A DNA stretch of 64,000 bases. It comes from Candidatus Nomurabacteria bacterium. Its GTDB lineage: Bacteria; Patescibacteriota; Minisyncoccia; Phycocordibacterales; UBA5272. Below are positions 1-64,000 of this stretch, one piece after another (position 1 is the stretch's first letter; each line of letters opens with the position of its first letter). Below the pieces are notes generated by a model, which was not told where the DNA came from, searched no databases, and saw only the letters and a program-made list of their open reading frames with translations. Location: NCBI GenBank assembly GCA_029288775.1, contig JARIGQ010000004.1:67303-131302 (forward strand), in the 5' to 3' direction. A program made the translations under genes and the position numbers.

Positions 1-2
1 CA

Positions 3-578
3 AGTACCATTTTAGCAACTACTACACCCCAAGCTTCTCAATCCCAATCACCTACCTCTTCATCTATGGACCAAGTATCATCAACTATTCCTCAAGGAGT
101 TACCTCAGCAACCATCACTACTAATCTGGGGACTATTGAATTTGCTTTTGCAACTGCTACTCCAATGACTGTCGAGAATTTTAAGAAACTTGCAGCAAGT
201 GGATTTTATAACGGTGTACGCTTCCATCGCGTTATTAAGGACTTCATGATTCAAGGAGGTGATCCGCTTTCAAAGGATCCCGCTCAAAAGGCGGCGTGGG
301 GAACCGGCGGTCCAGGGTATAAGTTCAATGATGAGCTTTCAGGAAAGGAAACATATACGCTTGGTACTGTTGCTATGGCGAATGCAGGACCAAACACCAA
401 TGGAAGTCAATTTTTCATTGTAACTGCCAACCCGGGAGTAGGGCTTCCTCCAAGTTATACGGTCTTTGGACATGTGACGAAAGGAATTGAAACCGCTCTT
501 AAGATTCAGGAAGTACAGACAGATTCAAATGATCGTCCGCTTCAGGATGTGATTATTGAAAAGGTAGAACTCCACTAA
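3..578 (+). CDS. ppiB: Cyclophilin-type peptidyl-prolyl cis-trans isomerase. The frame is open from position 3 through a T/S/P/Q-rich linker, so the gene is probably 5'-partial with a secreted or anchored N-terminus upstream of the window; the first in-window ATG is at 66.
   Basis: FHRVIKDFMIQGGDP and GPNTNGSQFFI cyclophilin motifs; no stop between position 3 and the ATG at 66. Confidence 0.85.
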   Translation, partial: STILATTTPQASQSQSPTSSSMDQVSSTIPQGVTSATITTNLGTIEFAFATATPMTVENFKKLAASGFYNGVRFHRVIKDFMIQGGDPLSKDPAQKAAWGTGGPGYKFNDELSGKETYTLGTVAMANAGPNTNGSQFFIVTANPGVGLPPSYTVFGHVTKGIETALKIQEVQTDSNDRPLQDVIIEKVELH

Positions 579-610
579 GGAGACAAACTAAAACTCCGGC
601 ATTCGCCGGC
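576..610. terminator. Bidirectional intrinsic terminator between ppiB (+) and fmt (-)
   Basis: CCGGC-ATTC-GCCGG hairpin inside a near-perfect 13-bp inverted repeat, flanked by A-run and T-run. Confidence 0.6.
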
Positions 611-613
611 GTT

Positions 614-1492
614 TTAGTTTGTAAGATACCCTCGGGTAAAGTCTTCGAAGCTCATTTCATGTTTTCCTTCCGGGATAACACTTTCAATGATGTCAGAGGC
701 GACAAGCGTTGAAGATCCCATAAGAAGAAGGTTTACTTTGGTTACTTTGACACGAATGTTTTTTCCTTTATGGTCTAGGAAAAAATATACCGAAGGCCAT
801 GGAGTAAGGGCTCTAAATTTGCGCTGCACTTCGGCAGCATTGGTTGTGAGGGTGATTTCGCCCAAATCTTTGGTTATTTTTTTGCATACAGTTGCTTTGT
901 CATGTTCTTGTTCTTTTGGAATGAGTGTTCCATCCAAGTAGTGAGGAAGGATCTGTACCAAAAGCTCTCCGCCCAATTGTCCGCACCCTACTTCAAGTGT
1001 TCCAGCGGTTGCATTAGGGTCAATAATAAAAGCACTCTGCGTGAGAATGGGACCTGTATCCATACCCGCATCGAGTTTCATAATAGATACTCCAGTAGTC
1101 ATAACGCCATCTAAGAGCGCAGATTCAATAGGAGACGGACCTCGATAAAGCGGAAGGAGGGAGGGGTGGACATTGAGTACGCCTTTGTTGGGCAGGTTTA
1201 AAATTGCGTCGGGAATAATCTTTCCATAGCTTGCAACAATGAAGAGGTCAAAGTTTTCGGTATGAAGCGGAGAGTCTTCAGGAAGATCTTTCAAAGATTC
1301 GGGTTGATAGGTAGAAATATGCTTCATTTCTGCCCACGTTTTGATATGTGGTGCCGTAAGTTGCATATGGCGGCCTTGAGGTGCGTCGGGTTTGGTGACG
1401 ATAAGCGAAGGTTCATAGCCTGCGCGTACAAGGGCAGCTATAACCGATTCGGCAAGAGGTCCTGTTCCAAAAAACGCAAAGGTTGGTTTCAT
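614..1492 (-). CDS. fmt: Methionyl-tRNA formyltransferase
   Basis: N-terminal FFGTGPLAE and Fmt core; downstream of def on the same strand. Confidence 0.9.
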   Translation of the reverse strand: MKPTFAFFGTGPLAESVIAALVRAGYEPSLIVTKPDAPQGRHMQLTAPHIKTWAEMKHISTYQPESLKDLPEDSPLHTENFDLFIVASYGKIIPDAILNLPNKGVLNVHPSLLPLYRGPSPIESALLDGVMTTGVSIMKLDAGMDTGPILTQSAFIIDPNATAGTLEVGCGQLGGELLVQILPHYLDGTLIPKEQEHDKATVCKKITKDLGEITLTTNAAEVQRKFRALTPWPSVYFFLDHKGKNIRVKVTKVNLLLMGSSTLVASDIIESVIPEGKHEMSFEDFTRGYLTN

Positions 1493-1494
1493 GC

Positions 1495-2034
1495 TTAGTG
1501 TGCCGTTTGAGCGGCTGCCTTTATTTCTTCTTCGGTGTATTCTTCAAAATCAAAACCGTGATCAATGAAGAGGATACCATCCAAGTGGTCTACTTCATGT
1601 TGGAAGATATGAGCGATGAGGCCTGTGGCACCAAAGGAAAATTTGTTACCCAATTCATCATAGGCTTCAATGGTTGCCCCAACGTGGCGTTTTGTTTTTC
1701 CATATACCCACCGCACAGAAAGACAGCCCTCTTGGCGTTCTTCCATCTTCTTAGATACTTTGGTGATGATGGGGTTAATAAAGACAAGTGGCTTCCATTT
1801 TGCTTTTTCTTCATAGGCCAGAGGAGAAATAACAAACATGCGCTTGGAAATGCCAATTTGAGGAGCAGCAAGTGCAACGCCATCTGCTTCTTTTGCAAGT
1901 GCTGATTGCATAGTTTTAATGGTGTCGAAAAGTTCTTTGGATCCGAATTCCGCCTTTTTCACTACATGAGCCGTAAGTCGGAGAGGGTTCTTTTCATCTT
2001 CGTCTATTTGTACAATAGTTCCACGCGTTTTCAT
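1495..2034 (-). CDS. def: Peptide deformylase
   Basis: GLAAPQIG, EGCLS and HEVDHLDG metal-binding motifs. Confidence 0.93.
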   Translation of the reverse strand: MKTRGTIVQIDEDEKNPLRLTAHVVKKAEFGSKELFDTIKTMQSALAKEADGVALAAPQIGISKRMFVISPLAYEEKAKWKPLVFINPIITKVSKKMEERQEGCLSVRWVYGKTKRHVGATIEAYDELGNKFSFGATGLIAHIFQHEVDHLDGILFIDHGFDFEEYTEEEIKAAAQTAH

Positions 2035-2211
2035 TACGCTACTTTATCATATTTTTGTAAAGAGTGAAATTGTGTATCTAAGTCATTTTCTGTTTCAGAT
2101 ACGAGGCGTGCCGCCTTTGTATAATGAGTTGGACAAATACGTATAATGACGAAGAGAAATACCGCACAATAAAGTAGATGTAATAGAAGGGGACAAAAGG
2201 GTTATATGGAG

Positions 2212-4107
2212 TTACATGAAAAAATGAAGGGGATTCACTTGTGGATGTCCATGAAAAACGACGCGCTTAATGCGTTCGCGCAATGTTGGGTTGTTGGCCC
2301 ATTCGCTTTCCTTAATGTGAATGAAGAGAAGCGTTACACCTCGCCCTGCCTCAAACCATTCGGTGACATAGGGTTCAAGTTCCTGCTTGATACGTGTACG
2401 CATGTCTTCAGGCATGTTTTCGAAGGAAGCTCGAATTACGGTGTAGTAAGGTGGTAAATGAAATTCGTCGCGTTCACGCAAGAGGGTGTCGTAGACTTCG
2501 CGAAAACTTGGCGCAGTAAGCTGCTTGATAATGGTCATTCCTTTGAGCCGAGTTTGGAGAATAAGACGATAGTCTTCGCCTTCCCGAACCTTCTCTGCCA
2601 TTTCTGTTACTAGATTGAGCACTTTTTCATCTGTACGATACTCAGGAAGGGAAAATAATGAATCAAGGGAAAGAATAATCACATGGTCTGCTTTATTCAC
2701 CATGTTGTGGGCCATTTCTGTGCCTATGAGCACGCCATAAGGAGCCTCCAACCACTCTTTGTATGTTTTCTTTACCTTAGTCCTCGTAGGTGTGCGTTCG
2801 CCATCAATGACAAAGAGAGGTATGCCTAAGCGCTTCAATTCTTCTTCTGCTCCAGTTGTAGCTATGCCTAATGTTTGCATGCGCCACCCTCCGCAATGTC
2901 TGCAGGAGAGTGTGGTATCTTCATGAAGCTGAACGATATTTTCGCATCCATGGCACACATAGGTGCGTAGTCCGGCAATTTTATGAAGTACATAGGGTCT
3001 ATTGCATGTCGGGCAGGTAAAGAGGGTGCCACAATCGCTGCATACAGTGGTAGGGTACATACCTTTTCGCTGTGCATAGAGAAAGATATGACCTTTGCCG
3101 CTTAGCTTGGCGTTATGTAGTATGGAAAGTGTTTGCCGTGAAAGATAGGGTGAGGCACTTTTATTTTCATCAATCATCGGCACCACAGCCAATTTCATAT
3201 CATTTCTAAACTGAAGCGGCATGATTTCGTGTGCTTCACGTGTTTTGTGAAGCATGTGTGCACGAAGTGAAAGCATATGCGAGCCTAGTATGCAGGGAAT
3301 AGCACTTCCTTTTGCAAGGTGCTCGAGCACGACACGTTGGTCGTACCCATGATCTCCATGAGTAAAGTAGTAGTGGCTGTGTTCGCGTTCAATAATGACT
3401 AATCCTAAATCTTTTCGAAGCCATGGAAGAAGAGAAGGTGTGGAGAGAATAAGAAGGGCGTGGGTATTTTTCGATAATGCTTGTAAGTTTTCCTTGTACT
3501 GTTTGTCGGTAAGATTGCTGTGAAGGGTTACAACGTATTCGTCTATTCCGCGGGAGAGTTCATCTTTGGCATATTCAAGGTCGGTGATGGTGGGAAAGAA
3601 CATCACCAATGATTTCTTTTTGGAAAAAGATTCGCGTATGGTGGTTTTATAGCGCGTAAGGCGTTCTTTGTAGCTTTGTTCAAGTAATAAAAGTTCAAAC
3701 CCTTTTGTTTCTTCGGGAACGGAAATTGCTGTAAGGCCTTCAAATGCTTTTTCCGAAAGAAGATCATAAATAATCGATCCTAAAGGAATTATAAGATATG
3801 AGGAAACATATGAAAGCGCATTCCAGAGCTTTGGATGGAGAAATCCTTTGGTATGGATTTTGGAAATTTTTTTCACATTAAAGGACGCATGCCGTAGCGA
3901 CTGCTTTTCCTCTTCTGCTTTTTGGGAATCAATGACAAGTGCCCGTGCTACTCGTCGTTTAATGGTTACTTCGGCTAAATCTCCTGCATTTACATCATCT
4001 TTACCAAAATAGGTAAGTTCCTCATACGGAATACCGGAAGCAAGCGGTGCTACAGTAAGGACTTTCATCAGCCAAGTATAGCAAGATATCATACGCTTCG
4101 CTTTCAA
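2212..4107 (-). CDS. priA: Primosomal protein N' (PriA) homolog with degenerate ATPase motifs
   Basis: Aligns to PriA 3'BD, helicase core and Cys-rich zinc-binding region (CSDCG...CPTCN...CHGCEN...CRHCGG). There is no GxGKT P-loop, and DEEH is replaced by EREH. Confidence 0.8.
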   Translation of the reverse strand: MKAKRMISCYTWLMKVLTVAPLASGIPYEELTYFGKDDVNAGDLAEVTIKRRVARALVIDSQKAEEEKQSLRHASFNVKKISKIHTKGFLHPKLWNALSYVSSYLIIPLGSIIYDLLSEKAFEGLTAISVPEETKGFELLLLEQSYKERLTRYKTTIRESFSKKKSLVMFFPTITDLEYAKDELSRGIDEYVVTLHSNLTDKQYKENLQALSKNTHALLILSTPSLLPWLRKDLGLVIIEREHSHYYFTHGDHGYDQRVVLEHLAKGSAIPCILGSHMLSLRAHMLHKTREAHEIMPLQFRNDMKLAVVPMIDENKSASPYLSRQTLSILHNAKLSGKGHIFLYAQRKGMYPTTVCSDCGTLFTCPTCNRPYVLHKIAGLRTYVCHGCENIVQLHEDTTLSCRHCGGWRMQTLGIATTGAEEELKRLGIPLFVIDGERTPTRTKVKKTYKEWLEAPYGVLIGTEMAHNMVNKADHVIILSLDSLFSLPEYRTDEKVLNLVTEMAEKVREGEDYRLILQTRLKGMTIIKQLTAPSFREVYDTLLRERDEFHLPPYYTVIRASFENMPEDMRTRIKQELEPYVTEWFEAGRGVTLLFIHIKESEWANNPTLRERIKRVVFHGHPQVNPLHFFM

Positions 4108-4169
4108 AGAAGAGACTTAAAAAAGCTTGAAATATAAGGATAATTTAGATTCAAATACCGCTTATTGTG

Positions 4170-4178
4170 TGCTACACT
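4170..4178 (+). promoter_or_regulatory. Extended -10 (TGcTACACT) 9 nt upstream of the mreB paralog 1 ATG; predicted leaderless
   Basis: TGnTAnnnT pattern; no SD before the ATG at 4188. Confidence 0.4.
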
Positions 4179-4187
4179 TGTAGGTAC

Positions 4188-5201
4188 ATGGGATTTTTCT
4201 CCAAAAAGCTTGGTATTGATTTAGGTACCGCAAACACACTCGTGTATGTTCCACAAAAAGGGGTGGTACTTGTTGAGCCTTCTGTAGTTGCGGTGTCGGA
4301 AATCGATAATCGCATTATGGCGGTGGGTAATGAAGCTAAGGATATGATTGGTAAGACACCGGACTCGATAGTTGCGTACCGTCCCATGCGTGATGGAGTG
4401 ATTGCAGACTATCGTGTTACTGAGGCCATGCTTCGTTATTACATCAATAAGGCGCTTAAGGGTTTCAATCTTTTTAAACCAGATGTGATGGTTTCTGTGC
4501 CGGCCGGTGTGACATCAACTGAGCGCCGTGCCGTTATCGAAGCCGCACTTAAAGCGGGAGCTCGTAACGCGTATGTAGTGAAGGAGCCTATTCTTGCGGC
4601 AATTGGTGCCGGTATTCCTATTCATGAAGCGCAAGGGCGCATGATTGTAGATATTGGAGGAGGGACGACAGACGTCGCGGTGATTTCGCTTGGAGGTATT
4701 GTGTGCAGTACATCCGTAAAGTGTGCTGGTAATAAAGTCGATCAGGCGATCATTGATTACATTAAGAAAACGTATAATTTGGCAATTGGCGATCAAACAG
4801 CAGAAGAGATCAAAATCAAAATTGGGTCTGCACTTCCACTAGAAGAAGAGCTTTCCATGAAAGTGAAGGGTCGGGATTTTATTGCAGGCCTTCCGCGTAC
4901 CGTAGAGATTCGAACTAACGAAATAGTTAAGGCAATTGATAAGGAGTTGCGCATCATGATCAAGGCGATTAAGGATGTGCTTCAGGAAACACCGCCAGAA
5001 TTGGCGTCAGACATTATCGATAACGGCATCATCATGTCTGGAGGAACCTCCATGCTTCGTCATTTCCCGGATTTGGTGGAACGTCGCACTGGGGTAAAGG
5101 CGGTACTTGCCGAAGATGCATTCTATTGCGTAGCAAAGGGAACAGGGACGGCGCTTGAACATCTTGATACCTACAAGCGTTCCATATTTGCGAAGCGATA
5201 A
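4188..5201 (+). CDS. mreB: Rod-shape determining actin homolog MreB (paralog 1)
   Basis: GIDLGTANTLVYV phosphate-1 motif and DIGGGTTD; start chosen at MGFFSKK. Confidence 0.9.
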   Translation: MGFFSKKLGIDLGTANTLVYVPQKGVVLVEPSVVAVSEIDNRIMAVGNEAKDMIGKTPDSIVAYRPMRDGVIADYRVTEAMLRYYINKALKGFNLFKPDVMVSVPAGVTSTERRAVIEAALKAGARNAYVVKEPILAAIGAGIPIHEAQGRMIVDIGGGTTDVAVISLGGIVCSTSVKCAGNKVDQAIIDYIKKTYNLAIGDQTAEEIKIKIGSALPLEEELSMKVKGRDFIAGLPRTVEIRTNEIVKAIDKELRIMIKAIKDVLQETPPELASDIIDNGIIMSGGTSMLRHFPDLVERRTGVKAVLAEDAFYCVAKGTGTALEHLDTYKRSIFAKR

Positions 5202-5202
5202 A

Positions 5203-5229
5203 GAAAAAGCCGGCACATGCCGGCTTTTC
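5203..5229. terminator. Bidirectional intrinsic terminator
   Basis: GCCGGCACATGCCGGC hairpin followed by TTTTC and preceded by an A-run. Confidence 0.65.
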
Positions 5230-5572
5230 AGTCTTCCTGTAAGTCGTTTGTTTCAGTGAAGTCTCTGAGAAGGTCTTTTATTTTTTCAGGAAGCTCATTA
5301 TAAGAAGTAGTACGAGCCAGAGTTTGAAGTCGTATTCCAAGTTCGTCTAAGTTATCAGCCAGTTCCTCAAGGCGCCCACTTATACCCTCTTTTACAAGGC
5401 ACGGAACTTCCTTTTGAATGAATGCATCCATGTGCGCCGCAAGAGCACTTTCCATATGCGATTTAAAAGCTTCTGCTAAGCGCCGTATGCGCGGATCCGG
5501 ATCAAGGTGCGCATAATTTAGGAATTCTTCATCGTTGAGAAAGGTTCCAAATCGTTCGAGAAATGAGTCCAT
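5228..5572 (-). CDS. Hypothetical helical protein
   Basis: ORF with SD-like GGAGGG 5 nt upstream of the ATG on the - strand. Confidence 0.5.
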   Translation of the reverse strand: MDSFLERFGTFLNDEEFLNYAHLDPDPRIRRLAEAFKSHMESALAAHMDAFIQKEVPCLVKEGISGRLEELADNLDELGIRLQTLARTTSYNELPEKIKDLLRDFTETNDLQED

Positions 5573-5641
5573 GAACCCTCCATAAGAACATAACTTCGTA
5601 ATACTAGCATAATTACCTAATCTTCTTCCTGGGCCCTTGTT

Positions 5642-5650
5642 TGATATACT
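5642..5650 (+). promoter_or_regulatory. Extended -10 TGaTATACT, 6 nt before the ATG at 5657
   Basis: TGnTATACT match. Confidence 0.45.
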
Positions 5651-5656
5651 TTTTAT

Positions 5657-6304
5657 ATGAAATTCTCTGAGTTACCTAACCATCACGCTCTTCTTCTTAC
5701 TCATGACGAGCGTGTAGGGTATACAGGTAAGCTTTGGAAAGAGCTCTCTTCTCTTTCTCCAGCGCATCGTTTCTTTAATCAAACCGTGCTTGATATTGAG
5801 ACGGCTCGGTCTATCATCGCTTGGGCGCAGACACCGTATCATGAAGAACGCGTGGGACTTATTTCGTTTGCATCTGCTGGTATTCCTGCTCAGAATGCCA
5901 TGTTAAAGATTTTGGAAGAACCACGTACTAATACACGATTTATTCTTGTTGTTCCCAGTCGTTCCGCGCTTATTGATACAGTGCTTTCACGTCTTCAGCA
6001 TATTCCACTGACGAGCCAAGGGGTACTTGATGAGGCGTATGCTTTTCTTACCAGTCCTTCTGTGTCACGTATGAAGCTCATCTTTATCGCTGAACTTCTG
6101 GCACAGACAGACGAAGAAGGAAGAAAAGATAGGGAAGCTATTAAAGGATATATCCTTTCGCTCGCCGATGCTCTCAAAGATAAGCGCTCGCCGAGGCGTT
6201 TTGTGGAAGAAACGCTTCGCATAGCGTCCTATGCCTCTGATCCTTCGGCGTCAGGAAAAGCGCTTCTGGAATATCTTAGCCTTCTGCTCCCAACGATTAA
6301 ATGA
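5657..6304 (+). CDS. holB: DNA polymerase III delta'-like clamp-loader subunit, short
   Basis: LKILEEP box and SRL-type sensor region; N-terminal P-loop degenerate. Confidence 0.6.
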   Translation: MKFSELPNHHALLLTHDERVGYTGKLWKELSSLSPAHRFFNQTVLDIETARSIIAWAQTPYHEERVGLISFASAGIPAQNAMLKILEEPRTNTRFILVVPSRSALIDTVLSRLQHIPLTSQGVLDEAYAFLTSPSVSRMKLIFIAELLAQTDEEGRKDREAIKGYILSLADALKDKRSPRRFVEETLRIASYASDPSASGKALLEYLSLLLPTIK

Positions 6305-6323
6305 TAGAATTGGGCGCATCACT

Positions 6324-6878
6324 ATGGCATATAACTTTGCAGACGTTAAACAAAAGAAAAGCGACATCTTAGAGTGGCTCGCCAACGAATACCGCTCTAT
6401 TCAGACAGGGCGTGCGACACCGCAGGTGCTAGACCTTGTGCATATCGATCTCTATGGTGCGCGTACTCCTATTGCCCACACCGGGTCTATCAATATAGAG
6501 GATCCGCGAACATTGCGCGTAGCTCCCTGGGATAAATCAGTTATTGGTCAGATGGAAAAAGCTATCAATGAAGCAGATCTCGGACTTTCAGTTTCATCGG
6601 ACGATCAGGGGCTTCGTGTGCATTTTCCGGCACTTACTACAGAAACTCGCCAAAAGCTTGTAAAAATTTTGAAGGAACGATTGGAGGATGCCCGAGTACG
6701 CGTGCGTGCACTTCGTGAAGAAACCAACAAAGACATCGACGCACAAGCAAAAGAGGGCAATTATGGAGAAGATGATCGTGTACGTTTTCGTGATGAAATG
6801 CAAAGCATTGTAGATGCTGCTAACGGTGAATTAGAGGCACTATTTGATAAAAAAGAAAAGGAAGTGATGGGAGAATAA
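6324..6878 (+). CDS. frr: Ribosome recycling factor
   Basis: Full-length RRF similarity; start moved to MAYNF (ATG at 6324), preceded by TGaTAGAAT at 6302-6310. Confidence 0.92.
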   Translation: MAYNFADVKQKKSDILEWLANEYRSIQTGRATPQVLDLVHIDLYGARTPIAHTGSINIEDPRTLRVAPWDKSVIGQMEKAINEADLGLSVSSDDQGLRVHFPALTTETRQKLVKILKERLEDARVRVRALREETNKDIDAQAKEGNYGEDDRVRFRDEMQSIVDAANGELEALFDKKEKEVMGE

Positions 6879-6889
6879 GTACAGAAAAG

Positions 6890-6920
6890 AAAAAACGCGC
6901 ATGATTTGCGCGTTTTCCGT
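6890..6920. terminator. Bidirectional intrinsic terminator (frr and the - strand lipoprotein gene)
   Basis: ACGCGCA-TGATT-TGCGCGT hairpin with flanking A-run and T-run. Confidence 0.65.
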
Positions 6921-6931
6921 TTGCAGCTTCT

Positions 6932-7150
6932 TCACCTGACCAAGGGCAGTTGTTTTGACTTCGTAGCTTCATAGGTTTCCATGTGTTTTCGATTTTCCTC
7001 TTCCATGGCTGGCTCGGTGAAGCTTGGCATGCGAGGGCCCAGCACCTCTTCCACTACTGGCATATCTGAGGGGGGCGGGGATACGATATGTGTAGCACAG
7101 CTTACCAGCAGTGTGCTGAGCGAAAGAACCATCAAGTTTCCAAACTTCAT
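6932..7150 (-). CDS. Small lipoprotein (about 72 aa)
   Basis: MKFGNLMVLSLSTLLVSC with LVSC lipobox; AGGAGA SD 6 nt upstream of the ATG at 7150. Listed in the ORF track as 6932..7177. Confidence 0.55.
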   Translation of the reverse strand: MKFGNLMVLSLSTLLVSCATHIVSPPPSDMPVVEEVLGPRMPSFTEPAMEEENRKHMETYEATKSKQLPLVR

Positions 7151-7222
7151 TCCGATCTCCTCTTGTTGGAAATTCAATTACACACCAATTTTACACCATT
7201 GTCAAATGGTGCTGTTCACACA

Positions 7223-7231
7223 TGGTATACT
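7223..7231 (+). promoter_or_regulatory. Extended -10 TGgTATACT, 7 nt before the rseP ATG
   Basis: TGnTATACT. Confidence 0.4.
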
Positions 7232-7238
7232 AAGTTAC

Positions 7239-8336
7239 ATGTCAGTATCTTCGATTCTGTTATTTTTAGTTATATTGCTCGTGCTGGTTATTGTGCATGA
7301 GTTTGGGCATTTTATAACTGCTAAGCTTGTGAATATGCGTGTCGATGAATTTGCATTTGGATTCCCTCCGCGTATTTTTGCCAAGCAAAAAGGGGAAACT
7401 ACGTACGCAATTAACGCACTTCCGCTTGGAGGATATGTATCTATCTGGGGAGAAAATGGCGAGCCAGATGATGCCGCGAAAACACATCCGCGTGCCTTTT
7501 CCAATCGGCCGAAATGGGCACAACTCCTTGTACTTGTCGCTGGTGTCACAATGAACATGCTGCTTGCTTTTTTAATTTTCGTGGGCACGTCGTTTGGCTC
7601 TGTACAAATGAGCTCAGATGATCCAACGTACGGCTCGCGTATTCAGCATGCAGCACTTACCGTGGTCGACGCAACTCCTGATTCTCCTGCATATAAGGCA
7701 GGTATTGTACCAGGATCAGTGCTTATTAAGATTGTAAGTGGAGGACAAACTGCTACCCTTGAGAGCGCAACCTCCGTAGTGTCGTTTATTGAGCGTCATC
7801 AGAATGATCCATTCTCCATTTCTTATATTTCTCCCGATGGTCAACAGGCAAGTACGGTGATCGCTGCGGTATATGGAATTGTTCCGGACAAAAAGGCACT
7901 TGGGGTATCGTTGTCTATGGTCGGCATAGTGCACACCACACCTTGGGAAGCGGTTAAGCTTGGTTATCAGACTACTTTTAATATGACGTACACTACTGTG
8001 CAAGGGTTAGCGTCACTTGTGACTTCAATTGGGCAAGGTAAGAATGTGCTTTCTTCGCTTGCCGGACCGATTGGTATTGCGCGGGTGGTAGGTGAGACAA
8101 GTCACTATGGTTGGACTGCACTTCTGTCGCTTGTTGCTATTCTTTCTATCAATTTGGCTGTATTTAATATTTTGCCTTTGCCGGCACTTGATGGAGGGCG
8201 AGTTGTTGTGGTGCTTTTGGAAACAGTCACTCGAAAAAGAATTCCTTACAAATATTACTCATGGCTTAATATTGTGGGTTTTGCTGCTCTGATGTGTCTG
8301 CTCATTGTGGTGAGTATTCATGATGTCTCAATGTAG
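7239..8336 (+). CDS. rseP: Site-2 zinc metalloprotease RseP/RIP family with PDZ domain
   Basis: HEFGHF HExxH, LDGG, PDZ-like segment, multiple TM; start chosen at MSVSSILLF. Confidence 0.85.
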   Translation: MSVSSILLFLVILLVLVIVHEFGHFITAKLVNMRVDEFAFGFPPRIFAKQKGETTYAINALPLGGYVSIWGENGEPDDAAKTHPRAFSNRPKWAQLLVLVAGVTMNMLLAFLIFVGTSFGSVQMSSDDPTYGSRIQHAALTVVDATPDSPAYKAGIVPGSVLIKIVSGGQTATLESATSVVSFIERHQNDPFSISYISPDGQQASTVIAAVYGIVPDKKALGVSLSMVGIVHTTPWEAVKLGYQTTFNMTYTTVQGLASLVTSIGQGKNVLSSLAGPIGIARVVGETSHYGWTALLSLVAILSINLAVFNILPLPALDGGRVVVVLLETVTRKRIPYKYYSWLNIVGFAALMCLLIVVSIHDVSM

Positions 8337-8338
8337 TT

Positions 8339-8347
8339 TGGTATACT
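8339..8347 (+). promoter_or_regulatory. Extended -10 TGgTATACT, 10 nt before the proS ATG
   Basis: TGnTATACT. Confidence 0.45.
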
Positions 8348-8357
8348 AAATGTTCTT

Positions 8358-9623
8358 ATGCGACAATCCCAGCTTTATACCAAAACTCGAAAAGAAGCTC
8401 CGGCTGATGAAATTGCTAAAAATGCGCAGTTGCTCATTCGTGCAGGTTTTATCAATAAAGAAATGGCGGGAGCCTATGCTTATCTACCGCTTGGATTGCG
8501 CGTGCTCAATAAAATCATGGATGTTATTCGTGATGAAATGAATACCATCGGGGGACAGGAAATTACGCTTCCCGCGCTTCAAGAACCAGAAGTCTGGGAA
8601 AAGACGAATCGTTGGAGTGAAGAGGTTGTCGATGTGTGGTTCAAAACGGAACTCAAGTCTGGCGCTAAAGTCGGTTTAGGATTTACCCATGAAGAGCCGT
8701 TTACGCGCATGATGAAGCAGTTCATTAGAAGTTATAAAGATCTGCCGGTATACGCCTACCAATTTCAGACAAAGTTTCGCAATGAAACTCGAGCAAAGTC
8801 AGGGATTATGCGTACGCGTGAATTTATTATGAAAGACCTTTATTCTTTCTGTCGTACCAAGGAAGATCAGGAGAAGTATTATGAAGTAGTAAAGGAAGCA
8901 TACGTAAAAATTTTCAATCGTTTAGGTATTGGTGAAAAGACGTATGTAACATTCGCTTCAGGGGGCGTTTTCTCAAAGTATTCGCATGAATTCCAAACTA
9001 TTTGTGATGCAGGTGAGGATGAAATTTATATTCATGATGGTAAGCGTATTGCGATTAATAAAGAAGTGATGCTACCTGAAGTGCTTGCTGATTTGGGTGT
9101 AAAGCAAGAAGATCTTCGCGTGGAAAAAGCATCCGAAGTTGGAAATATTTTCAACCTTGGAACAAGATTTTCGGAAGCTCTTGAACTTTCCTATCAAGAT
9201 GAAGAGGGGATAAGTCAGCCTGTCTGGATGGGATCCTACGGTATCGGACCTGCACGTGTTATGGGGGTGATCGTCGAATTGTTATCGGATGCAAAAGGGC
9301 TTGTGTGGCCGGCTGAAGTAGCGCCATTTTCTGTACATTTGATTTCTCTTTCTAAAGACAAGGATTCGCAAGCAGCAAAGACAGCAGAGGAGTTGTATAC
9401 AAAACTAACAGACGCGCATGTGGAAGTGCTTTTTGATGACCGTGAGGAATCTGCCGGAGCTAAGTTTGCCGATAGTGATTTAATTGGTATTCCTATGCGA
9501 GTCGTGGTGTCTGACAAGTCATTGCAGGCAGGAGGTGTAGAAATCAAGGAACGTACAAGTGATACTTCGGAAATTGTAACGGTAGAACAGTTGCTGAAGT
9601 CGTTTGCTCAGAATTGCGATTAA
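8358..9623 (+). CDS. proS: Prolyl-tRNA synthetase, short form without a large editing insertion
   Basis: Class II ProRS motifs and anticodon-binding domain; 421 aa. Confidence 0.9.
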   Translation: MRQSQLYTKTRKEAPADEIAKNAQLLIRAGFINKEMAGAYAYLPLGLRVLNKIMDVIRDEMNTIGGQEITLPALQEPEVWEKTNRWSEEVVDVWFKTELKSGAKVGLGFTHEEPFTRMMKQFIRSYKDLPVYAYQFQTKFRNETRAKSGIMRTREFIMKDLYSFCRTKEDQEKYYEVVKEAYVKIFNRLGIGEKTYVTFASGGVFSKYSHEFQTICDAGEDEIYIHDGKRIAINKEVMLPEVLADLGVKQEDLRVEKASEVGNIFNLGTRFSEALELSYQDEEGISQPVWMGSYGIGPARVMGVIVELLSDAKGLVWPAEVAPFSVHLISLSKDKDSQAAKTAEELYTKLTDAHVEVLFDDREESAGAKFADSDLIGIPMRVVVSDKSLQAGGVEIKERTSDTSEIVTVEQLLKSFAQNCD

Positions 9624-9629
9624 ATAAAA

Positions 9630-9662
9630 ACAAAAAGCCCGCAATCCTGCGGGCTTTGTGCT
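9630..9662. terminator. Bidirectional intrinsic terminator
   Basis: AGCCCGCAATCCTGCGGGCT hairpin followed by TTGTG and preceded by an A-run. Confidence 0.65.
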
Positions 9663-9667
9663 TCCTC

Positions 9668-10174
9668 TCATAGAGGGTAGTGAATCCCTGCCAACCTGAA
9701 GCCGTCTTCTAGTTTGGCGAAGTGAAAGCGGTTGGGAAGGTGAGTTCCCCATCCGCTCCACCTTACCTTGCCTCGGTAACAGGCGGAAGGAAGGCGGATC
9801 TGGAGAGTGAACATCTCTCCGTAGCGGGTGCTATTGAGATTTTGGAGGAGAATTCTCTCCCATGTTGTGCAGTTGCGGATGAATGCACTAGCTTCTATCT
9901 CCTGCAGCTTTTTCTCTTTATTGTTGGTCTTCAGTGGAAAAAGGTCGCTGAGATGTTTCTTTTCAGCCATCACAGCAAGTGTTCCCTCGATCCATGGGTG
10001 GGCTCCCCCAATGTCTTTCCACGTTCTTTCGAAGCCATTCTGGTTCTTCAGCATGTCGCTCAGCATGGCCGCAAGGCCTTCGACTTCCATTTTAGCGTAG
10101 GGACGGGAGTCCATGACAGTTTCTTTCAAGAACAATGTTGGCGTAATAATGTAATATTTGGTCTTAAAAGTCAA
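9668..10174 (-). CDS. Hypothetical protein, higher GC. The track start is a TTG; the true start may be an internal ATG near 10114 or 10090.
   Basis: Long ORF with coding-like composition; no recognisable domain. Confidence 0.45.
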   Translation of the reverse strand: MTFKTKYYIITPTLFLKETVMDSRPYAKMEVEGLAAMLSDMLKNQNGFERTWKDIGGAHPWIEGTLAVMAEKKHLSDLFPLKTNNKEKKLQEIEASAFIRNCTTWERILLQNLNSTRYGEMFTLQIRLPSACYRGKVRWSGWGTHLPNRFHFAKLEDGFRLAGIHYPL

Positions 10175-10196
10175 TCAATACGTACGGCTTTGAAAG

Positions 10197-10205
10197 TGCT
10201 AGAAT
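10197..10205 (+). promoter_or_regulatory. Extended -10 TGcTAGAAT, 6 nt before the mreB paralog 2 ATG; predicted leaderless
   Basis: TGnTAGAAT. Confidence 0.45.
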
Positions 10206-10211
10206 AGGTGC

Positions 10212-11261
10212 ATGTTCGAGCGCCTCTATCGCCAATTTTCCAACGATATCGGGATTGATCTTGGTACCGCAAATACACTCGTCTATCTCCGCGGACGAGG
10301 TATTGTCATCAATGAGCCCTCCGTTGTTGCACTTAATCAAAAAACCTCGCGTGTGGTAGCTGTTGGTGCCGAAGCTAAAGATATGATGGGGCGCACCCCA
10401 TCTCACATTCGCATTGTGCGACCGCTTGTGGATGGTGTGATTTCTGATTATGAGGTAACCGAAGAAATGCTGGCGTATCTTATTAATAAAGCCAACGAGG
10501 TAGATAAAAAACTTTTTCGTCCGCGAGTTGTAGTGGGTATCCCCGTCGGGATTACCAACGTTGAAATGCGCGCAGTGTACGACGCTGCAAAGTCAGCAGG
10601 TGCTCGCGAGGTCTATATTGTCGAAGAGCCGATGGCTGCAGCAATCGGTGTGCATATGCCCATTCATGAGCCTGTAGGAAGCATGATTGTCGATATTGGC
10701 GGCGGAACTACCGACATTGCGGTAATTGCTCTTGGTGGCGTGGTGCGCTCGAAGTCGCTTAAAGTTGCGGGTGATAAGTTAACGCAAGATATCATCAGTT
10801 ACATGCGTGATGAGTTCAAAATGCTTATCGGAGAAAAAACTGCAGAACATATCAAAATGACTATTGGAAGTGCGCTTCCAGACGATGAAGGGGAAGAGCT
10901 TTCTGTAAAAGGGCGTGATTTGGTAACCGGGCTTCCACGAGAAGCTATTATTACCGATGTTGATATTCGAGAGGCTATGTATGCTTCCATAGCTCAACTT
11001 GTAGAAGCTATTCGTGAAGTTCTGGAAACGACACCTCCGGAGGTGCTTGCTGATATTATGCATAAAGGTATGACTATTTCCGGAGGGGGTGCGCTTATCA
11101 GGAATCTTCCTAAGCTTTTGGAGATGCAACTTAAGGTTCCTGTAAGTGTCGCTGATGATCCACTCACTGCTGTTGCGCGAGGTACGGGAGTTATACTAGA
11201 ACATATCGATACGTACGAAGACGTTCTCGTTCAAAATACAGATGAAATATCGTTCCGGTAA
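10212..11261 (+). CDS. mreB: Rod-shape determining protein MreB (paralog 2)
   Basis: GIDLGTANTLVY and DIGGGTTD motifs. Confidence 0.9.
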   Translation: MFERLYRQFSNDIGIDLGTANTLVYLRGRGIVINEPSVVALNQKTSRVVAVGAEAKDMMGRTPSHIRIVRPLVDGVISDYEVTEEMLAYLINKANEVDKKLFRPRVVVGIPVGITNVEMRAVYDAAKSAGAREVYIVEEPMAAAIGVHMPIHEPVGSMIVDIGGGTTDIAVIALGGVVRSKSLKVAGDKLTQDIISYMRDEFKMLIGEKTAEHIKMTIGSALPDDEGEELSVKGRDLVTGLPREAIITDVDIREAMYASIAQLVEAIREVLETTPPEVLADIMHKGMTISGGGALIRNLPKLLEMQLKVPVSVADDPLTAVARGTGVILEHIDTYEDVLVQNTDEISFR

Positions 11262-12036
11262 AAGAAAAAATAATACATACGTCAATCTTTTTTTGGGTGG
11301 AATAGCATTTGTGCTATTTCTTTATTTCTGGACACCCTTTAAAGCATTTATTGCTCCTGTTACGGAACCTGTAATGCGGGTGTATCAGGCGTCAAAAATT
11401 GGGACATACATTGTGCCGCAATCAGTGCGAACGTATTTTTATTCTCGGCATGCGCTTGATCAGAAAGATCATGATTTGCAAGTGAATATAGAGCGACTCG
11501 AAAATGAGTTGGCTGAGCGCGATGCGCGCATACGAGAATTAGAGCTCACAAGTCAGGCTCTGCCTTCATCCAGTGTTCCTGTCATTGTTATGTATCCTAT
11601 TGCGGAAGATGTCACGAAAATCTATTCTACCGTTTTGCTTTCCAAAGGATATAAGGATGGTGTAGAAAAAGGCGGATTGGTATTTATACGAGGCATGCAA
11701 CCAGTGTGTGAAATTGTGGAAGTGCGCACGTCGACTTCTTTGTGTGAGCTTCTTTCAAAAAGCGGCAAAGTAATTGATGGTGTTACTGCCTCCTCCTCAA
11801 TACTTCTTTCGTTGCAGGGTGCGGGTGGAGGGAATTTTACCGCCGACCTTCCAAAAGGAACCGTAGTAACGGAAGGGGATACTATTTATTTGAGAAGCGA
11901 TGAATCCTATGTGTTGGGTACAGTAGTGTCTGTAGTGGAATCTGAGCAAGATACGGGGGCTAAGGTATATGTTCGGGGAACCTATAATCCGGTAACGTCC
12001 TCTATTTTTTATCTTAAAGCAAAACATGTCGATTAA
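11242..12036 (+). CDS. mreC: Rod-shape determining protein MreC
   Basis: N-terminal TM, coiled coil LENELAERDARIRELE, beta-rich C-terminal domains. Confidence 0.8.
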   Translation: MKYRSGKRKNNTYVNLFLGGIAFVLFLYFWTPFKAFIAPVTEPVMRVYQASKIGTYIVPQSVRTYFYSRHALDQKDHDLQVNIERLENELAERDARIRELELTSQALPSSSVPVIVMYPIAEDVTKIYSTVLLSKGYKDGVEKGGLVFIRGMQPVCEIVEVRTSTSLCELLSKSGKVIDGVTASSSILLSLQGAGGGNFTADLPKGTVVTEGDTIYLRSDESYVLGTVVSVVESEQDTGAKVYVRGTYNPVTSSIFYLKAKHVD

Positions 12037-12184
12037 AACCATTATTTTTGCACTTCTTATTCTATTTGCAGCGCTTATTGATGCGACGCTTGGGACTGCT
12101 TCGAAGCCGATTCTGCTGATTATTGTCTGTGCTATTATTGCCTTATATGAATTTGTTTCGCCATACGTCTACACGCCGAGCTAG
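12026..12184 (+). CDS. Candidate minimal MreD-like membrane micropeptide (52 aa) in the mreD position
   Basis: MSIKTIIFALLILFAALIDATLGTASKPILLIIVCAIIALYEFVSPYVYTPS; ATG overlaps the mreC stop; overlaps the annotated PBP2 start. Confidence 0.3.
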   Translation: MSIKTIIFALLILFAALIDATLGTASKPILLIIVCAIIALYEFVSPYVYTPS

Positions 12185-13847
12185 AAAAGCGGCATCGCAC
12201 GAAATTTCTCCCGAAGACGTATTTTTGGATTCACAAAACGTCTCTAAGCTTGATCTTAATCAAATGGAAGGACACTTGGAGCGCCCCCTCGGTAAGCACG
12301 TTTTTTATCTTTCTATCGGTATTGTTCTTTTTTTTGTTCTCGGTTTTACGGCGCGGCTGTTTGGTATGCAAATCGTGCAAGGCGCGCAATATGCTGAGAA
12401 AGCAAATAGGAATCACTTGAAATCTACTCCCATTTTTGCCCTTCGTGGCACAATTGCTGATCGTACGGGAAAGCTTTTGGCGTGGAACACTACAGGCACA
12501 ACTACGCTTAATGAAGTGCCTAAGCGGGTATATACAGAGATTCCAGGGTTTGCTCATATTCTGGGCTATGTGAGTTATCCGAAAAAAGATTCGTCGGGTG
12601 TATTTTGGCAACAAGAATATATTGGAAAAGACGGGGTGGAAAAACAGTATCAGGATTTGCTTCAAGGGGTGCCCGGCGAACAGGTGGTAGGCGTTAATGC
12701 TCAAGGAGATGTGGAAGCTTCGAATGTGACGATAGACCCAACCAATGGGGATAATCTCCGTCTCACTATTGATGCCGGGGTGCAAGAGAAATTGTACGAA
12801 AGTATAAAATCCTTGGCTGATGGGTATGGATATGTCGCAGGTTCGGGTGTCATTATGGACGTACATACAGGTGAAGTTTTGGCGCTTACCAATTATCCGC
12901 AATATGATAATAATCTTTTAACCAATGCCTCATCGTCGGCAGAAAAGGCTCAAGTTGCGTCGGACTTAAACGATAGCCGGCATAAGTTCCTCAATCGGGC
13001 AGTGGCAGGTCTCTTTACTCCAGGTTCTACAGTAAAGCCTTTTATGGGATTGGCTGCGCTTATGGAAGGTGTCATTACGCCTGAGAAGCAGATTCTCTCT
13101 ACCGGGGCGCTTGTGATAAAAAATAAATATGGAGGTCCGGATTCGGTATTTAAGGATTGGAAAGCTCACGGCTGGACAGACTTGCGAAAGGCGCTCGCGG
13201 AATCTTCTGATGAGTACTTTTACCAAGTAGGCGGAGGCTATATGGATCAGAAAGGACTAGGAATCGCCAAAATTGATCAATACGCACGGATGTTTGGTTT
13301 CGCCACCACCACTGGCATTGATCTCCCTGGAGAGCAGTACGGCACCATCCCCACACCAGAATGGAAAGAAAAGATCTTCAATGAGAGTTGGCTTTTGGGC
13401 GACACGTACCATACGGCTATTGGGCAGTATGGATTTCAATTAACGCCTATTGAACTTGCTCGAGCGGATGCGGCGCTTGTAAATGGTGGCAAGCTTGTTA
13501 CGCCTCATGTATTGCTCGGTCTTCCTCCAGAGTCAACTTCGCTTGCTCTTCCTGAAAAGGATCTTCAAGTGATACGGGAAGGAATGCGCCAAGGTGTAAC
13601 GCAAGGAATTGGTGGGGCACTTAATATTTCTGGTGTGGAGGTTGCATCCAAGTCTGGTACCGCAGAACTTGGTGTAAAAAAGGATATGATTAATTCGTGG
13701 ATTACCGGCTTTTTCCCATATGACCATCCCCGCTATGTCTTTGTGGTCATGATGGAAAAGGGGTCCATTCACAATACGCATGGAGCGATTTTTGCGGCTC
13801 GTGAAGTGATCGAATGGATGCGGGACAATACCGAATACACAAAATAG
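12123..13847 (+). CDS. mrdA: Penicillin-binding protein 2 (elongation transpeptidase); the start may be the ATG at 12147
   Basis: STVKP SxxK, SSD SxN region, KSGTA KTG-type motif; TM anchor. Confidence 0.85.
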   Translation: MSVLLLPYMNLFRHTSTRRARKAASHEISPEDVFLDSQNVSKLDLNQMEGHLERPLGKHVFYLSIGIVLFFVLGFTARLFGMQIVQGAQYAEKANRNHLKSTPIFALRGTIADRTGKLLAWNTTGTTTLNEVPKRVYTEIPGFAHILGYVSYPKKDSSGVFWQQEYIGKDGVEKQYQDLLQGVPGEQVVGVNAQGDVEASNVTIDPTNGDNLRLTIDAGVQEKLYESIKSLADGYGYVAGSGVIMDVHTGEVLALTNYPQYDNNLLTNASSSAEKAQVASDLNDSRHKFLNRAVAGLFTPGSTVKPFMGLAALMEGVITPEKQILSTGALVIKNKYGGPDSVFKDWKAHGWTDLRKALAESSDEYFYQVGGGYMDQKGLGIAKIDQYARMFGFATTTGIDLPGEQYGTIPTPEWKEKIFNESWLLGDTYHTAIGQYGFQLTPIELARADAALVNGGKLVTPHVLLGLPPESTSLALPEKDLQVIREGMRQGVTQGIGGALNISGVEVASKSGTAELGVKKDMINSWITGFFPYDHPRYVFVVMMEKGSIHNTHGAIFAAREVIEWMRDNTEYTK

Positions 13848-13873
13848 TAAGGGTCGACAAGCTCCCCTCTAAG

Positions 13874-13882
13874 TGGTAGAAT
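13874..13882 (+). promoter_or_regulatory. Extended -10 TGgTAGAAT upstream of greA
   Basis: TGnTAGAAT 15 nt before the ATG, no SD. Confidence 0.45.
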
Positions 13883-13897
13883 TGGAAAACTAAATAT

Positions 13898-14353
13898 ATG
13901 GAATATCTAACACCTGAAAAGAAGCTCGAGCTTGAAAACGAGCTCAATCAATTGAAAACGGTGCGTCGCAAGGAAATTGCAGATGCCCTTGAATATGCCA
14001 AGTCACTCGGTGACCTTTCCGAAAACGCGGAATACCACCAGGCTCGCGAAGATCAGGCAAACTGCGAAGACCGTATTGCTCACCTTGAGCAAATTCTTAA
14101 GAATGCAGTTGTGGCTGACAAGCATCACGCAAATACTGTAGAAGTAGGAACAACGGTAACAGTAGTAAAGAAAGGCGAAAAAGATGAGCGTCAGTTTACG
14201 CTTGTAGGGAGCGAAGAAGCAGATTCACTCGAGGGTAAGATCTCAAACGAATCACCACTTGGTGCTGCGCTTTTAGGTAAGGCTAAAGGGGATACGGTTA
14301 CATTTTCTACTCCAAAAGGAGAGACAAGTTATACCATCAAGAATATTGCATAA
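13898..14353 (+). CDS. greA: Transcription elongation factor GreA
   Basis: GDLSENAEYHQAREDQ motif. Confidence 0.92.
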   Translation: MEYLTPEKKLELENELNQLKTVRRKEIADALEYAKSLGDLSENAEYHQAREDQANCEDRIAHLEQILKNAVVADKHHANTVEVGTTVTVVKKGEKDERQFTLVGSEEADSLEGKISNESPLGAALLGKAKGDTVTFSTPKGETSYTIKNIA

Positions 14354-14354
14354 G

Positions 14355-14388
14355 GAAAAAGCCGCACCTAAGAGTGCGGCTTTTGCTT
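14355..14388. terminator. Intrinsic terminator after greA (bidirectional)
   Basis: GCCGCACCTAAGAGTGCGGC followed by TTTTG. Confidence 0.7.
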
Positions 14389-14404
14389 CGGTGTCTTCTA
14401 TTCT

Positions 14405-14701
14405 TTACTGCAGAACTTTCAGTGTTTGGAAATAGAAGACCGGTATCTCATGTTCGCCTTGGAACCATGTTGTACCTAGGCTGTCTTTGAGCGATCCCTC
14501 GAAAACGAGTTGCTTGAGGTTGAATACGTTTTGTTTGCGAGGGATCTCATGTCCGTGCTCGGCAGCCTTCCAACGTAGGACGATTTCGTGCTGAGGGTGT
14601 TGGCAGACCCTCAGATATCTCTCGCGAGGAATAGTTAGGTAACGGCGGGTGTCATGGATGATCCATGCGGTGCCACAGACGAAAGCGAAGAACAGGAACA
14701 T
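14405..14701 (-). CDS. Hypothetical small protein with N-terminal hydrophobic segment
   Basis: ORF only. Confidence 0.35.
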   Translation of the reverse strand: MFLFFAFVCGTAWIIHDTRRYLTIPRERYLRVCQHPQHEIVLRWKAAEHGHEIPRKQNVFNLKQLVFEGSLKDSLGTTWFQGEHEIPVFYFQTLKVLQ

Positions 14702-14763
14702 GTCATCTCCTTGAGGTTTATTTAAAGTTACTATTTATCATTAATCCTGTCAAAATGGCTCTA

Positions 14764-14772
14764 TGCTATAAT
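14764..14772 (+). promoter_or_regulatory. Extended -10 TGcTATAAT upstream of lysS
   Basis: Perfect TGnTATAAT 9 nt before the ATG. Confidence 0.5.
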
Positions 14773-14781
14773 TTCTATACT

Positions 14782-16236
14782 ATGGCATCAATTGACGAGC
14801 TCCGCGCCGAGCGCATGAAGAAATTGGAAGCACTTCAAGCTTCCGGACAAAATCCTTATCCAGCAATATCTCGTCGAACGCATGAATTAAGCGATGTGGT
14901 ACGCGGCTTTAAGACGCTTGAGAGCGAAGGTACGCAGGTGATTGTGTCTGGTCGCGTGATGGGCGCGCGTGGGCAGGGAGCGCTTATCTTTATTGATCTC
15001 TATGATGGAACGGCCAAGCTTCAGGCGGTCATCAAGCTTCCTGAATCAGGTGAAGAGGCACACGCATTTTTTAATGCCTATGTGGATGTGGGTGATTTCA
15101 TTGAAGTGACAGGAACACTTTTTACTACCAAATCAGGTCAGGAGAGTGTGCTTGTTACTGCTGTTTCTATGCTTTCTAAGGCGCTTCTTCCGCTTCCGGA
15201 CAAGTATCACGGCATTCAGGATGAGGAGCTTCGTTTACGCGAGCGTTACTTGGATATTCTCACCAATCCCGAACTTCGCGAAATGATTGAGAAAAAAGCA
15301 AAGTTTTGGGAAGTGGTACGCGAATTTTTGAAGGAAAAGAAATTCGTGGAAGTTGAAACGCCAACACTTGAAGTAACTACAGGCGGAGCAGAAGCACGTC
15401 CGTTCGCAACGCATCATCATGATTTCGATCTTGATGTGTTCATGCGCATCTCGGTAGGTGAATTATGGCAGAAGCGATTGATGGCGGCAGGATTTCCGCG
15501 TACGTATGAAATTGGACGTGTGTATCGTAATGAAGGATCCTCTCCAGAGCATGTGCAAGAATTTACGAATTGTGAATTTTACATGGCTTATGCGGATTAT
15601 GAGGAAGGAATGAAACTTGTCGAAGAGTTGTACAAGAAAATTGCTCTGGAAGTATTTGGTACTACTACATTTACCACCCGCGGGCATACGTTTGATCTTG
15701 CTAATGAATGGAAGCACATTGATTATCGAGATGAAGTTATGCGTCAGACGGGGATTGATATTACTTCGGCTACTCTTGAAGAGCTTAAGGCTAAAGCTGA
15801 CGAATTGCATATCAAATATGATGGAGTGAATGAAGAACGTCTGATCGACACGCTTTGGAAATACTGTCGCAAGAATATTGCAGGACCAGCATTCCTCATT
15901 AATCACCCTTTGCTTGTAGCGCCACTTGCTAAGAAAAATCCAGACGGAGTAACTGCACAGATTTTCCAACCTATACTTGCCGGATCAGAAATCGGTAAGG
16001 GGTATTCGGAGTTGAATGATCCACTTGATCAGCGGGTGCGCTTCGAGAAACAGCAGGAATTGCTTGCAGGAGGGGATGAAGAAGCAATGATGGCGGATGA
16101 TTCGTTTGTGGAAATGCTTGAGCATGGCATGCCACCGACGTGTGGATTTGGATTTGGGGAGCGATTATTCGCCTTTTTGGCTGATAAGCCGATACGCGAA
16201 GTGCACACGTTCCCATTGGTAAAACCTAAAGCGTAG
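14782..16236 (+). CDS. lysS: Lysyl-tRNA synthetase, class II
   Basis: OB-fold N-domain plus class II motifs; start chosen at MASIDEL. Confidence 0.92.
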   Translation: MASIDELRAERMKKLEALQASGQNPYPAISRRTHELSDVVRGFKTLESEGTQVIVSGRVMGARGQGALIFIDLYDGTAKLQAVIKLPESGEEAHAFFNAYVDVGDFIEVTGTLFTTKSGQESVLVTAVSMLSKALLPLPDKYHGIQDEELRLRERYLDILTNPELREMIEKKAKFWEVVREFLKEKKFVEVETPTLEVTTGGAEARPFATHHHDFDLDVFMRISVGELWQKRLMAAGFPRTYEIGRVYRNEGSSPEHVQEFTNCEFYMAYADYEEGMKLVEELYKKIALEVFGTTTFTTRGHTFDLANEWKHIDYRDEVMRQTGIDITSATLEELKAKADELHIKYDGVNEERLIDTLWKYCRKNIAGPAFLINHPLLVAPLAKKNPDGVTAQIFQPILAGSEIGKGYSELNDPLDQRVRFEKQQELLAGGDEEAMMADDSFVEMLEHGMPPTCGFGFGERLFAFLADKPIREVHTFPLVKPKA

Positions 16237-16246
16237 AGGGAGATTG

Positions 16247-16277
16247 GAAAAAGCCGCGCGGTTGCGCGGCTTTTTCC
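16247..16277. terminator. Intrinsic terminator after lysS
   Basis: GCCGCGCGGTTGCGCGGC followed by TTTTTCC. Confidence 0.7.
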
Positions 16278-16375
16278 TTTATCCACAGGTATTTTCTAGG
16301 TAATAAGAAGGGAAGTGGTGTAAAATGGGTGTTAGTGGGGGATTGTGGGAGATTCCTCGCGAACTTACGTTTTCC

Positions 16376-16810
16376 ATGCTGATTGGCCAATACACGCACG
16401 AACTTGATCCAAAGAAACGACTAACGCTGCCTGCAAAGTGGCGCAGTTCTTTGGGGAAAAAAGTGGTGGTGACCAATGGTTTGGATGGGTCACTCTTTAT
16501 CTTTTCAGAAAAGGAATGGATGAAAATTGCGGAAAAGCTTGCACAAAGTGGATTCGGTAATGCCGATTCGCGCAGCTTCAATCGCGTCATGCTTGCGCAT
16601 GCGTTTGAAACTGACATTGATGCAGCCGGCCGCATCCTTATTCCTGACACCTTGAAGGAGTCTGCAGGACTTACTGGAAAGGTGGTTCTTGCCGGCATGT
16701 ACTCACGCATTGAAATGTGGGATGAGACACGTTGGAAGGAATATGCCAAGAAAGCACTCGGTGAAGCCGATGCACTTGCTGGAAAGTTAAGCGATCTCGG
16801 TATGCTCTAG
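16376..16810 (+). CDS. mraZ: Transcriptional regulator MraZ
   Basis: MLIGQYTHELDPKKRLTLPAKWR duplicated MraZ fold; the N-terminal extension in the track is rejected. Confidence 0.85.
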   Translation: MLIGQYTHELDPKKRLTLPAKWRSSLGKKVVVTNGLDGSLFIFSEKEWMKIAEKLAQSGFGNADSRSFNRVMLAHAFETDIDAAGRILIPDTLKESAGLTGKVVLAGMYSRIEMWDETRWKEYAKKALGEADALAGKLSDLGML

Positions 16811-16822
16811 TGGCACTCGACC

Positions 16823-17716
16823 ATGTCACACATACCTGTACTTTTACATGAATCCATAGACGGACTCGCTATCAAGGAAGGAGGCACGTACGTTGATTGT
16901 ACAACCAATCGCGGCGGTCACAGCTTTGAAATTGCAAAACGTCTTGGAAAAAAAGGAACACTCGTTTGCATCGATCTCGATGACGAAGCACTTGCTGAAG
17001 CAAAAAAGGTACTAGACACTGTAGTGTCCGCTCCCACCATCCACTTCGCAAACTCCAATTTTCGTCATTTGGAATCCATCCTCTCTGGATTGGGTATTGA
17101 TCAGGTAGACGGAGTGCTCGCAGATTTAGGCCTTTCATCGCAGGAACTTGATTCCTCCGGAAGGGGATTCTCTTTCCGATTCGATGAGCCGCTCCTTATG
17201 ACTTTTCGTACGCTTCCTTCAGAAGAAGAAACAACAGCGTATGACATCGTCAATTTTTGGAGCGAGGCTACTATCGCCGATGTACTCTACGGTTTTGCCG
17301 ATGAAGTCTATGCTCGTCGGATTGCCCATAGAATTATCGAACGCCGAAAGGAGGCCGAAATCAAATCTACCCATGAATTGGTAGATATTATCGCTTCTGC
17401 TGTTCCTGCGGCGTATCGGCATCGCAAGACACACTTTGCCACGAAGACATTCCAAGCGCTTCGTATGGCGGTAAATGACGAACTTGGAAGCATACATGAA
17501 CTCTTGGCTTCGCTTCCGAAAGTTCTTCGTCAAGGAGGACGAGTCGTCTTTATTACCTTTCATTCCACTGAAGACCGTATCGTTAAGCAAGGATTGAGAA
17601 ATCTTTCCGACACCCTCAAGATTATTACCAAAAAAGCAATTGTTCCTTCCGAAGAAGAATTACACACCAACCCTCGTGCACGTAGCGCTCAAGCTCGCAT
17701 TGCCGAAAGAATATAA
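16823..17716 (+). CDS. rsmH: 16S rRNA m4C1402 methyltransferase RsmH (MraW)
   Basis: HIPVLL, DCTTNRGGHS, DLGLSS motifs. Confidence 0.92.
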   Translation: MSHIPVLLHESIDGLAIKEGGTYVDCTTNRGGHSFEIAKRLGKKGTLVCIDLDDEALAEAKKVLDTVVSAPTIHFANSNFRHLESILSGLGIDQVDGVLADLGLSSQELDSSGRGFSFRFDEPLLMTFRTLPSEEETTAYDIVNFWSEATIADVLYGFADEVYARRIAHRIIERRKEAEIKSTHELVDIIASAVPAAYRHRKTHFATKTFQALRMAVNDELGSIHELLASLPKVLRQGGRVVFITFHSTEDRIVKQGLRNLSDTLKIITKKAIVPSEEELHTNPRARSAQARIAERI

Positions 17717-17729
17717 ATCACCTGCACTC

Positions 17730-18047
17730 ATGTCACCACGCTATCAATCAGTCACACTTTATAGACGAACTATTCATACTATGTTTGGCACACTTGTCGT
17801 GCTCGCGCTCGTATATTGTGTTGTACTCCTGTCTCTTATTTTTTCCGTAATCGAGCGAAAGCAAAATATTGTCGCTTCTCGAGATCTTTCTTCCCAACTT
17901 TCTACCATTGAAGCCAGTTATGCCAATACCGTCGCAAGCATAAGCGATACAACTCTCGCAGAACATCAGTATACGCGCGTAGACAACGCTACATTTGCCG
18001 TCCGTAAAGATCCTATAGCAAGTTACGCGGTGCTCTATGCACGATAA
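17730..18047 (+). CDS. ftsL: FtsL-like small bitopic membrane protein (positional call between rsmH and ftsI)
   Basis: Single TM followed by a short periplasmic segment; position in the dcw cluster. Confidence 0.45.
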   Translation: MSPRYQSVTLYRRTIHTMFGTLVVLALVYCVVLLSLIFSVIERKQNIVASRDLSSQLSTIEASYANTVASISDTTLAEHQYTRVDNATFAVRKDPIASYAVLYAR

Positions 18048-19785
18048 GTCTTCCACCGGCCTTACAGAAGATCAATTGCTTCGCTCACAAGATCGAGCGC
18101 ATGCGGTAATGCTCATTTGGTTTCTTGTTGCGCTTGTTATTCTCGGACGAGCGTTGTATGTACAAGTAATTAAACACGGATATTATGCAGATCTTGCCGA
18201 AAAACAATACGTTTCAAGTGCTCCGCCTTCCTTTGATAGAGGGGTGGTTTATTTTTCTCATAGAAACAAAGATCCGGTGCCCGTGGCGCAGCTTGCAAGC
18301 ACGTATCGTATTGCGCTTGATCCAAGTGCAATTGATGATCCTCAGGCGCTGTATGATTCGCTTTCTCGGTACTTGCGTTTAGATAAGGAAAGTTTTATTG
18401 CACGAGCAAGTAAGAAGGATGATCCATATGAAGAGATTGCCAAAGATGTTCCTGAAGAAACCGTGGGGCAGCTTCGTCTCCTTAAGCTCCAGGGGGTTAG
18501 TTTTGTAAAAGACAACAAGCGTTCGTATCCCGAAGGGGAGATAGGAGCAAAGGTTTTGGGCTTCGTGGGTAATAACGGCTTATCGGTACAAGGGCAATAT
18601 GGTATTGAGCGGTATTACAATGACGTTCTTTCAAGAACAGAAGGCGGTCCATCAGTGAATTTTTTTGCTGAATTATTTGCAGATATTGAAAAAACGAGCG
18701 TGTCCAACGCAGATCGCGACGAGGGCGACATAGTCCTTACGGTGGATGATGAAGTGGAGCGTGAACTCCACAAAGTACTCATAGAGACCAAAGAAACATG
18801 GCATTCAGATACTGTGGGTGGCATCGTGATGGATCCTAAAACCGGCGAGATTGTTGCTATGGATGCGCTCCCATCGTATGATCCAAATGCTTTTTCGAAT
18901 GTACAGGACGCAAGTCAATTTTTAAATCAAGATGTATCAGGAGTATATGAAATGGGAAGTATTATCAAACCTCTCACCATGGCGGCAGCACTCGATAGTG
19001 GTGCGGTAGATGAAAGTACTACTTATACCGATACGGGTTTTCGTGATCTGGATGGATATAAAGTAAGAAATTTTGACGGAAAGCCGCGCGGGCCTAATAC
19101 GTCCATGCAACGCATTTTGGATGAGTCGCTGAATGTGGGAATTGTATTTCTGGTTGAAAAAATGGGTATTAATACTTTTCAGGAATATTTCAAACGCTAT
19201 GGTCTTGGCCAAGAAACGGGTATTGATTTGCCTTCGGAGAGTTCGGGGCTTACTAAAAATTTGGATTCCAAAGTATTTGTGGATAACGCGACCGCAGGAT
19301 TCGGACAAGGTATCGCTATTACTCCCATTCAAACGATTCGTGCGCTTGCGGCGTTAGGGAATGGGGGGAAGTTAGTAAATCCGCATATTGTCGATTCAAT
19401 CATTTATGAAAACGGTACGGTAAAAAAGATCATTCCTGATCCTGCGGAGCAAGTATTGAATGCAAGTACAAGTGAACGCATTTCGCGCATGCTGGTTCAT
19501 GTCGTCGACACAGCTCTTGCTCACGGCGCGCGTAAAATGGATCACTATTCGATTGCGGCTAAGACGGGTACTGCCCAAGAGGCAAAGCCTGGAGGAGGCT
19601 ACTATGAGGATCGCTATCTGCACTCATTTTTTGGATATTTCCCGGCCTATGATCCCAAGTACATCATTTTCTTGTATCACACCAATCCAAAAGGTGCAGA
19701 ATACGCTTCAGCTACGCTCACTGATCCATTTTTTAAACTGGTGAAGTTTCTTATCTCCTATTATGAGATTCCACCTGATAGGTGA
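18037..19785 (+). CDS. ftsI: Penicillin-binding protein, FtsI-like transpeptidase
   Basis: GSIIKP SxxK, KTGTAQ KTG motif, N-terminal TM. Confidence 0.85.
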   Translation: MHDKSSTGLTEDQLLRSQDRAHAVMLIWFLVALVILGRALYVQVIKHGYYADLAEKQYVSSAPPSFDRGVVYFSHRNKDPVPVAQLASTYRIALDPSAIDDPQALYDSLSRYLRLDKESFIARASKKDDPYEEIAKDVPEETVGQLRLLKLQGVSFVKDNKRSYPEGEIGAKVLGFVGNNGLSVQGQYGIERYYNDVLSRTEGGPSVNFFAELFADIEKTSVSNADRDEGDIVLTVDDEVERELHKVLIETKETWHSDTVGGIVMDPKTGEIVAMDALPSYDPNAFSNVQDASQFLNQDVSGVYEMGSIIKPLTMAAALDSGAVDESTTYTDTGFRDLDGYKVRNFDGKPRGPNTSMQRILDESLNVGIVFLVEKMGINTFQEYFKRYGLGQETGIDLPSESSGLTKNLDSKVFVDNATAGFGQGIAITPIQTIRALAALGNGGKLVNPHIVDSIIYENGTVKKIIPDPAEQVLNASTSERISRMLVHVVDTALAHGARKMDHYSIAAKTGTAQEAKPGGGYYEDRYLHSFFGYFPAYDPKYIIFLYHTNPKGAEYASATLTDPFFKLVKFLISYYEIPPDR

Positions 19786-19791
19786 TAGTAT
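19783..19791 (+). promoter_or_regulatory. Extended -10 TGaTAGTAT, 6 nt before the methyltransferase ATG
   Basis: TGnTAnnnT. Confidence 0.35.
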
Positions 19792-19797
19792 CGAGAT

Positions 19798-20604
19798 ATG
19801 AACAAGCCTCCACACAAAACTCGTACAGGTAAGCAAGCTAAAGACACTTCGTGGGGCAAGGTGTCGGAATGGTACGACAAGCATTTGGAACACAATGACG
19901 ATACGTATCATGCCAAAGTTGTGCATCCTAATCTCTTGAAGATGTTGGGCGAGGTACAAGGAAAGAAAATGCTTGACCTGGCTTGCGGACAGGGGATCTT
20001 TTCACGTCTCCTTGCAGACAAAGGCGCGCACGTTGTCGGTGTTGATCTTGGTAAGGAATTAATTGAGCTTGCCGAAAAGAAGAACAAGGACTATGCATTT
20101 CGAGTGCATTATTTTCATGGGGCTTCAGACGACCTGTACATGATAAAAGATGGCACCATCGATACGGCAGTGTGTGTGCTTGCGATACAGAATATCGAAA
20201 AGCTTCAGGAAACATTTCAAGAAGTGTCTCGCGTATTGAAAACAGGAGGTCGATTTTTTCTCGTACTCAATCATCCTGCATTTAGAAATCCTAAGCATAC
20301 GCATTGGGGATATGACGAACAAGCAAATATTCAATATCGTCGCGTGGATGAATACATAAGTGAGTCGAAAGTAAAAATCGATATGACGCCTGGATCTCAA
20401 ACGGACAAGAAGTTTACCGTCTCCTTCCATCGACCGCTTCAGGTATATGTAAAAGCACTTGGAAAGCATAAGCTCGCCATAACAGGGCTTCAGGAATGGG
20501 TATCACACAAGAAAAGCGAACGCGGCCCGCGTGCGGAAGCGGAAGACAAATCTCGTAAGGAAATCCCACTTTTTATGGCTCTTGAAGCAATCAAACTGGC
20601 TTAG
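19798..20604 (+). CDS. Class I SAM-dependent methyltransferase
   Basis: LDLACGQG glycine-rich motif I, acidic D of motif II. Confidence 0.8.
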   Translation: MNKPPHKTRTGKQAKDTSWGKVSEWYDKHLEHNDDTYHAKVVHPNLLKMLGEVQGKKMLDLACGQGIFSRLLADKGAHVVGVDLGKELIELAEKKNKDYAFRVHYFHGASDDLYMIKDGTIDTAVCVLAIQNIEKLQETFQEVSRVLKTGGRFFLVLNHPAFRNPKHTHWGYDEQANIQYRRVDEYISESKVKIDMTPGSQTDKKFTVSFHRPLQVYVKALGKHKLAITGLQEWVSHKKSERGPRAEAEDKSRKEIPLFMALEAIKLA

Positions 20605-20610
20605 TGATTG

Positions 20611-20619
20611 TGATATACT
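20611..20619 (+). promoter_or_regulatory. Extended -10 TGaTATACT upstream of the dsbA-like gene
   Basis: TGnTATACT 8 nt before the ATG at 20628. Confidence 0.4.
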
Positions 20620-20627
20620 GGAGGTCT

Positions 20628-21296
20628 ATGCGACTTTCACATTTCATGAAGACAACAGAGGGTAAGGCGGTGACATTTGTGGTTGTGGTCATTGTTTTGG
20701 CTTTTGCTTATTATTTTTATGCTATGAATAAAAATGGTAGCGCGACTGCGGTAAGTGAGCCGGTTGTTACCCAAAGTGACCATGTTCGTGGCAATTTGTC
20801 CGGAACGGTGACACTTGTTGAATTTGGCGATATTCAGTGTCCGGCTTGTGGTGCATACGAACCGATTGTTCGCCAGGTGACTGCGGATAATGCTTCTTCG
20901 CTTAAGGTTGTATTTAAGCATTTCCCACTCACACAAATTCACCAGAATGCGCTCCTTGCTGCAAAAGCATCAGAAGCTGCAAGCAATCAGGGCAAGTTCT
21001 GGGAAATGCATGACATCATGTATGACAATCAGAATGAATGGTCAGAATCCCTTTCGGCTCGGGATTTCATCATGAATTATGCTCAGAAAATTGGATTGGA
21101 TATGAATAAGTTTAAGACAGATCTTGATAGTTCAGCAGTTGCGGATAAGATCATGGCGGACTACAAGGAAGGAGTTGCGCTTGGAGTGCAAGGAACTCCG
21201 ACATTTTTCGTAAACGGCAAGAAGATCGACAATCCTTCGTCATTAGAAGCGTTCGATCAAATAATTCGTGATGCAGCAAAAACAAGTACTAAATAA
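20628..21296 (+). CDS. DsbA-family thiol:disulfide oxidoreductase with N-terminal TM anchor
   Basis: CPAC CxxC motif in a thioredoxin fold; start moved to the ATG at 20628. Confidence 0.75.
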   Translation: MRLSHFMKTTEGKAVTFVVVVIVLAFAYYFYAMNKNGSATAVSEPVVTQSDHVRGNLSGTVTLVEFGDIQCPACGAYEPIVRQVTADNASSLKVVFKHFPLTQIHQNALLAAKASEAASNQGKFWEMHDIMYDNQNEWSESLSARDFIMNYAQKIGLDMNKFKTDLDSSAVADKIMADYKEGVALGVQGTPTFFVNGKKIDNPSSLEAFDQIIRDAAKTSTK

Positions 21297-21298
21297 CT

Positions 21299-21529
21299 AT
21301 GATCAAGGAATTTTTACTCAGACAAGCAGTTAAGCATGGTACGAAAGACCTTCCTAAAGAGCAGGCAGAAATGCTTCAAAAAGCGGTAGATAAGAATCCC
21401 GAACTTTTTGGAAAAATAGCCAAGGAAATCGAGGAGCTCAAAAAACAGGGTAAGCCGGAAATGTATGCCGCGCTTGATGTGATGAAAAAGTATCAGAAAG
21501 AATTGCAGCAAGCGATGACTGCAAACTAG
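21299..21529 (+). CDS. Hypothetical small helical, lysine-rich protein
   Basis: ORF only. Confidence 0.4.
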   Translation: MIKEFLLRQAVKHGTKDLPKEQAEMLQKAVDKNPELFGKIAKEIEELKKQGKPEMYAALDVMKKYQKELQQAMTAN

Positions 21530-21637
21530 TAAAAGTATTTCATCTGCTTTGTCGCTACGGAATTTTTCTCAGTTAATGTAGACCCATCTAGGTCTCCTTC
21601 GAAAAATTCCTAGACTTCTCGGATCCAAAACACTTTT
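21529..21637 (+). ncRNA. Structured ~110-nt repeat element, copy 1 (candidate novel ncRNA or 3'UTR structural element)
   Basis: About 80% identical to 33822-33934; internal perfect 10-bp inverted repeat GGAATTTTTC/GAAAAATTCC; outer stem with compensatory change. Confidence 0.5.
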
Positions 21638-21660
21638 CCAAGTTTGTCGGACAGAGAATG

Positions 21661-21692
21661 AAAAAAGCCACGCATGAGTGCGCGGCTTTGAC
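21661..21692. terminator. Intrinsic terminator downstream of repeat copy 1
   Basis: GCCACGCA-TGAG-TGCGCGGC hairpin followed by TTTG and preceded by an A-run. Confidence 0.55.
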
Positions 21693-21743
21693 CAAGAAGA
21701 AATCAGTGTACAAACTTCTATGATGGAAGAAAGATGAAAAGCG

Positions 21744-21752
21744 TGATAAGAT
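21744..21752 (+). promoter_or_regulatory. Extended -10 TGaTAAGAT, 9 nt before the ychF ATG
   Basis: TGnTAnnnT. Confidence 0.4.
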
Positions 21753-21761
21753 CGGAAGACT

Positions 21762-22859
21762 ATGTCTCTCTCTATCGGTATTGTCGGTCTTCCAAACGTG
21801 GGCAAGTCCACACTTTTTAATGCGCTTACCAAGAAATCTGTTCCTGCGGACAATTATCCATTTTGTACAATCGATCCGTCCGTGGGGATTGTGCCCGTGC
21901 CAGACCCTCGCCTTGAAGTGCTTTCGAAGATGTCAGGATCCAAAAAAATTATTCCGGCAGTCGTTGAGTTTGTTGATATTGCAGGACTCGTAAAAGGCGC
22001 AAGCGAAGGTCAGGGGCTCGGCAATCAATTTCTTTCTCATATTCGCGAGACTGATGCGATTGCAGAAGTGGTGCGTATCTATGAAAACGCCGATCTTATC
22101 CATGTGGAAGGTACAGTAGATCCGCTTCGGGATATCGATATCATCAACATGGAGCTTATATTGGCAGATATGCAGACTGTTGAGAAGCGATCGCAAACCA
22201 TTGGTCGCGATGTAAAGCAGGGGAAGCCCGAAGCAATCAAGCTTTCAGGTATTTTGGATACGCTTAAGAAAACGTTTGATGAAGGCAAGCTTGCCAACTC
22301 TGTATCGTTTGATGAAGAAGAAATGAAACTGGTGCGCGATCTTCATCTTATTACGATGAAGCCTTTTTTGTATGTACTTAACAAACAGTCAGGTGGGAAG
22401 AACCTAGACGAGATCAATGATGAGCGTTTTCAGAAGCTCATGCAGTATTTCAAGGATAATATGTATCACTATGTCATCGTGGATGCCAAGATCGAAGACG
22501 AACTTAAGGAATTTGAAGGTGAAGAAAAAGACTTGATGCGCAAAGAAATGAATGCGCACGATAACGGTGTGGATACTCTTATCAAGGCTGGATACGATTT
22601 GCTTGGACTTGATACCTATCTCACGACAGGGGAGATGGAAACCCGCGCGTGGACTATCAAAAAAGGCTCTACTGCTCCCCGTGCTGCAGCTGCCATTCAC
22701 ACAGACTTTGAGCAGAAGTTCATTCGCGCCGAAGTGGTTGCCTATGATGACCTAGTCGCTGCAGGTTCAATGGCTGAAGCGCGAAATAAAGGAACACTCC
22801 GTACGGAAGGTAAGGAATATATAGTAAAAGACGGCGACGTTATAGAATTTAAGATATAA
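21762..22859 (+). CDS. ychF: Ribosome-binding ATPase YchF (Obg-family GTPase)
   Basis: GIVGLPNVGKSTLFNALT G1 motif, TGS C-terminal domain. Confidence 0.93.
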   Translation: MSLSIGIVGLPNVGKSTLFNALTKKSVPADNYPFCTIDPSVGIVPVPDPRLEVLSKMSGSKKIIPAVVEFVDIAGLVKGASEGQGLGNQFLSHIRETDAIAEVVRIYENADLIHVEGTVDPLRDIDIINMELILADMQTVEKRSQTIGRDVKQGKPEAIKLSGILDTLKKTFDEGKLANSVSFDEEEMKLVRDLHLITMKPFLYVLNKQSGGKNLDEINDERFQKLMQYFKDNMYHYVIVDAKIEDELKEFEGEEKDLMRKEMNAHDNGVDTLIKAGYDLLGLDTYLTTGEMETRAWTIKKGSTAPRAAAAIHTDFEQKFIRAEVVAYDDLVAAGSMAEARNKGTLRTEGKEYIVKDGDVIEFKI

Positions 22860-22888
22860 AAAGCCGCCCCTCGAGGGCGGCTTTGGGT
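22858..22888. terminator. Bidirectional intrinsic terminator
   Basis: GCCGCCCCTCGAGGGCGGC followed by TTTGGG. Confidence 0.65.
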
Positions 22889-22913
22889 GGGTTCGCAAAA
22901 ACGAACCTATATC

Positions 22914-23459
22914 TCAACTGGGATGGCGAGGATCGTAGACGAACTGAAAGCAGAGATTTCCCAAAGCATCAATCATGAGCTGTTTGAGCGTCTCATATTG
23001 CTGATCGGTAGGTGGTGCCTTACGGTCAGAAAATGCGACTATTGCTCGTTGATTGGTTGCATGAGATCCTGTGATCTTGATAAGTCGGTAGGCGCGGCTT
23101 TTCCCTTTTTCTTCCACATACAGGGCACGGCACTTGTCATGATCCATGCTGCTGTACATTGGGAGATACTTCCCTTCATCATCAATGAACCCGCGATAAA
23201 TGGAAAACACGGGGTTGTAATGCCGAGGAAAGGTAATCTTGGAATAGCTGCCAGGCGTAAGCTCGCGCACAATTCCAAGCAGTCGATTGCTTATCTCCTC
23301 TATCAGTTCTTCATGGCGATTCACGTATGTGCAAAAAGAACAGCCGACGCATCCACCTTTTTCGGCAAACATTCTTGCCATGCGAATATTGCTTAATCCA
23401 TGCAATCTGGCCAGTGTGATGGCTTCCCAGTACCAATTAATGTGCTTCTGTTCTAGCAA
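22914..23459 (-). CDS. Hypothetical cysteine-cluster protein
   Basis: CVGCSFC motif plus additional Cys/His; the - strand is preferred over the overlapping + ORF. Confidence 0.45.
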   Translation of the reverse strand: MLEQKHINWYWEAITLARLHGLSNIRMARMFAEKGGCVGCSFCTYVNRHEELIEEISNRLLGIVRELTPGSYSKITFPRHYNPVFSIYRGFIDDEGKYLPMYSSMDHDKCRALYVEEKGKSRAYRLIKITGSHATNQRAIVAFSDRKAPPTDQQYETLKQLMIDALGNLCFQFVYDPRHPS

Positions 23460-23552
23460 GAGTTACTCCCTTCTTGGCTTAGATTCCCAGGTAAAGACGT
23501 GGATGGAGGCCTAGCCATTACAGGAGTATGTTCGGTATACTAAAACCTACAT

Positions 23553-24002
23553 ATGTATATCCTCTACGCCCTTCTCGGTGCAATTATGGCTTCGGTAGGG
23601 ACTATCGCAGCAAAAGCAGGCCTCAAAGGGATTGATAGTAATCTCCTTACTTCCCTTCGCGGTATTTTTATGGCAGTCATAGTAACGGTTGCTGCCCTTT
23701 CATTTGGCAAATTGACCACGAGCGGTATTTCTCTACTCACTCCTAGAAATTGGTTTTTTATTACTCTTTCTGCCCTAGGAGGAGCCTTGTCTTGGATATT
23801 CTTTTATCAAGCGTTGGCGGGAGGTCCAACAGTTGCGGTGACGGTGATTGATAGACTCTCGCTTGTCTTTACGGCGCTCTTAGCTCTTTTTGTGTTGTCA
23901 GAAGGAATTACTCTGCAAGCCGGGATTGGATTACTCCTTGTAACTTTAGGCACACTCCTTGTAGCAGTGCCCTATCAAACTTTTATTGCTTTATTCAAAT
24001 AA
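23553..24002 (+). CDS. EamA/DMT-superfamily small membrane transporter (4 TM)
   Basis: Four hydrophobic helices, EamA-like. Confidence 0.6.
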   Translation: MYILYALLGAIMASVGTIAAKAGLKGIDSNLLTSLRGIFMAVIVTVAALSFGKLTTSGISLLTPRNWFFITLSALGGALSWIFFYQALAGGPTVAVTVIDRLSLVFTALLALFVLSEGITLQAGIGLLLVTLGTLLVAVPYQTFIALFK

Positions 24003-24003
24003 C

Positions 24004-25377
24004 ATGAGCGCATTAAAACTTTTATTTTCGAGTATCGTTTTAGTTGTTAGTTCCTTTTTTAGTGCGCAAGCCCCACAACCTGCAACGAGTGTACCTGTAG
24101 CTCCTCAGGAAACGGCTACAACTTCGGTGCACGTAGAGGAAAATGCAAGCACCATACCCGAAGAGAGGACAAGGGGCGAAGTGAATGTTACTTCAATAAA
24201 TATTTCCCCAGCTACTTCTCCACAACGCACCCAAACACTAAAAGCATCTTCCACTTCTTCTTCTGTTACTTCCTATGCAAATGGTGTTCATGTGTATTCT
24301 GATGAAGAACTTTTAAAAATGGCAGGTAATCCCTATGCAAACGGGGAAGTTCCTTTAGGAGACGGTAAGTACACAACCACAGAACCTAAAAAAGGATATA
24401 TTTATCTCTGTAATGTACATAAGGAAAATGTGGGCTCCGATCAGAACGGTCCGTGGATTCATGGGAGCACATGGAATTTCTTAAGTAAGTATGTTGTATC
24501 TGGGTCGGTATCGTGGCCAAACGCGCTTTTCTCAAACATCATCTCCGGGGCATATCGCATTCTTTCGGGAAATGATTTACCAATTAATCACACAACAGGC
24601 AGTTTCCCTGTTTCTTCTTCGGACAAGGTGTATCAGTATGACAAGAATCCAAATATCATTTCCTCTCAAACAATAAAAGATACAGTTCCAGCAGAGCCGA
24701 CATATTCAGCTACTCCATATTGTATGGGAGGAGAAGCTGGCATTATGCTTTCCGGAGTGGCGTTATTTAACGGACTAGATGCTCCACTTCGCGATGCACC
24801 CGCACATGAGGCTCAGGATAGTTGCGCTGGTCACCCGCAAGAAAGTGGCGAATACCATTATCATTCACTAAGTCCATGTTTCAAGGATATTGGCATCAAG
24901 ACAGTGCTTGGGTATGCGCTTGATGGATTTCCAATTACCGGGCCGCAAGTGGCGAAAGATACATATATAACGACACAGAACCTGGATGAATGCCATGGTC
25001 TGGTAAGCGAGATTGTGGTGGACGGGAAAAAGAAAGTTACCTATCACTATGTCATGACACAGGATTATCCATACTCGGTATCATGTTTTCGCGGCAAACC
25101 AAGTTCCACTGGTCCTTCTGTACAAGTAAAGCAAACGGTAAAAGCGCAGCCTTCACAAGGTACACAATCACAATCTTCGGGAAATATTCAGTCTCCCATG
25201 AGTCAATCTCCAAGCGGGGCTCCGCAAATGAGTGGAGGAACACCACCAACTCCGCCCCAAGAAGCGCAAGATGTATGTGATGAAAAGGATGAAGGTGAGA
25301 GTTGTACGGTTGGTGGACAAATGACTGGAACATGTAGAACTGTTGGTGAGTATTTTGCTTGCATACCGAATAGGTAA
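24004..25377 (+). CDS. Secreted YHYH-motif protein with Ser/Gln/Pro-rich and Cys-rich C-terminus
   Basis: Signal peptide MSALKLLFSSIVLVVSSFFSAQA; YHYHSLSPCF and TYHYVMTQDYPYSVSCF motifs. Confidence 0.6.
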   Translation: MSALKLLFSSIVLVVSSFFSAQAPQPATSVPVAPQETATTSVHVEENASTIPEERTRGEVNVTSINISPATSPQRTQTLKASSTSSSVTSYANGVHVYSDEELLKMAGNPYANGEVPLGDGKYTTTEPKKGYIYLCNVHKENVGSDQNGPWIHGSTWNFLSKYVVSGSVSWPNALFSNIISGAYRILSGNDLPINHTTGSFPVSSSDKVYQYDKNPNIISSQTIKDTVPAEPTYSATPYCMGGEAGIMLSGVALFNGLDAPLRDAPAHEAQDSCAGHPQESGEYHYHSLSPCFKDIGIKTVLGYALDGFPITGPQVAKDTYITTQNLDECHGLVSEIVVDGKKKVTYHYVMTQDYPYSVSCFRGKPSSTGPSVQVKQTVKAQPSQGTQSQSSGNIQSPMSQSPSGAPQMSGGTPPTPPQEAQDVCDEKDEGESCTVGGQMTGTCRTVGEYFACIPNR

Positions 25378-25475
25378 GGGAGTACACTGAACACGCCCGA
25401 AAAGGGCACTTCAACTGTCGGAGTTTTCTCGGCCTACCGGCCGTCGGACGCTTCGCCCTTTTGGAGCAATTGCCT

Positions 25476-25509
25476 TGAAGCGTCACCATCTGGTGACGCT
25501 CTTTTTTTG
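25476..25509 (+). terminator. Intrinsic terminator after the YHYH gene
   Basis: AGCGTCACCATCTGGTGACGCT followed by a T8 run. Confidence 0.75.
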
Positions 25510-25553
25510 CAACAGAACACCTTCCAAAGCGTCTTCTTAGATGGAGGTGCACC

Positions 25554-25916
25554 ATGGAAAAGCAATTTATGAATCCGCTTGCGCATATTGTAGAGCGGAT
25601 GGTAGCAAACCATTTGTTCTTCAATTTAAAAGACGCAGAGATGATTTTTGCAACCGTGTCGGAGGCAAAGGAGAAGCTTCCTCAGTCAGATTGGAAATAC
25701 ATCCTTTTTTTTCTCATTCAGAAAATAAGCGAGTTTCCGCCGAGCACACCGCTTAATGTTCGACTGAATTTCGTGCTTCAATTTAAGAAACTTTTTGAAT
25801 TGAATGCCGAAGGGGTATTCCCGGAAGATGAGATTCATGAAGCTTCTCTTGATCGCAAGCATGGTCGTGAACGTCTTGCTCGTGTCGTGTTTACAGTTTC
25901 TCAGTCCTTGTTTTGA
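25554..25916 (+). CDS. Hypothetical protein (GGAGG SD 6 nt upstream)
   Basis: ORF with canonical SD. Confidence 0.45.
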   Translation: MEKQFMNPLAHIVERMVANHLFFNLKDAEMIFATVSEAKEKLPQSDWKYILFFLIQKISEFPPSTPLNVRLNFVLQFKKLFELNAEGVFPEDEIHEASLDRKHGRERLARVVFTVSQSLF

Positions 25917-25946
25917 ATGCCGCGAAAGCGGCGTTTTTTGTTTTTT
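25917..25946 (+). terminator. Intrinsic terminator
   Basis: GCCGCGAAAGCGGC followed by TTTTTTGTTTTTT. Confidence 0.7.
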
Positions 25947-25954
25947 GCTATAAT
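25946..25954 (+). promoter_or_regulatory. Extended -10 TGcTATAAT, 6 nt before the alaS ATG (leaderless)
   Basis: Perfect TGnTATAAT. Confidence 0.5.
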
Positions 25955-25960
25955 CAGCAA

Positions 25961-27853
25961 ATGTCATTAACTGTCAACGAGATCCGTTCCAAATTCCTCT
26001 CCTACATGAAAGAGAAGGGGCACGCTGTTGTGCCTTCTGCTTCTTTGGTACCTGAAAACGATCCAACTACCCTTTTTACAGGATCTGGTATGCAGCCAAT
26101 GCTTCCGTATCTTCTTGGTCAGCCACATCCACTTGGAAAGAGAATTGCCGATTCTCAGAAATCCTTCCGCTCACAAGACATTGAAGAAGTGGGGGACAAC
26201 CGTCACACGACATTTTTTGAAATGCTTGGTAATTGGTCATTTGGTGATTATTTTAAGGAAGAAGAAATCACCTGGATGTGGACCTTTCTTATTGATGAGC
26301 TTGGACTTGAGCCACAGCACTTTTATGTAACCTGTTTTGCAGGCAATGAGTTGCTTGGTGTTCCGCGTGACACCTTCTCAGCGGAACTCTGGCAGAAATT
26401 ATTTGCACAAAGGGGGATCGAAGCCAAGATTTCCGAAACCCCAGAAGCTGGGATGAGGGAAGGTGAAAAGATTTTCTACTATTCTGAAAAGAAAAATTGG
26501 TGGTCACGATCGGGCGTACCTGCGAATATGCCAGAAGGAGAACCAGGCGGACCGGATTCGGAGATGTTTTATGATTTTGACCCGGATCTTTCTAAAAAGA
26601 TTCATGAAACAAGTGCTTGGGCACATGAAGCATGTCATGTGAACTGCGATTGCGGACGCTTCTTGGAAATCGGTAACAATGTATTTATGCAGTACAAGAA
26701 AACTGCAAGCGGATTTGAAGAGCTTCCGCAAATGAACGTGGATCATGGTTCTGGTCTTGAACGCTATGCCGCAGCATTACGCAATGATTCGGATATTTTC
26801 AATATTGACGTATTCGACGAGCCAAAAGAAATTATCGAAAATCTTTGCGATAAGAAGTATGGCCATGAGGAAACAGTAACGTATGCCATGCGCGTAGTAC
26901 TCGATCACATTCGCTCGGCAACCTTTTTAATTGGCGATGGAGTTATGCCAGGGAACAAGGATCAGATGTATTTCGTACGTCGCCTCATTCGTCGTGCAGT
27001 ACGCTTTGCTCGTAATCTTGGCATTACTGCCAACTTTACTAAAAGTGTCGCAGCTGCATTCATTGATACCTACAAAGAAGAATATAAAAATTTGGAAGAG
27101 AAGCGTGAGGTAATCTTATCCGAAATGGATAAAGAAGAATCAAAGTTCCGAAAAACGCTTGAAAACGGCATCAAGGAATTTGAAAAGTTAGCAACAGGCA
27201 ACATTAATGGACAAGATGCTTTCAATCTTCTTCAGTCCTTCGGTTTTCCGATTGAGCTTACCGAAGAGCTCGCAAAAGAAAAGGGGCTTACGGTTGATAG
27301 TGCCGAATTTGAGCGTTTGAAAGAGGAACACGCCGAGCAGTCTCGCACCGCATCCGCTGGCAAGTTCAAGGGCGGCCTGGGTGGAGATTCCGAAATGGAG
27401 GTGAAGTATCATACGGCAACGCATCTTCTTCATGAAGCGCTTCGCGAAGTGCTCGGCCAAAGCGTTCAACAAAAAGGTTCAAATATTACACCTGAGCGAT
27501 TGCGCTTTGACTTCGCGTACGGAGAGAAGTTGACAGATGAACAGAAGAAGCAAGTGGAAGATATTATTAACGACGTCATTGCTCAGGATCTCCCCGTAAC
27601 TCGTGAGGAAGTAAGCTATGAAGAAGCGCGAGCACGTGGCGCAATCGGACTTTTTGATGACAAGTATACCGATAAGGTGTCCATCTATACGGTAGGGAAA
27701 GAAACTGGAAAGCGTGGTGAGGCAAATCTTTTCTCGCTTGAGTTTTGTGGTGGGCCTCACGTAGAGCATACTGGCGTGCTTGGCCATTTTAAGATAGCAA
27801 AAGAAGAAGCGGTATCTGCGGGAGTTCGCCGTATCAAGGCTGTGCTTGAATAA
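25961..27853 (+). CDS. alaS: Alanyl-tRNA synthetase, C-terminally short form (catalytic plus editing domains, no C-Ala domain)
   Basis: FTGSGMQP, WSFGDYFK, editing HTATHLLH and CGGPHV motifs; 631 aa from MSLTV. Confidence 0.9.
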   Translation: MSLTVNEIRSKFLSYMKEKGHAVVPSASLVPENDPTTLFTGSGMQPMLPYLLGQPHPLGKRIADSQKSFRSQDIEEVGDNRHTTFFEMLGNWSFGDYFKEEEITWMWTFLIDELGLEPQHFYVTCFAGNELLGVPRDTFSAELWQKLFAQRGIEAKISETPEAGMREGEKIFYYSEKKNWWSRSGVPANMPEGEPGGPDSEMFYDFDPDLSKKIHETSAWAHEACHVNCDCGRFLEIGNNVFMQYKKTASGFEELPQMNVDHGSGLERYAAALRNDSDIFNIDVFDEPKEIIENLCDKKYGHEETVTYAMRVVLDHIRSATFLIGDGVMPGNKDQMYFVRRLIRRAVRFARNLGITANFTKSVAAAFIDTYKEEYKNLEEKREVILSEMDKEESKFRKTLENGIKEFEKLATGNINGQDAFNLLQSFGFPIELTEELAKEKGLTVDSAEFERLKEEHAEQSRTASAGKFKGGLGGDSEMEVKYHTATHLLHEALREVLGQSVQQKGSNITPERLRFDFAYGEKLTDEQKKQVEDIINDVIAQDLPVTREEVSYEEARARGAIGLFDDKYTDKVSIYTVGKETGKRGEANLFSLEFCGGPHVEHTGVLGHFKIAKEEAVSAGVRRIKAVLE

Positions 27854-27891
27854 ACATTTTATGCTGTTAGTGTGGGTGTATACTGTAACTA

Positions 27892-28272
27892 ATGAACAAT
27901 CATCTCGTCATTAGAGTTGGTGACCGCGAAACAAAGGTGGAGTATGTGGTAGATGACCACGCTCTCGTCTCGCATGTGCATCCATTTGGCTTACGACACA
28001 TTGAAGCCGAAGGGATGAATACAGTTGCCGGGTCCAAGTTCGTCGACGGCATTATGTATACACTTGAATTCGTTTCGCTTCACGATCGCGTGCCTACTCA
28101 CTTCAAGCTTATTACGCCACGATATGCCAGTTGGATAGGCGAAGCTATTGAGCGAGCTTCTTATACACAGTTCTATACAAAAGGTGCACCGGTGAGTGTT
28201 ACACTTATTGGTACCGATCCTTCTTTAGGCTATGCAAGACATACGCAAACCATATTCTCGTTCAAGGTCTAA
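27892..28272 (+). CDS. Hypothetical protein
   Basis: ORF only; TATACT 6 nt upstream. Confidence 0.4.
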   Translation: MNNHLVIRVGDRETKVEYVVDDHALVSHVHPFGLRHIEAEGMNTVAGSKFVDGIMYTLEFVSLHDRVPTHFKLITPRYASWIGEAIERASYTQFYTKGAPVSVTLIGTDPSLGYARHTQTIFSFKV

Positions 28273-29659
28273 CCGTGGCCGCGAAATTCGCGAGCGTGTA
28301 GAGGAGTTTGAAAAACATGAATACGAGGAAGATAATGACACAGGTCCCGTAGAGATTCCTGTTAAAAGGAAATTTCGTGAACGTCGCAACATCGAACACA
28401 TGGAAATGTTTCCTTCCCGCGGAAGGCGTGCTTATGATGTAGACGAAAAGGACGAAGCCCCAGCTGGGCGCAGGGATACTGATGGCGTGGTATATCGCGA
28501 TCCCCGCACTCGCTATGTCCATAAAAAGCAATCCGTAGGGACGCTCGCTTTCATTCTTACTCTTCTTTTAGTATTGGTAGGCGGAAGTTTGCTTACTTTC
28601 GTTTTTAATCGGGCGACTATCACGATTGTTCCCAAACATCAGGACTTGAGTGATTTTAGAAAGACAATTACTTTTGCCCAGGCTGGAGTGGATACGGATA
28701 CAACGGTACTTTATACACTTGCTACAACCTCTATTTCCAAAACAAAGGAACTTGCTTTGAGTGATCAGAAGTCTGTACAGGCAAAAGCAAGTGGAAAGAT
28801 TATTATTTATAATAACTATTCTTCAGATTCACAGCGTCTTATCAAGAATACTCGCTTTGAATCTTCTGCTGGAAAGATTTATAGAATTACCCAGTCTGTC
28901 ACTGTTCCTGGAAAAACTGCTTCCAAGCCAGGGAGTGTGGAAGTAACCGTATACGCAGACAGTGTTGGTCCTGAGTACAATAGTGCGCCTACCGACTTTA
29001 CTATCCCAGGATTTAAGGGGACACCACAATTTACGGGATTTTATGCGCGTTCCAATGGAGCAATCGCAGGAGGCGCTTCAGGAAATGTGTCCTCGGCATC
29101 GCTTGCAGATATTAATGCGGCTAAGGATGAACTTACGATTGAATTGGCTCAAGAGATAAAAGATGAGCTTGCCAAGAAAAAAATGGATGGATACGTAGGA
29201 TTATATAGTGCTATTGATATTCAATATGCTGATAATGAAAATGACCTGTTGGCAGGAAACACTTCTACGTATAAAATGACCGCTACTGGTTATTTGATGC
29301 TTGCCAAAGGGGATGAGCTTGCCGCTCAAGTGGCCGAAGATGTGAGGGATTACACACATCAACCGGTGCGTCTGGATTATACCGATCGCATGACTTACAC
29401 CAAGAAGGACACTGATAATCTCTCAGAGGTACAGAGTTTGGAAGTCCTGGCAGAAGGGTCTCCTCGAGTCGTCTTTTTGACGGATGAGGAAGCGCTCAAA
29501 TCGCTTGTTGCTGGCCGGCCACGGTCGGACTTTAATACCCTTATGAAAGGCGTGACTTCTATTGAAAGCGCTGAGATCAGTTTCTCTCCTATGTGGCTGT
29601 CTGCTTTCCCTCAAGAGACTTCCAAAATCCATATTGTAGAATCTTTGCCAAAGCGGTAA
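28232..29659 (+). CDS. Hypothetical membrane-anchored protein. It has a basic cytoplasmic N-terminus, one TM and a large extracytoplasmic domain; the start is uncertain.
   Basis: TM segment LAFILTLLLVLVGGSLLTFVF; no recognisable domain. Confidence 0.45.
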   Translation: MQDIRKPYSRSRSNRGREIRERVEEFEKHEYEEDNDTGPVEIPVKRKFRERRNIEHMEMFPSRGRRAYDVDEKDEAPAGRRDTDGVVYRDPRTRYVHKKQSVGTLAFILTLLLVLVGGSLLTFVFNRATITIVPKHQDLSDFRKTITFAQAGVDTDTTVLYTLATTSISKTKELALSDQKSVQAKASGKIIIYNNYSSDSQRLIKNTRFESSAGKIYRITQSVTVPGKTASKPGSVEVTVYADSVGPEYNSAPTDFTIPGFKGTPQFTGFYARSNGAIAGGASGNVSSASLADINAAKDELTIELAQEIKDELAKKKMDGYVGLYSAIDIQYADNENDLLAGNTSTYKMTATGYLMLAKGDELAAQVAEDVRDYTHQPVRLDYTDRMTYTKKDTDNLSEVQSLEVLAEGSPRVVFLTDEEALKSLVAGRPRSDFNTLMKGVTSIESAEISFSPMWLSAFPQETSKIHIVESLPKR

Positions 29660-29701
29660 TTTTGTAAAATCTCCTTTATTTGCTAGACTTTGTAGAACTT
29701 C

Positions 29702-29917
29702 ATGGATGACGAGAATGATATTGACGTAGTAGAGGGACGCGTGGTGGAAGCACTTCCAAGCACGCTTTTTCGCGTAGCTACGGCAGATGGAAAGGAAATT
29801 CTTTCGTATCTAGGTGGGCGCATGCGCGTTCATAAAATCAAGGTCCTTGTAGGGGATAAGGTCGTCGTTCAGGTGGATCCCTACGGAGGTAAAGGGCGTA
29901 TTATTAAGCGGCTTTAA
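29702..29917 (+). CDS. infA: Translation initiation factor IF-1
   Basis: S1-like OB fold sequence VVEALPSTLFRV...GRMR. Confidence 0.93.
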   Translation: MDDENDIDVVEGRVVEALPSTLFRVATADGKEILSYLGGRMRVHKIKVLVGDKVVVQVDPYGGKGRIIKRL

Positions 29918-29937
29918 GAGTAAAGGCCGCCTAGGTG

Positions 29938-29966
29938 TTGCAAAATCCTTAAAACTATAGTAGAAT
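29938..29966 (+). promoter_or_regulatory. Sigma70-type promoter upstream of rpmJ: TTGCAA, 17 nt, TAGAAT
   Basis: -35 and -10 hexamers with a 17-nt spacer. Confidence 0.5.
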
Positions 29967-30005
29967 AGTACCCACGTTTCGCAATTTTTAGGAACACGAT
30001 ATTTC

Positions 30006-30119
30006 ATGAAAGTACGATCATCAGTTAAGACCATTTGCTCCAAGTGCCAGATGCTCAAGCGCGGCGGTGTACTTCGTGTTATTTGCGAAAACCCTAAGCA
30101 TAAACAAGCTCAGGGCTAA
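30006..30119 (+). CDS. rpmJ: 50S ribosomal protein L36
   Basis: [37 protein letters not shown]; absent from the ORF track (37 aa). Confidence 0.9.
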
Positions 30120-30142
30120 CCTACATTAACGATCCAATTATT

Positions 30143-30523
30143 ATGCGTATCTCAGGTATTACACTTCCAGAAAACAAGCGTCTCGAAATCGCTCTTACTG
30201 CGGTATACGGTGTAGGGCGCCCAAAGGCCTTGACTATCATCAAGAAGCTCGGCTTGGATCCAGGAATGAAGACTCCAGAGCTTACTCCTGATCAGGAAAA
30301 CCTTATTCGTCGCGAAATTGAACTCTTCAAGACAGAAGGAGATCTCAAGCGTGACGTTCAGCAGAACATCAAGCGTTTGAAGGACATTAAGTCATATCGC
30401 GGTATTCGCCACATTAAGCATCTTCCAGCTCGTGGACAGCGAACCAAGACAAATAGTCGTACCGTTCGCGGTAACAAGCGTGTCACTATGGGTAGTGGTC
30501 GTCGTAAGGTAGAGAAGACATAA
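30143..30523 (+). CDS. rpsM: 30S ribosomal protein S13
   Basis: MRISGITLPENKRLEIALT, GIRH motif. Confidence 0.95.
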   Translation: MRISGITLPENKRLEIALTAVYGVGRPKALTIIKKLGLDPGMKTPELTPDQENLIRREIELFKTEGDLKRDVQQNIKRLKDIKSYRGIRHIKHLPARGQRTKTNSRTVRGNKRVTMGSGRRKVEKT

Positions 30524-30528
30524 AATAT

Positions 30529-30963
30529 ATGGGAAAGAAACGAATCGTAAAAAAGAATAGTTCCGGAGTAGACAGCGCGCTTAAGGCCCGTTCGCTTGCA
30601 AAGGTGGTAAAGAAGAAAATCGTTGAAGGTACGCTTTTTGTTGAATCAACTTACAACAACACCCGTCTTTCTCTTGCTGACCGTTTTGGCAATATTCTTG
30701 CGTGGTCATCATCAGGAGCGCTTGGATTTAAGGGTGCAAAGAAGGGAACTCCGTTTGCTGCTTCTAAGATCGGTGAACTTATTGGCGAGAAAGCTCAGCA
30801 GGCGGGTATCAAGGAAGTGAATGTAGTTGTAAAGGGTGTTGGATCTGGTCGTGAATCAGCAATTCGTTCTTTTGCAGCGTTCGGTGTTGAAATTGTTTCT
30901 ATTATCGATAGGACACCGGTTCCATTCAACGGTCCTAAGCCGCCTAAGCCTCGTCACGTATAA
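30529..30963 (+). CDS. rpsK: 30S ribosomal protein S11
   Basis: S11 family sequence. Confidence 0.95.
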   Translation: MGKKRIVKKNSSGVDSALKARSLAKVVKKKIVEGTLFVESTYNNTRLSLADRFGNILAWSSSGALGFKGAKKGTPFAASKIGELIGEKAQQAGIKEVNVVVKGVGSGRESAIRSFAAFGVEIVSIIDRTPVPFNGPKPPKPRHV

Positions 30964-30968
30964 TTACT

Positions 30969-31589
30969 ATGCCTAGAATTTCATGTAAAACTTGCCGTCG
31001 TCTCGGAGAATCCCTATGTGGGCGTGAGAAGTGCGCCTTCAAAAAGCGACCATATGCTCCAGGGAAGCTTGATTCTGAACGTAAGCACCGCTCAAGCGTT
31101 TCTGAATACGGAGAACAGCTTCGTGCAAAGCAGAAGATGCGTCTTACCTATGGTCTTATGGAGAAGCAGTTCTCTATGTATGTAAAGCGTGCTACTGCTC
31201 GCCATGAAACAGGAGAAGGTGCAGTGACTCCAGCACTTAAGCTTTTCCGTGAACTTGAGTCTCGTCTCGACAATATCGTATACCGTTCTGGATTTGCTTC
31301 TTCACGTGCGCTTGCACGTCAACTGGTGTCCCACGGACACATTACTGTTAATGGTCGCAAGAATACGATTGCTTCTCATCAAGTTAAGATTGGAGATGTC
31401 ATCGCTATCCGTGAGGGTAGTAAGACAGCTAAGATCTTTACCGGACTTGCTGAGAAGTTAGCAAACGTCGCTCCAAACCCGACAATGACGGTTGACCCTA
31501 CAAAGCTTGAAGCGAAGGTAACGGCGCTTCCACGTGAAGTTGAGCCAGTTTTCGATACCCAGAAGGTACTCGAATACTACTCACGTTAA
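30969..31589 (+). CDS. rpsD: 30S ribosomal protein S4 (zinc-finger variant)
   Basis: CKTCRRLGESLCGREKC N-terminal Cys cluster; S4 domain. Confidence 0.95.
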   Translation: MPRISCKTCRRLGESLCGREKCAFKKRPYAPGKLDSERKHRSSVSEYGEQLRAKQKMRLTYGLMEKQFSMYVKRATARHETGEGAVTPALKLFRELESRLDNIVYRSGFASSRALARQLVSHGHITVNGRKNTIASHQVKIGDVIAIREGSKTAKIFTGLAEKLANVAPNPTMTVDPTKLEAKVTALPREVEPVFDTQKVLEYYSR

Positions 31590-31616
31590 TCCTTTGCCCT
31601 GTCCACTAACACACAC

Positions 31617-31645
31617 TTGCCTTTTTCGCAAATGTGAGTTAGAAT
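31617..31645 (+). promoter_or_regulatory. Internal sigma70-type promoter upstream of rpoA: TTGCCT, 17 nt, TAGAAT
   Basis: Same architecture as the rpmJ promoter. Confidence 0.45.
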
Positions 31646-31705
31646 AGGGTAACTTTATCGGAGGGAGGGGTACGTTTTTAACCACTTAAACCACAAGACT
31701 TACAT

Positions 31706-32668
31706 TTGCCTATGTCTTCACATTCCATCATTTTGCCATCAAAGCCACGCATCGTTAAGGAAGATGCTACGAGCGGAACCTACGAAATCGACGGGCTTTA
31801 CCCGGGCTATGGACACACGCTTGGCAATTCGCTTCGCCGCATTATCCTTTCATCTATTCCAGGAGCGGCTATTACGTCACTTTCAATCGACGGAGTTAAG
31901 CATGAGTTTTCTGCAATTGATGGTATCAAGGAAGATGTCATTGCAATCATTCTTAATCTGAAGAAGACACGTTTTAAGCTTCATGGTGATGATGCTCAGA
32001 AGGCAACGCTTCATATCAAGGGGGCAAAGCAGATAACTGCAAAAGATATTGCTTGCCCGTCACAGCTTGAAGTAATGAACGCTGATCAATATATCTGTGA
32101 ATCTACTTCTAAGGATGTGGATATCGCGGTTGAGATTACGGTAGAAAAGGGTCTTGGATACGTTCCTCGCGAAGTGCTTCAGAAGGAAAAGGCTGATATT
32201 GGTACTATTGCGCTTGATGCATCATTTACACCAATTCGCCGCGCTTCCTATGAGGTGGAAAACATGCGTGTAGGAGATCGTACTGACCATAACCGTCTTC
32301 GTCTTGCTATTGAGACAGATGGAAGTATTACTCCACATGAAGCGCTTGAATCGGCTATTCAGACTATGGTCACTCAGCTTCAGGCTATTGTCGGATTTCG
32401 CGCTGAAGTTGTTGAAACTCAAACTCCAGCTCCTGCACAAGCAGCTCAGGTAGATGAGGATACAACTGATGCTACGAAGGTAAGAGTTGAAGACTTGGGT
32501 CTTTCTACTCGAACTGAAAATGCTCTTATCGCGGCTTCTATTCGTACAGCAGGAGGTCTTGCTCGCAAGAGTGAAGAGGATCTTCTTTCAACGGACGGTC
32601 TTGGCGAGAAGGGTATTTCAGAAATCAAGAAGGCACTTTCTGATCTTGGGCTTTCACTCAAAGCATAA
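31706..32668 (+). CDS. rpoA: DNA-directed RNA polymerase subunit alpha
   Basis: Alpha NTD and CTD similarity. Confidence 0.95.
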   Translation: MPMSSHSIILPSKPRIVKEDATSGTYEIDGLYPGYGHTLGNSLRRIILSSIPGAAITSLSIDGVKHEFSAIDGIKEDVIAIILNLKKTRFKLHGDDAQKATLHIKGAKQITAKDIACPSQLEVMNADQYICESTSKDVDIAVEITVEKGLGYVPREVLQKEKADIGTIALDASFTPIRRASYEVENMRVGDRTDHNRLRLAIETDGSITPHEALESAIQTMVTQLQAIVGFRAEVVETQTPAPAQAAQVDEDTTDATKVRVEDLGLSTRTENALIAASIRTAGGLARKSEEDLLSTDGLGEKGISEIKKALSDLGLSLKA

Positions 32669-32700
32669 ATATTTATCAATTCCTGGTTAGTAGATAGCGT

Positions 32701-33054
32701 ATGAAACATCATAAATCATTCAGAAAATTCGGACGAGAAAAGAACCAGCGGCATGCATTCGTACGCGGTCTTATGATCAACCTCATTCGCCATGGACGTA
32801 TTGAGACTACACTTGCTCGCGCAAAGGAAATCCGCCCGCATGTAGAGAAGCTTGTGACCCTTGCTAAGGAAGATACAGTAGCCCGCCGTCGTCTTGTAGC
32901 GTCTCGCCTTATCAATCAGGCGGATGAGACTGCAAAGCTCTTCAGTGAGTATGCTCCAAAGTATAAGGCTGTAGCAGGAGGATACACTCGTATTCTTAAG
33001 CTTCCAACTCGTATCTCGGATGGCGCGGAAAAGGCGATAATCGAATTTGTATAA
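32701..33054 (+). CDS. rplQ: 50S ribosomal protein L17
   Basis: MKHHKSFRKFGREKNQRHA. Confidence 0.95.
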   Translation: MKHHKSFRKFGREKNQRHAFVRGLMINLIRHGRIETTLARAKEIRPHVEKLVTLAKEDTVARRRLVASRLINQADETAKLFSEYAPKYKAVAGGYTRILKLPTRISDGAEKAIIEFV

Positions 33055-33058
33055 CATT

Positions 33059-33412
33059 ATGGAAACAACTACGTACACAATTGACGCAACAGATAAGGCT
33101 CTCGGACGACTTGCATCCGAAGTGGCAGCACTTCTCAATGCCAAGAATAGTGTGAACTTCGTGAAGAATCGTGTTGCGGACGTTAAAGTGACAGTGGTGA
33201 ATGCATCCAAGGTCAAGGTAACAGGCAACAAGATGAAGGAAAGTGTTCACAAGTCATACTCTGGATACCCAGGAGGACTCAAGGAACGTTCACTTTCTTA
33301 TGTTGTTGAGAAGAAGGGGTATGGTGATCTTATTAAGCACGCGGTGAAAGGAATGCTTCCTAAAAACAAGCTTCAGGATATTCGCCTCAAGAATCTAACA
33401 GTAGAAGAATAA
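33059..33412 (+). CDS. rplM: 50S ribosomal protein L13
   Basis: DATDKALGRLAS motif; start moved to METTTY. Confidence 0.92.
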   Translation: METTTYTIDATDKALGRLASEVAALLNAKNSVNFVKNRVADVKVTVVNASKVKVTGNKMKESVHKSYSGYPGGLKERSLSYVVEKKGYGDLIKHAVKGMLPKNKLQDIRLKNLTVEE

Positions 33413-33413
33413 T

Positions 33414-33821
33414 ATGAGTACAGAAACAAAGAATCGCTATATCGAAGCTGTTGGCCGTCGCAAGACCGCTATTGCTCGCGTGCGTATCACTCCTTCAACC
33501 AAGCCTTCCTTTATCGTAAATGACAAGGATGTAAAGGAATACTTTACGACAAATGATCTTCAGGTACTTGCACAGGAAGCATTTTCAAAGTCAGACATCG
33601 GTGAGAAGTTTGCAATTACCGTTAAGGTAGTAGGAGGTGGCATTCATGCACAAGCTGAAGCTATTCGTCATGGACTTGCTCGTACGCTTGTAGAGCGTGA
33701 TGAACAAGTCAAGAATACCTTGAAGAAGCTTGGGTTCCTCAAGCGTGATTCACGACAGGTGGAACGCAAGAAGTTCGGACTCAAAAAAGCTCGCAAGGCT
33801 CCAACCTGGTCTAAGAGATAG
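33414..33821 (+). CDS. rpsI: 30S ribosomal protein S9
   Basis: C-terminal KKFGLKKARKAPTWSKR. Confidence 0.95.
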   Translation: MSTETKNRYIEAVGRRKTAIARVRITPSTKPSFIVNDKDVKEYFTTNDLQVLAQEAFSKSDIGEKFAITVKVVGGGIHAQAEAIRHGLARTLVERDEQVKNTLKKLGFLKRDSRQVERKKFGLKKARKAPTWSKR

Positions 33822-33934
33822 TAAAACTGTTTCATCTACTTTGCCGCTACGGAATTTTTCTCAGTTAATGTAGTTCTAGCTGCATCTCCTTCGAAAAATT
33901 CCAAGGCTTCGCGTAGCTAAAACAGTTTTCCTGC
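33822..33934 (+). ncRNA. Structured ~110-nt repeat element, copy 2
   Basis: Same element as 21529-21637; nested stems AAAACTGTTT/AAACAGTTTT, GCTACG/CGTAGC and GGAATTTTTC/GAAAAATTCC. Confidence 0.5.
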
Positions 33935-33965
33935 TCTTAACGCGCAATTAATTATTTTTTATAGT

Positions 33966-33998
33966 ACAAAACCGCTCGCAAGAGCGGTTTTGCTTTAG
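33966..33998 (+). terminator. Intrinsic terminator downstream of repeat copy 2
   Basis: ACCGCTCGCAAGAGCGGT followed by TTTGCTTT. Confidence 0.65.
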
Positions 33999-34032
33999 TA
34001 AGGGATGAAAAGAAGAGGCGTCAGGAATATAT

Positions 34033-34266
34033 ATGGCAATACTCACCACGATCGGTCTCATTATTCTTATCATTTTAGGCATATTGATGGTGGTGCTTTT
34101 GGCGTATGCTCTTCGCCTTTTACTTACGATTTATAGTTTTTTTAATGTTCCTAAAAAAGAAGTGGAAGGAGAAAAGGAGCATACACTAATCAGATTTATT
34201 AAAAGTGCGGGAGTGCTAGAAATAATTCTTTTTTTCCTCCGCAACCGAGGTCGTTTTCGTCGTTAA
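34033..34266 (+). CDS. Hypothetical small membrane protein (2 TM)
   Basis: ORF only; highly hydrophobic. Confidence 0.35.
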   Translation: MAILTTIGLIILIILGILMVVLLAYALRLLLTIYSFFNVPKKEVEGEKEHTLIRFIKSAGVLEIILFFLRNRGRFRR

Positions 34267-34284
34267 AAAGGAGGGGTAAAATAT

Positions 34285-34293
34285 GGTAGAATA
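34285..34293 (+). promoter_or_regulatory. Extended -10 TGgTAGAAT upstream of grpE-dnaK-dnaJ; a second candidate TTGACG, 17 nt, TATATA lies at 34300-34328
   Basis: TGnTAGAAT; no CIRCE inverted repeat found. Confidence 0.4.
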
Positions 34294-34352
34294 GGGGTCT
34301 TGACGAGATTTAAAGTTTGTCTTATATAAGAATTGTAACCTTTGAAAAAGAT

Positions 34353-34958
34353 ATGAATAAAGACGAATTGGAAAAAGAGACTCCTGAAATGACTGAAGAA
34401 CTGGTTACGGATGAACATGTTGATACTGATGTAGAGTTTGAAGAAGCAAATGAAGAAGGCGAAGTGGATGCTCGGAGCACTATCAAAAAGTTGCGAGAGA
34501 AGATTAAGAAATTAGAAGAAGAGAAAAAAGAATACTTGGATTTGAGTCAACGCTCTCGTGCGGACTACATGAATCTTAAGAAGGAGATAGACGCAGAACG
34601 CATTCAAGGACGCAAGTTTGCTGCCAAGCGCATTATCGAAGAATTACTTCCGATTCTCGATGCTTATGATATGGCACAAGGTAACAAGGAAGCGTGGGAA
34701 GCGGTGGATAAGAATTGGCGCATTGGTATCGAACACATTTTTGGGCAATTGAAAGGTGTGCTTGAGCGAGAGGGGGTGACGCAGTATGGAAATATTGGCG
34801 ACCATTTCGATCCTCACCTCCACGAAAGTATGGGAACGGTTGAGGTAAGCGAGGAAGCTAAAAATGATACAATTGTTACTATCCTCCAGTCCGGATATAA
34901 GATGCACGACACGATATTGCGACCCGCACGAGTGAAGACTGGACGGTTCGAAAAGTAA
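34353..34958 (+). CDS. grpE: Nucleotide exchange factor GrpE
   Basis: GrpE coiled-coil plus beta domain; start at MNKDELEKE. Confidence 0.9.
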   Translation: MNKDELEKETPEMTEELVTDEHVDTDVEFEEANEEGEVDARSTIKKLREKIKKLEEEKKEYLDLSQRSRADYMNLKKEIDAERIQGRKFAAKRIIEELLPILDAYDMAQGNKEAWEAVDKNWRIGIEHIFGQLKGVLEREGVTQYGNIGDHFDPHLHESMGTVEVSEEAKNDTIVTILQSGYKMHDTILRPARVKTGRFEK

Positions 34959-35012
34959 GAAAAGAAACAGCACAACGTTATTACTGAAACTAAATAAACT
35001 ATTTGAAACATT

Positions 35013-36893
35013 ATGGGAAAAATCATTGGTATTGACTTAGGAACAACCAACTCTGCTGTTGCTATCATTGAAGGAGGACAGCCGAAAATTATAGAAAACA
35101 TTGAAGGTAATCGTACGACACCTTCTGTTGTGTCCGTAAATAAAAATGGGGAGCGAAGTGTTGGACAGATTGCAAAGCGTCAAGCGGTAACCAACCCGGA
35201 AAATACCATCTATGGCGTAAAGCGCTTCATGGGGCATGGTTATGATGATGCTGAAGTTCAGGCGGATATTCCTCGCGTGCCGTACAAGATTAAGAAGGGA
35301 GACAACGGCGGAACATTAATCACGCTGGGTGGTAAGGACTACCGGCCGGAAGAAGTGTCAGCTATGATCTTGCAAAAGATTAAAAGTGACGTCGAGGCAA
35401 AGCTTGGCGAGAAGATTACCGAAGCGGTAATTACTGTGCCTGCCTATTTCAACGATACGCAGCGTCAAGCTACTGTGGATGCGGGTAAAATCGCAGGACT
35501 CGATGTAAAGCGTATTATTCCTGAACCAACAGCAGCAGCCCTTGCGTATGGATTCAATTCAACCAAGAATGAAAAGCTTGCTGTCTTTGACTTCGGTGGT
35601 GGAACATTTGATATCTCTATATTGGAAGTGGGCGATGGTGTGGTTGAAGTAAAGTCGGTAGACGGAGATTCTCACTTGGGAGGTCGCGACATCGACCAGA
35701 AGTTTGTGCGTTTTATTGCAGATGAGTTCAAGAAGGATCAGGGTATTGATATTACCAATGATCCGCTTGCACTTCAGCGTCTGGATGAAGCAGCTGAAAA
35801 GGCAAAGCATGAACTTTCCACACAGCTTGAAACCGAAATCAATCTTCCGTTCATTACTTCTGGTGCCGACGGACCAAAGCACTTGGTAATGAAGGTATCC
35901 CGTGCGCAATTGGAAGGCATTGCGCGCGAATTTGTGGATCGATCAATTGAAATCACACAGCGTGCACTTTCGAATTCTCCATTCAAGAAGGAAGAAATCA
36001 ATGAAATTATCATGGTGGGTGGACAGACACGTATGCCAATGATTGTGGATGCTGTGAAGGCGCTTTTTGGCAAAGAACCAAATCGCTCTATCAATCCAGA
36101 TGAAGTAGTGGCTCTCGGCGCTGCGGTACAGGCGGGTGTGCTTCAAGGGGATGTGAAGGACGTGCTTCTTCTTGATGTGACTCCGCTTTCACTTGGTATT
36201 GAGACGATGGGAGGAGTTGCAACCAAGCTTGTAGAGAAGAATACGACTATTCCAACATCCAAGTCACAGATCTTTTCTACTGCAGCGGACAATCAGACGT
36301 CCGTTGAAATTCATATCACCCAAGGTGAGCGTCCCATGGCAGCAGACAACAAGTCGCTTGGTCGCTTTATCCTTGACGGCATTCCACCAGCACCTCGTGG
36401 TATGCCGCAAGTCGAAGTAACCTTTGACCTAGATGCCAACGGAATTCTCCAGGTGAAGGCTAAAGATAAGGCATCGGGTAAGGAACAATCCATTCGCATT
36501 GAGGCATCATCTGGACTTTCTGATGAAGATATCAAGCGTATGCAATCTGAAGCCGAAGCGCATGCAGAAGAAGACAAGAAAAAGATGGAGCTTGCTGAAG
36601 CTAAGAATCTTGCAGATCAAATGATTCATACTGCCGAAAAGGCGCTTAAGGATGCTGAAGGAAAAGTGGGAGAGGAAATAAAGACAGAAGTAAATGCTGC
36701 AATCGGTGAAACCAAGACTGCTCGTGATGGATCAGACACCGCTTCCATCAAGGCTGCAACGGAGAAGCTTTCAAACACCATGATGAAAATTGGTGAAGCT
36801 ATGAAAACTGTGCAAGATAACACAGAGCAAGCTTCTGGAACGGATACACCACATACCGAAGGAGGAGAGAATCCATCTCCTGTAACCAAGTAA
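35013..36893 (+). CDS. dnaK: Chaperone DnaK (Hsp70)
   Basis: [18 protein letters not shown] motifs. Confidence 0.97.
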
Positions 36894-36941
36894 GACACAT
36901 TTTTGCTGTACGTCTTCTAAAGTGGTATAACAAGGAAATCT

Positions 36942-38009
36942 ATGACCAAAAATTACTATGATGTCTTGGGAGTTGATAAGAATGCTTCCAAAGAAGAGAT
37001 CAAGAAGGCGTTCTATAAACTTGCGGCTAAATACCACCCTGACAAGGGAGGCGATGAAGCGAAGTTTAAGGAAGTAAACGAGGCTTATCAGGTGCTTTCG
37101 GACGACAAGAAGCGCAAAGAATACGACACGTATGGTCAGACCTTCAACGGCCAAGGACCTATGGGTGGCGGATTTGGCGGATTCAATGCGTCTGATTTTG
37201 CCGACATGCAATTTGATTTTGGCGATCTAGGTGACATGTTCGGAGATATCTTTGGCGGATTTGGTGGTGGTACTCGAACTCGCCGTGGACGGGATATTTC
37301 GCTTGAGATAGATGTGACGTTTAAGGAGTCGGTATTTGGTACCGAGCGCAACGTGCTTATCAACAAAGTAGGCACGTGTGACACCTGTGAAGGAACGGGT
37401 GCAAAGAAAGGCTCGGAGATGATTACCTGTACCACCTGTAATGGTCAAGGAAAGGTGCACGATGTGAAGCGGACCGTTTTTGGTAATTTCCAATCGGTGC
37501 GTACATGCGACACCTGTCATGGAACGGGTAAGATGCCGAAAGAGCGTTGTCATGTATGTCGAGGTGTGGGAGTAACAAACAAGCGCGAAGAAATTCATAT
37601 CGAAGTGCCTGCCGGTATTTCTAATGGCGAAATGATTCGCATGTCAGGCATGGGTGAAGCCGTGTCTGGAGGTCAAAGCGGAGATCTCTACGTTAAGATT
37701 AATGTACAAGCAGATAAGCTTTGGAAGCGAGAAGGGAATGATTTGGTTATCAAGCATTCTATTAAGCTCACTGATGCACTCCTTGGAGTAAAGCAGTCTG
37801 TCGAAGGCTTGGATGGTCTAATTGATTTGGATATTCCAGCCGGAGTTTCGGCAGGGGAAGTGCTTCGTGTAAAGAATCGCGGAGTGCCTCATGTGCACGA
37901 TAAGAAAGCGCGTGGAGATGTACTTGTGAAGCTTGATATTGCCATGCCCAAGAAGTTGTCCAAGAAGGCAATGAGTCTTGTCGAGCAGATGAAAGAAGAA
38001 GGGCTCTAA
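36942..38009 (+). CDS. dnaJ: Chaperone DnaJ
   Basis: J-domain HPD; four CxxCxGxG zinc-finger repeats. Confidence 0.95.
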
Positions 38010-38017
38010 AAACGATT

Positions 38018-38053
38018 TAAAACACGCCTGCAATTGCAGGCGTGTTTCTATTT
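38018..38053 (+). terminator. Intrinsic terminator after dnaJ
   Basis: ACACGCCTGCAATTGCAGGCGTGT followed by TTCTATTT. Confidence 0.7.
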
Positions 38054-38124
38054 GCAATTACCTTACAAGTTTTCTAGAATGAGGCTTTCTGTTGTTCGTT
38101 GTTCTAACAAAGAGGAGAGAGGTG

Positions 38125-38823
38125 ATGTCTGATGAAATTATCGTTCTACAGTTTTTTCCCGAAGGAGAAAAGAGGTACCGTTTTGAGCCCAATTGGGTAT
38201 CGCGGTACTTACAGGTTTCCACATTCGAGCTTAACGCATTGTTTGAGGTTGAGATCTTTGGTTATCGCTTGCGATACCGTTTTTCCCCCAATTCGCACAG
38301 CGACTGGGTGTGTCCACACTCGTGGTATCGCTTGAATTCCGCGGTTGGAAACCCCGATGCCTCGGATTATCTTCGTCCACTCAATTCGTGGATACTCAAA
38401 GACCCGGTAGGTTTCATTCCGTCTGAAGAGGATCTTGTAGAAGAAACAACCTGGCGCAGAACGCTCCCGAAGCGCTTTCGTGTCGGCCGCTGGCAAGAAG
38501 CTACTTTCCAGCAGGTGCGTGCGTATTATGTTCGCGAAGCTTGTCGAGAAATGGTGCAATACCAGCGGTTGTTATTGGAGTGGTCGCACGTGGGCCGGAA
38601 ACAAGACCAGGAGGAATGGAGTTTCGGCTCTCCTCAGAACAGAGCTACCTTCCGTAGAAACATGAAACTACAACAGAAGAATGTTCTCGAGGCCAAAAGG
38701 AAGCTGGAGTTTCTTCAGCAAAATCATGCACCTAGTTTCCTGACGGCGTATGCGAGTGGTCAGCTTCTGCAGGAAAGGCAAATCCTAGACAAGATGCACG
38801 AAGCGCTGCTTGTTTGCCTGTGA
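38125..38823 (+). CDS. Hypothetical protein, higher GC, strong SD (AAGAGGAGAGAGG)
   Basis: ORF with SD; no recognisable domain. Confidence 0.5.
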   Translation: MSDEIIVLQFFPEGEKRYRFEPNWVSRYLQVSTFELNALFEVEIFGYRLRYRFSPNSHSDWVCPHSWYRLNSAVGNPDASDYLRPLNSWILKDPVGFIPSEEDLVEETTWRRTLPKRFRVGRWQEATFQQVRAYYVREACREMVQYQRLLLEWSHVGRKQDQEEWSFGSPQNRATFRRNMKLQQKNVLEAKRKLEFLQQNHAPSFLTAYASGQLLQERQILDKMHEALLVCL

Positions 38824-38825
38824 CA

Positions 38826-38860
38826 ACCGGCCAGTACCCAGTGGGTGCTGGCCGTTTTCT
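38826..38860 (+). terminator. Intrinsic terminator
   Basis: CGGCCAGTACCC/GGGTGCTGGCCG hairpin followed by TTTTC. Confidence 0.6.
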
Positions 38861-38917
38861 ATTGTTTAAATTTGCTATACACTAGTTTCAATTATCTCTA
38901 TAACCTAGATCCAAACC

Positions 38918-40327
38918 ATGATCATCCCACTTTCGATTCTTGCCTATGCGGTTGTGATGATACTTATCGGTGTGTACGCAGCACGCAAAGTTAAGAACTC
39001 TGAAGATTATGTGCTTGCAGGTCGCTCGCTTCCTTTTTATATGGCACTTTCGACTGTGTTTGCGACCTGGTTTGGTTCTGAATCTATTTTGGGAGCGGGG
39101 AGTAAGTTTGCAGAAGGCGGCTTCCGTAATGTGATCGAAGATCCATTTGGGGCAGGATTATGTCTTATCATTGCTGGCATCTTTTTTAACCGTAAGCTTT
39201 ACCGACTGCACTTTCTTACCATTGGAGACTTTTTTAAATCGCGCTACAACACGACGATTGCCACCTTTCAGTCTATTGTGATTGTGGTGAGCTATTTCGG
39301 GTGGGTAGCGGCGCAATTTCTGGCTCTGGGGGTGATTCTCCATACTATTCTTCCAGGGCTCTCAATAACGGTATGGATGCTTATTTCGGCATGTGTGGTA
39401 ACGGTGTACACCATTATGGGTGGTATGGTTTCGGTTGCGCTCCATGATACCGTGCAGACTGGAATTATTATCATAGGACTTATTGCAGTGCTTGCTGCTG
39501 TGCTTCCGCTTGTGGGAGGAGTAGAAGGATTTGTTGCAATTATTCCTCCAGATCATTTAAATGTCTTCCCTAAGAGTACCGATTCGATGTTGGCGTGGAT
39601 AGCATTTGCAACGGCTCTTATGACGCAAGGGTTTGGAAGTATTCCTCAGCAGGATATTTATCAGCGCGCCATGTCAGCTCGTAATGAAAAAGAAAGTATG
39701 TGGGCTTCCATTGTTGGAGGATTACTTTATTTTTCTATTGTCATGGTTCCAATAGCTATCGGTATGATTGCCGCCCATGTCTATCCGGATGTCCTTGCCG
39801 TTGATTCTCAGTTGCTTATTCCAAAATTAATTAACGAACACACTTCGAGTATTCTTCAGGTTGTATTTTTCGGAGCACTCCTTTCTGCTATTCTTTCAAC
39901 TGCCTCTGGCGCTCTTTTGGCGCCGGCTACTCTTCTTGCTGAAAACATCATTAAACCTTTTTACACCTCTATGCATGACAAGTTGCGACTGCTTACCATT
40001 CAGGCAGGTGTTGTGGTTGTGGCACTTGGTGCTATTTTCCTTGCGCGCAATCCGGACGCTCACATTTATGAGTTGGTTGGTAGTGCGTATAGCGTAACGC
40101 TTGTAGCCGGATTTGTGCCGCTTGCCTTTGGACTCCATACAAAATGGGTAAATAGCTTAGGCGCTCTTACTTCCATCATCGCTGGTATCGGTTGCTGGCA
40201 ATTGGCAGACTATTCCCAAACAGCTATTCCTCCGACATTTGTCGGTTTTTCTGCATCGCTTCTAGGTATTATTATTGGTTCTTATCTCGGTAATTTCATC
40301 CGCTCTGAGGAAAAGGTGATGGTGTAA
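38918..40327 (+). CDS. Sodium:solute symporter (SSS) family transporter
   Basis: About 13 TM; SSS N-terminal signature GRSLPFY...FATWFG. Confidence 0.8.
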   Translation: MIIPLSILAYAVVMILIGVYAARKVKNSEDYVLAGRSLPFYMALSTVFATWFGSESILGAGSKFAEGGFRNVIEDPFGAGLCLIIAGIFFNRKLYRLHFLTIGDFFKSRYNTTIATFQSIVIVVSYFGWVAAQFLALGVILHTILPGLSITVWMLISACVVTVYTIMGGMVSVALHDTVQTGIIIIGLIAVLAAVLPLVGGVEGFVAIIPPDHLNVFPKSTDSMLAWIAFATALMTQGFGSIPQQDIYQRAMSARNEKESMWASIVGGLLYFSIVMVPIAIGMIAAHVYPDVLAVDSQLLIPKLINEHTSSILQVVFFGALLSAILSTASGALLAPATLLAENIIKPFYTSMHDKLRLLTIQAGVVVVALGAIFLARNPDAHIYELVGSAYSVTLVAGFVPLAFGLHTKWVNSLGALTSIIAGIGCWQLADYSQTAIPPTFVGFSASLLGIIIGSYLGNFIRSEEKVMV

Positions 40328-40336
40328 TGCTATACT
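40328..40336 (+). promoter_or_regulatory. Extended -10 TGcTATACT, 6 nt before the trpS ATG (leaderless)
   Basis: TGnTATACT. Confidence 0.5.
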
Positions 40337-40342
40337 TTCTCT

Positions 40343-41341
40343 ATGTTTGGTTTTTCTTCCACCTCTAAACGTATTTTGGTATCTGGTATTCAAGCCACAG
40401 GTAAGCTTCACTTTGGCAATTATTTCGGTGCAATGAAGCAAAATATTGATTTAGCTAACAGTGGAGAATTTACTCCCTATATTTTTATTGCCGATTATCA
40501 CGCTCTCACTACTGTAAAGGACAGGGAAGCGCTTCGTCAAAGTGCTCTTGAAATAGCGGCGGCATATATTGCATGTGGTTTGGATACTTCGCGCGCGATC
40601 TTATTTCGGCAATCATTTGTGCCGCAGCATACCGAACTTGCATGGGTATTAAATAACGTGGTTACCATGCCGTATCTTATGCGTGCCCACGCGTACAAGG
40701 ATCATGAAGCGAAAGACAAAGAAGTAAATGTCGGATTATTTGATTATCCGGTATTAATGGCGGCTGATATTTTGATGTATCAAGCAGATGTGGTACCGGT
40801 AGGACAAGATCAGAAGCAACACATCGAGTACGCGCGTGACATCGCTGGATTTTATAATCGTGCATGGAATGTCGAGCAGTTTAAGCTTCCTAAGGATTTG
40901 ATTTTGGAAACGGTTGCGATAGTACCAGGTATCGACGGACAGAAAATGAGTAAGAGTAAAGGAAATGTCATTTCACTTTTTGGTACAGATGAAGAAGTAC
41001 GTAAGGCAGTAATGTCCGTTGTTACTGACTCTAAGGCACCCAGTGAGAAAAAGGACCCAGATACCAATAACGTATACGCTATTCATAAACTTTTTCTTAC
41101 CAATGCAGAAGATGCAGAGCTTCGACGTAGGTTTGAGCAGGGAGGCTATGGATACAAAGAGGCAAAAGAAGCGTTACTTGCCGCTATTATGAAATGGCGT
41201 GAAGGCAAGAAAGCTCTCTTTGATGATTTGATGCAGCACCCGGAGAAGATTGAAAGAATTCTTGAAGAGGGGGGCAGGAAAGCTCGTAAACAGGCAGAAG
41301 AAACAATGAAAGCGGTGCGCACTCAGGTTGGCTTACAATAA
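40343..41341 (+). CDS. trpS: Tryptophanyl-tRNA synthetase
   Basis: HFGNYFG HIGH-type motif and KMSKS. Confidence 0.92.
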   Translation: MFGFSSTSKRILVSGIQATGKLHFGNYFGAMKQNIDLANSGEFTPYIFIADYHALTTVKDREALRQSALEIAAAYIACGLDTSRAILFRQSFVPQHTELAWVLNNVVTMPYLMRAHAYKDHEAKDKEVNVGLFDYPVLMAADILMYQADVVPVGQDQKQHIEYARDIAGFYNRAWNVEQFKLPKDLILETVAIVPGIDGQKMSKSKGNVISLFGTDEEVRKAVMSVVTDSKAPSEKKDPDTNNVYAIHKLFLTNAEDAELRRRFEQGGYGYKEAKEALLAAIMKWREGKKALFDDLMQHPEKIERILEEGGRKARKQAEETMKAVRTQVGLQ

Positions 41342-41352
41342 CGTTTTTATTT

Positions 41353-41361
41353 TGATATAGT
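41353..41361 (+). promoter_or_regulatory. Extended -10 TGaTATAGT, 9 nt before the aspS ATG
   Basis: TGnTAnnnT. Confidence 0.45.
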
Positions 41362-41370
41362 AGAGAAACT

Positions 41371-42777
41371 ATGCGTACGTATATCAAGGATATTTCAGGA
41401 TTTGTTGGGAAAGAGGTGGAAGTCTCGGGGTGGATAGACGTGCGCCGCGACCAGGGTAAGATGGTCTTTTTGGACTTGCGAGATGTAACAGGTAAAGTGC
41501 AGGCGGTTGTGCTTCCAAACCATGAAGAAGCGCTTTTGGTTGCACAGAAAGTCCGCTCGGAGTGGGTGGTAAAGGTGAGCGCACAGGTAAACAAGCGCCC
41601 AGAAAAAAATATTAAAGCTGGAGTGGTCAATGGCGATGTCGAACTCGAAGTGCTTGCAATTGAAGTATTAAATGAAGCAGAGACTCCTGCTTTTGATATT
41701 TCCACAGATGGGTATGAAGTAAACGAAGAAGTCCGCCTGGAAAAGAAGTATCTGGATCAGCGACGGGCTCGCATTCAGCGCAATGTGCAGCTCCGCCATA
41801 AGGTGGCAAAGTTCATTCGTGATGAATTGGATAAGCAACACTTTTTTGAAATAGAAACACCTCTTCTTACTAACCCCACTCCAGAAGGATCTCGATCCTA
41901 TCTTGTGCCTTCACGCTTATGGAACGGAAACTTCTATGCGCTCCCGCAATCTCCGCAGCAGTACAAGCAGCTTTTGATGGCAGGAGGATTCGAACGCTAT
42001 TTTCAATTTGCAAAATGTATGCGCGATGAAGACACACGTGGCGATCGCCAGCCAGAATTCACGCAGCTCGACATGGAGATGAGCTTTGTTTCGCAGGGGG
42101 ATGTTATGAAGCTTAATGAAGAGCTGCTCATTAAGCTTGTTACTCAACTTTTCCCTGAAAAACGCATCCAGCAGGTCCCGTTTCCTGTGCTTACCTATAA
42201 AGAAGCGATGGAAAAGTATGGGTCTGATAAGCCGGATCTTCGCGAAAATAAGAATGATCCAAATCTGCTTGCGTTTTGCTGGGTTGCAGATTTTCCTTTC
42301 TTTGAGAAGACAGGAGAGGATAACGTGGATGGAACAGGTGAGTGGACGTTTACGCATAACCCTTTTTCTCGGCCAAAAGAGGAGTACATGCAGGATTTGA
42401 TGGAGAAGAAAAATATTGGAGATATCTTAACAACGCAATACGACTTTGCATTAAACGGATACGAAGTGGGAGGGGGATCCATACGCAACCATACTCCAGA
42501 AGCTCTTCGCAAAGTATTTGAAATTATGGGCTACGATGCAGAGCGCATCGAAAAGAATTTCGGCCACATGCTTCGTGCACTTGCATCAGGTACGCCGCCA
42601 CACGGTGGAATTGCGTGGGGATTTGACCGCTTGATGATGATTTTACTTAACGAACCAAACATCCGGGAAACGATGGCATTCCCTAAGACAGGTGAAGGAA
42701 AAGACCTTTTGATGCAGGCACCAAGTCCGGCACCAGACAAGACTCTGCGCGAGCTTGGGATTACCTTCAAGAAATAA
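41371..42777 (+). CDS. aspS: Aspartyl-tRNA synthetase, compact form lacking the GAD insertion (possibly non-discriminating)
   Basis: QSPQQYKQLLM and CMRDEDTRGDRQPEFTQLDME motif 2; 468 aa. Confidence 0.85.
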   Translation: MRTYIKDISGFVGKEVEVSGWIDVRRDQGKMVFLDLRDVTGKVQAVVLPNHEEALLVAQKVRSEWVVKVSAQVNKRPEKNIKAGVVNGDVELEVLAIEVLNEAETPAFDISTDGYEVNEEVRLEKKYLDQRRARIQRNVQLRHKVAKFIRDELDKQHFFEIETPLLTNPTPEGSRSYLVPSRLWNGNFYALPQSPQQYKQLLMAGGFERYFQFAKCMRDEDTRGDRQPEFTQLDMEMSFVSQGDVMKLNEELLIKLVTQLFPEKRIQQVPFPVLTYKEAMEKYGSDKPDLRENKNDPNLLAFCWVADFPFFEKTGEDNVDGTGEWTFTHNPFSRPKEEYMQDLMEKKNIGDILTTQYDFALNGYEVGGGSIRNHTPEALRKVFEIMGYDAERIEKNFGHMLRALASGTPPHGGIAWGFDRLMMILLNEPNIRETMAFPKTGEGKDLLMQAPSPAPDKTLRELGITFKK

Positions 42778-42825
42778 TCTGGGTTTTTTGTCACGCAAGC
42801 CAAGAAAGCTTGTTATACTAGATAC

Positions 42826-43989
42826 ATGTCAAAGAAGCTTTTTGCTGCGTGTGCAGTCATTTTTGTTGGTGTTCTTGGCGGAGTACATCTTTTTGCTGCT
42901 ACAAAGGCCCCAACATTTGATATTAGTGTATGGATTCCCTATTGGCAGAAAACCGCAGGAGCTTCTTCTACGCTCACACATTTGGATAACGTAACCCAAA
43001 TCAGCCCTTTTGCGTATGAATTACAAGATGACGGAAGCATTAAAAATGCACTTAAAGCAACAGAGGAGCCGTGGCCTTCACTTATAGAAGAGGCACGCAA
43101 GAAAAATATCAAGATTTATCCAAGCATCCTTTCGTACGCATCAACGCCAACGGATCAGTACGCTATTTATCTTCTCTTAGCTCAAAAAAAGAAGCGCCTG
43201 GCTCATGTAGACGCAATTGTGGATCTGGTAAAGACAAATAAGTTTGACGGCATAGATATCGATTATGAAAATAAGCTTGCAGAAGATCGTGCTTATTTTT
43301 CTATCTTTTTAACTGAACTTGGAACCGCGCTTCATAAAAACGGAAAGAAGCTTATTTGTACTGTAGAAGCTCGCACGCCACCTGAAAGCAGATATGCAAC
43401 TACCTCCCAAGAAATTTTGAAGAAAGTAGAATATTCCAACGATTATAAAACTATCGGAAGTGTATGTGATCAGGTGCGTATTATGGCTTATGATCAAGGT
43501 GGGGACGATGCACTTTTGGTAAAGCAAAACGCGGCACTTGGGAATGTCTATAAGCCGGTAGCGGATATTAATTGGGTCATGAAAGTTGCAACGCTCGCAT
43601 TGTCTGATATTCCTGCTAAGAAAATTATACTCGGGGTGCCTACATACGGCTATAAATATGAAGTCATTCCTGCAACCGGAACATCAACCCAACTCTATTC
43701 GCGTATTGGTTCTATGAATTGGAATTACGCAGATGGTTTAGCAAAAAGTATTGGAGTAACTCCTACGAGAAACACTGCAGGAGAGTTGAGTTTTACTTAT
43801 GCTACAACAACTGGTGTCAATGGTGAAAGCTTAGGGGGTTGGCATCAGTATTTGGTGTGGTATAGCGATGCCCAAGCAATAGCTGACAAGCTTCGCATTG
43901 CGAAGTTATACAAGTTGGGCGGTATGAGTATCTTTAAAATAGACGGAGGTCAGGATCCGGGGATTTGGAGTGTATTAGGAACTCATTAA
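42826..43989 (+). CDS. Secreted glycoside hydrolase family 18 protein
   Basis: Signal peptide; DGIDIDYE catalytic DxxDxDxE motif. Confidence 0.7.
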   Translation: MSKKLFAACAVIFVGVLGGVHLFAATKAPTFDISVWIPYWQKTAGASSTLTHLDNVTQISPFAYELQDDGSIKNALKATEEPWPSLIEEARKKNIKIYPSILSYASTPTDQYAIYLLLAQKKKRLAHVDAIVDLVKTNKFDGIDIDYENKLAEDRAYFSIFLTELGTALHKNGKKLICTVEARTPPESRYATTSQEILKKVEYSNDYKTIGSVCDQVRIMAYDQGGDDALLVKQNAALGNVYKPVADINWVMKVATLALSDIPAKKIILGVPTYGYKYEVIPATGTSTQLYSRIGSMNWNYADGLAKSIGVTPTRNTAGELSFTYATTTGVNGESLGGWHQYLVWYSDAQAIADKLRIAKLYKLGGMSIFKIDGGQDPGIWSVLGTH

Positions 43990-43994
43990 GTTTC

Positions 43995-44711
43995 ATGGAA
44001 TTTACCGTCAAACTAGATAGATTTGAAGGTCCCTATACCAAGCTTTTGGAATTGATCGAAGAGCGTAAGCTCTCCATCACGGAAATTTCCCTGGTTTCTG
44101 TTGCTGATGAGTATATAGCGTACATTAAATCGTTAGGGGAGAAGAATATGGTTGATATTTCCCAATTTATTGTTGTCGCATCAACGTTAATGCTTATGAA
44201 GGCGAAGTCGCTTCTCCCTGGGGTGACGTATACCGAAGAAGAGGAAAAACAGGTACACGATCTGGAGCAAAAACTTGCAGCGTATGCCTTGCTTCAGGAA
44301 GCATGTGGAAAGGTACGTACTGTATATATGAAGCACCCATTGTTTTCCCGTGAGCGGGTGGCCTATAAAGGAAAGCCAGTGTTTGTGCCTGATGCACGCG
44401 TGACCAAAGACATGCTTCAGTCAATAGCTAAGCTTACGATTGCCTCCTTTGTTACTCCGAAAGCGCTTGTGAAAGTTGCCGTAGAAACAGCCTTGCGCAT
44501 TGAAAACGTAATAGAGTCGCTCCTTGAGCGAGTGCAGAAAATGCAGTCGGTTACGCTTAAAAGTTTGGCCGATGGTGCAAAGTCGGTCGAAGAGCGTAAA
44601 AAGCTTCTTATTGTTAATTTTATTGCTTTACTTGAGCTTGTCAGGTCTGGCGCTATTCGTGCCGAACAGTCAGATGGAGGTGATATAGAAATTCAAAGTT
44701 TGCCTGCATAG
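43995..44711 (+). CDS. scpA: Segregation and condensation protein A
   Basis: ScpA N-terminal signature KLDRFEGPYTKLLELIE. Confidence 0.85.
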   Translation: MEFTVKLDRFEGPYTKLLELIEERKLSITEISLVSVADEYIAYIKSLGEKNMVDISQFIVVASTLMLMKAKSLLPGVTYTEEEEKQVHDLEQKLAAYALLQEACGKVRTVYMKHPLFSRERVAYKGKPVFVPDARVTKDMLQSIAKLTIASFVTPKALVKVAVETALRIENVIESLLERVQKMQSVTLKSLADGAKSVEERKKLLIVNFIALLELVRSGAIRAEQSDGGDIEIQSLPA

Positions 44712-44732
44712 GTAAATGGTACACTATATTCT

Positions 44733-45239
44733 ATGCTACAGAATCTCGTAACGTTGCTCTATCTTTCTGGTGAGCCGATGAAAATAGAAACGCTGGCCTC
44801 TTGTATGCAATGTTCTGCACAGGAGATAGAAAGTCATATAGACGAGCTCAAGAGAGCGCTTGAAGCAATTGGACTTTCGCTTCTGGTGAGTTCTGACGGG
44901 CTTTCGATCGTTACTCAATCCTCACAGGCTGCTCTTGTAGAGCGCTTCTGGAAAGAAGAGTTGCAAGGGGATCTTACTCCAGCCACGCTTCAAGTGCTTA
45001 CCCTTGTTGCGTATCTTGGCAATCCTACACGCGAAGAAATTTCTTATATTCGAGGAGTGCAGTCAACGCAATCCATACGAACGCTTACCGTGCGCGGGCT
45101 TATTTCCCGTCAAGGAGAGACATGTTCGCTTACCGGGCAAGCGTTGCAGGAGTTGGGAGTAACGAGTGTTGAAGAGTTGCCAGATTATGCAATCCTTCAT
45201 GCATCACTTCAAGAAAAATTAGAAGCTCGAGCTGCTTAG
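44733..45239 (+). CDS. scpB: Segregation and condensation protein B
   Basis: Tandem winged-helix ScpB. Confidence 0.85.
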   Translation: MLQNLVTLLYLSGEPMKIETLASCMQCSAQEIESHIDELKRALEAIGLSLLVSSDGLSIVTQSSQAALVERFWKEELQGDLTPATLQVLTLVAYLGNPTREEISYIRGVQSTQSIRTLTVRGLISRQGETCSLTGQALQELGVTSVEELPDYAILHASLQEKLEARAA

Positions 45240-45246
45240 AGAGACT

Positions 45247-46170
45247 ATGATTAAATCCGCCCGTCACGATTATGTGGAACTTTCGTATATGTACGCAGGA
45301 GCTATATCGATTGTGATAATGCTTTCGCTTATCGCTGTTCCAGTCGGGATTCACACCATTGGTCTTATTGCTCCCAAAAAAGATACGAAACTTGAAGTAT
45401 ATAAAAAAGATGCGTTTGGAAGCGTGGTAATAGAAGGAAAAAGCTATGTTGTCTATGATTTAGTGAATAAGCAAGTAATTGCTTCTAAAAATCCGGACGA
45501 ATCACTTCCTCTTGCAAGTATTTCTAAGCTAATGATGGCGCTCACCGCACTTTCTCATTTTGATACATCAACCAAGATTACGATTATGCCAACAAGTATT
45601 GAAGATGGATATGATTTAGGTCTAAAGAAAGGTCAAGTGTGGACTCTTGGTGAACTACTCAAATATACGCTTGTTTTTTCTTCTAATGACGGAGCACGAG
45701 CGATTGCTGATACCCTAGGCGGGGCAGGGGGAAGGCAAGCATTTGTGAAAGCAATGAATGAAGAAAGTAAAAAAAGAGGTCTCTCTCTTATATTTACAGA
45801 TCCGGCGGGAGAGGATTTGAATGGGAAAATTGGAGGAATGGGGAGCGCGCTTGATGTTGCTAAGCTTTTTGCAATTGCACGAGGTACGTATCCGGAAATT
45901 CTTGATGCAACCACACGAACTCGCGTCACTACAAAGGCTAGTAATGGGCTTATTTCTGGTATCCCTAATACCAACCAGGAGATCAATCATTTTTTTGATG
46001 CTGAAGTATCTAAGACTGGTTTTACTGATGCAGCAGGGGGCAATTTGGGTGTGGTGGTAGATATTTCCTTGGGGCACCCGGTAGCCATTGTCGTGCTTGG
46101 ATCGAGCCATGAAGAGCGTTTTTCTGACGTGGAAAAGCTCTATAAGGCGCTTTTGCAGAGTATTGAGTAG
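45247..46170 (+). CDS. D-alanyl-D-alanine carboxypeptidase (S11, PBP5-like)
   Basis: SISKLMM SxxK, SSND SxN, KTGFT KTG motifs. Confidence 0.8.
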   Translation: MIKSARHDYVELSYMYAGAISIVIMLSLIAVPVGIHTIGLIAPKKDTKLEVYKKDAFGSVVIEGKSYVVYDLVNKQVIASKNPDESLPLASISKLMMALTALSHFDTSTKITIMPTSIEDGYDLGLKKGQVWTLGELLKYTLVFSSNDGARAIADTLGGAGGRQAFVKAMNEESKKRGLSLIFTDPAGEDLNGKIGGMGSALDVAKLFAIARGTYPEILDATTRTRVTTKASNGLISGIPNTNQEINHFFDAEVSKTGFTDAAGGNLGVVVDISLGHPVAIVVLGSSHEERFSDVEKLYKALLQSIE

Positions 46171-46219
46171 CGGGGAATTGTGCCTTAAACCCCATGCTTT
46201 TATGTGATAGTATAAAAGC

Positions 46220-47293
46220 ATGTCAATCTCTCTTGATCTTTTCAAGGTCCTTCTCCCGGCTATTATCTCCTTTGCTATAGGTCTTATCGTCTCAGGACCG
46301 CTCATTACTATCTTAAAAAAGCATCAAATTTGGAAGAAAAAAAGTGTTAAGAACTCGATCGACGGGCAAATTGCTACTATTACTTCTACTCTTCATAATG
46401 ACGAAGAAAGAAAGCTTTTGCGTATGGGTGGCGCGGTGGTGTGGATTTCGGTGTTTACTACAACTGCTCTCTTTCTTGTTTTATCTCATGGTTTCCCTAC
46501 AGCAATTACCCAAAAGCTTGATTTTATTTCTCGAAACCAAACCTGGCTTCCGCTTGTTGCTATGTTTGTAGGAGCAATGGTAGGCGGACTGGACGATCTT
46601 CTTGTGGTGGAAGCATTTAAAGGCAGCCTTAATTCCTATATTGGCGGAGGGCTTTCATTTCCTGTGCGCTTGGCGTGTGTAGCTGCCCTTGGCATAGGTA
46701 TGGGTATGTGGTTTTTCTTCAAACTCGATGTTCATTCTATTTATATTCCTTTTCATGGAGATTATGTTGTGGGTGGACTTTTCTTCATTGTCTTTTTTGT
46801 ACTGGTTACGATTGCGCTTTTTTCGACGAGCGTCATCGATGGTGTGGACGGACTTTCGGGAGGTATCTTTTCAGCTATTTACACCGCATATGGATTCATA
46901 GCGTTTTATCAGCACCAAATCGACATCGCAGCTCTCTGCTTTATGATTGTAGGCGGCATTCTTGCTTTTTTGTGGTTTAACGTTCCACCGGCGGTATTTA
47001 TGATGGCCGAGACAGGGATTATGGCGCTCACGCTTTCACTTTCGGTTATTTCTTTTCTTACTAATTCGGTGATGTATTTGCCGGTCATTGCGCTTCCTTT
47101 GGTGATCACTACTGGCTCGGTGATTTTACAGCTTACCTGGAAGAAAGTCTTTAAAAGAAAACTTTTTCTCGTTGCTCCATTCCATCATCATCTCGAAGCA
47201 AAAGGATGGTCTAAGCCACAGGTTACTATGCGTTATTGGATTGTGTCATATATCTGTGCGCTTTTAGGTGTGGTGATTGTGCTTATAAGCTAA
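46220..47293 (+). CDS. mraY: Phospho-N-acetylmuramoyl-pentapeptide transferase
   Basis: MraY family TM topology and conserved D residues. Confidence 0.9.
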   Translation: MSISLDLFKVLLPAIISFAIGLIVSGPLITILKKHQIWKKKSVKNSIDGQIATITSTLHNDEERKLLRMGGAVVWISVFTTTALFLVLSHGFPTAITQKLDFISRNQTWLPLVAMFVGAMVGGLDDLLVVEAFKGSLNSYIGGGLSFPVRLACVAALGIGMGMWFFFKLDVHSIYIPFHGDYVVGGLFFIVFFVLVTIALFSTSVIDGVDGLSGGIFSAIYTAYGFIAFYQHQIDIAALCFMIVGGILAFLWFNVPPAVFMMAETGIMALTLSLSVISFLTNSVMYLPVIALPLVITTGSVILQLTWKKVFKRKLFLVAPFHHHLEAKGWSKPQVTMRYWIVSYICALLGVVIVLIS

Positions 47294-47296
47294 TAC

Positions 47297-48391
47297 ATGT
47301 TTGATCGAGCAGATAAGACACTTCTTACAACAACGATCATACTTCTTGTATGCGGACTTGTGGTATTTGGCTCGGCAGCATTAGGTGTACTGGCTTCCAA
47401 TGAGGCGAAGTTTTATGCAGTGATTAAAAGTCAGCTTATCTATGCTTTAGTAGGCGGAAGTATTGCGCTTATCGCAGGCTCGCTCACTCCATATCACCTC
47501 TATAAAAAATACGCATACCCATTTTTTGTAAGTGCACTTATCTTAACGCTCCTTGTATTTGTACCTGGACTTAATCAGTATCACGGGGGTGCACATAGAT
47601 GGATTGCTATTGGTTCACTATCCGTTCAGCCTTCAGAATTTCTAAAATTTGCATTCGTCACAGCCGTTGCTGCGTGGTGTACAGCCTATCGCAATAAATT
47701 TCGGGATCTCAAGTTTGGATTATATCCGTATCTCGCTGGCGCCATTATTATTTCTGGAGTGATGCTCGCTCAGCCTGACTTTGGAACGTATATGGTAATT
47801 ATGCTTTCTTCATTTGCTACTTATTTTGTGGGTGGCGCACGCAGAAAGCATATTTATATTCTTGTAGTTACAGGTTTTGTGGGTATTGTCTTGCTTATCT
47901 CTGTGCGTCCTTACATGCTTGAGCGCATCAAGACGTATCTAAATAGCGGAAATGATCCGCGAGGCTCCTCCTGGCAGCTTAATCAGGCTCTTATTGCACT
48001 TGGCGGGGGAGGGCTTACCGGGCGCGGGTTGGGGCAGAGCGTTCAGAAATTTAATTATCTTCCTGAGCAGATAGGGGATTCGGTATTTGCTGTACTTGGC
48101 GAAGAACTCGGTTTTTTGGGTGTAATTATGCTCGTCATTCTCTATGGTATAGTTGGAGTACGGGGGTATATGATTTCCAAAACCGCTGGAGACCAGTTCG
48201 GGAGATTGCTTGCAGTAGGGATTGTTTCAATCATACTTGCGCAAGCATCGCTAAATGTTTGTTCTATGCTCGGTATCTTCCCTCTCACGGGTGTTCCGCT
48301 TCCGCTTGTCTCTCACGGAGGAACAGCACTCATGGTGGTGCTGTTTGAGTTAGGAGTCCTCTTAAATATATCTAAATATCGACTCGTATGA
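47297..48391 (+). CDS. ftsW: SEDS-family peptidoglycan glycosyltransferase (FtsW/RodA)
   Basis: SEDS signature; position between mraY and murG. Confidence 0.85.
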   Translation: MFDRADKTLLTTTIILLVCGLVVFGSAALGVLASNEAKFYAVIKSQLIYALVGGSIALIAGSLTPYHLYKKYAYPFFVSALILTLLVFVPGLNQYHGGAHRWIAIGSLSVQPSEFLKFAFVTAVAAWCTAYRNKFRDLKFGLYPYLAGAIIISGVMLAQPDFGTYMVIMLSSFATYFVGGARRKHIYILVVTGFVGIVLLISVRPYMLERIKTYLNSGNDPRGSSWQLNQALIALGGGGLTGRGLGQSVQKFNYLPEQIGDSVFAVLGEELGFLGVIMLVILYGIVGVRGYMISKTAGDQFGRLLAVGIVSIILAQASLNVCSMLGIFPLTGVPLPLVSHGGTALMVVLFELGVLLNISKYRLV

Positions 48392-49491
48392 AAATCGTAA
48401 TTACAGGCGCAGGGGGAGGACATTTTTATCCGCTTATGGCGGTAGTTGAGCGCATGCATAAAGAAGCTTTCATACAGAAGATTGTTCAACCGGATGTTTA
48501 TTTTTTCTCCGATAAACCTTATGACGAAAAAGCTCTTTTTGCACAACAGATAAAATTTATTCAAGTTCCGGCAGGTAAGTTGCGCGTCTATGCTTCGCTC
48601 GCCACGATTACTGATCTCTTTAGAACGCTCTATGGCATGTTTGTTGCGGTTATCAAGTTGTATTCTCTTTATCCCGATGCTGTGTTTGCAAAAGGTGGGT
48701 ATGCAAGTTTCCCTACACTTTTCGCCGCTCGCCTCCTTTCTATTCCTGTGATTGTGCACGAAAGTGATACCGTACCAGGGAGAACAACTAAATGGGCAGG
48801 TCATTTTGCGTCCCGTATAGCCCTTTCCTATCCTGAGGCTGCTCCTTTTTACCCTAAGAGTAATACCGCGCTTACTGGTCAACCTATTCGTGATGCGCTT
48901 CTTCCACCAGAGGGTTTCGATAGGAAAGGACTTTCTCGTGAACGGCCTTGTGTGCTTGTTATTGGTGGTTCGCAAGGGAGTCGCAATTTAAATGAAGCAG
49001 TCGTACGTATTTTGCCAGAACTTCTCAATAAGTATGATGTCGTGCATCAAGCGGGAGAGGTCAATAAAGAGGAAATGAAAAAGCTTACAGATTCTATTCT
49101 CAAGGAGCACCCGTTTAGGGATCACTATTTTATGGATGGATTTATTGATATGGCTATTTTTTACCCAAAAACTGACTTTGTCATTACGCGTGCAGGTTCG
49201 ATGATGTTTGAAATTGCATTGTGGCAAATCCCAATGCTTGTAGTTCCTATCCCTGAAACAATTAGCCGTGATCAGCGATCCAATGCCTATGCTATGGCCG
49301 GCCGCGGAGTTGCTTCCGTGCTTGAAGAAAATAATCTTGCTCCAACGATTATGCTCACCGAGATTGGGCGGGTTATGGAAAACAAGGAGAATTATGAAAA
49401 GATGTCTGAGGCTGGAAAGCAGTTCGAAAATTCCCGCCATGCTGCTACAACCATCGCACGAGAACTTATTAAGATTGGATTAAGTCACTAA
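48388..49491 (+). CDS. murG: UDP-GlcNAc:lipid I GlcNAc transferase MurG
   Basis: ITGAGGGHFYP N-terminal glycine-rich motif. Confidence 0.9.
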   Translation: MKIVITGAGGGHFYPLMAVVERMHKEAFIQKIVQPDVYFFSDKPYDEKALFAQQIKFIQVPAGKLRVYASLATITDLFRTLYGMFVAVIKLYSLYPDAVFAKGGYASFPTLFAARLLSIPVIVHESDTVPGRTTKWAGHFASRIALSYPEAAPFYPKSNTALTGQPIRDALLPPEGFDRKGLSRERPCVLVIGGSQGSRNLNEAVVRILPELLNKYDVVHQAGEVNKEEMKKLTDSILKEHPFRDHYFMDGFIDMAIFYPKTDFVITRAGSMMFEIALWQIPMLVVPIPETISRDQRSNAYAMAGRGVASVLEENNLAPTIMLTEIGRVMENKENYEKMSEAGKQFENSRHAATTIARELIKIGLSH

Positions 49492-49492
49492 T

Positions 49493-50923
49493 ATGAATGA
49501 ACACAAAAAAGTAGTCACACGATTCGCTCCTTCACCTACCGGTTTCATGCATGTGGGAGGGGTTCGAACAGCACTCTATGCGTGGGCATTTGCTCGTAAG
49601 CATAACGGTACCTTCATTCTTCGTATTGAGGATACTGATAAGGCTCGCGAAGTCGAAGGATCTATTCCTCACATTATTGAATCTCTTACATGGCTTGGTA
49701 TCGAATGGGATGAAGGTGTTGATGTCGGAGGACCAAATGCTCCGTATTTACAGTCTGAACGGCTCGAGAGTTATCGTAAGTATGCTCAGATTCTTATCGA
49801 TAAGGGATACGCGTATCCAGATCCGTATTCTGAAGAAGAGCTACAAGAATTGAGACAACAAGCAGAAAGCGAAAAGAAAGTATTTTTGTATCGTGACCAT
49901 CGTCCGGAAAATACAGAAGCATGGGACGGAACTAAGCCATTGCGATTTAAGGTGCCTGAAATAAAAAGCTATACCTGGCAGGATGCTGTACGTGGAGAAC
50001 TTTCTGCAGGGCCGGAGGCGCTTGATGATTTTATCTTGATTAAAAGCGATGGCTATCCAACTTATAATTTTGCCCATATCATCGATGATCTTGAAATGGG
50101 AGTGACACATATAATGCGCGCTGATGAGTTCATTGCCTCCACTCCTAAGTTTTTGTCTTTGTATGAAGCGCTTGATATTGCTCCACCTATTCTTGTAACG
50201 CTTCCACCTATCCTTGCGCCTGAAGGTAATAAAAAGCTTGGTAAGCGAGATGGCGCAAAAGATATTTTGGAATATAGAAATGAAGGTTATCTTCCAGAGG
50301 CGATGGTTAATTTCCTTGCATTTCTCGGATGGAATCCGGGCACGGATCAAGAAGTTATGACGCCGCCAGAAATCATAGAAGCTTTTTCATTGGAACGTAT
50401 CCATAAAGCAGGTGCCATGCTTAATGAAGAAAAACTCCTTTGGCTTAACAAGGAACATATGCGTAAGCAATCTCATGATAAGCAATTGGCAGCGATTAAA
50501 CCCTATATGCCCGATTTTTCCGAGGATATGCTTAGTAAGTTGCTTCCATCCATTGTCGATCGTATCAGTACCTATGGAGAATTACGTTCGGTCGTTCAGC
50601 CAGAGTTTGGTTTTTTCTTAAGCCGACCACCACTTGAGAAGGAACGAATTCTTTACAAGGATGACGAACCAGGAGTTGCGTTGAGGCATTTGCAGCATAT
50701 AAAAGATCTTTTAGAGACGATGGATTTTTCTACACCGGAATCAATCAAAGCAAGTATTATGCCCTATGCTGAAAGTGAAGGAAAGGGGAATGTTTTGTGG
50801 CCGCTTCGTATGTCATTATCGGGTCAAGAGAAATCCGTTGATCCATTTACTATTTTGTATGTATTAGGAAAAGACGAAAGTACATCCCGTATTGAGTCTG
50901 CGTGTCACATCCTAGCTCTTTAA
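49493..50923 (+). CDS. gltX: Glutamyl-tRNA synthetase
   Basis: RFAPSPTGFMHVGG HIGH region; KLGKR. Confidence 0.92.
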   Translation: MNEHKKVVTRFAPSPTGFMHVGGVRTALYAWAFARKHNGTFILRIEDTDKAREVEGSIPHIIESLTWLGIEWDEGVDVGGPNAPYLQSERLESYRKYAQILIDKGYAYPDPYSEEELQELRQQAESEKKVFLYRDHRPENTEAWDGTKPLRFKVPEIKSYTWQDAVRGELSAGPEALDDFILIKSDGYPTYNFAHIIDDLEMGVTHIMRADEFIASTPKFLSLYEALDIAPPILVTLPPILAPEGNKKLGKRDGAKDILEYRNEGYLPEAMVNFLAFLGWNPGTDQEVMTPPEIIEAFSLERIHKAGAMLNEEKLLWLNKEHMRKQSHDKQLAAIKPYMPDFSEDMLSKLLPSIVDRISTYGELRSVVQPEFGFFLSRPPLEKERILYKDDEPGVALRHLQHIKDLLETMDFSTPESIKASIMPYAESEGKGNVLWPLRMSLSGQEKSVDPFTILYVLGKDESTSRIESACHILAL

Positions 50924-50932
50924 ACCATTAAC

Positions 50933-52228
50933 GTGTATATGCGCTTCCGATTCGTACTTCTCATTATCCTCTTCACACTTTTTTCGCTTACAAAGATTGC
51001 TCCTTCGTATGCGGAAACTGCAGATGAGCTTCAGACGAATCTTAATTCGCTCAATACTCAAATTGACGCCTTGGATCGAGAGATTGCCGAGTACAACAAA
51101 AAGATAAATGCAACGCAAGGCGAGGCAAAATCACTTAAAGCTGCACTGGCACAATTGCAGACACAGCGGGCACTTCTTGAGAAGGAAATAGAAAGTACGA
51201 CGCTTAAAATTGCTGAGACAGAGACAGTAATCACAGCTACTCAGAAAAAAATTGGCGTTACTCAGTCCAAGCTTGAAATGAATAAAAGCGCCCTTGCTGA
51301 AACCTTGCGATCTGTCGTGTATGATGACAGTAGTATTCCTCCTATTGTTCGATCACTCTCTCAGGGTGCGAAAGTATCAGATATGCTCGATGCTATAGAG
51401 CGATCTTCTAGTGTTTCTCATTCTATTCAAGAGTTGGTAGGTAATCTTCAATCGACTCAACAGGATCTTACTACTCAGAAAAATCAGTACGAAGCCAACA
51501 GACAGAAATTGGAAGATTTAAGTGCTCTGCTTAACGATAAAAAACAACTCGTCCTCCAAAATGCAGCTCAGAAGTCTACACTTCTTGTGCAGACGAATAA
51601 CAAGGAAAGCGAATACGAGCGCTTACTGGCTGAAAAGCAGGCAAAGAAGGACAGTTTGGAAAGTGAAATGCTTAATGTTGAGTCTAAACTCAAGGCATTT
51701 ACCGACCTTGCTTCGCTTCCAAAGACAGGGAAGGGGGTATTGCACTATCCGCTTGCCTCCATTAACGTTACGCAATACTTTGGTACGACCCCGTTTTCAA
51801 CCGCAAACCCTCAAGTTTATAACGGTCACGGCCATAGTGGAGTCGACTTTGCTGCGAAAGTTGGTACAGCAGTTTTTGCGGCTGGTGATGGAGTGGTCAT
51901 TGGAACTGGTAATACCGATCTTGCGTGCTCTGGTGTTTCGTATGGTAATTGGATATTGATCCAGCACCCTAATGGTCTTTCTAGCTTGTATGCTCATCTT
52001 TCTTTGATTCAGGTTAAGACCGGACAAACGGTTCACGTGGGAGACAAAATCGCACTATCTGGAAATACTGGCTACACTACTGGTCCACATCTTCACTTTG
52101 CAGTATTTGCATCTGAAGCTGTGCACGTTGCTGGTCCTACAGAATATAAATCAAAGGTATGTGGTACGTATCTTGTGATGCCACTTGCACCTGTATCGGG
52201 TTATCTTAATCCGCTTAGCTACCTGTAG
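50933..52228 (+). CDS. M23 family metallopeptidase with N-terminal coiled coil (EnvC-like but catalytically intact)
   Basis: HSGVDFAA and HLH motifs in the C-terminal LytM domain. Confidence 0.8.
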   Translation: MYMRFRFVLLIILFTLFSLTKIAPSYAETADELQTNLNSLNTQIDALDREIAEYNKKINATQGEAKSLKAALAQLQTQRALLEKEIESTTLKIAETETVITATQKKIGVTQSKLEMNKSALAETLRSVVYDDSSIPPIVRSLSQGAKVSDMLDAIERSSSVSHSIQELVGNLQSTQQDLTTQKNQYEANRQKLEDLSALLNDKKQLVLQNAAQKSTLLVQTNNKESEYERLLAEKQAKKDSLESEMLNVESKLKAFTDLASLPKTGKGVLHYPLASINVTQYFGTTPFSTANPQVYNGHGHSGVDFAAKVGTAVFAAGDGVVIGTGNTDLACSGVSYGNWILIQHPNGLSSLYAHLSLIQVKTGQTVHVGDKIALSGNTGYTTGPHLHFAVFASEAVHVAGPTEYKSKVCGTYLVMPLAPVSGYLNPLSYL

Positions 52229-52239
52229 TACACTTATTG

Positions 52240-52338
52240 TATGATTTCCTTCACGTGGCTTGGATTCATTGTTATTACTGCAATTATATTCTTTGTCGGT
52301 TTTTCTGTTTCCGTTATTTATATTGATACTAAGAAATG
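52240..52338 (+). CDS. Candidate 32-aa single-TM micropeptide
   Basis: MISFTWLGFIVITAIIFFVGFSVSVIYIDTKK; TACACT -10-like hexamer 6 nt upstream. Confidence 0.25.
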
Positions 52339-52466
52339 ATAACCATGATTACTTTTACTTATGCCGCATTCATTTGTATTGAGTTTGCAGTCTTACTGGC
52401 AGGGCTTGGCATTGGACTGTGGCTTGCAGTTACGAACAAGGTTTCTTTTTTATAGGTAGTATTTTT

Positions 52467-52484
52467 GGTTACTGCTTAGTAACT
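52467..52484. promoter_or_regulatory. Palindromic motif GGTTACTGCTTAGTAACT (hairpin GTTACT-GCTT-AGTAAC); repeated at 53614-53631
   Basis: 17/18 identical second copy downstream of the protease gene. Confidence 0.4.
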
Positions 52485-52665
52485 TCTGATGGTGATAAGG
52501 ACAGGTACTCTCCCTAGGAATACGTCGTAAAAGATATACAGAACACAAGTAGCAAAACTTGTCATTTTTATACTGAAAAAGGGGCAAAATACGACGTCAT
52601 TAGTGGTGTGAAATATACAGGTGGTTGTGTTTTGAGTATTGTTATATACTAAAAACAAACAACAC

Positions 52666-52911
52666 ATGGAAGAAAACGGAAAAGAGTTTCTTTTCAATGC
52701 TCCCAGCAACCTTTCTGACTACACTGGTCAGTTCTGTGTCTTTTTCTCTGACGAGGAAAACCCTCAAATCATAGGGTGTCATCCTATTGCTGAAGAAGCA
52801 TACAAGTTAGCAGAAAAGGTTGAAGGAGAGACAGGAAAGAAGCCGGTGGTATTAAGAGTGCAAGAAAATCCTACAAATAATATAGCTCGCGTGCTTGCTT
52901 TAAAGCACTAA
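52666..52911 (+). CDS. Hypothetical small protein
   Basis: ORF; TGtTATATACT upstream. Confidence 0.4.
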   Translation: MEENGKEFLFNAPSNLSDYTGQFCVFFSDEENPQIIGCHPIAEEAYKLAEKVEGETGKKPVVLRVQENPTNNIARVLALKH

Positions 52912-52917
52912 ATAATT

Positions 52918-53538
52918 ATGTTCTGCAGAGTCCCTTATGTGTCTACTGGAGGAAGGGCGAGACCGTATCTTGAAGTTGTGTTTGCCGACATAAGCCGAAC
53001 TAAGGAAAGCACTAAGCGTTTTGCAATGGTTGACTCCGGAGCAGATCACACAGTAATTCCATATTCGCTTGGTGTAGCTATTGGCTTAGCCGAACCAACA
53101 GCAGAAGAGACGGTATCCAGCGTCGGTGGTGTTGGTGGTAGTTCAAGTTATCTAGAGCGAGAATGCCATATTTACTTGACCAATCCACAAACGAACGAAC
53201 AGTATATCTTTAAAGAAACTGTTTGGTGGATATATCCCGACCAAGCAATGCTTGCTGAATATCAAGCTCATGTAGAAAACTATAATAAGCATGAGAACTA
53301 TCAGACGCAAACAAAGGAAGGAACTGATCTCCATGTTCACTTCGAAAACGAAAAGCAAAAGATTATTGAGGCTGTTCAAGCCATAAACAATAAATTGGAA
53401 GGAATAGATATTCTACTGGGTAGACCTTTCTTTGATAACTTTGACTTCATCCAGTTCATGCATAAGGACAGGAACAAAGAGGAAAGATGTTTCTTTAATT
53501 ACAAAGTAAACAAGAAGCGTCCAATTGAAATTAATTGA
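52918..53538 (+). CDS. Retropepsin-like (clan AA) aspartic protease
   Basis: MVDSGADHTVIP (D-S-G-A) active-site motif and downstream ILLGRPFF motif. Confidence 0.65.
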   Translation: MFCRVPYVSTGGRARPYLEVVFADISRTKESTKRFAMVDSGADHTVIPYSLGVAIGLAEPTAEETVSSVGGVGGSSSYLERECHIYLTNPQTNEQYIFKETVWWIYPDQAMLAEYQAHVENYNKHENYQTQTKEGTDLHVHFENEKQKIIEAVQAINNKLEGIDILLGRPFFDNFDFIQFMHKDRNKEERCFFNYKVNKKRPIEIN

Positions 53539-53613
53539 AATTATCAGCTTAGAAACCAGTCAAGACAAATCAGCTCAACCTCGATTCCCCCGGATGGTTG
53601 GGAAGGGGGTGAA

Positions 53614-53631
53614 GGTTACTGCTAAGTAACT
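53614..53631. promoter_or_regulatory. Second copy of the palindromic motif GGTTACTGCTAAGTAACT
   Basis: Repeat of 52467-52484. Confidence 0.4.
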
Positions 53632-53890
53632 ATAAAGCTGTCTCACAACAATCCTTTCGTCAAGATCATTCATCGACACTAAAGAAACAAGGGTAGAAAC
53701 CAGTGTAACTTTTCACGGAATGAAATAATGGAATGGATAATTGATGTCGTACAATCCTTGTTGTTGTACGACAAGATATGTGGATAGCCTAAACCCCTCT
53801 ACGGAAACGTCGTAAAAGATATATTGTGCGACATTAGCCATATATAAGACCCCTGCCAAATAAAGCTAGAAATAAGGACTAAATAAAACG

Positions 53891-53906
53891 GTGCACAATT
53901 GTGCAC
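53891..53906. promoter_or_regulatory. Perfect 16-bp palindrome GTGCACAATTGTGCAC (candidate operator)
   Basis: Perfect dyad symmetry in a 610-nt noncoding region. Confidence 0.35.
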
Positions 53907-54109
53907 AAAGTTTGCATACGCACTCTCCTGCCCCATCCTCAGTCAGAGAGTAAAAGTTTTGTAATCCTTTTTCTTTTTTTCTGATTTTGCGATTTTAAGA
54001 TTTTTGACCTAAATCGACTTTGGGTTGGTTTTTGAACCAACTAATGAATTAATGATCATAATGGTAACTTATTGGAAGCGCTCTACTATTTCAAGTTTGA
54101 GTGGCTGTA

Positions 54110-54118
54110 TGGTAGTAT
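54110..54118 (+). promoter_or_regulatory. Extended -10 TGgTAGTAT upstream of the 54149 gene (leader carries a GAGGAGGA SD)
   Basis: TGnTAnnnT. Confidence 0.4.
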
Positions 54119-54148
54119 CAAGTCTTCAGTTCGTTTTGAGGAGGACAC

Positions 54149-54643
54149 ATGAGTTTATTGTTTGCGGGAGCATATCCGATGGGAACCGGTACAGCAAAAA
54201 CGGATGACGATCGTAAGGAGTGCATTCGTGAGACACTTCCATCGGCACTTCCTCCGATGAAGATGTGGTCGGAGGTCAAACCTGACGCGCCGGAGACTTT
54301 CGTTGTCATGAAAAAAGATGATCCGGATCGCTTCGTTCTCATGCGCCGGAATTTCGAAGGTTATCAATGGCGTGTGTACGGTATCCGCCAACCCGAGCTC
54401 CTTCTTTCTGAAGAAACCCGCAGAGCTGTTAAGCAGCTGGCGCGAGATGGTTTCGACGTAGAAGTGCGCGTCATTGGTGCGCTCCAAGTGGGTAAGCACA
54501 CTCTTTATCGGACGCGTACACAGCCCTATTGGTCCTATCTTCAGGATCATGCAGCTCAAGAAAACCTTCCAACTTCCGTGGAGGCCGAAAGTTTTCCCTC
54601 GGATTGGCGAGAAGTGCTTGCTAATTACGCGTATACACATTAG
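54149..54643 (+). CDS. Hypothetical protein, higher GC, strong SD
   Basis: GAGGAGGA 3 nt upstream of the ATG; preferred over the antisense shadow ORF. Confidence 0.5.
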   Translation: MSLLFAGAYPMGTGTAKTDDDRKECIRETLPSALPPMKMWSEVKPDAPETFVVMKKDDPDRFVLMRRNFEGYQWRVYGIRQPELLLSEETRRAVKQLARDGFDVEVRVIGALQVGKHTLYRTRTQPYWSYLQDHAAQENLPTSVEAESFPSDWREVLANYAYTH

Positions 54644-54659
54644 TGTGCACTCAGTTTTT

Positions 54660-54688
54660 CAGAGGACTCCTATGGGGTCCTTTTATTT
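54660..54688 (+). terminator. Intrinsic terminator
   Basis: AGGACTCC-TATG-GGGTCCT hairpin followed by TTTATTTT. Confidence 0.6.
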
Positions 54689-54713
54689 TACTCTAGAAAA
54701 AAGCCTGAAAATG

Positions 54714-54722
54714 TGGTATAAT
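54714..54722 (+). promoter_or_regulatory. Extended -10 TGgTATAAT upstream of the efflux operon
   Basis: Perfect TGnTATAAT. Confidence 0.45.
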
Positions 54723-54791
54723 TCCCCTGTTATACCTATACGCAATCTTATGAACCGACATCTCTCAAAAATAATAGGAGATGCTAGCGAT

Positions 54792-56369
54792 ATGCGCGTA
54801 CAAATGTGGCGCTGGTATCGTGAGCAACCTTCATGGCGTCAATATGCCGAAGCTTTAGTGCTTGTAGTGCTGGTAGTGATTTTTATCCATATGCTTACCA
54901 AGCCAGATGCGCAAGCTGAAACCGCGCAAGCTCTTCGTGCGGTAACCGTAGCTCCAGTCTCTGAGCTCGCTAATAGTGATAGCGAGCTTCCCCTTTTAGG
55001 CACTGTAACCTCTACAAGTGAAGCGATTGTACGCAGTGAATCTTCAGGTAAGCTTAATCATGTGTATAAAAAGCTTGGTGATTATGTAACTGCCGGTCAA
55101 ATAATTGCCGAGTTTGATAATGCGGCAGAACGTGCGTCTGTGCTCCAAGCAGAAGGTGCCTATGATTCTGCAAAGGCCGCTCGTGATATTGCAAGAATAA
55201 ATTCTGGTAATACGGTTTCTTCATTGGCCGATGTGCGAACCAATGCATTGAATGCTATTTATAGTGCTTACAATACGATGGATGATGTTGTGCGCGTAAA
55301 AACAGACGTGTATTTTAATGATCCTCGTTTTGATGATGCCAAGCTTCTCCCTTCAATTCCTGATGCTCAACTTGAATATGCAGTTGAAGCAGAGCGCAAG
55401 TCAATAGAAAAGATGCTTGCAGGTCGCGCAGAACGCAATAAGTCACTTACGGTAGATAGCGATCTTGTGTCTGAGCTTAATGTTATTCAAAATGAGGTAA
55501 GCACAGTAAAAACGTATATTGACGACCTTTCTTCGGCGGTTGCAAAAGCGGTTCCAGATGCAACGTATAATCAAACTTCCCTCGATAGTGCAAGGGCGGT
55601 ACTGAGTGTGGCTCGTGCAGCTATCGCAAGCGGAGTGAGTTCTGTTTCTTCTACACGCACATCTCTTAATTCTGCCATCGCTGCGGAAAAAGTTGCCGGT
55701 AAGACAAGTGGAGATGCTTCAGGAACGATTGCTTCGGCGGATGCAAATGTAAAGACGGCACTCGGTGCATACGATGCGGCGCTTGCTCGTCTTGAAAATA
55801 CAATCATCCGTAGCCCGATTTCAGGTACGCTTAATTCCCTTTCCATTCGTACGGGAGATTTCATTACCCAATTTGCACAAGTTGCGGTTGTGTCTAATAA
55901 CGGTGCCCTTGAGGTGGTAACGTATGTTACAGAAGAAGATGCAAAACGTATTCAAGTTGGTAATAACGTACTTATCGACAATACAGTGCATGGTGTGGTT
56001 ACTCGTCTTGCTTCTGCTATTGATCCAACTACTAAGAAAATAGAAGTTCGTGTCGGTATCACGGATAAGAATGTTTCTATGGTAAATGGTCAGTCAGTGC
56101 GTATTGTCATAACCAAAGAAAAGCAAACAATAACTCCAACGTCAGGCCCTATTACTATTCCGATTGCTGCGCTTAAGCTTACCCCTAATGGCGCTTATGT
56201 TTTCACAATAAGTGCAACGAGCTCACTTATTGCGCTTCCTGTTAAGGAAGGAGCAATTCTGGGAGATCAGATCCAGATTCTATCTGGCTTGCTCGGTACA
56301 GAATCGATTGTAACTGATGCTCGTGGTCTTAAGGAAGGTATGCAGGTGTCTAGTACTGTTGCTAAGTAA
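54792..56369 (+). CDS. RND efflux periplasmic adaptor (membrane fusion protein, HlyD family); the start could also be the ATG at 54750
   Basis: N-terminal TM, coiled-coil and lipoyl/beta-barrel MFP domains; AGGAGA 11 nt upstream. Confidence 0.8.
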   Translation: MRVQMWRWYREQPSWRQYAEALVLVVLVVIFIHMLTKPDAQAETAQALRAVTVAPVSELANSDSELPLLGTVTSTSEAIVRSESSGKLNHVYKKLGDYVTAGQIIAEFDNAAERASVLQAEGAYDSAKAARDIARINSGNTVSSLADVRTNALNAIYSAYNTMDDVVRVKTDVYFNDPRFDDAKLLPSIPDAQLEYAVEAERKSIEKMLAGRAERNKSLTVDSDLVSELNVIQNEVSTVKTYIDDLSSAVAKAVPDATYNQTSLDSARAVLSVARAAIASGVSSVSSTRTSLNSAIAAEKVAGKTSGDASGTIASADANVKTALGAYDAALARLENTIIRSPISGTLNSLSIRTGDFITQFAQVAVVSNNGALEVVTYVTEEDAKRIQVGNNVLIDNTVHGVVTRLASAIDPTTKKIEVRVGITDKNVSMVNGQSVRIVITKEKQTITPTSGPITIPIAALKLTPNGAYVFTISATSSLIALPVKEGAILGDQIQILSGLLGTESIVTDARGLKEGMQVSSTVAK

Positions 56370-56371
56370 AT

Positions 56372-59300
56372 ATGCATTCTCTCTGGACCTTTTTCCTTAA
56401 AAAGCGAGCTTTCACCTATCTTTTGATGTTGGTGACAACACTCGCAGGCTTGTATTCTCTGGTGGTTATCCCTAAAGAGTCTTCGCCTGAGGTTATTATC
56501 CCGGTAGGTATTGTGTCTACCGTGCTTCGTGGGGCTTCTGCTGAAGATACGGAAAAGCTTGTTACCAACAAACTCGAAAGTGAAATTGCAAATGTTGAGA
56601 ATATCGACAAGGTAACTTCCTCTTCGAACGAAGGAGTATCAATCATTACCGCGCAATTTAATGCTTCTGCAAATATCGATAAATCCATTCAGGACTTGAA
56701 GGATGCGGTAGATCGGGTGAAGAATGATTTGCCAACTGATGCAACAGAACCGGTGGTTTCTAAGATCAATTTTTCGGAGCAGCCGATGCTCATTCTTTCT
56801 ATTTCTCAAGACCTCTCCCCTGCCGGTCTCACCGCACTTGGTGACGATCTCAAAAATGAACTTAAAAAAGTGGAAGGAGTATCTAAGGTGGAAGTATCTG
56901 GTACGCGCAAGCGCGAAATTGACGTCATTGTACGTAAGGACGAGCTCGCTAAATATAATCTTTCTCTGAATCAAGTCATTGCTGCAATTCAGGGAGCAAA
57001 TGCTTCCTCCCCTATCGGAAGCATTACGGTTGCCGATGTGACGTATCCAATTAAATTTGATGGCTCTTTGGAGAGTGCGGTTGAGGTTCCCGACATTACA
57101 CTTCAATCTCCATCCGGTGTGCCTGTGTATTTACGTGACATTGCTTTTATTTCGGATGGCTTGGCGCCACCTTCTACTTATTCTCGCGTATCTGTTGGCG
57201 GCAAACCAAGTGAAAACGCTATCACGCTTACGATTTTTAAAAAGTCTGGTGGAGACGTAACGAAAGTTGCTAAAGCGGTGAAGGATAAAGTGGAAGAGCT
57301 TCGAAAGACGGAACTCTCGGGTGCCGATGTGGTGATTACCTTTGATTCAGGTGCGCTTGTGAAGAAGGATTTGACTGAACTTACCAGGACCGGACTTGAG
57401 ACGGTAGCACTTGTGATGCTCATGCTCTTTCTTACTATCGGCTGGCGTGAGTCTTTGGTGGCAGGGCTTTCTATTCCGCTTTCCTTTGTGATTGCGTTTA
57501 CGGGCCTGTATCTTTCAGGTAATACGATTAACTTCATGTCGCTCTTTTCGCTTATCCTCGCTATCGGCATTCTGGTTGATTCCGGTATTGTGGTTGCGGA
57601 AGCTATTCACACCAGAATGAAACTATATGGGAGCGCCAAGAAAGCGGCAATTGCTTCAATACAGGAATACGCCTGGCCGCTTATTGCTGGAACAATGACT
57701 ACGGTTGCGGTATTCTTTCCCCTCTTTTTCTTGTCTGGTATCGTAGGAAAATTCGTATCTTCTATTCCGTTTACTATCATTTTCGTACTCTTGGCTTCGA
57801 TTGTGGTTGCGCTTGGATTCGTTCCATTACTTGCCGTCTTGCTTACCAAGGAGCATAAGAGCACGTTTGAGGACATGCAAGAAGCTTGGTCTCATAAGGC
57901 ACAAACCTGGTATAAAGGATTTCTTGCCTCGATGCTTTCCAGTCGAAAGAAGCAAAATAGATTTTTTGCCTCGCTTGCCATTGGGCTTATTGTTGCCATT
58001 TCCCTTCCAATCACTGGTCTTCTTCGTGTTTCTTTTTTCCCGCAAGATGATCAGGATTTCGTAATTGTTTCCATTGAAAAGCAGCAAGGTACACCACTTG
58101 AACAAACGGATCTGTCTGTACGAGAAGTAGAAGAAATTCTCTATAATTCTCCATACATTGAATCTTTCGTAACTACCGTGGGAGCAACGTCTGCGCTCTC
58201 GGGTAATGGTGCAAGTGCTGGTGGAAAGTTGGCCAATATTACGGTTATGCTTCCAAAAGATCGTAAACTTACTTCAACTCAGATCGTAGAGAAGCTTCGC
58301 GAAGAGCTTACTCCTGTAACCTCCGCTGAAGTAAAAGTTTCTCAAGGAAATAACGGCCCACCATCAAGTGATCCGGTAGTGATCAAGTTCTTGGGAGATT
58401 CGCTGGAAGAGATTGGAGCAGCTGCAAGCAAAGCAGAAGATATCCTTAAAACAATTCCTGGGACCCAAGATGTTACTACGTCTCTTAAGGATAACGGAAC
58501 TCAGTTCGAAATTACCATTGATCGAGCAAAGGCTGCGCAGGTCGGGCTTTCTGCCTCATCAGTTGCTCAGCTTCTTCGTGCGTCTGTATCGGGTGTGACA
58601 GCAACAACCATCAAAAAGTCTGGTACCGATATCGATATCATTGTAAAAACTGATCTTAATCCCAACTTTATTCTTCCGGAAGACACGATTAAAGCGAATC
58701 TCGATAGTATCAAGAACATCCCTGTAGTTACTCCGCAAGGTACAGTGTTGCTTGGTTCCATTCTTTCTACATCGGTGTCCGAATCACGTGCATCAATTGC
58801 TCATGAAAATGAGAAGCGTATTGCAACCGTAACAAGTAAAGTTACCGCTTCGGGTAATGCGGTAGAAATAGTAAATGAATTCAAAAAGCGAGAAAAGGAA
58901 CTTGCCTTGCCAAAATCGGTTACGGTGCAATATGGAGGAGACAATGAAGAGATTAATAAAACATTTGCAGAAATGGGCTTGGCACTTCTAGCTGGTATGG
59001 CTGGTATGCTTGCTATCTTGGTGCTTGAGTTTAATTCTTTCCGTTATTCGTTCTATCTTCTTCTTGCAATTCCACTTTCTCTCATTGGTGTGTTTGGTGG
59101 ACTCACACTTACCGGTCAGGCGTTATCGTTTTCGTCTATGCTTGGGCTCATTGCGCTGGCTGGTGTCATTATTAATCACGCCATCATTCTTTTGGATTCG
59201 ATTCTGCATCGTCTAGAACGTGAAAGAGAAGAGTTGGAAGCAGGGCATTCCTCACGCAGTCTTAAAGATATTATCGTAGATGCCGCATCTATTCGTTTGC

Positions 59301-59587
59301 GTCCTATTTTCCTTACCACTGTTACTACTGTCATCGGCATGATCCCCCTCGCTGGGGTGTCGGCACTTTGGGGTCCGCTTGCGTTTGCGATTATGTTTGG
59401 ACTTGCGTTTGCGATGATTCTTACACTTGTCCTTATTCCTGTATTTTTCTATCGTTATCCAGGCAAGGAATATCAAAATCTCAAGCCGCAAGAACCACAT
59501 ACTCCGAAGCAGTCCTGGTATGTATGGAAGAGAATCAAAAATGTGTTCCGGTGGATAGTTCGAAAGCCACTTCTTCCGTTGTATTAA
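56372..59587 (+). CDS. RND family efflux transporter (AcrB/HAE1-like), 12 TM
   Basis: 1071 aa, AcrB-like architecture with two large periplasmic loops. Confidence 0.9.
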   Translation: MHSLWTFFLKKRAFTYLLMLVTTLAGLYSLVVIPKESSPEVIIPVGIVSTVLRGASAEDTEKLVTNKLESEIANVENIDKVTSSSNEGVSIITAQFNASANIDKSIQDLKDAVDRVKNDLPTDATEPVVSKINFSEQPMLILSISQDLSPAGLTALGDDLKNELKKVEGVSKVEVSGTRKREIDVIVRKDELAKYNLSLNQVIAAIQGANASSPIGSITVADVTYPIKFDGSLESAVEVPDITLQSPSGVPVYLRDIAFISDGLAPPSTYSRVSVGGKPSENAITLTIFKKSGGDVTKVAKAVKDKVEELRKTELSGADVVITFDSGALVKKDLTELTRTGLETVALVMLMLFLTIGWRESLVAGLSIPLSFVIAFTGLYLSGNTINFMSLFSLILAIGILVDSGIVVAEAIHTRMKLYGSAKKAAIASIQEYAWPLIAGTMTTVAVFFPLFFLSGIVGKFVSSIPFTIIFVLLASIVVALGFVPLLAVLLTKEHKSTFEDMQEAWSHKAQTWYKGFLASMLSSRKKQNRFFASLAIGLIVAISLPITGLLRVSFFPQDDQDFVIVSIEKQQGTPLEQTDLSVREVEEILYNSPYIESFVTTVGATSALSGNGASAGGKLANITVMLPKDRKLTSTQIVEKLREELTPVTSAEVKVSQGNNGPPSSDPVVIKFLGDSLEEIGAAASKAEDILKTIPGTQDVTTSLKDNGTQFEITIDRAKAAQVGLSASSVAQLLRASVSGVTATTIKKSGTDIDIIVKTDLNPNFILPEDTIKANLDSIKNIPVVTPQGTVLLGSILSTSVSESRASIAHENEKRIATVTSKVTASGNAVEIVNEFKKREKELALPKSVTVQYGGDNEEINKTFAEMGLALLAGMAGMLAILVLEFNSFRYSFYLLLAIPLSLIGVFGGLTLTGQALSFSSMLGLIALAGVIINHAIILLDSILHRLEREREELEAGHSSRSLKDIIVDAASIRLRPIFLTTVTTVIGMIPLAGVSALWGPLAFAIMFGLAFAMILTLVLIPVFFYRYPGKEYQNLKPQEPHTPKQSWYVWKRIKNVFRWIVRKPLLPLY

Positions 59588-59589
59588 GA

Positions 59590-59625
59590 AAAGGAAAATG
59601 CGGGATTGCTCCCGCTTTTTTCGTG
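59590..59625. terminator. Bidirectional intrinsic terminator
   Basis: GCGGGATTGCTCCCGC followed by TTTTTTCG. Confidence 0.7.
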
Positions 59626-60042
59626 TCACTCGCCGTACGCGATAGTACTTCTCCCTGTACGAGGGTTGAAGCTTATGTACGTAGCTGCACCGCCGAATTG
59701 GTTGTGGTTGCCGAAGTCCACTTCCTGTGGCTTCTCTAGTTCGCGCTCCACTTTTTCCACCAGCTCATCCGGCAGATAGTGCAGTGCTTTCGGAAAGTGC
59801 GAGACGCGTTTGGTAAGGTCTTCGATCGAGAGATCTTTCGGATATTCAAATCCGGGACACTCGACGAGATGGAAGCGATAGCCTTCCTGGTGCGTTGTGA
59901 GCTCCTCGACGTCGAACGGGTGGAGCCCTTCAGCGTACTCATCGTCCGGAACGAAGCGGAAATCTTGCTGGACATGTTTTTCCAGGTCCGGGAGATGAGC
60001 AAGCTCGATCTGTCCGCAATGGGCGCATTTGAATCCGTACAT
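59626..60042 (-). CDS. Hypothetical protein with N-terminal CxxC zinc-ribbon-like motif, higher GC
   Basis: MYGFKCAHCGQ; coding-like composition. Confidence 0.45.
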   Translation of the reverse strand: MYGFKCAHCGQIELAHLPDLEKHVQQDFRFVPDDEYAEGLHPFDVEELTTHQEGYRFHLVECPGFEYPKDLSIEDLTKRVSHFPKALHYLPDELVEKVERELEKPQEVDFGNHNQFGGAATYISFNPRTGRSTIAYGE

Positions 60043-60110
60043 AGAGACCTTTCTAAGTGAACGATTGAAGTCATACTACAGGACTTCGCCCCTCTTTTCA
60101 AATAAGAGTT

Positions 60111-61364
60111 TTATATGTGTGTACCTGCAACTTGCCCTGTAGTCCAACAGAGCTGCAGACTGTATCCTCCAGAAGGACGATCAATGTTGAGCATATCTCC
60201 TACGATGTACATTCCAGGGACTATGTTGGATTCAAAGGTGCGAGTGTCGATTTCTGTCAGTGGAATTCCTCCTGAAGAAACGATAGCCTTTTCTTTTCCA
60301 AGTAAGCCTTTTACGTGAAGCGGAATAGTTTTCATGGTTGCAACAAGCTGGAGGCGCTCTTCGCTTCGTACGCTGTGGCAAAAGGTATTTCCATCAATTC
60401 CCGCAAGCATAAGAAGGTGTGTAACAAGTGATGCGGGTACCATGGCAGCAAGCACGTTCTTTATCTTCTTATTACTCTCTGCAACCAGAAGCGTTTGCAA
60501 TTCGTTTTTAAGTTTGCCATTATCTTTGCTTGGAAAAAGATCCACCACAATCTCTACATCCCCGTATTTCAGAAGTTCTCCTACATCCTTACTCATATTG
60601 AGCACGGTTGGTCCGCTTATACCTACATGGGTAAAGAGAAGTTTTCCTTTGTAGCTTTCCTGCTTCATTGCATGTTGATAGGTAGTCATTTTTACTCCCT
60701 CAAGGGTAAGTCCACTTAGTTTTTTGCTCCATGTATCAAGAAGCGCAATCGGAACAAGCGCAAAATCATTTTCAATAATGGTATGTCCCAGACTTTTGAG
60801 CCACTTGAAACCGTCCCCAGTAGAACCTGTTTCAGGACGGGATATACCTCCGGTTGCCACTACCACTTTCTGGGCTCGGATAATGTTTGCACTCTGGGTG
60901 GTTAGTGAAAAAGTCCCATCTTTTTCTTGTTTGATTTTGCTTATGGTACTTGATTTGTGTGTTTGGACGCTGGTTTCTTTCATATAGGCATAGAGCGTAT
61001 CGTATACCGATTGTGCGGAATTCGAGACAGGAAAAATACGACCCTCATTTTCTTCTTTGGTTGGCATGCCACGATCATGAAAAAATGCGAGTGTATCTTT
61101 CACGCTCCACTGTGAAAAAGCCGAAAAGAGGAATTGGTCATTTCCTTTATATTTTGCAAGCATGGTTCGATTATCTTGCTTGTTGTTTGTGACATTGCAA
61201 CGCCCGCCCCCGGTGATAAGAAGTTTCTTTCCTAAGTGCTCATTTTTTTCCAGGAGAAGTACCTCTTTGCCGCGCGATGCGGCTTTGCCTGCAGCCATCA
61301 TTCCTGCCGGACCTCCGCCTATGACGACGACATCCCACAGTTTACTTTCGCTTTTTGGAATCAT
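60111..61364 (-). CDS. HI0933/YhiN-family FAD-dependent oxidoreductase (BaiN-like)
   Basis: VVVIGGGPAGMMAAGKAA dinucleotide-binding motif; start moved to MIPKSE. Confidence 0.8.
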   Translation of the reverse strand: MIPKSESKLWDVVVIGGGPAGMMAAGKAASRGKEVLLLEKNEHLGKKLLITGGGRCNVTNNKQDNRTMLAKYKGNDQFLFSAFSQWSVKDTLAFFHDRGMPTKEENEGRIFPVSNSAQSVYDTLYAYMKETSVQTHKSSTISKIKQEKDGTFSLTTQSANIIRAQKVVVATGGISRPETGSTGDGFKWLKSLGHTIIENDFALVPIALLDTWSKKLSGLTLEGVKMTTYQHAMKQESYKGKLLFTHVGISGPTVLNMSKDVGELLKYGDVEIVVDLFPSKDNGKLKNELQTLLVAESNKKIKNVLAAMVPASLVTHLLMLAGIDGNTFCHSVRSEERLQLVATMKTIPLHVKGLLGKEKAIVSSGGIPLTEIDTRTFESNIVPGMYIVGDMLNIDRPSGGYSLQLCWTTGQVAGTHI

Positions 61365-61368
61365 GAGA

Positions 61369-62106
61369 TTAGTTTTGCTTACTCCACTCGTAGAGCGCAA
61401 CAGCGGCAGCATTTGATGCGTTTAATGATTCTGCGTTGTTGGTAATTTCTATAGAAAGTTTGAAATCGCAGACTTCTAGGGTTTTAGGTTTAATCCCCTC
61501 ACCTTCGTTACCCACTACAAATGCAACGGGAGTATCAAAGGTGGTGGTGTGCAGTTTTGTTTCCCCGTCACCTGTAAGTGCGTAGGTCCAATAACCCTTA
61601 TCTTTAAGGGTGCGGAGCGTGGTATTGACGTTGGTGATGTGAGCAATAGGAAGTGAAAAAACTGCACCAGCGGAAGTTTTAATCACCGTCGAAGTAATCT
61701 GCACCTGATCATGTTCTGGCATAAGGATTGCGGATGCGCCAAATGCTGCCGCTGAGCGAATAATTGCACCCACATTGTGAGGGTCTTGGAGTTCATCAAG
61801 CACGACAAGGAGTGGTCGCTCACCATCTTTCTCAGCAATACTAAGTGCTTCATCAAGGTCGATATAGAGCTTACGATCATCCAAGAGTGCACATACCCCT
61901 TGGTGGGTTGCATCTCGTCCTACAAAGCTTTCAATTTCTTCTGGGGTGACTCGTTCATGTTTGATGCCATGCTTCTGAAGGAGGCTAATCAGGGTCGAAT
62001 CAGTCTCAGCACCGCTTGTAAGGAAAACACGCTCCAAGAGGCCTTTTTTGCCTTTTGAGAGGGCTTCCCGTAATGGGTTTCGACCATATAAGTAAAGCTT
62101 GTTCAT
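61369..62106 (-). CDS. rlmB: SpoU/TrmH-family 23S rRNA 2'-O-methyltransferase (RlmB-like)
   Basis: DELQDPHNVGAIIRSAAAFG and VVGNEGEG motifs. Confidence 0.85.
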   Translation of the reverse strand: MNKLYLYGRNPLREALSKGKKGLLERVFLTSGAETDSTLISLLQKHGIKHERVTPEEIESFVGRDATHQGVCALLDDRKLYIDLDEALSIAEKDGERPLLVVLDELQDPHNVGAIIRSAAAFGASAILMPEHDQVQITSTVIKTSAGAVFSLPIAHITNVNTTLRTLKDKGYWTYALTGDGETKLHTTTFDTPVAFVVGNEGEGIKPKTLEVCDFKLSIEITNNAESLNASNAAAVALYEWSKQN

Positions 62107-62351
62107 ACGCCAAGTATAGCACAAGAAAACACTTTTAGCTATTTGTAAAGAAATTACCTAGACTGTGTATGAAATGTGGATTGTAACATTTCTTCTGCTT
62201 ACTCGGCACCCATTGTGCTATGGAAAGAGTATCGAATATCATCAAGAACAAATATGCATTCTATCTGGCTCACCGTATGAAGAAATACACTCCTTCTAAG
62301 CGAGCTTTTACGGAACAGGACTTTCAAATGTAGGTGCAGCCTAGCATTGAC

Positions 62352-62396
62352 GATGCCCGATGTACCAGTTGGCACATCGGGCATCATTTATTTTTG
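62352..62396 (+). terminator. Orphan strong hairpin with a 3' T-run on the + strand (12-bp perfect arms GATGCCCGATGT/ACATCGGGCATC)
   Basis: Stable hairpin followed by ATTTATTTTTG; no annotated + strand gene upstream. Confidence 0.4.
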
Positions 62397-62409
62397 GCCA
62401 GGCAGCAAA

Positions 62410-62973
62410 TCAGAAGAATCTCCTGACCACTGCACTTGCAACTGCTTCGATGCGGAGCTTGTCCGGATCGGGATAGATCTTTTTAAACTTTTTGTTTGCA
62501 GGAATAAGCACTGGCTTGCCTCGTTCGATATTGAAATATTTGAGCGTAAATTCATCTTCAACTTGAGCTACAACAATATCTCCCTTGAGCGGTTCGCGCC
62601 CGCGCTCCACGACCACCAGATCACCATCATAGATTCCTGCGTCTTTCATTGATTCCCCTTGCACTTCAAGAAGGAAGGTTCTTCCCTTTCTTCGCATAAG
62701 CATCCTATCCAATGAGACTTTTTCAATTTCTGCGGTTGCATCTTCTGTAGTTGGAAATCCTGCTTGAATATTTCCAAGTTTCATGAATCCTCCTACCATC
62801 CCCATAACAAGCCTCCGTCCTTCTTTAATGAGTACTCCTTCATCAATCAAACGCTTCACTTTATAAGCAACAGTATTTTTGGATTTCACTCCAAAGAGTT
62901 TCTTCATCTCCTCGAAAGTCGGAACTCGTTCATGTTCGTCGTAGAAAGCGATAAGTTTGTCTGTTTCTGTCAT
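62410..62973 (-). CDS. lexA: LexA repressor
   Basis: N-terminal wHTH, S24 peptidase GESM Ser and Lys dyad. Confidence 0.92.
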   Translation of the reverse strand: MTETDKLIAFYDEHERVPTFEEMKKLFGVKSKNTVAYKVKRLIDEGVLIKEGRRLVMGMVGGFMKLGNIQAGFPTTEDATAEIEKVSLDRMLMRRKGRTFLLEVQGESMKDAGIYDGDLVVVERGREPLKGDIVVAQVEDEFTLKYFNIERGKPVLIPANKKFKKIYPDPDKLRIEAVASAVVRRFF

Positions 62974-62999
62974 ACGTTTGGTATATACTCAGTGTAGTA

Positions 63000-63011
63000 G
63001 AACAATTGTTC
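63000..63011. promoter_or_regulatory. LexA operator (Cheo-box type GAAC-N4-GTTC) in the lexA promoter
   Basis: GAACAATTGTTC perfect palindrome about 27 nt upstream of the lexA ATG. Confidence 0.6.
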
Positions 63012-63069
63012 TAGCGCAAGGTGTGCGTTGTGAATAACTTCTGCAGGATGCGTAAGACGCTGTGTAAAG

Positions 63070-63100
63070 AAAGCAAAAGCCGCACGTGTGCGGCTTTGGT
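63070..63100 (-). terminator. Intrinsic terminator for the - strand gene 63100..63429
   Basis: GCCGCACGTGTGCGGC hairpin with T-run on the - strand. Confidence 0.65.
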
Positions 63101-63429
63101 CAGGTATCTGTTTGGCGTTTATGCGCTCGGCGACCGATGACGTCGGCTAGTACTTCCAGCTCGCGCTTCGTCTGAGGTGTTAAATCTTGCGTTGTGCTTT
63201 CCCTCCACAGCCATAAGCTTAGTGCGAGCTGTTTTTCAAGGGAAAGAAGGCAGTATTCTCTTTCAAACTGTCTCTTATCGTTTCTCCAAAGATGAAAGAG
63301 GCGGCAAAAAGTCCGCGAGTCCTGGTAGTCTTTCCACCACTTGTAAAGTGGAATGAGAAAGTTGTTCCACAGGGCTATTCCTCGATAGTGCAGATTGAGC
63401 ATCCTAGTGCCTCCATGAAATTGGTTCAC
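63100..63429 (-). CDS. Hypothetical Trp/Arg-rich protein
   Basis: ORF only. Confidence 0.35.
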   Translation of the reverse strand: MNQFHGGTRMLNLHYRGIALWNNFLIPLYKWWKDYQDSRTFCRLFHLWRNDKRQFEREYCLLSLEKQLALSLWLWRESTTQDLTPQTKRELEVLADVIGRRAHKRQTDT

Positions 63430-63465
63430 ATACTAAGACGAATTTAAGTATAAACTATTACTGTA

Positions 63466-63497
63466 CATAAAAACACGCCCGCGGGGGCATGTTTTTG
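63466..63497 (-). terminator. Intrinsic terminator for the 63537..63773 gene
   Basis: Hairpin ACACGCCC/GGGGCATGT with T5 on the - strand. Confidence 0.55.
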
Positions 63498-63536
63498 CAA
63501 GTGTTGAGAGGAAGAAGAATAAAATTAGTGCCCTAT

Positions 63537-63773
63537 TTATTGCCCTGTGCTACCAGAGGCATTACCTGAAGTTGCTCCCGGAAGATTGACATCTACCGAT
63601 GCGCTCGCACCTGGTGTGTTGGAATTTCCGGCGGTGTTAGCTGTACCACTCCCTCGAAGCGCCGGAAGACCGTAGATGAATAAAAGTGCAATGAGGATAA
63701 TTGCTACGATGATGCCCAGTATCGTGCCTGCTCCGCTTGATTCATTGCTTGGGTTATTGATTACCGTTGCCAT
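63537..63773 (-). CDS. Small membrane protein with Gly/Ser/Thr/Asn-rich C-terminal tail
   Basis: MATVINNPSNESSGAGTILGIIVAIILIALLFIYGLPALRG; start at the internal Met. Confidence 0.45.
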   Translation of the reverse strand: MATVINNPSNESSGAGTILGIIVAIILIALLFIYGLPALRGSGTANTAGNSNTPGASASVDVNLPGATSGNASGSTGQ

Positions 63774-63838
63774 AGTTGTGTTGTGAATTAAATGGGTACG
63801 CCCGTTATGACGTACCAAAGCGTGAAGTATTACAAAGA

Positions 63839-63866
63839 AAAAGCACCCTCGCAGGGGCGCTTTCAT
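63839..63866 (-). terminator. Intrinsic terminator for the partial - strand gene
   Basis: GCGCCCCTGCGAGGGTGC hairpin followed by TTTTTC on the - strand. Confidence 0.6.
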
Positions 63867-64000
63867 GCAGCTTTGCGTTCAGCTTCTTTACGAACGCGAT
63901 CTTTTTCTGCCCATTGTGCACGCATTTCCTCTTCGAATTCTCGCTCGCGGTCCGGACATTCTGGGTAGTGGTGCTTTTCTACCCAAAATGAAGCGTAACG
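63863..64000 (-). CDS. 3' end of a hypothetical - strand gene extending beyond the window
   Basis: Open frame ending ...HHYPECPDRERELEEEMRAQWAEKDRVRKEAERKAA followed by a terminator. Confidence 0.35.
   Translation of the reverse strand, partial: RYASFWVEKHHYPECPDREREFEEEMRAQWAEKDRVRKEAERKAA

What the first reader, a model, noticed from the sequence alone, without database searches (positions are those of the whole stretch)
52229..54148. AT-rich accessory islet with repeated palindromic motifs flanking a retropepsin-like aspartic protease gene
Between the M23 peptidase and the efflux operon lies about 1.9 kb with unusually long noncoding stretches (about 400 nt and 610 nt). Two motifs occur both before and after the gene pair 52666..52911 plus 52918..53538. 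The palindrome GGTTACTGCTTAGTAACT (52467) recurs as GGTTACTGCTAAGTAACT (53614), and ACGTCGTAAAAGATATA (52522) recurs identically at 53807. The downstream noncoding region also holds a perfect 16-bp palindrome GTGCACAATTGTGCAC (53891), a 9-bp perfect hairpin GTCGTACAA/TTGTACGAC (53746-53772) and TTGGTT/AACCAA arms (about 54029). The encoded protein has a D-S-G-A active site and an ILLGRPFF motif typical of clan AA retropepsin-like proteases, which are uncommon in bacteria. Flanking direct repeats around a small cargo is the architecture of an integrated or mobilisable element or of a regulator-controlled module. No integrase or transposase is present.
Basis: seen in the sequence. Interest (0 to 1): 0.6.

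Follow-up and report, generated by a model that had tools for sequence, protein, structure and literature searches.

The report
Small gene insertion at chromosome dif site

Summary
All the motifs are real, at the stated coordinates, and non-random. The interpretation needs reframing.

**Motif B is part of a dif-like site.** It belongs to an invariant 27-nt site, GTCGTAAAAGA-TAT-ATTGTGCGACATT (53809-53835).
- The site occurs once per contig in 18 syntenic relatives and in at least 120 metagenomic contigs.
- It always lies where GC skew flips and gene orientation converges.
- It has dif architecture: 11-6-11 with imperfect dyad symmetry.
- An inovirus-like contig carries an exact copy.

I conclude it is this clade's Xer/dif site.

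**The upstream copy is a half site.** The copy at 52522-52538 keeps only the left arm and the central region. It sits where relatives have their dif.

**The segment between is an insertion.** The 1.27 kb from 52539 to 53808 is absent from all 24 syntenic relatives (L009-L032). This is an IMEX-like insertion with no integrase, resembling the TLC and GGI elements.

**The cargo is a conserved two-gene module.** It pairs an ~80-aa protein with a ~210-aa retropepsin-fold protease (DSGAD, GVGG flap, LLGRPFF, and a 50-aa helical insert). The module occurs in unrelated contexts across Patescibacteria. Its function is untested; an addiction or defence role is a guess.

**Other points.**
- Half of the "400-nt noncoding" stretch holds two conserved tiny membrane-protein genes.
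- Motif A is private to this locus and unexplained.

The parts
52241..52455 (+). Two overlapping tiny membrane-protein ORFs (32 aa at 52241-52339, 39 aa at 52336-52455). They are conserved backbone genes, not part of the insertion.
   Evidence: tblastn hits lie immediately after the M23 gene in about 20 relatives. The DNA is alignable to L009, L010 and L015.
52467..52484 (+). Motif A copy 1, a hairpin-forming palindrome GGTTACTGCTTAGTAACT, 12 nt after the stop codon of the 39-aa ORF.
   Evidence: It folds as a 6-bp hairpin with z = -6. It is absent from related loci.
52522..52538 (+). Hybrid half-dif (attL-like). It has the dif left arm ACGTCGTAAAA and the central GATATA, followed by an unrelated right arm CAGAACACAAG.
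   Evidence: Identity to the true site ends exactly at the first base of the right arm. It lies 69 nt after the tiny ORF, where relatives have their dif.
52539..53808 (+). Inserted segment of about 1.27 kb between the half site and the intact site. It is the cargo plus its flanking noncoding DNA.
   Evidence: It is absent from all 24 syntenic relatives, L009-L032. GC is 0.397, the 1st percentile of the window.
52666..52911 (+). 81-aa partner protein. One homologue is named 'DUF5678 domain-containing' by UniRef.
   Evidence: 87 homologues were found. It lies immediately upstream of the protease in 10 of 11 contexts. AF2 pLDDT is 73.5 with no PDB fold match.
52918..53538 (+). 206-aa cytoplasmic retropepsin-fold aspartic protease. 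It has DSGAD at 39-43, a GVGG flap at 71-74, LLGRPFF at 165-171 and a helical hairpin insert at 109-161.
53614..53631 (+). Motif A copy 2 (GGTTACTGCTAAGTAACT), preceded by a CCCCC/GGGGG hairpin, 76 nt after the protease stop codon.
53746..53772 (+). Pseudo-dif palindrome GTCGTACAA-N9-TTGTACGAC. Each arm is one mismatch from a dif arm, and the spacer is 9 nt instead of 6.
   Evidence: Similar extra dif-like copies lie left of dif in relatives.
53807..53835 (+). Intact putative dif site: left arm ACGTCGTAAAA, central GATATA, right arm TTGTGCGACAT(T). The invariant 27-nt core is 53809-53835.
53891..53906 (.). Perfect 16-bp palindrome GTGCACAATTGTGCAC to the right of dif. It is outside the insertion and its function is unknown.
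   Evidence: It is not found in relatives.
54149..54643 (+). GC-rich 164-aa ORF (GC 0.51) with no family hit. It occupies the position where relatives have a 159-aa MarR-like regulator upstream of the efflux genes.

Best explanation
**Setting.** The window comes from a Paceibacteria/Nomurabacteria-type Patescibacteria chromosome and spans its replication terminus.

**The site.** The 27-28-nt site at 53807-53835 is the chromosome dimer resolution site (dif) of this clade. It has two 11-nt arms of imperfect dyad symmetry around a 6-nt centre. It would be recognised by host Xer tyrosine recombinase(s).

**The islet.** The islet proper is a 1.27-kb insertion (52539-53808) on the left side of dif.
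- Its left border is a hybrid site with a genuine left arm and central region joined to a foreign right arm.
- Its right border is the intact dif.
- This is the footprint of Xer-mediated integration of a circular DNA whose attachment site mimics the left arm and centre of dif but has a divergent right arm. The TLC phage of Vibrio and the gonococcal genetic island have the same arrangement.
- That explains the flanking direct repeat and the lack of an integrase.

**The cargo.** It is a self-contained two-gene module that moves between Patescibacteria genomes.
- One gene encodes an ~80-aa alpha/beta protein.
- The other, tightly coupled, encodes a cytoplasmic retropepsin-fold aspartic protease. 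It has one catalytic Asp per chain, so it must work as a homodimer.
- I infer that the small protein is the protease's dedicated partner, either an inhibitor or a substrate, and that the pair acts as an addiction- or defence-type module.

**What is shown and what is inferred.**
- Shown: the repeats, the absence of the segment in relatives, the site's conservation, its terminus location, and the predicted fold and motifs.
- Inferred: Xer catalysis, mobility as a circle, and the function of the pair.
For: **The site behaves like dif**
- The core is identical (27 of 27) and single-copy in 18 relatives. L009 and L010 differ only at 3 central bases.
- At least 120 metagenomic contigs each carry one site, with no contig name repeated. 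These include contigs of 317 kb to 1.46 Mb.
- With loci oriented by the site, GC skew is +0.076 on the left and -0.046 on the right (paired Wilcoxon p = 7e-9, n = 44).
- 94% of long-ORF bases on the left are on the + strand, and 85% on the right are on the - strand.
- In the window, cumulative skew flattens at 51-60 kb and gene strand switches at 59.6 kb.
- The 11-6-11 partial dyad matches the published definition of dif (PMC5357621).
- A Xer-family recombinase gene (TIGR02225, E = 6e-71) lies 300 nt from the site in L039.
- An inovirus-like viral contig with Rep_OBD and Zot carries the exact site.

**The segment is an insertion**
- Synteny g48388-gltX-M23-tiny ORFs-dif-(MarR)-MFP-RND holds in relatives, and none has the pair.
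- The half site sits 69 nt after the tiny ORF. Relatives have dif 11-408 nt after it.
- Identity stops at the boundary between centre and right arm.
- Hybrid dif-like sites also lie left of dif in other loci.
- L009 has a different 1.29-kb insert at the same spot.

**The cargo is a conserved module**
- The pair is conserved in 10 of 11 contexts examined.
- DSGAD, the GVGG flap and LLGRPFF are invariant or nearly so across 33 homologues (D, S, G, A, D and the G, R, F, F positions invariant).
- The AF2 model has pLDDT 92.8.
- The best PDB fold matches are the EIAV, HTLV-1 and RSV proteases. The best viral matches are avian retroviral and DDI1-type proteases.
- A sequence profile hits the RSV and MAV proteases.
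Against: **Against Xer or dif**
- No Xer gene lies in the 64-kb window, and the whole genome is not available.
- GC skew to the right of the site in the window is weakly positive (+0.022). The + strand efflux operon lies there.

**Against simple integration of a foreign circle**
- The element-side flank of the intact dif (TGTGGATA...CCCCTCTA.GGA) resembles relatives' chromosomal flank better than the copy-1 flank does.
- Motif A is duplicated too.
- The module was therefore probably cut from, or recombined with, a related chromosome's dif region.

**Against mobility or recent activity**
- There are no replication or transfer genes, so the segment may be a remnant of a larger element.
- The pair is not flanked by repeats in other genomes. 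It is absent from phage and viral collections.

**Against the proposed function**
- There is no experimental or structural evidence that the two proteins interact.
- In L008 the 5' half of the small gene is missing while the protease is intact.
- Pfam hits of the protease are below gathering thresholds.
Confidence: 0.62

Rival explanations
1. The repeated motifs are operator sites of a transcription factor. The factor would co-regulate the protease pair and the downstream efflux operon, making this a regulator-controlled module or regulon.
For: - Motifs A and B both occur upstream of a transcription unit.
- Both contain dyad symmetry.
- Relatives have a MarR-type regulator next to the efflux genes.
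Against: - Motif B belongs to a 27-nt site conserved in more than 120 contigs whatever the neighbouring genes. These include loci with no efflux operon (L015, L024, L028).
- The site always sits at the strand and skew switch.
- Copy 1 is a truncated half of the site.
- No regulator gene lies in the islet, and the window lacks the MarR gene.
- Motif A occurs nowhere else in the window or in relatives.
Confidence: 0.07
2. The conserved site is the end of a small RNA gene used as an attachment site by a classical integrase-encoding element. The integrase and most of the element were later deleted, leaving the pair and a duplicated gene end.
For: - Integration into RNA gene ends duplicates 15-50 nt in the same way.
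- Some conservation (CATATAAT, CCCCT) continues for about 30 nt to the right of the site.
Against: - There is no Rfam hit, even at E <= 5, and no tRNA or tmRNA.
- Conservation collapses outside the 27 nt.
- The only variable positions are the 3 central ones.
- The site marks the terminus in more than 100 loci.
- Conserved small-RNA genes are not expected to track the terminus in this way.
Confidence: 0.08
3. The pair and its flanks are ancestral at this position and were lost in relatives. The half site arose from a local duplication or slippage unrelated to site-specific recombination.
For: - Both copies carry a chromosomal-type left flank, and motif A is duplicated as well.
- The nearest available relatives are only about 60-80% identical in flanking proteins, so recent history is unresolved.
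Against: - Loss would have to have occurred in all 24 syntenic relatives (L009-L032), which span several lineages.
- The pair sits in unrelated contexts in Beckwithbacteria, Parcubacteria and others.
- The segment is compositionally low in GC.
- The duplication ends at the functional boundary of the site.
Confidence: 0.15
4. On the cargo: the protease is a housekeeping maturation or quality-control protease with a chaperone-like partner, not an addiction or defence module.
For: - Known bacterial retropepsin-like enzymes such as APRc, RimB and the Rlo proteases have physiological substrates (PMC4140852, PMC11957791, PMC11957051).
- The L008 protease is intact without a full partner gene.
Against: - The family is sparse: only 36 representatives reach E < 1e-10 among 1.84 billion proteins.
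- It is patchy and sits in variable contexts next to restriction-modification, HipA, Fic and GmrSD genes.
- It is absent from close relatives, which does not fit a housekeeping role.
Confidence: 0.25

Closest known systems
IMEXs with a divergent XerD arm: the Vibrio TLC satellite phage and the Neisseria gonococcal genetic island (difGGI), as described in PMC5357621
   Same: - It is integrated at the chromosomal dif.
- It is flanked in direct orientation by an intact dif and a dif-like site that keeps the left (XerC-type) arm and central region but has an unrelated right arm.
- It has no integrase of its own.
   Different: - It is only 1.27 kb with two genes and no replication, transfer or phage functions.
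- The host is an uncultured Patescibacteria bacterium whose Xer system is uncharacterised.
- The element-side flank looks chromosomal.
- Neither integration nor excision has been demonstrated.
Legionella LME-1 and the XerL/dif system (PMC9765430)
   Same: A previously unrecognised dif site is revealed by a mobile element's attachment-site mimic, by conservation and by position at the terminus.
   Different: - That work validated recombination, the recombinase and the phenotypes experimentally. Here everything is in silico.
- LME-1 is a large, phage-like element.
Acinetobacter plasmid pdif modules (PMC7399989)
   Same: Small gene cassettes, including toxin-antitoxin pairs, are bounded by Xer sites and carry no recombinase gene.
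   Different: - Those are on plasmids and are bounded by inversely oriented XerC/D and XerD/C sites.
- Here the sites are chromosomal, in direct orientation, and one is only a half site.
Clan AA (retropepsin-like) proteases of prokaryotes: the TIGR03698 / Asp_protease_2 small proteases, Rickettsia APRc and Pseudomonas RimB
   Same: - There is a single DSGA catalytic motif per chain.
- It has a glycine-rich flap and a C-terminal G-R motif.
- The predicted retropepsin fold implies a homodimer.
   Different: - A helical hairpin of about 50 aa is inserted between the flap strands and the C-terminal motif.
- It has no membrane or secretion signal.
- It scores below the Pfam and NCBIfam thresholds.
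- It has an obligate small upstream partner.

Membership tests
dif (Xer chromosome dimer resolution site) | [quoted passage not shown] | tested here: met
   The site reads ACGTCGTAAAA-GATATA-TTGTGCGACAT. The arms match 9 of 12 when folded about the centre. The definition is from PMC5357621.
dif (Xer chromosome dimer resolution site) | Located at the replication terminus, where GC skew switches and gene orientation converges | tested here: met
   Across 121 oriented loci, skew is +0.076 on the left and -0.046 on the right (p = 7e-9). Coding bases are 94% on the + strand to the left and 85% on the - strand to the right. The window's skew plateau and strand switch agree.
dif (Xer chromosome dimer resolution site) | Single copy per chromosome | tested here: inconclusive
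   There is one full site in the window, one per 20-kb relative locus and one per contig in 120 contigs of up to 1.46 Mb, with no contig name repeated.
dif (Xer chromosome dimer resolution site) | Arms conserved across related species while the central region may vary | tested here: met
   Variation is confined to the 3 central bases: TAT in 110 loci, TAC in 9, AAT in 1, CAT in 1, and AGC in L009 and L010.
dif (Xer chromosome dimer resolution site) | Bound and recombined by Xer recombinase(s) | not testable with these tools
   The only evidence is circumstantial: a Xer-family gene lies 300 nt from the site in L039, L131 and L141. None is present in the window.
IMEX (integrative mobile element exploiting Xer) | Inserted at dif and bounded by dif and a dif-like site in direct orientation | tested here: met
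   The half site is at 52522-52538 and the intact site at 53807-53835, both on the + strand.
IMEX (integrative mobile element exploiting Xer) | No integrase of its own | tested here: met
   Only two ORFs have homologues, and neither is a recombinase.
IMEX (integrative mobile element exploiting Xer) | Presence/absence polymorphism (an empty site in related genomes) | tested here: met
   All 24 syntenic relatives (L009-L032) lack the segment. No strain-level comparison was available.
IMEX (integrative mobile element exploiting Xer) | Existence as a circular or extrachromosomal form, with demonstrated Xer-dependent integration or excision | not testable with these tools
   No reads are available. 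The segment has no replication genes. The pair was not found in viral or phage collections.
Clan AA retropepsin-like aspartic protease | D-[ST]-G-A catalytic motif, a glycine-rich flap and a C-terminal G-R-x motif | tested here: met
   Across 33 homologues DSGAD is invariant, G71 and G74 of the GVGG flap are invariant (V72, G73 at >=90%), and L166, G168, R169, F171, F172 of LLGRPFF are invariant.
Clan AA retropepsin-like aspartic protease | Retropepsin fold | tested here: met
   The AF2 model has pLDDT 92.8. The top PDB hits are the EIAV, HTLV-1 and RSV proteases with probability 0.95-1.0. BFVD hits agree.
Clan AA retropepsin-like aspartic protease | Score above the curated Pfam or NCBIfam cut-offs | tested here: not met
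   Asp_protease_2 scores 19.9 against a cut-off of 24.3. RVP scores 17.1 against 20.7. gag-asp_proteas scores 15.9 against 28.2. There is no NCBIfam hit.
Clan AA retropepsin-like aspartic protease | Homodimeric, pepstatin-sensitive proteolytic activity | not testable with these tools
   Not applicable here.
DUF5678 (Pfam PF18929) | Match to the family model | tested here: inconclusive
   UniRef names homologue P0040 'DUF5678 domain-containing protein'. However, hmmscan of six members, including that one, against Pfam-A gave no such hit at E <= 5.
Type II toxin-antitoxin-like module | Two small, co-oriented, tightly spaced genes found together in variable genomic contexts | tested here: met
   The gap is 6 nt here and 0-30 nt elsewhere. 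The pair is intact in 10 of 11 contexts.
Type II toxin-antitoxin-like module | One product is toxic and the other neutralises it; the antitoxin usually binds DNA | not testable with these tools
   No DNA-binding domain was detected in either protein. L008 keeps the protease with a truncated partner gene, which is mild evidence against.
Acinetobacter-type pdif module | Cassette bounded by inversely oriented XerC/D and XerD/C sites | tested here: not met
   The two sites are in direct orientation, and one lacks a right arm.

The most novel reading that the evidence does not exclude
The 1.27-kb segment is a functional miniature IMEX, the smallest kind described. It would be mobilised solely by the host Xer system at a previously unreported Patescibacteria dif site. 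Its cargo, the DUF5678-like protein plus the retropepsin-fold protease, would be a new class of protease-based addiction or anti-phage module that stabilises or defends the terminus region of these reduced genomes.
Probability: 0.2. Interest if true: 0.7.

Novelty: new member of a known kind. Interest (0 to 1): 0.5.

Why it matters
**A candidate terminus marker for Patescibacteria.** If correct, this gives a sequence-defined candidate dif site, and therefore a terminus marker, for a large group of uncultured Patescibacteria. None turned up in the literature library I searched.

**Terminus hot spot.** The DNA next to dif appears to be a hot spot for small insertions in these tiny genomes. Evidence includes other hybrid sites, a different insert in L009, variable presence of the efflux operon, and an inovirus-like contig with a dif mimic.

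**An uncharacterised protein pair.** The work flags a compact, conserved pair of a small protein and a retropepsin-fold protease. It is a tractable target for testing whether retrovirus-type proteases serve in bacterial addiction or defence modules.

**Limits.** The general mechanisms (dif/Xer, IMEX) are well known, and nothing here is experimentally verified.

Tried and rejected
- **Gapped alignment of the two noncoding regions.** It scored no better than shuffled sequence. The similarity is confined to the two motifs.
- **Rfam and tRNA searches.** Rfam at gathering thresholds and at E <= 5, plus the tRNA/tmRNA scan, found nothing. I rejected the structured-RNA reading because conservation collapses outside 27 nt.
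- **Promoter and terminator scan.** Hits did not exceed shuffled expectation.
- **Exact-sequence look-up of the window's protease.** Its contig is not on record.
- **Single-sequence search with the small protein.** It found only itself. A profile of neighbours from related loci was needed.
- **Family scans of the small protein.** Pfam, NCBIfam and PHROGs gave nothing significant. Its model has no PDB fold match.
- **Flanking repeats around the pair in other genomes.** None were found, so the repeat is a property of this location and not of the module.
- **Search for the pair in phages and viral contigs.** None were found.
- **Remnants of the MarR gene in the window.** None were found.
- **Xer gene in the window.** None was found.
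Full report
**1. Observation**

- GGTTACTGCTTAGTAACT is at 52467 and GGTTACTGCTAAGTAACT at 53614. They are the only two matches in 64 kb at up to 3 mismatches, against 0.05 expected.
- ACGTCGTAAAAGATATA is at 52522 and 53807, again the only two matches, against 0.07 expected. The similarity extends to 25 nt at 88% identity.
- The 16-bp palindrome is at 53891. The GTCGTACAA/TTGTACGAC hairpin is at 53746/53764. The TTGGTT/AACCAA arms are at 54025/54035.
- At GC 0.384 against 0.445, the region is among the lowest-GC 1.9-kb stretches of the window (0.2nd percentile).

One point is wrong. The upstream "400 nt noncoding" stretch contains two overlapping tiny membrane-protein ORFs (52241-52339 and 52336-52455). 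Their homologues follow the M23 peptidase gene in about 20 relatives, so they are backbone genes.

**2. The gene pair**

The 206-aa protein has only sub-threshold Pfam hits: Asp_protease_2, RVP and gag-asp_proteas, at E = 1e-3 to 2e-2. Other evidence supports a retropepsin fold.
- It has 35 homologues, all from Patescibacteria metagenomes.
- Their alignment shows invariant DSGAD, G71 and G74 of the GVGG flap, and L166/G168/R169/F171/F172 of LLGRPFF.
- An AlphaFold model built from that alignment has mean pLDDT 92.8. It shows a beta core with a helical hairpin inserted at residues 109-161.
- Its best PDB matches are the EIAV, HTLV-1 and RSV proteases, with probability 0.95-1.0.
- Its best viral-structure matches are an avian retroviral protease and a DDI1-type peptidase.
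- The sequence profile hits the RSV and MAV proteases.

An exhaustive profile search of 1.84 billion representatives found only 36 proteins at E < 1e-10. Beyond those it reached ordinary 130-145-aa clan AA proteases (TIGR03698-like and Asp_protease_2). The protein is therefore a retropepsin-fold enzyme of a small, distinct subfamily. Having one catalytic Asp per chain implies a homodimer.

The 81-aa upstream protein is conserved with it.
- In 10 of 11 genomic contexts a 77-87-aa homologue lies immediately upstream.
- The eleventh context, L008, retains only the 3' half of the small gene.
- A profile search found 87 homologues.
- UniRef calls one of them "DUF5678 domain-containing". Pfam scans here did not reproduce that.
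- Its model is moderate (pLDDT 73.5) and has no PDB fold match.
- The surrounding genes differ in every locus. They include GAPDH/pentose-phosphate genes, a restriction-modification system, HipA, Fic, GmrSD and a tRNA synthetase. The pair therefore behaves as a mobile two-gene module.
- It was not found in phage or viral collections.

**3. Empty-site analysis**

A scan of species-representative genomes with the M23 peptidase returned 24 Nomurabacteria/Paceibacteria-type loci with the same gene order: g48388, gltX, M23, tiny ORFs, then MFP-RND and the convergent genes. None contains the pair at this position.

**4. What motif B is**

A sensitive DNA comparison showed that window positions 53790-53890 are 80-92% identical to DNA just after the tiny ORF in about 20 relatives, even though flanking proteins are only 50-80% identical.
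- The conserved object is a 27-nt core, GTCGTAAAAGATATATTGTGCGACATT (53809-53835).
- It is identical and single-copy in 18 relatives.
- L009 and L010 differ only at three central bases.
- Conservation collapses outside the core, and there is no Rfam hit. It is therefore a protein-binding DNA site, not an RNA gene.
- It reads as 11-nt arms with imperfect dyad symmetry around a 6-nt centre: ACGTCGTAAAA-GATATA-TTGTGCGACAT. That is the textbook architecture of dif (PMC5357621).

A metagenome scan found at least 120 contigs, each with one site and no contig name repeated. They include contigs of 317 kb to 1.46 Mb. Central-base variants were TAT (110), TAC (9), AAT (1) and CAT (1).

When the loci are oriented by the site:
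- GC skew is +0.076 on the left and -0.046 on the right (paired Wilcoxon p = 7e-9).
- 94% of long-ORF bases on the left are on the + strand, and 85% on the right are on the - strand.

In the window itself, cumulative skew rises for 50 kb and then flattens at 51-60 kb. Gene orientation switches at 59.6 kb.

Two further observations fit.
- A Xer-family recombinase gene lies 300 nt from the site in L039.
- A 3.9-kb viral contig encoding Rep_OBD and Zot proteins, and therefore inovirus-like, carries the exact site. Filamentous phages are the classic users of Xer/dif.

I conclude, at about 0.85 confidence, that this is the dif site of the clade. I found no paper describing one.

**5. The islet re-read**

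The upstream copy of motif B (52522-52538) has the dif left arm and central region. It then diverges at the first base of the right arm: CAGAACACAAG instead of TTGTGCGACAT. It lies 69 nt after the tiny ORF, where relatives have their dif at 11-408 nt.

The layout is therefore:
- tiny ORF
- hybrid half-dif
- 1.27-kb cargo (52539-53808)
- intact dif

This matches integrated IMEXs whose attachment site conserves the XerC-type arm and centre but not the XerD-type arm, such as TLC and the gonococcal island (PMC5357621). It explains the absence of an integrase.

The same neighbourhood is a hot spot in other genomes.
- Other contigs have hybrid sites 290-2200 nt to the left of dif.
- L009 has a different 1.29-kb insert at the same position.
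- Several relatives carry extra direct or inverted pseudo-dif copies.
- The window has one such pseudo-dif at 53746-53772: GTCGTACAA-N9-TTGTACGAC.

**6. What does not fit neatly**

Motif A is duplicated along with the dif left flank, at different spacing (38 nt versus 175 nt). It is absent from 1.28 Mb of related DNA.

The element-side flank of the intact dif carries the TGTGGATA...CCCCTCTA.GGA sequence shared with relatives. It matches them better than the copy-1 flank does. Simple capture of a wholly foreign circle does not predict this. The module was more likely excised from, or recombined with, a related chromosome's dif region, or the flanks were homogenised afterwards.

Motif A forms a 6-bp hairpin. 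It could be a terminator-like element or an accessory sequence. I cannot tell which.

The 16-bp palindrome at 53891 lies outside the insertion and is not conserved.

To the right of dif, the window has a GC-rich 164-aa ORF where relatives have a MarR-like regulator. Some relatives lack the efflux operon altogether. Both sides of dif are therefore variable.

**7. Function of the cargo**

This part is inference. The evidence for an addiction- or defence-type module, with the small protein as the protease's inhibitor or substrate, is as follows.
- The genes are tightly coupled (6-nt gap).
- The module is sparse and patchy in distribution.
- It sits in variable contexts rich in defence and toxin-antitoxin genes.
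- It has weak PADLOC hits to the B components of two candidate systems (E = 2e-3 and 4e-3).

Against a strict antitoxin role:
- L008 keeps the protease with a truncated partner gene.
- No DNA-binding domain is detectable.

I put this reading at about 0.3. A dedicated physiological protease is the main alternative.

**8. Verdict**

The kind of element (dif/Xer, IMEX) is known. What is new is the candidate dif site for these Patescibacteria, the tiny size and cargo of the insertion, and the uncharacterised protease pair.

Noticed in passing
window 52241-52339 and 52336-52455: Two overlapping tiny (32-aa and 39-aa) hydrophobic ORFs directly after the M23 peptidase gene are conserved at the same position in about 20 relatives. 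They are probably real small membrane proteins co-transcribed with the peptidase.
   Followed up: partly
L155:1-3900 (IMGVR_UViG_3300009784_000101), site at 14-40: A viral contig encodes a rolling-circle Rep (Rep_OBD, E = 1e-18), a Zot-like ATPase and small membrane proteins, so it is inovirus-like. It carries the exact 27-nt dif-like site, which makes it a candidate filamentous phage of Patescibacteria that integrates through Xer.
   Followed up: partly
window 54149-54643, compared with L010:11976-12455, L013:11887-12387 and L016:11795-12274: Relatives have a conserved 159-aa MarR-like regulator between dif and the MFP-RND efflux genes. The window instead has an unrelated GC-rich (0.51) 164-aa ORF with no family hit, and no MarR remnant.
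   Followed up: partly
L015, L024 and L028 (to the right of the site): The MFP-RND efflux operon is absent in some syntenic relatives. In those, dif is followed directly by the convergent genes. The efflux operon is therefore itself variable cargo on the right side of dif.
   Followed up: no
L016:11428-11495, L017:2570, L020:11582, L024:11537, L025:11533, L032:11758: Extra dif-like copies, mostly inverted, lie 25-150 nt to the left of the true site in several relatives. With the true site they form long imperfect hairpins. Their origin and role are unknown.
   Followed up: partly
L054/L122 (-389), L092/L108/L110 (-483), L137 (-395), L046 (-289), L107 (-2201), positions relative to the site: Hybrid sites with a foreign left arm joined to ATATTGTGCGACATT lie to the left of dif in direct orientation. 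They bound small inserts of 0.3-2.2 kb, which are further candidate Xer-mediated insertions.
   Followed up: partly
L039:2378-3310 (also L131 and L141): A Xer-family tyrosine recombinase gene (XerD/XerC/XerA models, E about 1e-70) lies 300 nt from the dif-like site. This recalls the linked xerS-difSL and xerH-difH arrangements.
   Followed up: partly
L009:11530-12815: The closest relative has a different 1.29-kb insert, with a 203-aa ORF and a 141-aa ORF, between the tiny ORF and dif. Its dif central region is AGC instead of TAT.
   Followed up: no
contig of P0020 (ERZ1426841), genes at 8008-8262 and 8262-8624: A second, shorter pair lies 2 kb downstream of the DUF5678-like/protease pair. It consists of an 84-aa protein and a 120-aa Asp_protease_2-like protein. 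This suggests a wider family of small-partner plus retropepsin modules.
   Followed up: no
window 53779-53786; L009, L010, L011, L026 and L027 at 20-45 nt left of the site: The motif TGTGGATA is conserved at a variable distance to the left of dif in the closest relatives. A degenerate version (TGGTGATA) precedes the half site at 52490-52497.
   Followed up: partly
L008:5740-6000: The 5' half of the small partner gene is missing, with an in-frame TAA before ...SFIAEEAY, while the downstream protease gene is intact.
   Followed up: partly
L132 (Ga0207654_10000002, a 1.46-Mb contig): The same 27-nt site occurs in a 1.46-Mb contig, which is large for Patescibacteria. This dif type may extend beyond the Nomurabacteria-like group.
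   Followed up: no
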